From positions 1 to 37,910 of the IMG/VR virus record IMGVR_UViG_3300005804_000099: a DNA stretch of 37,910 nucleotides; one strand, written 5' to 3'. Below the pieces are notes generated by a model, which had not been told where the DNA came from, searched no databases, and worked only from the letters and a program-made list of their open reading frames with translations. Positions 1 to 37,910 of this stretch are shown piece by piece (positions within the stretch are counted from its first letter, which is position 1; each line of letters begins with the position of its first letter). This DNA is from a virus. Lineage: Duplodnaviria > Caudoviricetes. A program made the translations under genes and the position numbers.

Positions 1-207
1 ATGTCGGTCAAGCTTGAAATCGTCACTGACTGGGCGACAAGCTGGGAAAACGATCAGATGCAGCTGATAAAGCAGCTCGAAGCTGCGATACGAAGCAACG
101 ATTTTGATGCTTTGTGCATCGCAACCGGTCAGCTGAAAGCGGTCACGCAGAAGCGTTTTGAGGGATTTGCCAGCATCATTGAGGATCTGCGATTGCCGAC
201 AGAATAA
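1..207 (+). CDS. hypothetical protein (68 aa), convergent with the late operon
   Basis: ORF track; helical-looking sequence; stops just before a terminator hairpin. Confidence 0.6.
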   Translation: MSVKLEIVTDWATSWENDQMQLIKQLEAAIRSNDFDALCIATGQLKAVTQKRFEGFASIIEDLRLPTE

Positions 208-239
208 AAAATCCGCCCCTGGAAACAACCAGGAGCGGA
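206..239 (-). terminator. intrinsic terminator ending the late/lysis operon (may be bidirectional)
   Basis: Stem TCCGCCCCTGG/CCAGGAGCGGA (212-239); the A-run at 206-211 is a U-tract on the minus strand; lies between convergent genes. Confidence 0.75.
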
Positions 240-254
240 CGGAACCGAAGGACC

Positions 255-464
255 TTAGAACTTTGTATTAAAGCCCAGCGTGATGCTGGGTTTTCCGTTT
301 TTGATCGTCAGTGATCCGGCGGTATTGCCCCTGCCGAAGTCAACGCCGAATTCCGGTTTCTCGCCCCTGGCGACCCTGACGCGGGCGATTGCGTTCTTGA
401 GTTTGACGCCGACAGCTGCTTCGTCGGCCCCGGCTCGCAAGACTACTGAACCGGGGCGGGCTGA
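255..464 (-). CDS. beta-strand-rich C-terminal extension, probably reached by -1 frameshift from the upstream membrane protein (fusion about 205 aa)
   Basis: Lies in the -1 frame of 443..871 and is open across the slippery site AAACCCT (464-470); its own TTG start (440) has no SD and is inside the hairpin; ends SITLGFNTKF. Confidence 0.65.
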   Translation of the reverse strand, partial: SARPGSVVLRAGADEAAVGVKLKNAIARVRVARGEKPEFGVDFGRGNTAGSLTIKNGKPSITLGFNTKF

Positions 465-470
465 GGGTTT
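427..470 (-). other. putative programmed -1 frameshift signal (A_AAC_CCT + 6-nt spacer + hairpin)
   Basis: In-frame X_XXY_YYZ heptamer at 464-470; stem GCCCCGGTTC (457-448) pairs with GAGCCGGGGC (436-427). Confidence 0.65.
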
Positions 471-871
471 GAAAGCTTTTCCTGCACTTTGTTCATGCTT
501 TCTGCAAGCTTTTCGGCCTGTTTCACGCCATCAGGTGAAAGCTCCGCGCCCGTTTTGGCCTTGAAGATAGATTTCACGCTGTTGATCAGCTCGATCATCT
601 TTCCGATGCCCTTTACCGGCAAAGTGCCGGCAAGGTATTGCCGCTCGATTTCGGCGTAAATGTCGGGCACTGATTCAGCCAGGAATTCATTTTCCATAAT
701 CCGGGCCTTGAGCGCTTCGGCCTGGTTCATTTTTTCCAGCACTGCATCATCAAAGGTGGTTGCTGTTTTGCCGGCACTACCCTTGAGATACGTTTTGATG
801 CCGTCCCAGATTTTGGCCCAGAGAGGCCAGAGAGCCACGATGATTGCCACGTAACCGAGATACTTTTCCAT
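443..871 (-). CDS. LL-H-family holin-like membrane protein (142 aa)
   Basis: SD AGGAG before ATG at 871; one N-terminal TMD (YLGYVAIIVALWPLWA); helical C-domain resembling the LL-H holin pattern; downstream of the endolysin. Confidence 0.65.
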   Translation of the reverse strand: MEKYLGYVAIIVALWPLWAKIWDGIKTYLKGSAGKTATTFDDAVLEKMNQAEALKARIMENEFLAESVPDIYAEIERQYLAGTLPVKGIGKMIELINSVKSIFKAKTGAELSPDGVKQAEKLAESMNKVQEKLSNPQPAPVQ

Positions 872-881
872 GTGTTTGCTC

Positions 882-1103
882 CTATGTTTGGTTGCTCCAC
901 GGGCCACAATGCCCGCATTTCAAGACGTTATTACCTAAATTCCAGACCGAACCGCCGCACCACGGGCACGCCGACAAGCCGCGCAAGTCTAAGTCTATCG
1001 GCCTCTTTGGCGGCTTCAGCCACACGCCCCCACCGCTCAAATCGTTCTCCGATCTGGCAGACGGCCCTGACGGCTTCTGATGTTTCGATTTCTTTTTTGT
1101 CAA
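882..1103 (-). CDS. possible small C4 zinc-ribbon protein (CPWC...CGHC); start uncertain
   Basis: Two CxxC motifs; its stop abuts the SD of the next gene; overlaps 931..1116 in another frame. Confidence 0.4.
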   Translation of the reverse strand: MTKKKSKHQKPSGPSARSENDLSGGGVWLKPPKRPIDLDLRGLSACPWCGGSVWNLGNNVLKCGHCGPWSNQT

Positions 1104-1116
1104 TGGTTTTATCCAT
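931..1116 (-). CDS. hypothetical protein (61 aa)
   Basis: ATG 3 nt after the endolysin stop; helical composition. Confidence 0.45.
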   Translation of the reverse strand: MDKTIDKKEIETSEAVRAVCQIGERFERWGRVAEAAKEADRLRLARLVGVPVVRRFGLEFR

Positions 1117-1119
1117 GGC

Positions 1120-1518
1120 TCAGATGTAGAAATGCGGCTGGTCTTTGAACTTCTTGTAGTTGCCGCCCCACTTCAGGCCGACCCGTTCGGCGACCTGGCC
1201 CATGATTTTCCACAGTTCCGGATCGTTCCAGATGACTTCTTTTCGGCTGTTCAGGATGCGCTGTGGGGCCGCGTCGAAAGCTTTTGCAGCTGGCTTGCCG
1301 TCAAGGGTGAAGTTATGGTCACTTTTGCCGCCCGGCAGCTTCGTAACAATCTTGCCCGGCTTCGTCCGGCCCAAGGCGTAAAGATCATCCTGTTCGGCGG
1401 CTGATCGATACGTGCAGTAGATCAGCACATCGATGCCTTCCGCTTTGCATTCAGCGACAAAGTCCCGGGCCTTGGGTTGCAGATCCGGATGCAGATCTTC
1501 GATTTTTCGACTGGCCAT
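1120..1518 (-). CDS. endolysin, M15 family (L-Ala-D-Glu peptidase-like)
   Basis: Motifs TYRSAAEQDDLYALGRTKPG, SDHN...AFD, WGGN, DQPHF; catalytic domain only; SD GGAG. Confidence 0.9.
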   Translation of the reverse strand: MASRKIEDLHPDLQPKARDFVAECKAEGIDVLIYCTYRSAAEQDDLYALGRTKPGKIVTKLPGGKSDHNFTLDGKPAAKAFDAAPQRILNSRKEVIWNDPELWKIMGQVAERVGLKWGGNYKKFKDQPHFYI

Positions 1519-1519
1519 A

Positions 1520-1861
1520 TTATTTTGCTCCCTCCTGTGCGATTGAAATCAAGGATTTATCAGGGTTTCGATACTGATAAATCGCGCCACCGATGATGCC
1601 GCCGACAAAGATGCAGAGCATCAAGATTTTCACCAAATTTTTGTAGTCGGTCTCAGCAGCCACAACCGCGGTCGTAACTGCTGCTTTTTTGCCGCAGATC
1701 ACGCCGTTCTGTTTCTGACATGCTTCGATCTGTCGCCGCGTTCGCCTTGCAACCCGGCCGGGCAACAAGCGCAGCGTTTCCCTGACTTCTCTCTGGAAGT
1801 CTTTATCATGGCTCTTTTCGGCCTCAAGCGTTGCAAGTCGTTCTTCTGCGGTTGGTGACAT
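1520..1861 (-). CDS. putative holin/lysis membrane protein (N-terminal coiled coil, C-terminal TMD)
   Basis: ATG at 1861 after AAGG; EERLATLEAEK coil; TMD ILMLCIFVGGIIGGAIY; directly upstream of the endolysin. Confidence 0.6.
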   Translation of the reverse strand: MSPTAEERLATLEAEKSHDKDFQREVRETLRLLPGRVARRTRRQIEACQKQNGVICGKKAAVTTAVVAAETDYKNLVKILMLCIFVGGIIGGAIYQYRNPDKSLISIAQEGAK

Positions 1862-1904
1862 ATTGATACCTTGTATTGGTTTTGCGCCATACAACACGGC
1901 GGCG

Positions 1905-4900
1905 CTATGCTTCCTGCATGATGGCTTCAAAAGCCGCTTTGACGTGATTATCAGCCGTTTTTTCGATTTCTTCAGCGGTAAATTCCGGGATATCAGTCTG
2001 TTTTTTCTGCCTTTCCGGCAGATTCAGAGCGGCCCGCAGTTCAGCGAGTTCGGCAGCCTGATCGTCAACGATTTCGGCGAGCTCTTGAATTGCCCGCAGA
2101 GCTACGCCGATCTGATCGCCAAGGCAGACCGTATCTTCTGATTCCCCATTGACCCCGAAGGCTTTATTGAATTCGCCGGCGAAGCATCCGATATATTTGG
2201 GGGCCCTATAATCCTCAACATCATATTCCTCGCTGGGCTGGAATGACGCTATGACGGCGTTTTTGTCTCTGATGTTATTAACGATCTCGCCTTCAAATCT
2301 TTTCCTCTCAAGCGCTGCACTGTCCAGCTTAAAGCTGGCTATCTTGATACTTTTCAGCTTGCTCAGCGCGTTGATATCATTGATGTCGCGCTTAACGGCG
2401 CGATCAGAATACGTCGTGAAATTCCCAGTGGCATTGATTTTGCCGTTGGTGTGTATGCCGTATTCGGTTGCCCCGCCCACGATCACGGCAACAGGAATAT
2501 ATTGCACATTTGACTGGGGCGTTGTGCCGCTGTGCGGGTTTGGCTGCGCCGAAATGACCACCTCACGCGCTATACCGTTATTGCTTACCGCTAGGCGCAT
2601 TTCGGGAGTCAACACTGTGCCACCAGACGCAGAAACGCCGCCGTGAATGATTTCTAATAAAGTTTCATTCGCTGATGTCGACACGCTCCCGCTCACCCAT
2701 GCCTGCCCGTGCACGGCCGTTTTCCCGCCTGTAACCTTTTGTGCAAGCGTGGTCAGTGGATAAGACACGCCGCCGACATTAAAAATTGTAATGTCGAACG
2801 CATACTGGCCTAGATACCCGTCTTTCATTTTGACCGTGCCGTCGTGTTCAACGTAGAAATTTTCATTCCCGGCCCAGAAAGCCTTTTTTGACGGGTCTGT
2901 GCTGATACCGATAGCCGTTGACCCGCTGCCGGAAGTCATGTCTGTCACGTTGAAAGAAAAGCCTGATAGCTGCCCGGTTTTGGCTGCAGCGTTGAGTGAA
3001 AACACCGGAGCAGCAGAGCCGCCGACTGTGAAGTTCCCGTTGTCGAGGTCGAGCAAGCTGCCGGCAGTCGTGTCGTAGTTGGTTGATTTCAACTGGCCGG
3101 CGACAACACGGTCAGCTGTCATTGTGCCGCTTTCCGGGTTTATGCCGATCATGTGCAAGGTCTTGATTTCCGCGTCATTTAAAACCCGCGAAAACATGAC
3201 TGGTTCGGCGATCTGTCCATCAAAGTAGTAACCGCCATATCCGGTAGACCATCGCCCCATTACGCCGTTTGCGGCGGTAAATACAGCAGTTGCGTCAAAT
3301 GCGGCAGTGCTACCAATAAACACCCCGTCGATGTAAAGTGAAATGACGCGGGTCGCTGTATTCAGGGTAGCAGTATAAGTGTGCCAGCTGGTAGTATCCA
3401 GTGTCACTGCGATGTCTTTGAATTGATAGCCTCCAGACGACCTGCCAACAACAAATCTCATTGCACTTGCTGACGATGGGACCATATTCCAGCCAGTATT
3501 GCTGCCGTTAAAAGTCGATAAAAAGGCAGACCACTGGCTTGTAAAAGAATCAATTTTTGCCCGCACAGATTTGGTCAGAACCGTTAAGCCCAGCGCGGCG
3601 CTGGTGATGGCATAGTCATTTATTCCGTCAAGGTCAAATGCTCGACCGAAAACTGTATCCACAATGCCGATGCCGCCATACGCAGTCGCGTGTTGGTTTC
3701 GGCCAGAAACGTCTTTTACACCATTTGCAATCGCAATAGTTGCTGTAGTAGCTCCCTTTGCCGACCAATTTAAGGCCGCGCCGGCCGGGGCTTTTATCGC
3801 GCTGGCATTGATTGATTGTGCATAAATGCTGTCGGTGAATATTTTTGCGCCATCGATATATGTCAGATTATTAGCGACTGCCCATGACAAAATAGCTGCA
3901 TCAAGCGCATCTTGTATGTCTCTGCCGGTTTTGGGCGGCACAAATGCCTGTGTTCCGACAATAGCGCCTTCGTTCGACGGCGAAGCAAAAGTCAGCAGCA
4001 CGATGTCTGTTGAAATAGCCCATGCCCAGGTTCCAAGAACTGCAGTTGCATCGGCAGCAGCGTATTTCCAACCCATCGAAGCTGTATCAAACCAAACAAT
4101 ATACTTTGTGCCGCTGCGCTGGACAGCATAAAGCGGGATATTATAAGGGCAGATGGCCCCCGGATTTATCATTCCCTTTGCCACGGTGATTTTTGCACCA
4201 TTCCACGTCACCCAGCCGTCTACGTCTGCGGCAGCGCCGGTTGCCGAATCAAATCCGTGCAAATACAATTCGCCAGGATTCGCATCAATAAAACTAGAAT
4301 AGTTAACTTTTACCCCAAGCCCGGTCGTTGCCAGATTTCCGGCTTTTGTGCTTGCCGTTGCAGCCGACGATGCGGCAGCTGATGCTGCAGACGATGCGGC
4401 ATCAGCTGCGCTTTGTGCCGCATCGGCCAGCGCTTTTGCCTTGGCCGCAATCGCATTCAGTAACGCGGTTCTGGCGTCATAATAAGCTTTCCATGTGCTG
4501 CGGAAAGTAGCCCCGACAATGGTAGTTGTTGTGCCGAGATTGGCGTCAGAAATCCATGACGGGATACCCGATGACCACGTCGTGCCGGCGTTTAGATAAT
4601 TTGCCAAAGCTTGAAAAGCGTTATTGTAAGTCGTATCTTCGGTCGCAATGCCAAAAGCAGCTGCTTGTGCTCTAATTCCGGCTTTTTCAGCGGCAATAAT
4701 ATCCCATTCCTGACGGGTGTCCTGCTTTTCAAGCGGCGTAAGCTTGTTGTCAGCCGCGATGTCGGCAAGCAGGTTGTTAGCAGTATTGGCTGATGATTGC
4801 GCATTATTCGCCGATGCCTGTGCGGCGGCAGCTGCCATACCTGCAGTGTTTGCCGTGCTTTGCGCAGCAGCTGCATCAGTTAGTGCGGTGTTGGCGGTTG

Positions 4901-7900
4901 TATATGCATCGTTGATTTTGGTTTGTGCCGACGATTCAAGGCCGGTGATTGCCAGCGTGCCGGCTTCGACTTTACCACCATGCAGGCTTTTTATGTGCGC
5001 ATTTTCGACAACCAGGTCGGCAATCTGTGCCGCAACGGTAATAACGGCTTCTTCGACCGTCAGATGCTGGCCTAAAATTGCACCATTTTGGATCAGCGTA
5101 GACGGAGTGCATTCTTCGAGTCTGAAATCTTGCAATTCATAACCAGCGCCTGCGGCTGTGTTGTAGTCCATCATCCCGCCAATGCGAACAAACGCTGTGC
5201 CAGCGGGAAATTGAAACTGCCCTTTCGGGCCGATAGTTGCGTTATATTCTGTCCATGTAGTGCCCGGGGCAATGTTAGACATTAGATAATGCCCGGCGTT
5301 TGAGCTTAAAACGGCCTTAGAATTATCATATTCTCTTGCCGACAAATAAATGCTGCCATTCGTGGCCGCATCGCGCTTTCTGGCAAGACAATGCAGTCGA
5401 TAGGTTTTTGATAAATCAATCGGCGTATGACGCTTTTGGACGAAATTATTGGCATTCGGGCTGGCGCTTCCGTTTCCGCGCATGACTCCGGTGCCGACTT
5501 TACCATCAGATATGGTCGCCAGCGTCCAGCCCGTGTATGTTTCAAAGCCATCCATGGTTTCCCACGCGCTTGCGTCCATAAATCCGGGGTCATCATTTAA
5601 TGCAGCGCCGGGAGCGCCCACAAGTAGCTTTTCCATGGTCACTGCTTTGGCGGCAATGGCGCGAGCTACAACACTGTCGCTTGCAAAATGTCGCGACACG
5701 AGCTCGTAAGTGCCAATGAAATCGGCAGATATTCGCGCAAAAACAGCGTCGTCAGGAAACATGTGATACGCCTTGACTTCCGATGGCGTTAAAGCGCGGT
5801 TGTAATACCGGAAATTGAAGCATTCAAACTTACCGAAATACGGCGCATCATTGGGATTTCTGCCAATATAAAATGAACCGGTCCACCCAGGCCAAGAAAG
5901 TCCAGCGCAAGCCAAGCTTGCGGCTTGGAGACCGTCTTTAAGTATTTTAATTGTTGTGCCGTCGGCGATGAATGCAAATGTGTGCCATTCGTTGTCAAAA
6001 TGCGAATACGGGTCTACAACTGAAACCGTTGACCCCGCGCCGTTACGAACTGCAAATAACATTTTCCCGTCTGGATAAGCATAAGCAACGGGTAAATATT
6101 GGCTTGCCCAGTAGCCGTTCAACGTCATCCCGGGAGCCAATCCGGCCGTTCTTATGCGCATCAAAACTGTAAATGCGGCTGCGCCGCGAAATGGTGCGGC
6201 TGCGAATTGAAGAGTGTCGTTTGCCCCGTCAAAACTGAATGCCCGGCCGATTTCCGTGTCAATCACCGACACGCCGCCATCGCTGATACCATTGTTGCCG
6301 TTGCCGGTTGTATCGACTACGCCGCCAACTACCGAGATGCTGGCGGTTGTGCAGCCCTTTGCGCTCCAGGCGGCGACCGCGCCGCCGGCTTGCTTCAGGG
6401 CGGCATTCGACAGGGCGGCGGCATCAACTACGCCCTGAGCAAAAAGGCGGGATTCGCTCAGGATTTGGTCGGCAAGGTCGGAGGTCTGGACGAAAGTGAT
6501 GAAAGTTGATTTGCTGGCCGAAAAGCCGCTGGGGTTTTTCCAGGTGTCGTATGCCTTGGCCCAGTAATAATAGGTCATCCCGTAGGCGGTTTCTGTGTCT
6601 TGAAAAGTGGCAATCCCCTGAGCGCCGTCTATTTTACCGATCGATTGCGCTGCGGCGCTATTGTTTGATGTGTGCCGGAAAATCTCGAAGCCGGCCATGT
6701 CGCTGGGGTATGGCGACAAAACACATTTGATCGTGACCGTTTTTAGATAACTGCTGACGGTGATCGACGGTGCGCCGGGCGGGATGTCGTCGCCCTGGAC
6801 TGTGATTGTGCCGGTTATGTAGTCGCTTTTGCCGTTGGCGCTGACCATTCTGATACGAACAGCGTAGGGCTGGCCGGGTTCGACACCGGGGATTTCGAAG
6901 TTTTCGCCGCGCATGAAACCCAGGTCAGTCCAGCTCAAAATCGGCAAAATGCCCTGAGCGTATTCGATCGTTGCGGCTAGATAACCGCCGGCCGGCGGTG
7001 AAAATGAGCCCTTCAAAACAACGATGTTCGTTCCGTCGGGCCCGGGCCTGACCTCTGACGACAGCGTGAGGCCGGATGCCTGCCCGGGGTTGATAGTCGC
7101 CACAACCGGCAATTCTTCCGTCCAGTTTATTTTTGTGCCCGTGCCGCCGACCACAAAAGAATTAACGTCACATTTTTCAGCCTCGATGGTATAAACATGG
7201 TCTGTGATTTTCAGTTTTGAGATCTGGTACAGACCTGCAATACCTTTTTCCGGGCGATCAATTGTAATAACAGAGCCTTTTTTGGCTTCGGTCGGCAAGT
7301 CGTCTGTTTCGAATAAAACTTTTTCAGCGGCAATCAAAGAGCGTTTGCAGGTATATTCGACAATGGCCTGGGCTGTCGCGCCATCATTTATCAGATATGA
7401 CTGGCCATAAAATTTCTGTTCGCCGATCTTATCGATCGAAGCACTGTTCTGATACTGCGCTTTCTGCATGAAAACGCCAGTTATTGGGTTGTATCCGTAA
7501 TCAAGCTCTCCCAAATTGTAGACACGGCCGGTGAATGCGCCTTTGCCATGATTCAACAGGCGCATATTGTTAATGGTGTATGTTTTAATGCTTGATGCGG
7601 GGGCGTCTACAAACAGACTTCTGAGGCCGTTGGAGCTAATCGAATAAGTGCCGCGAATCGCTAAACAGATCTGTCTGATCCAGCTCATAGCGATCTGCTT
7701 GAAATAAAAAACGCCGTCTAATTTCAACCCGGCAGCATCAACTGCGCTGATTGCAGCATTAATCGAATCTGTATTAATGTCGCTGTCAGCAATGCCCAGT
7801 CCCCAGCCGCTGGCTCCTATTGTTGGAGTTTTCATTATCCAATACAGCGCCCTGGCCCCGTTTCGGCATTCTTCGATTGTGTGGGTGCCGAATTTCAGTC

Positions 7901-8603
7901 CGACAAGCTCGGCACCAAGCTCAACATAGGTGCCGTCATCGTTTTTCCGCAGAGTCTCGTCGGTGATCTGTATATAGACCATGCCCGGGTAATTCGCTTG
8001 CGAGGGCGACCCGGTGAATGTGGCGTAACCACGGGAATTTGCTTCAGCGACAGAAAGAGTTTCGCCGCCAACGCGAACCCCTACGAACTTATGAATTTCA
8101 CCGACACAAAAAGCATAAATCCCTTCTTCGGTGTTGACGAGCAGGCCTTTTAGCCGCAACGGATTAGCATCGTTGCCGCCGACCACCATCGGCAGGGTCG
8201 CATTAATAGCAGACCAGTGAAGATTTTCATCGATTGTATAAATCCGGTTGATTTCGTCCGGAAAATAAAACTTCAGTTCTGGGGCTGTTTTCTCGGTGGC
8301 TTCAACATTTAAAATCCAGTTTTCATCGTTGTTAAAGGCGGTCACCTTCCCGGCCCATGATCTGCCGTTGTTTGCAGTAATCATCACGTCCGCTGACCAC
8401 AGATCAATGTCGTAAGGAATAAAGGCGTCATCGTTACGCAGACTTAGCTGGATTGTCACCGGCGCAGTTCCAAGGGCGTCGAATTGCTCTTCCAAAGCCA
8501 GTTCGTTGAGCAACCGATTATGATAAGAGCCTTCGTTGCTGACCGCCATTGTTTGATCAGCAACCAGGAATACGTTTTCGCCGGATGTTATTCTTACTTT
8601 CAT
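1905..8603 (-). CDS. tail tip/central fibre protein (hub, FN3, two LamG-like domains, CBM-like domain, coiled coil, C-terminal S74 intramolecular chaperone)
   Basis: 2232 aa after the distal tail gene; FN3 motif YYYWAKAYD; two WSAKG...GRAFxxDGxND LamG repeats; S74 motif YSDRAVKRDI followed by a terminal coil. Confidence 0.85.
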   Translation of the reverse strand: MKVRITSGENVFLVADQTMAVSNEGSYHNRLLNELALEEQFDALGTAPVTIQLSLRNDDAFIPYDIDLWSADVMITANNGRSWAGKVTAFNNDENWILNVEATEKTAPELKFYFPDEINRIYTIDENLHWSAINATLPMVVGGNDANPLRLKGLLVNTEEGIYAFCVGEIHKFVGVRVGGETLSVAEANSRGYATFTGSPSQANYPGMVYIQITDETLRKNDDGTYVELGAELVGLKFGTHTIEECRNGARALYWIMKTPTIGASGWGLGIADSDINTDSINAAISAVDAAGLKLDGVFYFKQIAMSWIRQICLAIRGTYSISSNGLRSLFVDAPASSIKTYTINNMRLLNHGKGAFTGRVYNLGELDYGYNPITGVFMQKAQYQNSASIDKIGEQKFYGQSYLINDGATAQAIVEYTCKRSLIAAEKVLFETDDLPTEAKKGSVITIDRPEKGIAGLYQISKLKITDHVYTIEAEKCDVNSFVVGGTGTKINWTEELPVVATINPGQASGLTLSSEVRPGPDGTNIVVLKGSFSPPAGGYLAATIEYAQGILPILSWTDLGFMRGENFEIPGVEPGQPYAVRIRMVSANGKSDYITGTITVQGDDIPPGAPSITVSSYLKTVTIKCVLSPYPSDMAGFEIFRHTSNNSAAAQSIGKIDGAQGIATFQDTETAYGMTYYYWAKAYDTWKNPSGFSASKSTFITFVQTSDLADQILSESRLFAQGVVDAAALSNAALKQAGGAVAAWSAKGCTTASISVVGGVVDTTGNGNNGISDGGVSVIDTEIGRAFSFDGANDTLQFAAAPFRGAAAFTVLMRIRTAGLAPGMTLNGYWASQYLPVAYAYPDGKMLFAVRNGAGSTVSVVDPYSHFDNEWHTFAFIADGTTIKILKDGLQAASLACAGLSWPGWTGSFYIGRNPNDAPYFGKFECFNFRYYNRALTPSEVKAYHMFPDDAVFARISADFIGTYELVSRHFASDSVVARAIAAKAVTMEKLLVGAPGAALNDDPGFMDASAWETMDGFETYTGWTLATISDGKVGTGVMRGNGSASPNANNFVQKRHTPIDLSKTYRLHCLARKRDAATNGSIYLSAREYDNSKAVLSSNAGHYLMSNIAPGTTWTEYNATIGPKGQFQFPAGTAFVRIGGMMDYNTAAGAGYELQDFRLEECTPSTLIQNGAILGQHLTVEEAVITVAAQIADLVVENAHIKSLHGGKVEAGTLAITGLESSAQTKINDAYTTANTALTDAAAAQSTANTAGMAAAAAQASANNAQSSANTANNLLADIAADNKLTPLEKQDTRQEWDIIAAEKAGIRAQAAAFGIATEDTTYNNAFQALANYLNAGTTWSSGIPSWISDANLGTTTTIVGATFRSTWKAYYDARTALLNAIAAKAKALADAAQSAADAASSAASAAASSAATASTKAGNLATTGLGVKVNYSSFIDANPGELYLHGFDSATGAAADVDGWVTWNGAKITVAKGMINPGAICPYNIPLYAVQRSGTKYIVWFDTASMGWKYAAADATAVLGTWAWAISTDIVLLTFASPSNEGAIVGTQAFVPPKTGRDIQDALDAAILSWAVANNLTYIDGAKIFTDSIYAQSINASAIKAPAGAALNWSAKGATTATIAIANGVKDVSGRNQHATAYGGIGIVDTVFGRAFDLDGINDYAITSAALGLTVLTKSVRAKIDSFTSQWSAFLSTFNGSNTGWNMVPSSASAMRFVVGRSSGGYQFKDIAVTLDTTSWHTYTATLNTATRVISLYIDGVFIGSTAAFDATAVFTAANGVMGRWSTGYGGYYFDGQIAEPVMFSRVLNDAEIKTLHMIGINPESGTMTADRVVAGQLKSTNYDTTAGSLLDLDNGNFTVGGSAAPVFSLNAAAKTGQLSGFSFNVTDMTSGSGSTAIGISTDPSKKAFWAGNENFYVEHDGTVKMKDGYLGQYAFDITIFNVGGVSYPLTTLAQKVTGGKTAVHGQAWVSGSVSTSANETLLEIIHGGVSASGGTVLTPEMRLAVSNNGIAREVVISAQPNPHSGTTPQSNVQYIPVAVIVGGATEYGIHTNGKINATGNFTTYSDRAVKRDINDINALSKLKSIKIASFKLDSAALERKRFEGEIVNNIRDKNAVIASFQPSEEYDVEDYRAPKYIGCFAGEFNKAFGVNGESEDTVCLGDQIGVALRAIQELAEIVDDQAAELAELRAALNLPERQKKQTDIPEFTAEEIEKTADNHVKAAFEAIMQEA

Positions 8604-9328
8604 ACGTATTCCTCCAGCACTTCAGTTCTTGCCTGATCGTTGATATTGCGGGTGATGCCTTTGCGACCAATCGGCTTATAAACAAGATAGGAATCAGCAA
8701 CGTCAGCCAGATCGGTGCAAATAATGCCCAATTCCCAGCCTTTCAGCGGTCTGGCATCCATGCCCGGCTTGCTGTCCTGAAGCGATAATGTAAAAACATG
8801 CCTTTCCCGGCCTTTGTTCTGGCGACGATACCCGCCCGAATCTGGTCGAAAAATGCTGACCGGTGTTTCAATCTGAAATTCCCAGGCGGCAACTTTCAAA
8901 GTCAAAGCTGTCCCGATGATTACATTTCCAAGAGTTGGCACTGTTTCAGCATCAAGCAGTGCCTGCACTGGTATCAAAATGCTGGCATAGCGATAATTTA
9001 CCGGCGAAAAATCGAAAAAGCCTTTGCAAATGTTGATGTCATCGCTTGCAAAAGTGACATCTTTGCTCAGGGCCGGAGATGTCCATGAGTTCGAGCTATT
9101 TGCCTGCAAAGTGCAGTTAAGGAAATTGGCGTTATTAATCCAAATATGCGGAATTTCGACCGCTGCGCCCAGATCCATCGTAAGTCGCACGGCAGCAGAA
9201 AAAGCGCCCGCTTTCCAAATTATGCCCGGGTCATAATTCAACAGGTTTGATGCGGGGAAATAAGCATCAGAACTGCTTGCGGTGATGCTACTGATGATTC
9301 GCATATTTTTATCGGTAATCAGCTTCAT
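8600..9328 (-). CDS. distal tail / tail tip component
   Basis: Between tape measure and tail tip with ATGA overlaps; N-terminal discoidin-like segment (ITASSSDAYFPASNLL). Confidence 0.65.
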   Translation of the reverse strand: MKLITDKNMRIISSITASSSDAYFPASNLLNYDPGIIWKAGAFSAAVRLTMDLGAAVEIPHIWINNANFLNCTLQANSSNSWTSPALSKDVTFASDDINICKGFFDFSPVNYRYASILIPVQALLDAETVPTLGNVIIGTALTLKVAAWEFQIETPVSIFRPDSGGYRRQNKGRERHVFTLSLQDSKPGMDARPLKGWELGIICTDLADVADSYLVYKPIGRKGITRNINDQARTEVLEEYV

Positions 9329-12300
9329 TTTTCACCCCACAAAACCATTCCCTGATTTCGCGCTTCGGCGCCTTTCAATGCCGAAACAACAGCTGGATTG
9401 TCAGAGTTCTGCCTGATCAGCTCATCGTAAGCAATGTCGCGATTCCCGCCGGTTAGAACATAAATTTTTGTTCCCGCCTGGGCGATTTCACCGTAAATGT
9501 TCAAAGCTGACGCCATTTTGTCCCTGCTGCGTGCGGCAGCTTCCAGCTCTTTTTGCTTGATAGCTTCTTTTGCTGCCTGTTCAGCGATCAGGGTGTCGAG
9601 TTCCGCTTTGTGATACGCCTCCCTTGCGGCTTCATAGTTAGACAAAGCTGCGGCCTGTTCTTCAAAAGTTCTCGTTGCATCATTAAAGATTGCCGCTTGG
9701 CGCTCCATCACCTCTTCAATGGCGCTTGTCTGTTTTTTCAAATAATCAAGGTATGCCTCAGCGTAGTCATCAGAGCCAGTCACGCGAAGCTTTTCAAGCT
9801 CAAATTTTGCATCACTGGCCTCTTTGACCATGTCGAGCAACCCCGGCGAAGCCTTCCGGTCGGCGAAGTCGTTTTGTAGCTTTTCGAAAGCATCGTAATA
9901 TTCATCTCTGGAAAGCTCGCCGACGTTCGCTGAATAGCCATCAGCGCCCGGCAGTGGAGTGCCGCGAACCGGCGAAAAAATGCCATTTCCAGAAAACGAT
10001 TGCTCAGAATACTGGTTGGACATATAGATATTGTCCAGCCATGGAGCATATTTCGAAAAACCAGAAGCTGCGGCGGTGAAGCGATCGGCGGTTGCCTGCC
10101 CCAGCTCTCTCACCATTTCGGCCAGGGTCGATTCGATTTCCCTGGTGATCACGGTCAAATTCTGGCCCTCATTGACAGAGCCGTCAGACCATCTCAGATC
10201 CTGCTGGCCAAAATAAACACTCGTGAGCGATTCTTTATAGGCGTCCACCTTCGCCTGCAGGGCACTGTATTCATAACCTTTAGCAGCCTGCAGGTTAATC
10301 CAGGCTTCCTGATTTTCGCTGAAAGTTTCAGCCGCTTTCACGGCATCAGTCAGCTTTTTCAGGGCTGCGCTTGCGCCGTTGTCGATCATGGCATAAGTTC
10401 TGGTTCTGTCGGATGTCCAGCCGTTCCCGGAATCGTTCCAGGTGTAACCGGTCTGTGTGCCGGAATAGCCAAGACGGGCGTTTGCTATGGCATCTTTCAT
10501 CGCCCTGGTGGCGAAAACAGACGTGATTTCAGAGACAAAGCTGTCAACGTATTCCTGGCCCATGCGGCTTTTCAGGTCTGCTGCCTGCTGAATCGCTTCT
10601 TTGCCGTGCTCTTCCCTGCCGCCGAAGAATCGACCAGGACGGGTCAGAACTTGAGTCGCTGCGTTTACGGCAAGATTGACGCCCAGGTTACCCCAGTTAA
10701 TCGCGCCTTCTGCATTCATAACCGGATTCGACTGGGAAACAGATTTTGAAATGACATTGCTGATGATGCTGCCAAGCGTCAGTTCAAGATTGCTGAAATC
10801 CGCATTGGCAAAACCGGCCTGTACAGCTTCGGCAATAGTTTTTGCAAGCGGGGCTTCAGTTTCCTTGATTGCATTTTTGATTTCTTTGCCCTGGGCTGAC
10901 CAAAGCCCGCCAGAAACGAAATTCATCATTCCGGCCATGGCATTGTCTGGGGTCAGGCCTCTTAAATCACTGGCTGCATTAGTGCCGGAATTTCTAAGCA
11001 TCGAAAGCCAGTTTTCGTTGTATTCATCAACTTTTTTCAGCTTTTCATACAGTTTGCCGGCTTCGGTTGTGCCATTCTGCAAGCCAACAGCAAAGCCGCC
11101 GGCCGCTGCAGTCATCTGGGTTAATAAATCTTGAGCATCTTTCAGGGAAGTTATTGTTTTGGTGCCAAACCCGTTTAAAAAAGCAGTAGAGACTTCTGTT
11201 GTCGCTTTTTCGGTTGCTTCTATTGCCTTCGTTAAACGATTCTGGGCCTCGGTAAGTTCATTTTTTCTCTGCTTTTCGGCTTCTTCAGCAAGCCTTTTCT
11301 TTTCGGCTTCTTCGGCCTCTGCTGCTTCTCTGGATTTTATAGTCTTTACTGCATTAGTTGCCGCTTCCAGATCTTCTTGTTTTTGCTCAACAGTTTGTTT
11401 AATTCTCTCTTTTTGGACCGCCAAAGCTTTTAGTTCAAGCTCGATCCTGTTTTGTGCAATCTTTATCGACTGGTCAGAATCGTCATCCCAATCCAACTCA
11501 ACGCCTGCTTTTGCCAAAGCAGAGCGCATAGAGCCAAATCCTTTAAACCTTGAATCTTCGATTTCTTTGTTGATGCCATTAAGCTCGGATTCTCTTGTCG
11601 AAATTGCAGCAAGTTGCCCTGCTTTACCTTGGAACTTAAAGCCTTCTTGGGCTTTATCAAGAACACCAAGCCATTCACGCCAATAGTCGATAGAAGTTTG
11701 AAGAGCCGGAATTAAATCTTTGTTAAGCCATTCGACAGTTGGCACAAAAACATCAGTTAGGGCTTCTCCGAGCTGTAATTTTACGTTTTTAACAGATGTA
11801 TCCAGCTGGTCAAACTTATCTGCTGCCGTGTCGCCATTATCGTTTAAAATTTTTACTCGGTCAGAAGTTTGAGCTAAAACATCTCTAAGCAGTTCGCCGC
11901 GTTTTTGCAAAAGGGTGCCTGCGTCCGACGCTCTTTTAAAGCTTTCCGGCAAAAGACCCATGCTAATTAATGCCTTGCCGTTGCCTTCGCTGATTGCCCT
12001 TGCAATCTGCTCAAAGGTTTGTTCTGTTGTTTGCCCAAAATCTCCGCTCAATGCTTCTGAAACGGCCCAAAGCTTGCCAAGATCGTCAACGTCTCTTGTC
12101 ACTCCAAGTTTCAGCGCTTTGTGAGTTTGCTGCAAGAGCGTAAGATCGTTTACAACTCCGTTGCTGCCACTACGAACGGCTTTCGCCAGCTTTTCATAAG
12201 AAATTCCGGCTTGAGCCGCTGTTAGCTGAAGGTTGTGTCTCATATCTGCAAGCTGAGCACCTTCCCTGGCCATATCAAAAGCGGTCTTTGTTCCAGCCGT

Positions 12301-12486
12301 AAAAGCGGCAAAAGAAAGCGCTGTTCTAGCCAAAGCAGCGTCCATCAAACCAGTTTCTTTTTCGAGTGTTTTGCCAGTTTTACTAGTTTGATTATCAACA
12401 TCCTGCATGCCTTTTTTTACGGCCTGCAGAATTTGTTCGCTTCGACCGGCATCGGTTTCGATGATGATTTTAGTCTTTTGTTCCAT
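9325..12486 (-). CDS. tail tape measure protein
   Basis: 1053 aa, Ala/Lys/Glu-rich and helical; follows the tail tube and chaperone genes. Confidence 0.85.
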   Translation of the reverse strand: MEQKTKIIIETDAGRSEQILQAVKKGMQDVDNQTSKTGKTLEKETGLMDAALARTALSFAAFTAGTKTAFDMAREGAQLADMRHNLQLTAAQAGISYEKLAKAVRSGSNGVVNDLTLLQQTHKALKLGVTRDVDDLGKLWAVSEALSGDFGQTTEQTFEQIARAISEGNGKALISMGLLPESFKRASDAGTLLQKRGELLRDVLAQTSDRVKILNDNGDTAADKFDQLDTSVKNVKLQLGEALTDVFVPTVEWLNKDLIPALQTSIDYWREWLGVLDKAQEGFKFQGKAGQLAAISTRESELNGINKEIEDSRFKGFGSMRSALAKAGVELDWDDDSDQSIKIAQNRIELELKALAVQKERIKQTVEQKQEDLEAATNAVKTIKSREAAEAEEAEKKRLAEEAEKQRKNELTEAQNRLTKAIEATEKATTEVSTAFLNGFGTKTITSLKDAQDLLTQMTAAAGGFAVGLQNGTTEAGKLYEKLKKVDEYNENWLSMLRNSGTNAASDLRGLTPDNAMAGMMNFVSGGLWSAQGKEIKNAIKETEAPLAKTIAEAVQAGFANADFSNLELTLGSIISNVISKSVSQSNPVMNAEGAINWGNLGVNLAVNAATQVLTRPGRFFGGREEHGKEAIQQAADLKSRMGQEYVDSFVSEITSVFATRAMKDAIANARLGYSGTQTGYTWNDSGNGWTSDRTRTYAMIDNGASAALKKLTDAVKAAETFSENQEAWINLQAAKGYEYSALQAKVDAYKESLTSVYFGQQDLRWSDGSVNEGQNLTVITREIESTLAEMVRELGQATADRFTAAASGFSKYAPWLDNIYMSNQYSEQSFSGNGIFSPVRGTPLPGADGYSANVGELSRDEYYDAFEKLQNDFADRKASPGLLDMVKEASDAKFELEKLRVTGSDDYAEAYLDYLKKQTSAIEEVMERQAAIFNDATRTFEEQAAALSNYEAAREAYHKAELDTLIAEQAAKEAIKQKELEAAARSRDKMASALNIYGEIAQAGTKIYVLTGGNRDIAYDELIRQNSDNPAVVSALKGAEARNQGMVLWGEK

Positions 12487-12793
12487 TTTTTCTTGTTTCC
12501 GCTTCTTTTTTCAGATCGTTAAAAACGGCCAGGCGCTCTTCTCTGGTTGTTGCTTGTTGCGTTGGGGCAGGTCTTGATGCTGATTTTTTCCCACGTAAAA
12601 CAGCAAAAAGAAATTCATCGACAATCGGGATCTTTGCGATCTGGTTGATAGCCGGAACATACTCGTTCCAGTAATCCCAGCCTTGAATTGCTTGCGGGCG
12701 AATATGCCAGGCCCGGGAAATCCGCATCAGCATCTGATTCTGAAATTCATCATCCTGCTGATGCGGCTTAACTTTTCCCGTCAGGCCGTCAAC
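12470..12793 (-). CDS. tail assembly chaperone gpT-like part (G-T fusion about 216 aa via -1 frameshift)
   Basis: Lies in the -1 frame of 12781..13119 and is open from C_CCA_AAG onward; directly upstream of the tape measure gene. Confidence 0.8.
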   Translation of the reverse strand, partial: VDGLTGKVKPHQQDDEFQNQMLMRISRAWHIRPQAIQGWDYWNEYVPAINQIAKIPIVDEFLFAVLRGKKSASRPAPTQQATTREERLAVFNDLKKEAETRKNGTKD

Positions 12794-12799
12794 TTTGGG
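12710..12799 (-). other. programmed -1 frameshift signal C_CCA_AAG + extended stem-loop
   Basis: Heptamer at 12793-12799; inverted repeats 12774-12780/12714-12720 and a perfect 11-bp pair 12756-12766/12722-12732. Confidence 0.8.
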
Positions 12800-13119
12800 T
12801 CATGTACCGGGCTCAAGCGCGGGTCGGTTACTTTGCGGTCAAGCCAGATTCTGTTCAGCAGCTGCATCTGATCAATATCAAAAGCTGCTTCAATTTCATC
12901 GCGCGTGAATTCCCGCTTTTCGGGGTCAGGATTCAACACGATTTCGCCGAGAGCATAGTGTGATCGATCTTTGTTGCTTTCGTTGTGAAATTCTTTAAAA
13001 CAGTCTGCCTGGTATTTCGTGAAGCGAAGCTGACCTTCTTTGACTGTCCCGTCCGGAAACCTGGTTTTGTAAAAAATAGTATTCAATGGCCCTGCAGTAA
13101 GCCAGTTACCTGATTGCAT
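12781..13119 (-). CDS. tail assembly chaperone gpG-like (112 aa)
   Basis: SD AAGGAG before ATG 13119; between tail tube and tape measure; slippery heptamer near the 3' end. Confidence 0.8.
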   Translation of the reverse strand: MQSGNWLTAGPLNTIFYKTRFPDGTVKEGQLRFTKYQADCFKEFHNESNKDRSHYALGEIVLNPDPEKREFTRDEIEAAFDIDQMQLLNRIWLDRKVTDPRLSPVHDPKLTA

Positions 13120-13129
13120 GCTGTTCTCC

Positions 13130-14068
13130 TTATTTGAACGTGAGGGTGAATTCATCTTCGGTGGTAGTTTCAAGCAGCTGGCCACCGAGATCATACATTT
13201 TGACTGAGTTTTCCCCGCTGAATTTTGGGGCATCCACGTTTGCCTTGCTGGCAGAAAACATGAAAATGTTCCCGGCCTGAGTTCCGTGTGTGAAAGCCAT
13301 GTCGATTGTGCCGCTGTTGATGTAATCGGCCCAGAAGCTTCTTGACGATTCAAGAACCGCTTCGATTTTTGCATTCCAGAGAGGATCGCGGGCCGGAATG
13401 CAGAATGGCTCGATTCCGTCAGCGGCGTTGACGTTCGGCCGCGCAACAAGGGTGTTGCCGGTTACAAAGCCGAAGTTTCTGATGACGGCATCGTCATAAG
13501 TGTCAAAATTGAGACCGTAGCTTTTGCATTCGATGGCATTTACCGTGTCAGCTGCCACAACGGGGTTAGCTTCGTCGCCGGCCGAAAGAAATTTTCCCTG
13601 CATCGAAAAATTCAGTGCGCCATATTCTCCGGCAGCAGCATTGCAGGAAAGCTCGCCCATGCAACCAACAGCCTTCACTACAAGACCGTCAATATAAACA
13701 AAAATGGTGCAGGATTTCATATCTGCATCAGCATTGAGCGGGGTATATTCAACCTTTTCCTGCCCTTCGGTCGTTGTGATCGTTTCTTTCAAGGCGCAAG
13801 CCTGAAGCAACGGCGAGATTTTGGGCGGGGTTTTTGCATCGCCAGAGCCTTTAATCAAGGCTGGAATTGTGACGCGCACAATCTTGTTGATGAATTTGCG
13901 AGGTTGCGTGCGAATCGAATTTCTGACGGTGGGGTCATCGAGCTGTTTGCCGTCAACGCTGATATCGACAATACCGCAAGAAATGGCGTTTGCAGCAACG
14001 GGAGCAGCATTTACGCCGCGTTCTGTTTCGGTTTTAACAAGAACGACCTGGTTACGTTCAAAAAGCAT
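13130..14068 (-). CDS. major tail tube protein
   Basis: 312 aa, beta-rich, N-terminal LVKTETERG motif; follows the tail terminator; no sheath gene present. Confidence 0.8.
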   Translation of the reverse strand: MLFERNQVVLVKTETERGVNAAPVAANAISCGIVDISVDGKQLDDPTVRNSIRTQPRKFINKIVRVTIPALIKGSGDAKTPPKISPLLQACALKETITTTEGQEKVEYTPLNADADMKSCTIFVYIDGLVVKAVGCMGELSCNAAAGEYGALNFSMQGKFLSAGDEANPVVAADTVNAIECKSYGLNFDTYDDAVIRNFGFVTGNTLVARPNVNAADGIEPFCIPARDPLWNAKIEAVLESSRSFWADYINSGTIDMAFTHGTQAGNIFMFSASKANVDAPKFSGENSVKMYDLGGQLLETTTEDEFTLTFK

Positions 14069-14081
14069 TTTTTTTCGCTCC

Positions 14082-14579
14082 TTATGGCAGTTTTGATGGG
14101 ATTTCTATGAGATAAGCCAGTTCGGCTTTGGCAAATGGGTAAATAACCTTGTCTGATTCGCCGTCCAGCGGTGTGATTGCTATGCCGTTAATTTGCAAAA
14201 CCGGGATTGTAGCTTCTTCGACAAGCGAAATGAAAGTATCAATCAACTCGACCGCTTCCAGAACAAGCACATCAGTTTCAGGCACATCTGGAACTTCTGA
14301 TTCAGGAACGCGGTTGTTGATGCAATACGCATAGGCCCGAATGGTCAGATTATGGCTTCGTTTGCTCATCTGCCTGGTGCGCGATCTGGACCCGGGGATA
14401 ATATGAATTTCAATGTCACCGACATTCAATTCCGGCGGATCTTCTTCGTCATCGCCGATTACGATTCTCGGCTTTTTTTCGAATTCAGCATTGCACCAGG
14501 CGTTAAGGGCTGCATCCGATCGGTATGATCGAATCAACTCGGAAAACAAGGTTTTAAGATTGGTGATGACTTGGTTCAT
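14082..14579 (-). CDS. putative tail terminator protein
   Basis: Directly upstream of the tail tube; size and acidic character fit. Confidence 0.55.
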   Translation of the reverse strand: MNQVITNLKTLFSELIRSYRSDAALNAWCNAEFEKKPRIVIGDDEEDPPELNVGDIEIHIIPGSRSRTRQMSKRSHNLTIRAYAYCINNRVPESEVPDVPETDVLVLEAVELIDTFISLVEEATIPVLQINGIAITPLDGESDKVIYPFAKAELAYLIEIPSKLP

Positions 14580-15079
14580 TTTTTATTCCAGCGGCGCAAT
14601 GCCCGGCCCAGGTTGTAGTGGAATCTGCTTTCGAAAAACGACACGATCTGGTTTTTGATCTTTTCGTAAACACGCGCAAACAGTGGTCTTCCTGGTATTG
14701 TGCCGGAGGTGGTTGTTTGCTTGAGGTGGATCCCCACGGTATGAAGAAATTTGCGAAATGGATCAGAAATTTTTACCGTGCCGCCCTCTTCCATCTTTTT
14801 ATTCAGGCCTCTGGTTGTGACCACGGCAGTTCCTGATCGCTTGAGAACATGCGTTACAAATTTGCTTTTACCCCACGGTTTTTTGTGGCCAAGAGCGCGG
14901 GAGATTCTGCCAAGAGGCGTCAATCCTTCAGATGAAGCTCTGGCCCGTCGAAGCTCTCTTTCCACCATTTTTCCGGTGTCGCGAACTGAAGCAACCCTGG
15001 CACTACGGCCTTCGGTTGTCATTGTGGCCAGCGTCATTACAGTTTCGCTGACCCCTTCAGTTCTAAGCTTCATTTTCAT
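14576..15079 (-). CDS. putative tail completion/neck protein
   Basis: Basic protein with GTIPGRPLF motif in the head-tail block; ATGA overlaps. Confidence 0.6.
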   Translation of the reverse strand: MKMKLRTEGVSETVMTLATMTTEGRSARVASVRDTGKMVERELRRARASSEGLTPLGRISRALGHKKPWGKSKFVTHVLKRSGTAVVTTRGLNKKMEEGGTVKISDPFRKFLHTVGIHLKQTTTSGTIPGRPLFARVYEKIKNQIVSFFESRFHYNLGRALRRWNKK

Positions 15080-15408
15080 CGCGGGCGGGTCTCCGTGTAG
15101 GCTTTAACGATCCAGGCGGTTTTGTTTTCGTTGATCAAACTGTCGATTATCCAGACCTTGCCGCCGGCTCTGGTGATGGTGTCGTGTGGCTTTGGCTGCT
15201 GGAATATGGCTTTCGGCAGTAACGCAATAAGAGTTCTGACCGTGCCGCCAGACCAGCTGTTATTCGAATCGCCAGTTTCCAGAGCCGATATCCGGTCGGT
15301 TATTGGTGCGCCCCCGGCTTTGGGGGTAAAGGTGGCCAACTCAGCCGCCTCATCGAGGCTGAGGACATAAGCCAAGTCGGCCACCATCTGATCATTAATC
15401 GTGGTCAT
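15076..15408 (-). CDS. head-tail joining protein (gpFII-like), 110 aa
   Basis: ATG 15408 overlaps the upstream TGA; motif PKPHDTITRAGGKVWII. Confidence 0.65.
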   Translation of the reverse strand: MTTINDQMVADLAYVLSLDEAAELATFTPKAGGAPITDRISALETGDSNNSWSGGTVRTLIALLPKAIFQQPKPHDTITRAGGKVWIIDSLINENKTAWIVKAYTETRPR

Positions 15409-15797
15409 CGATACTGCAAAGTCATCGTTGCAACCGTGTCGGTTCCGCGACACCGGAAGTACACGTCGGGCTCTGTTGCAACGAACTTGTCGAGCACAAG
15501 AATTGTTGCGGTAGCGCAAAACAGTTCGGTGGTTGCTGTCGAAACAGTTGAATCGCCGAAATTGAAAGAGTTTGCGCTGATCGCCCAAACTTCATGGCAT
15601 CCATCAGGGAGCGCCGGCAGCTTTACAGCGGCAGTTGAGCTGATTGAAAGAGTCTTTGTTCCGGCTTTAAAGCCAGAGTTTGAGCCAAGAACCCTTTCGT
15701 AAGGGGTGATTGCTTTTGCCGGCTGAAGAACGCCAACAAAGGCAATCAGAAAGATTGCGACCAGGGTTGTGAGAATAGCAATGCCGTTTCTGTTCAT
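15405..15797 (-). CDS. signal-peptide-bearing beta-sandwich protein in the head module
   Basis: SD AAGGA; N-terminus MNRNGIAILTTLVAIFLIAFVGVLQPAKA is hydrophobic and ends in A-x-A. Confidence 0.7.
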   Translation of the reverse strand: MNRNGIAILTTLVAIFLIAFVGVLQPAKAITPYERVLGSNSGFKAGTKTLSISSTAAVKLPALPDGCHEVWAISANSFNFGDSTVSTATTELFCATATILVLDKFVATEPDVYFRCRGTDTVATMTLQYR

Positions 15798-15811
15798 TTC
15801 TGATTCCTTTC

Positions 15812-16768
15812 TCAGCGGGTGCCGGTGATCAGTTTGCCAAGTTCAGCGCAAACAAGTTTTTCGCCCATGTAACCGCGACCGCGATAAACCGTAGATCTGA
15901 TTTTTTCTTCGCGGTAAGATTCCATGACCAGCATGTCGGGCGATTCTTCTTCCCACAGGAAAGTTCTGCCGACACATGCTTCGCGCAGATTTTCAGGATT
16001 GTCGGCGGTTTTGGCAACCATAACCATTGCGCTCGGCCAGATGTCGGTGACGCTTGATGACCTTGGGTTTTTGCTGGTGTCTTTGACTTCACCGATAACA
16101 ATGATTTTGGAGACGCCAAGATACTTTGCAACCATGGCAATCTGTTCGTCGCGCGACATGAGCTGCGGCACCAGAACGCCTTTGCACTGGTCGAGAAACG
16201 CAGCGCAGCTGAGAATGTCGTCAAAAGAAGTTTTGCTGAGAATGACCGAGTCAGCTTCAACGCCGGTTGTCTCGCGAATTTTTTTGGCCTGAGCTCTTAC
16301 GTCAGAGCGGGGATCGCATTCGACTTTGTTATCCCATTTTTTGCCGGCGGCTGCAGTTTCAAAGCTTCCGGTATCGGTGAGAAGAGTGGTGCCGGCAATT
16401 TCATGCTTGCGAAGCATTTTGGCGCCGATCGCTTCAGTGATAACGATTTCTGCGTCGATGAGATTGCGGTACAGCTTTCTTTCGGTGTCATCGAGAGGCA
16501 TTTCGAGACCGCGGTCTTCGGTCGAATAGTCCTTCATGACGAATTCGAGTTCGTCGCGTGCGTAGGCGGTTCTGGGGGCGCGGGCCATTTTTTCGGGAAG
16601 CTTCAGAAAGCCTTCTTTTTTGATGGCCGGGTATTCACCAGTTTTTTCCGGGGTTTTGAAGATGGGCAGCGCTCTGCGCATCTGAAACCCGAGCGGGTTA
16701 AACATGTATTCGTAGAGAACAAACCCCAGATCGGGGCGAATGATGGTTGAAGCAGAATCTGGTCTCAT
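15812..16768 (-). CDS. major capsid protein (lambda gpE-like)
   Basis: 318 aa after protease and decoration genes; GKKWDNKVECDPRSDV segment; SD GAGGTG. Confidence 0.85.
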   Translation of the reverse strand: MRPDSASTIIRPDLGFVLYEYMFNPLGFQMRRALPIFKTPEKTGEYPAIKKEGFLKLPEKMARAPRTAYARDELEFVMKDYSTEDRGLEMPLDDTERKLYRNLIDAEIVITEAIGAKMLRKHEIAGTTLLTDTGSFETAAAGKKWDNKVECDPRSDVRAQAKKIRETTGVEADSVILSKTSFDDILSCAAFLDQCKGVLVPQLMSRDEQIAMVAKYLGVSKIIVIGEVKDTSKNPRSSSVTDIWPSAMVMVAKTADNPENLREACVGRTFLWEEESPDMLVMESYREEKIRSTVYRGRGYMGEKLVCAELGKLITGTR

Positions 16769-16783
16769 TTAAACACCTCTTTC

Positions 16784-17167
16784 TTAGTTGTTGACAGTGA
16801 CAGTGACATTGCCAAGGCACGGAATCATTTCGATTTCGTCGCCATCAGCAAGAGCCGCTTCGACGCTGATACCTACTTTTCTGTAGGTTCCGTTGGCAGC
16901 CGGCAGCGCCTGAACTTTGCCTGCAGCAGCCTGGAAAAGATCGACGCCGGCAGAAAATGCTCCAGCTGCAGTGACCTTAAGAGTGCCCTCTTTGGCGAGA
17001 GTATTCACTGCAACATTCGTATTGATAAGAGCATCGTAAGCCGTCACGCCGATCGGGTTATCGGTAGCGGTTGCAGTGCAGTGCTCGACTTTGGCGCCGT
17101 TCATTTTTACAAGACGCTTTCTACCCACTTCAGCGTGAGTTTCGAAAGTAACCGGTCCATTAATCAT
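16784..17167 (-). CDS. capsid decoration/cement protein (DUF2190-like)
   Basis: 127 aa, Ala/Gly/Val-rich, GISVEAALADGDEIE motif; between protease and major capsid protein. Confidence 0.75.
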   Translation of the reverse strand: MINGPVTFETHAEVGRKRLVKMNGAKVEHCTATATDNPIGVTAYDALINTNVAVNTLAKEGTLKVTAAGAFSAGVDLFQAAAGKVQALPAANGTYRKVGISVEAALADGDEIEMIPCLGNVTVTVNN

Positions 17168-17193
17168 GGTTTTTCTCCTGTGTTACGGCAGGC

Positions 17194-17649
17194 TCAGTTC
17201 TTCTGAGCGGCCTGAGATTCGAGATAGCTCTGATACAGAGCGGGATGTTCTTTGGCGACGATTGAAACGGCCTGAGCTTTGGTTTTGCCAGCCGCAACAT
17301 GTCTTTCGATTTCGCCAAGATAGGTTTTGCCGTCGTTGTTTTTGGGTTCAACGGTTTTAACGGGCTTTGTGGCTTCTGCGGCCATTCCCTGCAGACCGGT
17401 AGAACGATTGTTCTTTTCGGCCATATAGAAGCCCTTGTAGGCGTCACCGACGCTCATACCTGATTCAACGGCTTTCAGAGTTTCTGCCTGATTTCCTTCG
17501 GCCTTCAGGATTTCGGTTACGCGGGTACGTTCTTCACCCACGGCTGCCTGAATTTTTACGCCGAGATCTTTCGATGCTTCGGCCTTGCCGATTTCGAGCA
17601 CCTGAGCGTAAAGATCGGGATGATCTTTCTGCAATGCGTTAATGTCCAT
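17194..17649 (-). CDS. nested in-frame scaffold protein (Nu3-like), 151 aa
   Basis: Internal AAGGAG about 10 nt before ATG 17649 (MDINALQKDHPDL), right after the protease domain. Confidence 0.55.
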   Translation of the reverse strand: MDINALQKDHPDLYAQVLEIGKAEASKDLGVKIQAAVGEERTRVTEILKAEGNQAETLKAVESGMSVGDAYKGFYMAEKNNRSTGLQGMAAEATKPVKTVEPKNNDGKTYLGEIERHVAAGKTKAQAVSIVAKEHPALYQSYLESQAAQKN

Positions 17650-18498
17650 TCTTGTTTTGCTCCTTTCAAGCACGAGGTCAATAGCGGTTTGTAATGTTCC
17701 AATGCGATCTACAAGCCCGTTTGCAAGGGCTTCTTTACCGATAAATTCTTTGCCGTTACAAAAAGCCAGAGCCTGCTCCTGGCTGATTCCGCGGTTGCGG
17801 GAAACGGCTTCAACGAAAATTGAGAAAATTTGATCGACCATGCCCTGCAGGTATTCTCTTCCTTCGTCTGTCAGAGGCTTTTCACTGCTGGCCAGACGCT
17901 TAAAACGACCGGCATAAATTTCGGTTCTTACAACGCCCATGGCTTTGTCGCGGGCGCTGAGGTCGTAATGCGTCAGAGCAACACCGATACTGCCGACAAT
18001 CGCGGTTTCATTGGTAACAATGGCGTGAGCCGCAGAGCCGAACCAGTAGCCGGCAGATGCCATCAGGCCGTTGGCGTAGGCCACAATGGGCTTTTTGGTT
18101 CTGGATTCATAAATGAAATCGGACAGCTCTTTTGTGCCATCGACTGCGCCGCCCGGCGATTCAACGTCGAGAACAATGCCACGAATTTTCCGGTCATCAA
18201 CGGCCATGGCGATGTTGCGCTTCAGCATTTCAGTGCTGACCCCGCCGGAAATTTTCATAAACATGTTGAAGCGCTTCGAAACGGTTCCGACAGCAGAAAT
18301 AACTGCTACGCCGTTGACAACTCGATAGGGCGAATCATCTTCTTCCGCATCATTTACGGCCGTCAACACTTTGATATCTTCGGCCGCTGAATAATTCGGA
18401 TTCTGCAGCCGGTTTTCCAGAAAGGCGTTGATTTCGGCCAATTTGCCGGGATGCAGTGCCCAGGCTTTGTCTTGAATCATGTCAATCAGCGTTGGCAT
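17194..18498 (-). CDS. head maturation protease, S49/SppA family, with C-terminal scaffold (lambda C/Nu3-like)
   Basis: Motifs DVESPGG, MASAGYW, VGSIGV; follows the portal gene. Confidence 0.9.
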   Translation of the reverse strand: MPTLIDMIQDKAWALHPGKLAEINAFLENRLQNPNYSAAEDIKVLTAVNDAEEDDSPYRVVNGVAVISAVGTVSKRFNMFMKISGGVSTEMLKRNIAMAVDDRKIRGIVLDVESPGGAVDGTKELSDFIYESRTKKPIVAYANGLMASAGYWFGSAAHAIVTNETAIVGSIGVALTHYDLSARDKAMGVVRTEIYAGRFKRLASSEKPLTDEGREYLQGMVDQIFSIFVEAVSRNRGISQEQALAFCNGKEFIGKEALANGLVDRIGTLQTAIDLVLERSKTRMDINALQKDHPDLYAQVLEIGKAEASKDLGVKIQAAVGEERTRVTEILKAEGNQAETLKAVESGMSVGDAYKGFYMAEKNNRSTGLQGMAAEATKPVKTVEPKNNDGKTYLGEIERHVAAGKTKAQAVSIVAKEHPALYQSYLESQAAQKN

Positions 18499-20095
18499 TT
18501 TGTTTCTCGCTTTCATTGTTTTCTGGCTGGTCTTGGTCCTGTGTCGCTGTTTTCGAATCGGCTGATACTGCTGCTGGCAAATACTGCTTTTTACGCCGAT
18601 ATTTCATGTAATTGTCCTGATCATCGAGGATTTCATAAGCATTGACGCCCTGGGCAGCGCATTCGATTTCTTGTGAAGAAAGGTTGTAATCAATCGCCAT
18701 TTTTGATGCGGTGATTTCTTTAACCGGATCAACCCAGCCCCAACCAGAACCCAGCCAGGCACAGCGGCAATATTCGTCAAAAAATTCGAAGAATTTTGGA
18801 ACTCTGAAATAGCCGCGATAGTAAGCCTCTTCAAGAACAAGCTCATAAAACGGCCTGCAAAAAGAATCTCCGAACCAGCTGCGCCAGAATGTGAAAACCC
18901 TGCGGCCTTCTAGCAGCGCGGCTCTTGCGCTTGAATAATTGGTCTTTGAAAAATCCTTCAAAACCAGCTCATACGGAAGGCCGATCGAAGCGCCGATCAG
19001 TCTCAGGATGTTTTCGGAAAAAACGCCGAAAACATCCTGTCCGCGATTCGGGTCAACGATCTTTACATCGTCGCCGTATTCGGCATAATGAACCATTCCC
19101 GGGCTCAGACTGGTAATCTGTTCATCGCGGGCGCCAAGCTTGACGCCGGTTTCTCTGGCTGCGTGAGCCGCCGAAACCGGGTCAGCCTTGGTGAAAATTA
19201 CAGACAAACATGCAGCAATGCGGGCCTTGATGATTTCTGCTTCGCGGTAATCACCAAGATCTTTAAACAAATCCATGACCGGCGCAAAAAGCGGAATCCC
19301 GCGGCTTTGCCCGGGCCGGCGCGGCATAAAAGCATGAATTACTTTCTTACGGCCCCGACTGTCTCTTGCATCGATTTCTTCAAGATCCGGAACGCTTTTG
19401 GCCGGGTCTTTATTGATCAGGTATTTAAGCGGTTCGCCCATCGGGCCATAAATGATACCGCGGGCTCTATTTTCATCAGCTGCCATCGGATCACCAAGCA
19501 TTTCTCGCTCAAGCAGCTGAATTGCGCGGGCAAATTTCTTGTATGGTTTTTCAGACCAGACCGGCAGCGCAATGCTTTCACCATCGCGGCAAACCTGCGT
19601 TAACGCCATAAACTGCAGGTGATCAAAAGTTGAAATCTCTCTTGCATCGGCAGTCTTGCAGAAAGCTTCGAAAGCAGCTTCGGCCATGGTTCGATATTCA
19701 TCGGCCTGCTCTTCGCTGCAGCCAAGAACCTCGGATCTGATTTTCGATTGCGGACGAAGGCCTTTGCCAACCACGTTAATGCCCATGGTGTCGATCAGAC
19801 CGGCACCGATTGGGTCATTGCGCTCTATATCGCGGAACCTTGCAACCAGCGTGTTTTGTTCCCACTTCGGCGCATCGGGTTTTGTTGTCCTGGTTGTCCA
19901 GTCGGCTCTGAGACGATTTCTAGCCGCGCCCCGGTAATATTCACTCGAAGCATTAAAAGCATTGCGGGTCTGCTGGCGTTGCAGTGCCCAGCCTGGGGCA
20001 ATCGGAGCAATCATGCTGTCGATAACACCACCGATGCCGCCGTTTTCAACAACGGTTTTTTTCAGGCTTTTAAGCATTTCGCGCGGGCTTTTCAT
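18482..20095 (-). CDS. portal protein, lambda family
   Basis: Motifs RPGQSRGIP, NYSSARAALLE, WVDPVKE. Confidence 0.93.
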   Translation of the reverse strand: MKSPREMLKSLKKTVVENGGIGGVIDSMIAPIAPGWALQRQQTRNAFNASSEYYRGAARNRLRADWTTRTTKPDAPKWEQNTLVARFRDIERNDPIGAGLIDTMGINVVGKGLRPQSKIRSEVLGCSEEQADEYRTMAEAAFEAFCKTADAREISTFDHLQFMALTQVCRDGESIALPVWSEKPYKKFARAIQLLEREMLGDPMAADENRARGIIYGPMGEPLKYLINKDPAKSVPDLEEIDARDSRGRKKVIHAFMPRRPGQSRGIPLFAPVMDLFKDLGDYREAEIIKARIAACLSVIFTKADPVSAAHAARETGVKLGARDEQITSLSPGMVHYAEYGDDVKIVDPNRGQDVFGVFSENILRLIGASIGLPYELVLKDFSKTNYSSARAALLEGRRVFTFWRSWFGDSFCRPFYELVLEEAYYRGYFRVPKFFEFFDEYCRCAWLGSGWGWVDPVKEITASKMAIDYNLSSQEIECAAQGVNAYEILDDQDNYMKYRRKKQYLPAAVSADSKTATQDQDQPENNESEKQNANAD

Positions 20096-20322
20096 TCAGG
20101 CCTCCCGAAAGTTGCAAGCAAAGTCGTATTGCCTGATCCAGATAACGCGGCAATCTGCCTGTCGAGCGACTTTCTTTCGGCCCGGATTTCAGAAATATCC
20201 TCCTTGGTGAATTCCTGACCGCCTGGTAGTTTGTATGACTTCATCAGCAAAACCGCTTTCTCTGCTTCGAGATAAGCGTTCCGCAGTTCGATCAGTTCTG
20301 TCAGCGTCATTTCGCCAGACAT
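20092..20322 (-). CDS. head completion protein (gpW-like)
   Basis: 76 aa just before the portal; YLEAEKAVL..KSY pattern; SD AGGAG. Confidence 0.75.
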   Translation of the reverse strand: MSGEMTLTELIELRNAYLEAEKAVLLMKSYKLPGGQEFTKEDISEIRAERKSLDRQIAALSGSGNTTLLATFGRPE

Positions 20323-20341
20323 TTAAAACTCCTGATAATGC

Positions 20342-20385
20342 AAAAAGGCTGCGCGACACCAGCGAGGCGTCACGCAGCCTTTTTT
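20342..20385. terminator. bidirectional intrinsic terminator-like hairpin upstream of gpW
   Basis: AAAAA-GGCTGCGCGACACC...GGCGTCACGCAGCC-TTTTTT. Confidence 0.7.
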
Positions 20386-20471
20386 GTTAAAACGGACAAA
20401 CTATTTGTTCGCCCTCTTCAATTTCAAGCATACAGACAAAATTTCAAAAAACAATGAAATATGCCTTTTAG

Positions 20472-20765
20472 CTATGATTTATGCCCATTAGACATTTTTC
20501 CGGGTTTCGGCGGTAAAATTTCGATTGAGAAAAACTCTGTAGAACATTTCTGACACAGGTGTCTGCGCTTTCTCGTTCCGGAAATCTCTGAGTAAACCTT
20601 GACCACCTTGCAGGGAAAATGCTGACACGCCCACACCGGGCACTTTGTGCCGTTGTCTGGGTCGAAATTCACCACTTTTTTACGGGCTTTATTGATACTC
20701 TTAACAAGCTCAACAAGGTTACAGCCGACTTTCGAAAAAAACTTTTCCAGATATTCAGCGTTCAT
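20472..20765 (-). CDS. zinc-finger protein, Ogr/Delta-like
   Basis: CPVWAC...RKRRHLCQKCSTEFFSIE resembles the Ogr/Delta/NrdR-type zinc ribbon. Confidence 0.55.
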   Translation of the reverse strand: MNAEYLEKFFSKVGCNLVELVKSINKARKKVVNFDPDNGTKCPVWACQHFPCKVVKVYSEISGTRKRRHLCQKCSTEFFSIEILPPKPGKMSNGHKS

Positions 20766-20770
20766 GGTGC

Positions 20771-22579
20771 TTATCTCCCGTTTATAAAATCATAACCATC
20801 ATCGTCATTGCGTTTTCTCGGTCGTTGCTCAATGATATGATCATTAATACCGGTGTCTGGCTTCTGCCAATGATGTATTCTCATCATGTCAGCAATGCAA
20901 AGCGCGTAAACAAACGTGTCCCAAAGGTCGTTGCGCTTGCCGCTGCGCTGAACCCAGTTGCCATGCTCATCTCGATATTCAGCGGTCAAGTGCGTAATCA
21001 AATCATCATCTTTTTCATGCTCTGCCGTTATGCTGTAAGCGCCCGGGGAATGCGGCTCCATGGCAAGCTTGCCGCTGGCAAAATTTTTATAATAGGTCGT
21101 ATTAACCTTGAGCAGCGTCAGACCCATCGGAATAATGCGGCCATCCGGAAACTTATCGAGTTTAGTAAGATCCCAGGTGCGGCCCATTTGCTGCACGCCT
21201 TTTATCGGCTTAAAATTTGGGTGCAACCGGCACCACTCATAAACCTCTGCGGTTCTATGACCACCGGAATCTATGCCGCCAGCTACAACTTTGAATTCTT
21301 TGCCGCCCTGGGTCTTGTAGACGGTGTCAAACATTATGCGGTCGATATCTGCCCAGTCTGCAACGGGCCCGGAAAAGACTTCCCAGCATGATAAATATGG
21401 GCCGAAAGCGATTATCTGCACCCAGAAATAGACATCCTGGGTATCTACAAGTCCAAGCAGGGCAAGGCAATCGTCGGGCACTTCGCCCTGTTTGCGGTTG
21501 TCGCGCATTTTAAGAAGGTCTTCGGCTTTTCTGCTCGACAGCTCCTTCGGATCCCACGGTTCTGCCAGGCTTGAATTGATGAAGTTGTGCAGCGGGCCCA
21601 GATCGCCGAGTTTTTTGCGCTTTACAGCTTTTACAAATTTGCGGGCCAGGTCGCCCCAGCGGGTAATTGCGGAGTAAAACTCCGGCAAACGGTATGATTC
21701 ATGCTCACCGTCGGCATCAAGATTTTGTGCAATCCAGCGGCCAGCGGCCATCATTGCGGGCTTGTGCTTTTCTTCAACCTTGCCTTTGCAGTGAGGGCAT
21801 TCAAAATAAGCCGTTTCCCGCGGATTGTTTTTATCGAACTTGAAATACTCCATTTTCAGCGTGAACTCACAGCCGCAGTGTGGGCATGGCACAAAATACA
21901 GTTTCTGAGTGCCTTCGAGAAACGCCTGATTAATCGGTCCCGAAGGAATAGACGGGGTTGATGTATCGATGATCAGGTGATTTATGTAAGATTTTGTTCT
22001 TTCGATTGCCAGTGAAATCAGGTCGGCTTCGGCTTTTTCTTCTTTGTAAACCGGGTATTTTTCGGTTTCATCGAGAAACAAAAATTTTATACTTTCGGCG
22101 GCAAGCTGGTTCGGATTTGCGCCACGCCAGAAAACAACCATGTGCCGCAGTTTATACATCGTCTTTTGAAAGTCATCTTTATCGGTTGTCTTTGTCCTGG
22201 CCAACACCGGGTTTTCATCGATAGTAATCATGGCCCGGTTTTCTGAAAGAGATTTTGCGGTGGTCAGCGAGGGTCTGACTATCAAAGCATTGCCGGGGTC
22301 GTTTGGTATTCGATAATACAAAACGATCAGGCCGGTTGTTGTTTTTGCAGACTGGGCCGACCATTCGAGCGTGATCCGCCTGACCTTGCGGTCCGCTGAT
22401 TTTTCGAGCGGCTCTCTGACGTAAGGCGTTGCCGCCGTTGAATATCGACCGGGGAATGATGATACCCGGGTCGAGAATTCAAGGTTCTCTTCGGCCCAGC
22501 GCCACGGATTAAGTTTTGGCTTGATAGACCAGCCTTTTTGCCAGGTATCAGCTAAAGTTTGAGAGTTTGCCGATTGCAT
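20771..22579 (-). CDS. terminase large subunit, GpA family
   Basis: Walker A-like SAQSAKT, Walker B LFLDE, STP, CPHC zinc motifs, nuclease DTQ and DSGG, NDLWD. Confidence 0.95.
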   Translation of the reverse strand: MQSANSQTLADTWQKGWSIKPKLNPWRWAEENLEFSTRVSSFPGRYSTAATPYVREPLEKSADRKVRRITLEWSAQSAKTTTGLIVLYYRIPNDPGNALIVRPSLTTAKSLSENRAMITIDENPVLARTKTTDKDDFQKTMYKLRHMVVFWRGANPNQLAAESIKFLFLDETEKYPVYKEEKAEADLISLAIERTKSYINHLIIDTSTPSIPSGPINQAFLEGTQKLYFVPCPHCGCEFTLKMEYFKFDKNNPRETAYFECPHCKGKVEEKHKPAMMAAGRWIAQNLDADGEHESYRLPEFYSAITRWGDLARKFVKAVKRKKLGDLGPLHNFINSSLAEPWDPKELSSRKAEDLLKMRDNRKQGEVPDDCLALLGLVDTQDVYFWVQIIAFGPYLSCWEVFSGPVADWADIDRIMFDTVYKTQGGKEFKVVAGGIDSGGHRTAEVYEWCRLHPNFKPIKGVQQMGRTWDLTKLDKFPDGRIIPMGLTLLKVNTTYYKNFASGKLAMEPHSPGAYSITAEHEKDDDLITHLTAEYRDEHGNWVQRSGKRNDLWDTFVYALCIADMMRIHHWQKPDTGINDHIIEQRPRKRNDDDGYDFINGR

Positions 22580-23231
22580 CTCTTATTTCCTGATCAAGTT
22601 TTTTTTCGATTTCTACCCATGTCAAAGACTCGAGTACCGGTGCCAGCTTTGCCGGCAAATTCAGAAGAATGCCTTTTGTCCGTTCAATCATTGTTTCGAG
22701 ATATTGCTGAACCTCTTTCATTTCCACTACTTCCCGGCGGCGCTCAAGAACTTCGCTGAAGTCCTTTTCGCACTTGCGAAGAATGTCGAGGGTTTTCTGC
22801 CAGGCATCGAGATACGATGCGTTAACAAATCCTTTTTCTTTGACGTGCTTTTGATGCAGCTTATAGGCATCAAGCTCGGCATTTCTGGCACGATCAAGCG
22901 CCGGTATCAATCCAGTGTCCCAGACAGTCGATTGTTTTTCTGATTTCGATTTACCGGCCGGCTGGCTTTCATCTGCATCTGGCGTTTTATTGCTTTCAGC
23001 TTTTGACTTACCCTGGAATTTTTTCAGCGCCCGCTCGGCATATTCTCTGACCTTCGTTCGGTCGGTTCGTTTTTTTGGCCTGGCCACAATCCACTGACAA
23101 AGGTCTTCGATTTTATAGCCCTTGTATCTCATGGGCGATGGTGCGCCCTGTTCGCGCATACGCTTCAGATGTTTATCAGTGATCTTGAGGTTTTTTAAAA
23201 CTTCGTCTTTGGTCCAGAATTCAATTGCCAC
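22548..23231 (-). CDS. terminase small subunit (Nu1-like)
   Basis: GTG at 23231 with SD AAGGGG; N-terminal winged HTH; C-terminal LLNLPAKLAP; overlaps the large subunit gene. Confidence 0.75.
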   Translation of the reverse strand: MAIEFWTKDEVLKNLKITDKHLKRMREQGAPSPMRYKGYKIEDLCQWIVARPKKRTDRTKVREYAERALKKFQGKSKAESNKTPDADESQPAGKSKSEKQSTVWDTGLIPALDRARNAELDAYKLHQKHVKEKGFVNASYLDAWQKTLDILRKCEKDFSEVLERRREVVEMKEVQQYLETMIERTKGILLNLPAKLAPVLESLTWVEIEKKLDQEIRDAIGKLSNFS

Positions 23232-23266
23232 ACAGGCCCCCTTACTTCCGCAATTTGACTCGCTCA

Positions 23267-23319
23267 GAAAACCCGGGGTGCGCCTGACCCTCAGTAGAGG
23301 CACCCCCCCGGAAGGACCC
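23267..23319 (-). other. lambda-like cos site (cosQ GGGTCCT at 23313-23319; cosN around 23278-23289)
   Basis: ACGGGTCCT-N23-N12-CCCGGGTTTTC has the same spacing as lambda GGGTCCT-N23-GGGCGGCGACCT-CGCGGGTTTTC; directly upstream of the small terminase gene. Confidence 0.75.
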
Positions 23320-23389
23320 GTGCGCACTTTTTGCACATCGCAAAACCCGCATCAGCGGCCGGCCTTCGGCATGGGCGTAAAATTCACTT

Positions 23390-24502
23390 TTAATCATTAT
23401 CTTCAGCCTCGACTTTCGTGAAAAGCTTTGCCATTGCCGCCCGCGCCTGATCTTTCGAGCCTGGAATGACGTGAGAGTAGGTATCGCCTGTAACCTTGGT
23501 GCTTGAATGACCAAGTAGTTCAGAGACGCGGGGAAGATCAACACCATGAAGCAGAAGCCAGCTGGCGTAAGTGTGTCGCAAGTCGTGAGGCCGCATGCCT
23601 TCGACGCCCATGCGCTTAACTATCAATTTGAAATCACGGACCATGCCGCGCGGGCTTTTCGATCGGCCTTTGAATATAAAGCCACATCGCGCCGATGTCG
23701 GAATGCTCTTCAGATCTGCAATAATTTCGTCAGGCAGCGGCACAACACGGTTAGACCGTTCGGTCTTCAGCTGACTGATCTGGATCGTGTTGCCGGCTAT
23801 CGTGTGCCGTTCCGTAACTTGCCTGAACACCCTGATCGTCTTCTGTTTCGTGTCTATTGCATCCCATCCAGCGGCCAGGGCTTCACCGATGCGCAGGCCG
23901 GCGCCAAGCATTAGCAGGTAATTAAACCGGTATCGTGACTGAGTAATCAATTCCCTGAATGTCTTGGCTTCAGACTCAGAAAAGATTCTGTGTTGCTTCC
24001 GTCTGGTGGCTGGTTTCTTAACGCCTCGCAGGACATTACGGAAAATGATCTCATCGTTAATGGCCTGATTGATTGCAGCATTGATAACTGAGTTGATGGT
24101 TGTTATTGTCTTTGCCGAAAGTTTATGGCTGAGGTTGGCATACAAAGTGGAAAACATAACCGGCTTAAGATCAATAAGGCGCTTATTGCCGAGATAAGGC
24201 AATACATGATTATTGATAAGCTGCTTGTATAGAGAGATTGTGGCGACAGTTTTGCCTTTTGCATATTTGGTCAGCCAGGTGCTCAACCATTTGCTGAGCG
24301 TCTGAGTCGCATCAGCACAGATAAAATTCTTTTCTTTGTAATCAGCAAGAGCTTTGTTTGCCGAAAACAAAGACTTACCACCCGATAGCCACTTTCTACA
24401 TCTATTTCCGTCTGCGTCTATTGTGCGCAACTGGATATAATATCGGCCTTTCCGAGGATAGATATAGCCTTCACCCTTTGCCCGTCGCTTTTTGCTTGCC
24501 AT
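23390..24502 (-). CDS. int: tyrosine integrase with N-terminal arm-binding domain
   Basis: KRRAKGEGYIY N-terminus; catalytic GLRIGE, QLKT, HDLRH, LLGH, TYSH all intact. Confidence 0.92.
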   Translation of the reverse strand: MASKKRRAKGEGYIYPRKGRYYIQLRTIDADGNRCRKWLSGGKSLFSANKALADYKEKNFICADATQTLSKWLSTWLTKYAKGKTVATISLYKQLINNHVLPYLGNKRLIDLKPVMFSTLYANLSHKLSAKTITTINSVINAAINQAINDEIIFRNVLRGVKKPATRRKQHRIFSESEAKTFRELITQSRYRFNYLLMLGAGLRIGEALAAGWDAIDTKQKTIRVFRQVTERHTIAGNTIQISQLKTERSNRVVPLPDEIIADLKSIPTSARCGFIFKGRSKSPRGMVRDFKLIVKRMGVEGMRPHDLRHTYASWLLLHGVDLPRVSELLGHSSTKVTGDTYSHVIPGSKDQARAAMAKLFTKVEAEDND

Positions 24503-24673
24503 GTGTGCACGCCTTTTTGCTACTAAAAATAAATGACGGAGTACCGACGGTTCGGCCTCCCGGTTCTGGTTGTTTTTATCGACAGTTGTTGTTTAGTTGA
24601 TATTATCAACGCCGGTTTACGGTGAGATTGGCTGACCATGCCCGTGAACCGGATAGTTTTGAATGATGAAAAA

Positions 24674-24889
24674 TCAGTAAAGGGGCGCATTGTTTGCATC
24701 TTTCCGCTCATAAAGCTGCTTTAAAAAGGCCTTAACTTGTCTGATGCTTGCGTTTATGCTGTCTGGATAAATCGGATTTTCTTCAAAATCTCGAACAGTG
24801 CCGGTCAATGTAATGACTTCTTCTTCAAGTTTTGCAGATCTGTCCTGTTCTTTTTCGAGTTCTTTTCTCAAAACTGATTCAATGCTCAT
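24674..24889 (-). CDS. hypothetical coiled-coil protein
   Basis: SD AAGGAG; ORF track. Confidence 0.65.
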   Translation of the reverse strand: MSIESVLRKELEKEQDRSAKLEEEVITLTGTVRDFEENPIYPDSINASIRQVKAFLKQLYERKDANNAPLY

Positions 24890-24898
24890 TTGTTCTCC

Positions 24899-25825
24899 TT
24901 ATGCTGCAAACAGCAGTTTCTGTTCGGCTTTAACGGCTTTCAGGCAATGCGGGCTGAACCAGATGCGTTCTCGATGGCGGTTTTGATTTCCGGCCCTATT
25001 CCCGTGACCGCCAGAAGCAGACCAGGCGATGCAATCCCAGTCAGGCAAATCATGTTCGCCTTCATAGCCGCAAAGGGCGATTCGCAATTTCGGGTTGCTC
25101 TGGTTGTTCCGACACCATTCGGCGACATCAAGGGCCACGGTTCTTGAATCGTGAATATAGCAATCTGCCCTGGTTTCGACGGCATAAGGCGGATCTAGAA
25201 AAATTGCAGTCAGTCCGTGAAAGTCTGTTGATGCCGGAGTGCAGACCCGTGACCAATCGCCGCAACACACCCGGGTAAATCTGAGTCTGTCGCTGAGCTC
25301 CTGAAAAATCTTTTGAAGATGATCGCGCATACCGACGGAATTGATGCCGTTGCCGCGGCCCAGATGCGGCCGAGATGTTATTCCTCTGCCGTGGTTGTTG
25401 CTGCCTGGCTGTTCTCTTTTCTTCGCCGGGTCGGCCCAGTCGTCACCGATCCACGCGCATTGCCCCCAAACCCACCAACCGGCAATTTCAGCATCGAAAT
25501 AATCAGGGTCCTGACGAAGCTGTTTAACAAGGCCTTCGGACCGAGAAACAAGCCAGCTGAATCTTGCATGCAGATCAATTTCATTAACTGGCCAGTCGCA
25601 AACAGATGCGACTATTTCCGGTTTACTGCGTACCGCTCGCCAGAAATTGCTGATCCAGCCGTTAATATCGTTCACGGTCTCGATCGTTCCATAATTTGGC
25701 CGGCCGAGCAAAACTGCCAGACTGCCGGCAAACGGTTCGACGTAGTTATTGACCATGCCGAATCGTTGCCAGACTAAATCTGCAACTTTGCGCTTGCCGC
25801 CAAAATATGGAAACGGGGCTATCAT
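24899..25825 (-). CDS. DNA adenine methyltransferase (D12/Dam-like)
   Basis: Motifs PYFGGK, YVEPFAGS, VNDIN, FLDPPY. Confidence 0.9.
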   Translation of the reverse strand: MIAPFPYFGGKRKVADLVWQRFGMVNNYVEPFAGSLAVLLGRPNYGTIETVNDINGWISNFWRAVRSKPEIVASVCDWPVNEIDLHARFSWLVSRSEGLVKQLRQDPDYFDAEIAGWWVWGQCAWIGDDWADPAKKREQPGSNNHGRGITSRPHLGRGNGINSVGMRDHLQKIFQELSDRLRFTRVCCGDWSRVCTPASTDFHGLTAIFLDPPYAVETRADCYIHDSRTVALDVAEWCRNNQSNPKLRIALCGYEGEHDLPDWDCIAWSASGGHGNRAGNQNRHRERIWFSPHCLKAVKAEQKLLFAA

Positions 25826-26062
25826 TCAGACTTTTGCCTCACTTCGCCAATCTGAAATAATGTCTGTCGCGGCTCCACCAGCTGCTTCGTAGCCTCTGAT
25901 GTAGCTGCCGACATCGACAAGATTCATCACGCCGCCGCAGTTTTGACATGTTAATTTTTGTCCAAGTTTCAAAGGACCAACTGCTCCGAAGTAATGGCGT
26001 TTACAAGTGCGGATTTTCTTTTGATTTTCCTGGACTTCTTTCCAAATCGCTTTTACGTCCAT
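25826..26062 (-). CDS. hypothetical protein with CxxH/CxxC motifs
   Basis: Translationally coupled to its neighbours. Confidence 0.65.
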   Translation of the reverse strand: MDVKAIWKEVQENQKKIRTCKRHYFGAVGPLKLGQKLTCQNCGGVMNLVDVGSYIRGYEAAGGAATDIISDWRSEAKV

Positions 26063-26421
26063 TATTCCCCGCCCTTTTCTGCTTTAATTGCAGCATCTAT
26101 CGTATAGTCGTAATACACTTTGCCGTAGTAAATCGACTTCCCTCTTGCACTTCCGCCGGCGACAACCAGAAGCGTTCCGACTTTGAGGTTGTGGGTCTTA
26201 AGAAGCTCGTTTGCCGCATCAACAGCTTTTGTGATCGGATCATTTTTTAAAATCTCTTTTACTTTATCCATGATTTTTCCTTTCGCGGCTTTTTGAGCCT
26301 CGATACACCGCAAGCATCTTTTGCAGGTTATTTCGTCATTGTTTTTTGTAACGGGGCAGGCGCTGCCCGCAAAGCGCAAGCCTAAAGCGTTCATTATCGC
26401 TTCCGGGCAAGGGTTGGGCAT
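26062..26421 (-). CDS. hypothetical protein
   Basis: ORF track; coupled to the downstream gene; start uncertain. Confidence 0.55.
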   Translation of the reverse strand: MPNPCPEAIMNALGLRFAGSACPVTKNNDEITCKRCLRCIEAQKAAKGKIMDKVKEILKNDPITKAVDAANELLKTHNLKVGTLLVVAGGSARGKSIYYGKVYYDYTIDAAIKAEKGGE

Positions 26422-26426
26422 ATTTT

Positions 26427-27509
26427 TTAAACCAGCTCATCTGTTTTTCCTTTCTCCGGAAATTTCCGGTATTCCTTGCCTTCGAGCATGTGTCCGGCGG
26501 CTTTTTTGCCAACGCGAACCATCAAGCCGTCTGCGCGAAAAAAATGAGGGTGCTCTTGTTTATCCATGCAATTGATCGAGCCACCCGACAAAACCTCGCC
26601 CATTGGATGCCATTCGCCCCACTGCTTGAAAAAGAACGGCACACCAGCGGCTTTGCACTGATCGCGCAGCGACCTTACCCAGTCCGGGTGCATCGGCCTG
26701 GCTCCCGGGCCGGTTTCGCCGCCGCAGATTACCCAGTCGAGAGCGGGCAGAGCTGTTGCTTCGTTTGGTCTAACCCCGAGCCCATTTATATGCAGTGCTC
26801 CATGCTTGTTTGATTCGGCTCGATAGAATCCGGGCGATACATGACTCTGGCCATTTCCTTCGATCAGTGCCAACGGAAAATCGGCGCGAATGTGCCTGTT
26901 CAGTTTTATCCACCTGCTTTTCCATCTTGGGAAACAGCATTTGCAGCTTGCAATATCAAATCCGAGGTCAATCGGCCCCAACATCGGCTCGATCGAAACA
27001 AAGCGCACAGCCGCAGGAATCTGAAGCAAAATTGGAATGCGCTCATCTGCGCGGGCCTGATTTTCTGCTGTGACGCCAAACCAGATGTTTTTGGGAAATT
27101 CTTCTCCGGACGGCGGCATGCCGTGAAAGTCATCAGGAACCAGACCCCAGTTGTGAAACAGTTGCAGTGCGCGGGCGGGCCTTTTTGTCAAAATGATAAA
27201 AGTGTGTTGAGGGGCCTTTACCGCTACCTCAATCACCCGCAAAATGAAGTCTGCGGGCACGTCATCGTGAAACAGATCTGACATCGAGCAGACAAAAATG
27301 CGTTTCGGCTTTTTGATTTTCAGCGGCTCCTGCAGTGCCTCTGGGTGGCACTTCACAGCGAAGCCCTGAGCGTATTTTTTCGGGGCCATCAGCTGCAGGC
27401 GCTTTGACATGCGCTCGGCGTAGCAGTTCTGGCAGCCTTCAGATATCTTTGTGCAGCCAGTGACGGGATTCCAGACCATATCAGCCCAGTCAATTTTCGT
27501 TTTGCTCAT
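26427..27509 (-). CDS. phage Gp37/Gp68 family protein (DUF5131)
   Basis: Motifs WNPVTGCTKISEGCQNCYA, SMSDLFH, LTKRP, SIEP, WVICGGETG, FFFKQWG. Confidence 0.92.
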   Translation of the reverse strand: MSKTKIDWADMVWNPVTGCTKISEGCQNCYAERMSKRLQLMAPKKYAQGFAVKCHPEALQEPLKIKKPKRIFVCSMSDLFHDDVPADFILRVIEVAVKAPQHTFIILTKRPARALQLFHNWGLVPDDFHGMPPSGEEFPKNIWFGVTAENQARADERIPILLQIPAAVRFVSIEPMLGPIDLGFDIASCKCCFPRWKSRWIKLNRHIRADFPLALIEGNGQSHVSPGFYRAESNKHGALHINGLGVRPNEATALPALDWVICGGETGPGARPMHPDWVRSLRDQCKAAGVPFFFKQWGEWHPMGEVLSGGSINCMDKQEHPHFFRADGLMVRVGKKAAGHMLEGKEYRKFPEKGKTDELV

Positions 27510-28048
27510 AATCCACCTCTCTTGTTTGTATTCTTCATTTCAAGCTGCTTTCTCATTTGATGCTTGCTTAAGCCCTCAGCCAGCAAACCAACTTTAAAGA
27601 CCATTGTTTGTTCTTCTCCGGACAGTGAATCTATGTCTATGGCTTGTCCGTCTTTTGTAAAAATTCTATTTTTTTGTATAAATGCCTTTTGAAACAGTTT
27701 TAAATCAGCTTCATAAGCGCGTTTATAGAAGTCAAAAACTGCTTCTATTTCGACTTTTTCAGCAGGAGTGCATTCGGCTTGTATACAAGATGGCCTGTGC
27801 TTATATTTGTATATTGCTGCGCCAGAGCCAAGAACCATAAACGCGATCTGAACAAGCAAAAACCGATGATCTACCATGCAACGGAACATTTCTCTTTCGC
27901 GCTTAATTGATTCTAAGGCTTCAAGAGAAATGTTATTTTCTGACATAATTCTGGAAAGCAGCCTTTCGGCATTTGTTTTTTCGCCATCAACGCCTCTCGA
28001 CGCGAGTGCGTGCAGTTTTTTTGCCAAATCAATAAGTTTTTTATTCAC
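27506..28048 (-). CDS. DUF2786-like protein
   Basis: KKLHALASRGVDGEKTNAERLL N-terminal pattern. Confidence 0.65.
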   Translation of the reverse strand: MNKKLIDLAKKLHALASRGVDGEKTNAERLLSRIMSENNISLEALESIKREREMFRCMVDHRFLLVQIAFMVLGSGAAIYKYKHRPSCIQAECTPAEKVEIEAVFDFYKRAYEADLKLFQKAFIQKNRIFTKDGQAIDIDSLSGEEQTMVFKVGLLAEGLSKHQMRKQLEMKNTNKRGGL

Positions 28049-28184
28049 CTTTCTCTCCTTTCATTCGCTTAATTCTCCGCTGCCTCCGCAGCTCCCGCGC
28101 GAGTATCGCCCTGCAATCTCGCAGCATCACGTTTGCGCTGTAGGGCAGCAGCGGGTGTGATTTAGGTATGCGGGGCAGCTTCAT
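28041..28184 (-). CDS. small basic hypothetical protein (47 aa, MKLPRIPKSHPLLPY...), not in the ORF track
   Basis: ATG overlaps the HNH stop (ATGA); its stop overlaps the next GTG start. Confidence 0.5.
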   Translation of the reverse strand: MKLPRIPKSHPLLPYSANVMLRDCRAILARELRRQRRIKRMKGEKGE

Positions 28185-28774
28185 AAATTCGACCTCGTAG
28201 GCCATTGTCCAGCCTGAATAGCCGCCTGCATGTCTGCCATCGTCGAAAAAAGATATAAATTTTCCAATCTGTTGTTGAGTAGGTTTCTATCCACGTGGAC
28301 TATTGGTTCATCTGGCGATAATTTCCGGCCAAGGTGCTTTTCCACGATAAACCTATGGTAAAGCTGATAGCTTTTACCGTCGCCAGCCGAGATATATCCC
28401 CTGCCATTTTTCCCTACATAAATTCCGTCTTTAAAAGAAAAGAAACTAGCTACACAAGCGTTGCTACAAAATGCAAGATCGCTTTTTCTCCTAGACTTTC
28501 GCCGGCGAACTTTAATTCCGCATGAAGCACACCGAAAAGTTTCCCAATGCAATAACTCGTGAAGCTTTGCCTTGCATTCAGAGCCACAGCATTCTTCTCT
28601 TTTTTCTGGATTGTGCTTCTGTTTTTTAGCTTCAAAAAAAGTCGAACAAATTACACAGCAAACTGTCTTTTTTCGCTGAAAACAAGGTCTGCTGCAAAAT
28701 TTTGGCAGTTTTCCATGATCAAGATACTTTCTGTGAAAAACTTTTCCGCAGGTCTCGCATTTCGCAGCTATCAA
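28181..28774 (-). CDS. multi-zinc-finger HNH endonuclease-like protein (degenerate active site)
   Basis: Three CxxC...C(S)xxC repeats; YHRFIVEKHLGRKL...HVDRNLLNNRLENL. Confidence 0.8.
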   Translation of the reverse strand: MIAAKCETCGKVFHRKYLDHGKLPKFCSRPCFQRKKTVCCVICSTFFEAKKQKHNPEKREECCGSECKAKLHELLHWETFRCASCGIKVRRRKSRRKSDLAFCSNACVASFFSFKDGIYVGKNGRGYISAGDGKSYQLYHRFIVEKHLGRKLSPDEPIVHVDRNLLNNRLENLYLFSTMADMQAAIQAGQWPTRSNL

Positions 28775-28827
28775 TTGTCATCCACCTCCTCTGCATCTAT
28801 TGCACAATTCACATTCCTGCGGATATT

Positions 28828-29067
28828 TCACAGCCGGCCCCCGTTGATCGTGAAATATTGCAGCAAACTGATCATTTCACCGGAAATATTCACCTGCACC
28901 TGATCAAGCTGCCGTTTCATTTCCTCGGTCAGCTCGATCTTGGCAGCGGCCAGCTCGCTCTGCATTTCAAGCCTGGTTTCGTCGCCCTCTTTATCGACTG
29001 CAGAACTGATCGGGTTGCTGCAGCCGGTCAGGGTCATTAAAATCGCAATAATCAAAAGTTTTTTCAT
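28828..29067 (-). CDS. lipoprotein (79 aa, coiled coil)
   Basis: SD AAGGAG; MKKLLIIAILMTLTG|C lipobox. Confidence 0.75.
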   Translation of the reverse strand: MKKLLIIAILMTLTGCSNPISSAVDKEGDETRLEMQSELAAAKIELTEEMKRQLDQVQVNISGEMISLLQYFTINGGRL

Positions 29068-29080
29068 TGTTTGCTCCTTT

Positions 29081-30424
29081 TCAATTTGTAAAAGCCGCTT
29101 CAGCAAGAGCTTTCGCAAGGGCCGGCGGCACCGCGTTGCCGATCTGTTTAACCTGATCAGCGCGATTGCCTGCAAAACTGTAATCAACGGGAAATGACTG
29201 GGCCGCGGCCAGTTCGTGCGGGCGTAGCATGCGAAATTTGATGTCGAGCTTATGCGGCACGCCTTCGATGACGGCAAACCGGTCTTTGCATGTAATCGTG
29301 TCGAGTGGCTGATTTATGCTTTCCGGTTCCATGCTGTTACCGTAATATTTCATTAAAAATGGCTCTACCAGGCAATGTTCGGCTTTTGTGACGACCGTGG
29401 AAAGCGGCTCATTGATCGACCTGCTGCGGTCTGCTGCGCTGGTTTGGCCGATGGCCGTTATAAATGGCTCAATAAGGGCATGACCACAGCGGGTTGTTAC
29501 TGTCGGTAAAGGCTTATTGATCGGCACACAGTCCATGCCGTTCATTTGATGCAATATCAGGGGTTCGACAAGGCCGTAGTGATTGCCAGAGCATGTAACT
29601 GTCGGCAATGGTCTGTCGACGGAAACTGCTGTACCAGTGCCGCGCAAAACAACAAGAAACGGCTCTGCCCATTTTCCCCAAAAACGTCTGATTCCAGTTT
29701 CTATGCGCCGGATCGTGTTTTCTGCGAGCGGCTTAGAGCGGTCGAAAATCGATTTTCCCTGAATTGACCAGTCGATAACATCGCGGGCCGGAATCCAGAG
29801 TTTTGAGCCGAAAAGACCCGGGGTTTCAGAATGCGTCTGTTCTGGCCAGATGATTTTTCCGCGACCACGAACGGCCTGAACAAAGAGTCGCCGCCTGGTT
29901 GTTGGCGCTCCGAAATCTGCTGCGCACAAAATACGCCAATCGACACGGTAACCAAGAGATTCAAGAGCCTTAACCCACGCCAGAAAAGTCTCGCCTTTTT
30001 TGCTTTGAAGCGGTTTCCCGTCAGTTCCGAGCGGGCCCCAGTCGAGAAATTCTTTTACGTTTTCGATGATGATTCTGTCGATATAAAGATCAGAAGCCCA
30101 TTTCAGCACAAGCCATGCTGAAGCTCTGCTTTGATCAGATTTCGGCGTTCCGCCCCGCGCATTGCTGAAATGAGTGCACTCCGGCGATGCCCAGAGCAAG
30201 TTGACGCGACCGTCAGTTATATGAGTTCTTGGGTCTACGTTCTGGATTGATTCGCAAAGATGCTTAACTTCCGGGTGATTCTTGCTGTGCGTTTCAATTG
30301 CTACCGTCCAATGATTTACAGCAAGCATTTCGAAATCAAAGCCGGCGTCTCTGCAGGCCTGCAAAATTCCAGTTGTTTCGCCGCCAGCTCCGCAGAACAG
30401 GTCAACAATTTTGATTTTTTTCAT
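29081..30424 (-). CDS. DNA cytosine-5 methyltransferase
   Basis: Motifs DLFCGAGG, SPECTHFS, ENV, RRRL, QIGNAVPP; ATG 30424 overlaps the ASCH stop. Confidence 0.92.
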   Translation of the reverse strand: MKKIKIVDLFCGAGGETTGILQACRDAGFDFEMLAVNHWTVAIETHSKNHPEVKHLCESIQNVDPRTHITDGRVNLLWASPECTHFSNARGGTPKSDQSRASAWLVLKWASDLYIDRIIIENVKEFLDWGPLGTDGKPLQSKKGETFLAWVKALESLGYRVDWRILCAADFGAPTTRRRLFVQAVRGRGKIIWPEQTHSETPGLFGSKLWIPARDVIDWSIQGKSIFDRSKPLAENTIRRIETGIRRFWGKWAEPFLVVLRGTGTAVSVDRPLPTVTCSGNHYGLVEPLILHQMNGMDCVPINKPLPTVTTRCGHALIEPFITAIGQTSAADRSRSINEPLSTVVTKAEHCLVEPFLMKYYGNSMEPESINQPLDTITCKDRFAVIEGVPHKLDIKFRMLRPHELAAAQSFPVDYSFAGNRADQVKQIGNAVPPALAKALAEAAFTN

Positions 30425-30747
30425 ATCCGGTCTCCGATCTGGATCACGAAGTATTCTTTGCCGGGCTCTGCCCCCCAGGCGGGGCGACCGGTTCGAATTA
30501 CCAGGCCGCGGCATTTAAAACGCATCTGAGGGCGGTCTTTCTTGTAGCCGTGCGAAAAGCAGATGATGACGTTTTTCGGCGAGTGACAGATGCCAGCGAT
30601 TTTGATTTGGCAATAGCCCAAGAAACATTCAAAAAACTTCTGCCAGTAGGGCTTTATTTCCCGGTATTCTTCCTGTTTTTCGCCGGAAGCAATCATGTCA
30701 AACCAGCGTTTTTTAAGATTTAAGTGCAGTATTGGTGGCTGTTTCAT
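30421..30747 (-). CDS. ASCH domain protein
   Basis: LHLNLKKRWFDMIASGEKQEEYRE motif. Confidence 0.8.
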   Translation of the reverse strand: MKQPPILHLNLKKRWFDMIASGEKQEEYREIKPYWQKFFECFLGYCQIKIAGICHSPKNVIICFSHGYKKDRPQMRFKCRGLVIRTGRPAWGAEPGKEYFVIQIGDRI

Positions 30748-31060
30748 TAAACTTTTCCTTTTCTTCAGCCATTTGCTGTAAAGTTCGACCGATTTTTAAA
30801 TTGATTGCTCCCTGCAAGTCCTTCCGAAAGCCTTTGTTTTCAACGATTTCTTCCAGCTGACAAAGCATGATTTTGCAATCTGCAATTTCTTCGATAATCG
30901 CAGCGTTCTGTTTTTCATTATTGGTGATCAAAACGCCTTTGTTTGCCACTTTTGCAAGTGCTTTAATAAGCCCTGCCAGCTCTTCAATTGCTTTGATCAT
31001 CTGGTTCTGTTCGCCATAATGGCGCAAAATTGCTATACAAGCATTTCTATAAAGATGCAT
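30713..31060 (-). CDS. MazG-like nucleotide pyrophosphohydrolase fold protein
   Basis: KAIEELAGL...EEIADCKIM acidic motif. Confidence 0.7.
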   Translation of the reverse strand: MHLYRNACIAILRHYGEQNQMIKAIEELAGLIKALAKVANKGVLITNNEKQNAAIIEEIADCKIMLCQLEEIVENKGFRKDLQGAINLKIGRTLQQMAEEKEKFNETATNTALKS

Positions 31061-31452
31061 TACGCGGCCTCCTCATCGGGTTGGTTATTTACGAAGCTGA
31101 ACAGGTCCCCACTCACAAATTGGCCAGGGGGCGGGCACTGTTTCGAGCTTTGACAAGGCTGAAATTGTGCAGGTGACTTCGAGCTTTCCGGCCTTGAATC
31201 TGTGCTTGTGCCACCTGCACGAAAGGCAGGAGATTCGTTGTCTTCTCCCCATAATTTTTGCTGCTCCTGATAAGCTTTTACGCATGCTTCGTTGCCACAT
31301 ACTCGGCAATCTTCGGGGGTTCTCAGGGGTAAAGGGCATTCGTTCAAGGCCGTTCTAATCGCCAGATTTTGAATTTTGAATACCTTTGCCTCTTCATCCC
31401 ATTGTTTCTGCAGTTCGGCTCGATGCCTGGCTGCATGATCTTTTTTAGACAC
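31060..31452 (-). CDS. hypothetical protein
   Basis: ORF track; coupled to neighbours. Confidence 0.55.
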   Translation of the reverse strand: MSKKDHAARHRAELQKQWDEEAKVFKIQNLAIRTALNECPLPLRTPEDCRVCGNEACVKAYQEQQKLWGEDNESPAFRAGGTSTDSRPESSKSPAQFQPCQSSKQCPPPGQFVSGDLFSFVNNQPDEEAA

Positions 31453-31645
31453 CCTGGGTTGCCTCCAAGGTCTGTTTGGTTTTTATCGCCAGATCGCGCC
31501 AGTAATCGCGATCACGTTCGGCATCATTCAAGCGCTTGCCCAGGCTGATAATCATTTTGCAGTCATCAGTCTTCAAGCCGGTTGCCATGGCCAGTATGTC
31601 TACTTCACTCAGATGCTTTTCTTTTCCGTCTACAAAGATTTTCAA
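31445..31645 (-). CDS. hypothetical protein
   Basis: SD AGGAGG; TTGA overlap with dnaB. Confidence 0.6.
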   Translation of the reverse strand: MKIFVDGKEKHLSEVDILAMATGLKTDDCKMIISLGKRLNDAERDRDYWRDLAIKTKQTLEATQGV

Positions 31646-32913
31646 GATGGTTCCTCCTGAGTTGAGATGCGATAAAAGCGCTGGTGATCGGCGTTAAAAA
31701 TCGCCATTCTGGCGCCGACGCCAACGTCGCGGCCTTTTGCCTGAATAATGAAAACCTTTTTGTGTCGGTCTTCGGTCTTCTGGCCGCTGTCGTGCAGGAA
31801 AATAACCACGTCGGCATCCTGCTCGATCGAGCCGGATTCACGCAGATCACTCAGGCGGGGGGGCCGCTTTTCGCTTTCACATGCGCGACTGAGCTGAGAA
31901 AGCAGTATTACTGGCACATGCAGCTCTTTGGCCATGTTTTTGCAACCGCGGCTGACTGTTCCGACTGCCTGGTCTCGGGTATCGCCTTCGCAGTTCACCA
32001 GCTGCAAATAGTCGATGATGATCAGTTTGCAGCCCTCTTCGACCTGGCGTCGGGCGATGCGCCTCATGCTTTGAATTGTCTGGTCAGCCTGGTCGAAAAC
32101 CCTGATGCGGCCGGATGTCTGAATTAAAGAATCAGCAGCTTCAAGCAAATTTTTCCTTATTTCGGAAGGCACCTCTGAAGGCTTTCTTGCGGCGAGCTTT
32201 GTATTCTGCAGGGCCGTTGCAGCCAGAAGTCTCGCAGCGAGCTTTGCTTTGCTCATTTCCAGAGAAAACAGTGTTACCATTTCGCCGCAATCGGTAGCGA
32301 TCTGAAGCGCCTGAGCCGTTTTGCCATTACTGGGCCGAGCTGCAATCACAATCAGATCACCCGGCATAAACCCGCCGCCGTTAAGCTCATCGAGAATTTC
32401 AGACCGCGTTGCAAACAGGTCAAAATTGTCTTCGCACAAGTCGATTTTACGAATCAGCGTGGCTGAAGCTTCGGTCAGGTCTCCTAGATCGCCGCTATCG
32501 AGATACTTCGACGCAAGAAAGGCTTCGCGTTCAGCGATTTCCCGCGAAAGTTCGACCAGATCTTCATTTTTAGAACGCTGCTGAACTTCACGACGCAAAG
32601 ATTCAATCTGGTCTTTGTAAACCTGCTGCTTGAGCCGATCGAGATAATGCTGCAGGTTTTTCGAAGTTGGCACCGCGTTCAAAACGTCTGAAAGCTGGCT
32701 GATATCTACCTTCAGGCCGTGATTCGTCGCCCAGGTGCGAACCAGAACCATGTCGATCGGCCGGGCCTCGATCGCGGCGCAGATAATTGCTTTTGCCGGT
32801 GGATGCAGGAAATCTTCGGGGGCCAAATCCACCGCCGTGATGTTTTCGCCGCTGGCGATAAGAACGCAACCGGCAACACAGATTTCAAGTTCAAGTCTCG
32901 TTAAATTATTCAT
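31642..32913 (-). CDS. dnaB: replicative DNA helicase, DnaB-like
   Basis: Motifs AARPSNGKT, FSLEM, IIDYLQL, SQLSR, DLRESGSIEQDAD. Confidence 0.95.
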   Translation of the reverse strand: MNNLTRLELEICVAGCVLIASGENITAVDLAPEDFLHPPAKAIICAAIEARPIDMVLVRTWATNHGLKVDISQLSDVLNAVPTSKNLQHYLDRLKQQVYKDQIESLRREVQQRSKNEDLVELSREIAEREAFLASKYLDSGDLGDLTEASATLIRKIDLCEDNFDLFATRSEILDELNGGGFMPGDLIVIAARPSNGKTAQALQIATDCGEMVTLFSLEMSKAKLAARLLAATALQNTKLAARKPSEVPSEIRKNLLEAADSLIQTSGRIRVFDQADQTIQSMRRIARRQVEEGCKLIIIDYLQLVNCEGDTRDQAVGTVSRGCKNMAKELHVPVILLSQLSRACESEKRPPRLSDLRESGSIEQDADVVIFLHDSGQKTEDRHKKVFIIQAKGRDVGVGARMAIFNADHQRFYRISTQEEPS

Positions 32914-33854
32914 GATAAGCTGCCATATTGCCCTTCGAGTTCGGTCACAAGGGCGTCTTCTCCTTTTTTGGATGTTTCAGACTTGCGCTTAACCGCAATC
33001 AGGGAACGAATAACCCAGTCAGCCTTGAACGAATTAATATTCGGATTCTCGGCAAGCAGCGTTTTAAGATGCTCTGCGGTGCAACCCTGCTCGATTGCAT
33101 AAGAAACGTGCATTTTTTCCTGCTCAGTAAGCATCATTGCGCCGATTGCGCTTCTGAATTCTTCCAGTTGCGCGACCGTGGCAGTGATTTTGCCGCTGAT
33201 TACAGTTGGGGTCGGGTCTTCGATCTGGCCCGGTGGGGGTAAAAATGCCGAGGCTTCAAAAACGCCCTTTTTTTTCGATTCCTGGGTTTCAGAATTTTGC
33301 GGATTATTATTATTTAATTTATTATTATTTACTTTACTTTTTGCGGAATTACGCCGCCTTGCGGGTATATCTTCGGGTTTCTCTGTTGTTTCCGGTAATT
33401 CCCCGTAATTCTCCGCATAATCCGAAAGCCCCGAAGCAAGATATTCTGACCTGATTATGTCTTCAGGCTTGTAGCTTCTCTTGCTTGTCGCTGTTTTCGC
33501 AGCAATGAATCTGGCCTGCATCGACGCACTGGTGAGAATTTTGTGACGGTCATACAGATCTTTGTTGAACAGTCCGATTTCAAGACAGACGGTTTTAACT
33601 TCGTTGACAAGGCCTGCAGAGAATCCCGCGCCCAGCAAATCGGCGATATCCTGTGAGTATTCGGCATCCCACTCGATGAAGTAACCGTTTTCACGGTATG
33701 CTTCGCAAAGCAGGCAGATAAATACCAGGGCGCCTTTGCCGCCAAAGCCACCTTTGCCGCCGATCCCGTTCAACAACCGCCGAATTTTGCGACAGTTGAA
33801 AAAGTCGGTGTCAAAAGAAAAGTAAGCGAGAGAGTTCTTTAGAGGTCTGGCCAT
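32910..33854 (-). CDS. replication initiator, DUF4373/Lin1244-like
   Basis: MARPLKNSLAYFSFDTDFF N-terminus, ILTSASMQARF; directly upstream of dnaB. Confidence 0.8.
   Translation of the reverse strand: MARPLKNSLAYFSFDTDFFNCRKIRRLLNGIGGKGGFGGKGALVFICLLCEAYRENGYFIEWDAEYSQDIADLLGAGFSAGLVNEVKTVCLEIGLFNKDLYDRHKILTSASMQARFIAAKTATSKRSYKPEDIIRSEYLASGLSDYAENYGELPETTEKPEDIPARRRNSAKSKVNNNKLNNNNPQNSETQESKKKGVFEASAFLPPPGQIEDPTPTVISGKITATVAQLEEFRSAIGAMMLTEQEKMHVSYAIEQGCTAEHLKTLLAENPNINSFKADWVIRSLIAVKRKSETSKKGEDALVTELEGQYGSLS
33299..33423. repeat. candidate replication origin: iteron-like (C)GTAATTC(C/T) repeats flanking an AT-rich tract
   Basis: ccggtaattcc, ccgtaattctc and cgcataatcc, plus inverted gcggaattacg and gcggattatt, around the TTATTA run at 33303-33343, inside the initiator gene. 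Confidence 0.45.
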
Positions 33855-33862
33855 AAGTTATC

Positions 33863-34060
33863 TCAGTTCTGATTTGTTGATTTCGGACAGCTGACAAAAT
33901 GTGAAACATTCACAAAAACACAGTGCGTATGCCCGTCACGGCCCTTGACCGCAGCAAAGGTTTTTGCCAGGTCGAAAGGGTGCGGCTTGCCGTTTTTCGT
34001 TCGCTTCCAGATTATTGTTGCTCCGCAATGCGAGCAGGTTTGGGGTTTGCTTTCTGACAT
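33863..34060 (-). CDS. small zinc-binding hypothetical protein
   Basis: CSHCGATIIW...SHFVSCP. Confidence 0.7.
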   Translation of the reverse strand: MSESKPQTCSHCGATIIWKRTKNGKPHPFDLAKTFAAVKGRDGHTHCVFVNVSHFVSCPKSTNQN

Positions 34061-34069
34061 GGGTTACCT

Positions 34070-34101
34070 CGGGGGCCGGCTTGCGCCGACCCCCGCTTTT
34101 T
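34070..34101 (+). terminator. GC-rich hairpin (GCAA tetraloop on the minus strand; U-tract on the plus strand)
   Basis: CGGGGGCCGGC-TTGC-GCCGACCCCCG-CTTTTT. Confidence 0.5.
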
Positions 34102-34916
34102 CAGTAGTTGCGAATGATGAGCAGATTTTCCAGGCTCTTGACCTGTTCGCAGAAGGCGCTGTATTCGTCTTCACGTATTTGGTCGAGAACCAGATCCATG
34201 CCGGGCAGGGTCATTACAAAGAAAATCTTGCCGTTATCGTCATCAAGAACTGGGGTCAGGTGCAGCGAGAATTCATACGAAATAGAAGAGCCGCGGACTA
34301 CCTGGCCCTTGAACGGGATTTCGGACGGGCAAACCGCCTTTTGAGTCGCATTGCTTGAATCAACGCGCTGTTCCCACGAAAACGCGCCACACTGTTCGCC
34401 GTCAGAAAAAATCGGATCACTTACAAAGGCGACCTTTTTGTCGATCCGGAGTTTAGAAATGGTGTAACGAAGGCTTTCATAGCCGGGAATGTACTTTCTG
34501 ACAGAATCAAGGGCAAAAACCAGATCTTTGTGGCTAATCGGCTTGCCGGTAGCCATCTGGACGATAACTTCCCAGAGATGCGTAAATCTCCGGCGGAAAA
34601 ACCATTTGTCCTGTTTGAAGCGGTTCAGATCATCGATGAAGAATTCCGCGCCGTTTTCGCAGAAAATGACAGTTCTTCTCAGGCCGGCGGCGTGTTTATC
34701 ATCAGAACGTCGCTTGTCTTCTTCAATAACGACTTTTGCAAACGAATCGACGTTGCAAACGGTCCGAATAAAGGGCTTTTCGTTTTCGTCCTTCTGGGCC
34801 AGGTCGTATTTTTTCTGGGCATCGTTGTAAATGTAAGAATCAGACCCGATTGTTATCGTTTCCGGGCGCTTTTTCGTAGGATCGATCAGTTTTTCAATGA
34901 TTTCTACGGGGTTCAT
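34101..34916 (-). CDS. YfdQ/DUF2303-like phage protein
   Basis: 271 aa paired with an upstream ~120-aa gene; TVCNVDSF and PSEIPF patterns. Confidence 0.5.
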   Translation of the reverse strand: MNPVEIIEKLIDPTKKRPETITIGSDSYIYNDAQKKYDLAQKDENEKPFIRTVCNVDSFAKVVIEEDKRRSDDKHAAGLRRTVIFCENGAEFFIDDLNRFKQDKWFFRRRFTHLWEVIVQMATGKPISHKDLVFALDSVRKYIPGYESLRYTISKLRIDKKVAFVSDPIFSDGEQCGAFSWEQRVDSSNATQKAVCPSEIPFKGQVVRGSSISYEFSLHLTPVLDDDNGKIFFVMTLPGMDLVLDQIREDEYSAFCEQVKSLENLLIIRNY

Positions 34917-34930
34917 GTCGAGCCAGCTCC

Positions 34931-35296
34931 TTATGCTGCAGTAGTGCGTTTGAGCGGTGCGGCCACTTCGCCGTCAGAGTCAAACATCTTGCCCTGGTTG
35001 CCGTCTTCGAGAGTGATATTGCCTTTGGCATCGCGATAGAACGCGCGACTGTTCTTGATTTCGAAGTCGGGCAGAGCGGTTTTGAGGGTTGCTTTCGTTT
35101 CGAATCTGCGGTCAGATTCGCGATCGAAGTCGAGTGTGACGGTCAGCTTCGACTTTTTGCCGGTAACCATCGTGCGATAGATGGCTTCCTGCATCGCGCT
35201 GTGAATCATGTCATCCAGCATGCCGACGCGGCCGTCGTGACAGACTTCCAAGAGGGGCATCATTTCAACAAATCCGATTTTTTTGTCATCCTTCAT
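34931..35296 (-). CDS. YfdP-like phage protein
   Basis: TGKKSKLTVTLDF...FYRDAKGNITLE..NQ pattern; SD AAGGAG. Confidence 0.5.
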   Translation of the reverse strand: MKDDKKIGFVEMMPLLEVCHDGRVGMLDDMIHSAMQEAIYRTMVTGKKSKLTVTLDFDRESDRRFETKATLKTALPDFEIKNSRAFYRDAKGNITLEDGNQGKMFDSDGEVAAPLKRTTAA

Positions 35297-35519
35297 TGTT
35301 TGTTCTCCTTTCTGCTGCAGCCTGGGAGGGGTTGGCTTCGTTCAGCCGCGCGGTATATTTGAGTCTGAAAAGCATCTTCGCGTCACCATCGGGCCAGTAA
35401 ACATCGAGATTGTTAGCATCTTGAGCGGCTTCGATATCGCTCAGCACAACGCTTTCAGCAACTTCTGCGTCTGCGCAGATCTGCTCGATCGTTCTGAATT
35501 TGTTGTTCAAAGTGCTCAT
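35286..35519 (-). CDS. hypothetical protein
   Basis: SD AAGGAG. Confidence 0.65.
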   Translation of the reverse strand: MSTLNNKFRTIEQICADAEVAESVVLSDIEAAQDANNLDVYWPDGDAKMLFRLKYTARLNEANPSQAAAERRTNNEG

Positions 35520-35538
35520 AAATGCTCCTTTTCAGCGG

Positions 35539-35609
35539 CAGGGGCGGAAGGGTTCGAACCCACGATGTCTGCTCCAAAGGCAGATGCCTTACCACTTGGC
35601 TACACCCCT
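35539..35609 (-). tRNA. tRNA-Gln (anticodon UUG), CCA not encoded
   Basis: Acceptor AGGGGTG/CGCCCCT, D arm GCCAAGTGGTAAGGC, anticodon arm TCTGC-CTTTGGA-GCAGA, T loop TTCGAAC, discriminator G. Confidence 0.9.
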
Positions 35610-35629
35610 AAAAAAGCCCCGAGAGGGGC
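35610..35629 (-). terminator. terminator-like hairpin directly before the tRNA
   Basis: GCCCC-TCTC-GGGGC-TTTTTT. Confidence 0.55.
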
Positions 35630-35654
35630 GAACTGAGAGTTCCGACATCCAAAA

Positions 35655-35978
35655 CTATTGCAGACAGGGCTTGTCGATCTTGCTTTGCACCATGCCGACC
35701 GCGTAGGGCTCTATCAGTGCCAGGCGCTTAAACAATCGCGCCAGGCGATCAACGGGCGGGTTTTTGGCAATTTCATCGCTAAGCCGCGAAATCAAAGACA
35801 AAATCTGGGTTTCGCGGCGCGACACTGCAGCGTCAGAATTTTTCTGAATCAGCTGCCCGGCCAGAGAGCCAGCTTCCTGGGCCATCAGCTGTACTCTTCG
35901 CAGAGTGTTTTCATTTCTGATGATCTGGTTCAATTCTCTCTGTAACTGCAAAATATCTTTCGTTATGCCTATTTCCAT
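35655..35978 (-). CDS. hypothetical helical protein
   Basis: SD AAGGAGAGG. Confidence 0.7.
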   Translation of the reverse strand: MEIGITKDILQLQRELNQIIRNENTLRRVQLMAQEAGSLAGQLIQKNSDAAVSRRETQILSLISRLSDEIAKNPPVDRLARLFKRLALIEPYAVGMVQSKIDKPCLQ

Positions 35979-36020
35979 GTGCCTCTCCTTATGTTTTTCG
36001 CTCGAAAGCGGGAGTTGTTT

Positions 36021-36043
36021 TAAAAGTGGGGGCTTTCGCCCCC
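36021..36043 (-). terminator. terminator-like GAAA-tetraloop hairpin after the Xis-like gene
   Basis: GGGGGC-GAAA-GCCCCC-ACTTTTA. Confidence 0.5.
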
Positions 36044-36051
36044 GAAGCCAC

Positions 36052-36300
36052 TCAAGGAGTGGGGTTTAGAGCTGGGTAAGTTTTGTTCGGATCGACTTTT
36101 GCGCGTTCGAGAATCAAGTCCAGGTCGCGCTTGTCGTAACGGATCAACGAACTTTTTTGCATCTGCGACTTTGGCAACTGGTTGTAAATGGTGTCGTAAA
36201 ATTGCTGGATGCTGCACCGACAATAATCAGCCGCTTCCGCTAATCGAAGCCAGCGGTAGTTCGCAACGACATACCGGTCTACTTCAACCTTTTTCGGCAT
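36052..36300 (-). CDS. excisionase-like / HTH_17 DNA-binding protein
   Basis: WLRLAEAADYC...IRYDKRDLD; SD AAGGAG. Confidence 0.75.
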   Translation of the reverse strand: MPKKVEVDRYVVANYRWLRLAEAADYCRCSIQQFYDTIYNQLPKSQMQKSSLIRYDKRDLDLILERAKVDPNKTYPALNPTP

Positions 36301-36311
36301 GCAAAGCTCCT

Positions 36312-36547
36312 TTAAAAGAGAAAGCCCCCGGGGTAACGGCGTGACTCGTCACCTGGAGGCTTCCCCACAAAACGGTTTAAAAATAAACCGCTGTGTGCTA
36401 AAGTTGAAAAGAATCCGGTCACGCGATCAGATTCTTGTTTGTTGGTAGTCCCGGCTATCTTGGCGGACTGACGGGGCTACCTCTTACTAGTTTTGCAGGT
36501 TTTGAAAAAACTGAGGATTTGGCCTCAACTTTTTCTCAACTCCTGAC
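36312..36547 (-). ncRNA. candidate structured 5' leader RNA (five consecutive hairpins)
   Basis: Inverted repeats at 36502-36539, 36444-36481, 36409-36436, 36373-36390 and 36318-36366; no long ORF. Confidence 0.45.
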
Positions 36548-36553
36548 GATTTG

Positions 36554-36582
36554 AGTATAGATAAAATTTCTATGAAAGTCAA
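36554..36582 (-). promoter_or_regulatory. strong sigma70 early lytic promoter
   Basis: TTGACT-17 nt-TATACT, divergent from the repressor gene. Confidence 0.8.
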
Positions 36583-36602
36583 TAACGTAGAAAAATTAAC
36601 TA
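36558..36602. promoter_or_regulatory. two candidate repressor operators TAG-N9-CTA (36558-36572, 36588-36602)
   Basis: ATAGATAAAATTTCTAT and GTAGAAAAATTAACTAT, 30 bp apart; the first lies in the promoter spacer. Confidence 0.55.
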
Positions 36603-36615
36603 TATTCGAGGTTTT

Positions 36616-37236
36616 ATGAAGTTTAAAGATCGTTTGAACCGCGTTTTGAGCGGAAAAAAAAGTTTAGAGAAAATTTCACAGGCTGAAATAGCCCGTCGAT
36701 TGGGCGTTCATCCAACAAATCTTTCTGCCTGGAAATTAGGAAAAGCAGAACCAAACATTGAAACAATACATAAGCTTGCCGAGGTTCTGTCTGTACCAGT
36801 ATCGGAGCTGGTTGGCGAGGATACAAAAAACGAGTATGTCGACCTGTCGAAATGGAGAGTGCTTAAAGTAATAGGCAAAGTTCCCGCAGGAGTCGCACTT
36901 GAAGCCATAGAAGAATACGAAGGGGAAGTTCTCGTGCCGCCAGAAGAGGTTAAGCCAGGTAGTTTTGCTTTACGAGTTCAGGGTGACTCAATGCACCCAA
37001 GAGTTTTTGACGGGGACATAGTTATCGTGGCCCCGACGTTAGAGCCTCGCAACGGCCAGGTAGTGGTTACCCGGGTTAATTGCGATGGCGAAGTGACTTT
37101 AAAAGAATTTCAGCGGGATGGCGACACCATTCTGCTTGTTCCGGAAAACAAAGCATATCAAACAAAAGTTTTCCGCCCTGGTTCGGATCTGAAAATCGTA
37201 GGAGTAGTAACAAGCTTACAACGAACCAAAATTTAA
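36616..37236 (+). CDS. cI: CI/LexA-type phage repressor (XRE HTH + S24 peptidase)
   Basis: HTH SQAEIARRLGV; Ala-Gly cleavage site VPAG; catalytic GDSM and TLKE. Confidence 0.92.
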   Translation: MKFKDRLNRVLSGKKSLEKISQAEIARRLGVHPTNLSAWKLGKAEPNIETIHKLAEVLSVPVSELVGEDTKNEYVDLSKWRVLKVIGKVPAGVALEAIEEYEGEVLVPPEEVKPGSFALRVQGDSMHPRVFDGDIVIVAPTLEPRNGQVVVTRVNCDGEVTLKEFQRDGDTILLVPENKAYQTKVFRPGSDLKIVGVVTSLQRTKI

Positions 37237-37271
37237 CCATGTGGGGTTTGTTAATAACCGGGGAAGTTTGA

Positions 37272-37910
37272 TTGATGAAACCTGATCAGCCATTTTTATT
37301 TGAAAACTTTGTTGAAGAAGAACCTTTGTCAACTTGCGACTGTGGTTTGCAGGCATGGGCTTTTAAAAGTCCAAATCTATCCAGGGAAGAATCTTTAAAA
37401 GTTCTCGATGATTTGATATCGACGCCACCTTTAAGCCGAAAAACTAAAGAGGGGCTGTCTTTTATTTTAAAAAGGCAAAAACAACTGATCGGAGATTTTA
37501 ATCAGGGTTTTGCTGCCCACTGGGCTTTTCAAATTCACGGAGTTTTTGCAATATCTTTAGATATTCGTGATAAACAGCTCAATTTGTCTGAAATTAAAAG
37601 CAAAGTGGAGTCATACAAAGATCAGGGCTGTGTTTTTTACTTTAAAAAAGGGCAAATGATCTACGATTCTATAAAAGCTTATACCTCGCCTTGGTCTGAA
37701 GCAATAAAGCACGTAAAACAGGCAATTAAAATCGAAAACAGCCAGCCCGTCTATTTGCTGGATTCAAATCTGGAATCAAAAAGATTTCCAGGTGAAGTTC
37801 AGGGTGTTTTGTTCGAAAATGTAAACAATAAGCTACAAATAAAAAAAAGATTTGAAATGACACAGGATGATTTTGTAAAAACCCTAATTGCGGGATTTGA
37901 GGAGAAGTGA
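37272..37910 (+). CDS. hypothetical protein, AT-rich, downstream of the repressor
   Basis: 212-aa ORF; no recognisable motif. Confidence 0.65.
   Translation: MMKPDQPFLFENFVEEEPLSTCDCGLQAWAFKSPNLSREESLKVLDDLISTPPLSRKTKEGLSFILKRQKQLIGDFNQGFAAHWAFQIHGVFAISLDIRDKQLNLSEIKSKVESYKDQGCVFYFKKGQMIYDSIKAYTSPWSEAIKHVKQAIKIENSQPVYLLDSNLESKRFPGEVQGVLFENVNNKLQIKKRFEMTQDDFVKTLIAGFEEK

Follow-up and report, generated by a model that had tools for sequence, protein, structure and literature searches.

Probable programmed -1 frameshifting in a phage lysis-cluster gene appends a predicted β-strand tail to a membrane protein

Programmed -1 ribosomal frameshifting is established in phage tail-chaperone genes (PMC5009743 and PMC10885494, in the passages available). 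The locus described here raises the question of whether a membrane-protein gene in a lysis cluster is read in the same way, and what a second, longer product of such a gene might do. It lies in a virus record of 37,910 nucleotides (IMG/VR record IMGVR_UViG_3300005804_000099; Caudoviricetes), the whole of which was analysed and is called the window below. The late genes of this 37.9-kb record are on the minus strand, and the late operon ends, in order, with a 113-aa protein, an M15 endolysin, a 61-aa ORF, the 142-aa ORF under study, a -1 frame of 69 codons and a terminator-like hairpin (Table 1). ORFs of a size similar to that of the 61-aa ORF occupy the same place in two related loci, L031 and L101. 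A contig of 1.38 Mb is recorded as carrying the window's proteins too, and the window is therefore most likely a prophage. Names of Candidatus Riflebacteria are attached to 3 of 55 homologues and a Marinimicrobia name to one of the 55, and because the Riflebacteria-named homologues, like the other, belong to sister lineages, an uncultured member of the Riflebacteria is put forward as a likely host only. Riflebacteria possess an outer membrane.

Table 1. Coordinates of features at the end of the late operon; positions are those of the window.
Feature	Position	Strand	Remarks
0-frame ORF, 142 aa, N-terminal TM helix, three helices and coil tail	443..871	-	LL-H-holin-like as a lead only; 63 homologous proteins
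Shine-Dalgarno-like AGGAG of the 142-aa ORF	879..883	-	duplex -6.5 kcal/mol
Predicted transmembrane helix, likely N-out/C-in, spanning about residues 5-21	809..859	-	hydropathy and charge asymmetry
Putative slip site A_AAC_CCU	464..470	-	invariant core: tetramer C_CCU, 467-464
6-nt spacer	458..463	-	stem begins 5-7 nt past the heptamer in 11/11 loci
Putative stimulatory hairpin, 10 contiguous pairs, 0-frame stop in loop	427..457	-	offsets 7-12 paired in 11/11 loci
0-frame stop TAG	443..445	-	overlapped by the -1 codon GTA (Val), which is no start
TTG, sole canonical start in the -1 ORF, without SD	438..440	-	re-initiation may occur here (rival reading)
Extension in the -1 frame: 69 aa with net charge +7, five-strand β-meander predicted, Phe end	255..464	-	
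Intrinsic-terminator-like hairpin at late-operon end	211..240	-	
61-aa ORF in lysis cluster, without SD	931..1116	-	starts 3 nt past the endolysin stop
Endolysin, peptidase M15 family, without evident export signal	1120..1518	-	Pfam PF13539 E 1.7e-7; PHROG endolysin E 3e-26
113-aa protein, one hydrophobic segment, second holin candidate	1520..1861	-	sequence; no Pfam/PHROG family match

A sequence-only reading of this DNA had proposed the frameshift from a heptamer, a 6-nt spacer, a 10-bp stem and a 69-codon -1 frame, and on recomputation all of these elements and their coordinates matched. The 142-aa ORF has exactly the C-terminal end that was quoted, the heptamer A_AAC_CCT stands in its frame, and the stem (457-448 with 436-427) is formed by 10 pairs, one of them G-U. 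The -1 frame runs to a stop at 257-255, and a fusion, if made, would be 205 aa long. The folding z-score of the site was -2.1, with 7 of 200 shuffles equally stable, and a second run gave -2.4 (6 of 300). In-frame XXXYYYZ heptamers are not rare in the window (53, in 22 genes), and three of these lie at most 15 codons from a stop. The signal from the window by itself is thus modest and suggestive only, and support beyond chance for a frameshift comes from the homologues. The only start codon in the -1 frame of the window, the TTG at 440, offers an anti-Shine-Dalgarno duplex of just -2.4 kcal/mol, weaker than that of 14 of 15 correctly placed starts of the window (one mis-placed row was left out), which agrees with the earlier statement that the -1 ORF has no Shine-Dalgarno sequence of its own.

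Homologous loci were gathered both by motif and by protein. A first motif scan returned 32 loci with three true homologues (L006, L009 and L031), whose upstream proteins show 25-34% identity to the query and which have in common with it an identical stretch of 20 nt, including six positions that the search pattern left unspecified; a second scan added L074, from a Mu-like phage. Most other matches were due to chance, the layout being missing at 20 of 25 distinct sites of the first viral scan and at 12 of 19 of the second, and L039 and L043 were rejected as chance matches. The motif scan of genome contigs gave six loci, none homologous. Searching by profile within a size range of 68-256 aa returned 55 proteins, each of 125-160 aa, with no fused protein of the 205-aa type among them, and none is fused among the 63 homologous proteins gathered in all. 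When upstream peptide patterns alone were used, 12 loci were found, namely 11 full-length homologues (8 distinct), every one of which has the layout, and a remote match of 63 aa, which lacks it. Protein scans with P0001, A1 or P0052 over viral, metagenome and genome contigs, a set that may lack very close records, gave no true relative, one protein-scan match (L001) was spurious, and GenBank phages held no match. With duplicates dropped, the comparison set consists of 11 distinct loci from seven lineages, the window included; six came from the protein-only scan and four via the motif itself, and L034 and L035, repeats of the L031 site, were left out of the counts. The upstream proteins of these 11 loci are about 25-35% identical.

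The tetramer C_CCT is present in 11 of 11 loci and the full A_AAC_CCT in nine, L099 and L101 retaining the tetramer without the full heptamer; in 18 window genes, CCT accounts for 35 of 348 proline codons. At the protein level, the dipeptide [ND]P is found 6-8 residues before the stop in 60 of 63 homologues (Asn-Pro in 59, Asp-Pro in one), insertions of up to 20 aa fall directly upstream of it, and the residue that precedes it permits an A-ending codon in 59 of the 60. Within the window's own lineage the stop falls 6-8 residues past the NP in 15 of 15 proteins. The dipeptide is missing from P0050, P0052 and the aberrant-ended P0097; for the first two, remote homologues that lack the NP tail, the extension may be dispensable. 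P0052 ends in Lys-Lys-Asn, codons for which could form a different slip site, of the A_AAA_AAC type.

A stem of 7-10 contiguous pairs starts 5-7 nt past the heptamer in all 11 loci, with loops of varying length, while stems that long occur in 0.3-2% of random windows from the same locus for nine loci and in 6-8% for two. The stem register was chosen locus by locus, and offsets 7-12 are then paired in 66 of 66 cells. Covariation, which had been named as a check on the stem, was found to a limited extent: changes on both sides occur at offsets 7, 10, 13 and 14, but represent few independent events, since those at 7 and 10 together split one clade from the rest and count as one event at the level of lineages, which a register shift of 1 nt may explain. 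A 5' stimulatory Shine-Dalgarno sequence has no conserved position across lineages (duplex 0 to -7.3), and no conserved pseudoknot is common to all lineages. Within the Mu-like clade (L091, L092, L093 and L096), hairpin-loop positions 16-23 can form an 8-bp pairing with positions 79-86 after the heptamer; the pairing survives wobble-type changes, is not common to the other lineages and is a possible pseudoknot.

The -1 frame is open for 45-69 codons across the 11 loci, so that tetramer, stem and open frame were found together in every homologous locus compared. Beyond the dual-coding part, synonymous codon changes outnumber non-synonymous ones in eight of eight pairs (12/1, 10/3, 12/2, 10/5, 7/6, 3/2, 6/1 and 8/2, the 12/1 pair being the window against L034), and the reverse holds in the other two frames. 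The tail ends in Phe in 10 loci and in Ile in one. The codon that lies over the 0-frame stop is GTG in seven loci, GTA in two and ATA in two; since it always encodes Val or Ile, selection acts on a β-branched residue and not on a start. No ATG, GTG or TTG is found in the -1 frame of L092, and in L099 and L101 the first start comes only at codon 25 or 28. The Shine-Dalgarno duplex for the -1 frame ranges from -1.1 to -3.5 in the 11 loci, and none has a Shine-Dalgarno sequence there.

Some of these comparisons bear on whether the split is real. A true gene of one 205-aa ORF might have been broken by an assembly or sequencing error, or the tail might be the remnant of a decayed gene, and for this speak only the split itself and L034, a metagenome contig in which the upstream gene (L034:1138-1580) is broken over two frames, probably by an assembly error, with the slip site and tail left whole. 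Over 100-2000 the window is identical to a contig at depth 159 that is possibly its source; among the variants listed from the reads of seven runs none falls at 470-445, and those listed sit in the loop, in the 3' arm and at mostly synonymous positions of the -1 frame. Assembly error is unlikely to have caused the split. Error and decay alike are refuted by the same split in 11 loci, by the lack of any fused protein among the 55 profile matches, by the synonymous excess in the -1 frame and by the agreement of the depth-159 contig, and their joint probability is put at next to nothing.

Similarity between loci with unrelated upstream sequence starts at the first base of the heptamer, which suggests that slip site and tail may have been exchanged between lineages as a module. 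Over window positions 255-470, this module is 91-94% identical at the protein level to those of L031, L034 and L035, and for the upstream genes the identity is about 29%.

The same 10-mer, AAACCCTCAG, also precedes the stop in unrelated phages, in genes that occupy tail-chaperone positions, and is followed there by 87-118 open -1 codons. A_AAC_CCU and then CAG directly precede the stop in L023 (1514-1520), L027, L062 and L064, which represent at least two unrelated phage groups, and these genes lie between tail-tube-like and tape-measure-like genes. PHROGs matched a tape measure after L023 only and gave no name to the putative tail chaperone in L023, in L027 or in the window, so that these identities rest on position. 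The literature on tail-chaperone genes, in its accessible passages, holds no description of an AAACCC slip site, and A_AAC_CCU at tail-chaperone junctions may be an unrecognised natural class. Of 19 distinct slippery sites 7 had the frameshift layout, against none of 14 synonymous control sites that are not slippery (Fisher p 0.012); four of the seven belong to the lysis-gene family, three of 15 remain when the family is taken out, and these three resemble each other. In the first scan, the layout had been present at five of eight sites with a final T and at none of the 17 whose last base is A, C or G.

These findings also have to be set against translation of the tail without any fusion. The downstream frame could be a separate gene of 45-63 aa, reached by termination and re-initiation at the overlapping GTG, or at a TTG two codons on, with the start masked by the hairpin and freed only once terminating ribosomes open the structure, in the manner of the coupled MS2 coat and lysis genes. 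The GTG overlaps the stop as GTGA in seven of 11 loci, gene callers list proteins of 61-64 aa from the overlapping start, the adjacent 61-aa ORF seems to start without a Shine-Dalgarno sequence, so that coupled starts occur in the operon, and a conserved hairpin is compatible with either model. However, four of the 11 loci have no start at the overlap, and L092 has none anywhere, yet the frame is conserved; moreover, the invariant use of the rare codon CCT in C_CCT, the fixed spacing of 5-7 nt and the presence of the same 10-mer at tail-chaperone junctions are left unexplained. Re-initiation as the sole route to the tail is accordingly considered unlikely; it may coexist with frameshifting and add a free peptide at the loci that bear GTG.

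Because conservation extends to slip site, hairpin and a selected -1 frame but not to any start codon, we consider with fairly high confidence that a programmed -1 frameshift at A_AAC_CCU yields a 142-aa and a rarer 205-aa protein from one gene, as the sequence-only reading had supposed. The ribosome would pause at the GC-rich hairpin 6 nt downstream of the slip site, and the tRNA-Pro on CCU would re-pair with CCC one base back; the tRNA-Asn may or may not move as well, from AAC to AAA. The shifted ribosome would then bypass the stop in the hairpin loop and translate 69 further codons. That the universal core is C_CCU points to the A-site tRNA as the one making the key slip. The earlier reading had cautioned that Y=C is a non-canonical slippery class, a caveat that is softened and still retains some force: in E. 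coli reporters with a strong stimulator, C_CC.U is among six tetramers that reach at least 4-fold over background, but the six span 0.26-5.6% and C_CC.U comes towards the bottom of their stated order (PMC4066793, accessible part). The same portion of that source reports that CCN heptamers are weaker than AAN or UUN heptamers and that heptamers of mixed purines and pyrimidines work poorly in E. coli, and it lists three heptamers below threshold, A_AA.C_CC.A being among them and A_AA.C_CC.U not (PMC4066793). Extrapolated from these reporter data, the yield of the long form would be low, at most a few percent, and since the C_CC.U tetramer is weak the long form is probably a minority product.

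The identity of the short form had been given as a holin, which the present results do not establish. The 142-aa protein is modelled with four helices and a coil tail (pLDDT 73), and hydropathy places a single transmembrane segment in 63 of 63 homologues. Pfam and PHROG holin profiles matched none of 11 members, the threshold of PF09682 not being reached. The nearest named family in the ESM Atlas was the LL-H holins (0.84-0.85, below significance), and an LL-H holin was also the top Foldseek match, which was not significant (E 0.23, TM 0.46); an LL-H-like holin is therefore only a lead. LL-H holins have a single N-terminal transmembrane helix and a helical C-domain and are encoded beside an endolysin. 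The family resembles them in the single helix, the helical C-domain and the place in a lysis cluster, and differs in the missing HMM match in 11 of 11 members and in the predicted frameshifted β-tail. Positive charge is greater on the C-side of the transmembrane helix in 57 of 63 proteins and on the N-side in none, and this distribution about the single helix suggests that the C-terminal domain and tail would be cytoplasmic (N-out/C-in).

For the tail, AlphaFold predicts a meander of five confident strands (pLDDT 76), with residues 1-11 at low confidence, in place of the roughly six strands proposed earlier. Net charge is +3 to +7 across the 11 loci, strand alternation exceeds that of shuffled sequences (p<=0.05) in nine of the 11 tails, and the tails are not hydrophobic overall (GRAVY -0.06 to -0.46). 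The terminal residue is aromatic or aliphatic in all 11, and the number of hairpins varies, the window's lineage having one more than the others. Searches with the tail gave no family in Pfam, PHROG or PDB sequences and no significant match by fold in BFVD or PDB; the ESM Atlas returned unnamed viral clusters (0.88-0.91) and sub-threshold Phage_OMP/attacin leads at low recognition. The BAM machinery recognises a β-signal made up of a C-terminal aromatic residue and alternating hydrophobic residues. The present results do not establish that the tail carries such a signal: terminal Phe and alternation are conserved, but the C-in charge asymmetry (57/63), which disfavours export to the periplasm, and a polar residue (T, R or K) at position -3 in five of 11 tails speak against it. 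BAM-inserted β-barrels are closed by eight or more strands, a number that the five-strand monomer could reach only in an oligomer.

A role in lysis is suggested by gene neighbourhood. The gene adjoins an endolysin in five of seven lineages; this is of the M15 type in the window and the Mu-like clade and, as judged by inspection, amidase-like or of another type elsewhere. Inspection found no endolysin within 2.5-3 kb in the L006/L036 and L099 lineages, where the lysis system may be dispersed or the gene may have another role; in L036 it follows a tail-fibre-like gene. No lipobox ORF is present in the window's lysis cluster, and neither an o-spanin nor a u-spanin is evident there. The sole lipobox ORF of the window, at 28828-29067 on the minus strand, lies in the early region, 27 kb from the lysis genes. 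In a survey of phages that infect Gram-negative hosts, no spanin could be identified in about 13% (PMC6139136, available part).

Three functions of the long form were weighed, and disruption of the outer membrane in place of spanins is favoured, tentatively and at less than an even chance. The short form would act as an LL-H-like holin or co-holin anchored N-out/C-in, and the long form would co-assemble with it; once the inner membrane and wall have failed, its β-hairpins, which are amphipathic and cationic and end in Phe, would form oligomers that disrupt the outer membrane. That this amounts to a new class of outer-membrane lysis device, a holin-like anchor with stackable cationic β-hairpins, appended by frameshift in a set low proportion and forming a pore or sheet, is a more doubtful proposition. 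If true, one gene would serve both inner- and outer-membrane lysis without a spanin or lipoprotein, and if the β-tail breaks the outer membrane, this would answer how some spanin-less phages complete lysis.

With the frameshift equally real, the long form might instead act in the cytoplasm to regulate or scaffold the short form, the two making up a holin/antiholin pair at a fixed ratio. Such an arrangement recalls lambda S105/S107, except that the lambda pair arises from a dual start and this one would be a C-terminal analogue. Tails that are not hydrophobic overall, a charge asymmetry of 57 to 0 among the 63 proteins and a low expected yield all fit a regulator; the aromatic or aliphatic end in 11 of 11 tails, the strict alternation and the varying hairpin count would fit a membrane-facing oligomeric sheet better, and the regulator is considered somewhat doubtful. 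The third function is that of an inverted unimolecular spanin, with an N-terminal anchor in the inner membrane, periplasmic helices and C-terminal β-hairpins inserted by BAM via the terminal Phe. Terminal Phe in 10 of 11 tails and the lack of a lipobox spanin in the window's cluster are in its favour, as is the order in Mu-like loci, where the gene stands between the endolysin and the genes preceding the terminase, in what we take to be the spanin slot of Mu. The positive-inside bias, which indicates a cytoplasmic C-domain, the polar residue at position -3 in five of 11 tails and the want of a lipobox or a C-terminal transmembrane helix nevertheless make an inverted spanin improbable.

Comparison with described systems, each taken from the accessible parts of the source, places the locus as follows. 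The unimolecular spanin T1 gp11 (PMC6139136) likewise joins a β-rich domain to an inner-membrane helix, but bears an outer-membrane lipoprotein signal at its N-terminus and, at its C-terminus, a transmembrane segment, whereas here there is no lipobox, the transmembrane helix is N-terminal and the tail is likely cytoplasmic. The phiKT gp28 disruptin (bioRxiv 515445), a cationic peptide that acts on the outer membrane in spanin-less phages, is helical; the present tail is predicted to be β and to be made by frameshift. The MS2 lysis frame also overlaps its upstream gene, and a frameshift was once invoked there (PMC5009743, PMC10885494), but a free lysis protein is made by termination and re-initiation, whereas a -1 fusion is best supported here. 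IS3-family Z_ZZ.N / X_XXZ_ZZN sites (Sharma 2014, PMC4066793) share the C_CC.U and a GC-rich structure 4-10 nt downstream; the present site differs in lying in a phage lysis gene and in the degenerate P-site part of the heptamer in two of 11 loci. Closest in layout is lambda gpG/gpGT, with a slip site near the end of the short ORF and a minority C-terminally extended fusion at a fixed ratio, gpG:gpGT being 30:1 (PMC5009743), and the differences are the lysis-cluster membrane protein, the C_CCU core in place of an A-rich one and the conserved 3' hairpin.

The sequence-only reading knew of no frameshifted lysis protein of this kind, and none was found: among titles, abstract openings and available passages of non-subscription papers no frameshifted holin or lysis protein is described, an LL-H holin with a β-tail and any such protein of a Riflebacteria phage included, and the word 'holin' was not found in the accessible main text of PMC5009743 or PMC10885494. 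A known mechanism in a protein family not found described in that literature is well supported. The -1 frameshifts known in phages lie mainly in tail-chaperone and virion genes, and the present locus is a probable, conserved case in a lysis cluster. It is concealed by annotation pipelines, which either overlook the tail or list it as a small gene of its own, and the nominally weak C_CCU class is kept by strong natural selection and is met again at the junctions of tail-chaperone genes. The window has a gene of its own at the tail-chaperone position (12781-13113, minus strand), in which C_CCA_AAG lies in frame at 12799-12793, six codons before the stop, with a small hairpin and a -1 frame of 109 codons that reaches into the start of the tape-measure gene; it is likely an ordinary frameshift of the G/GT type, in which case the phage would use two frameshifts.
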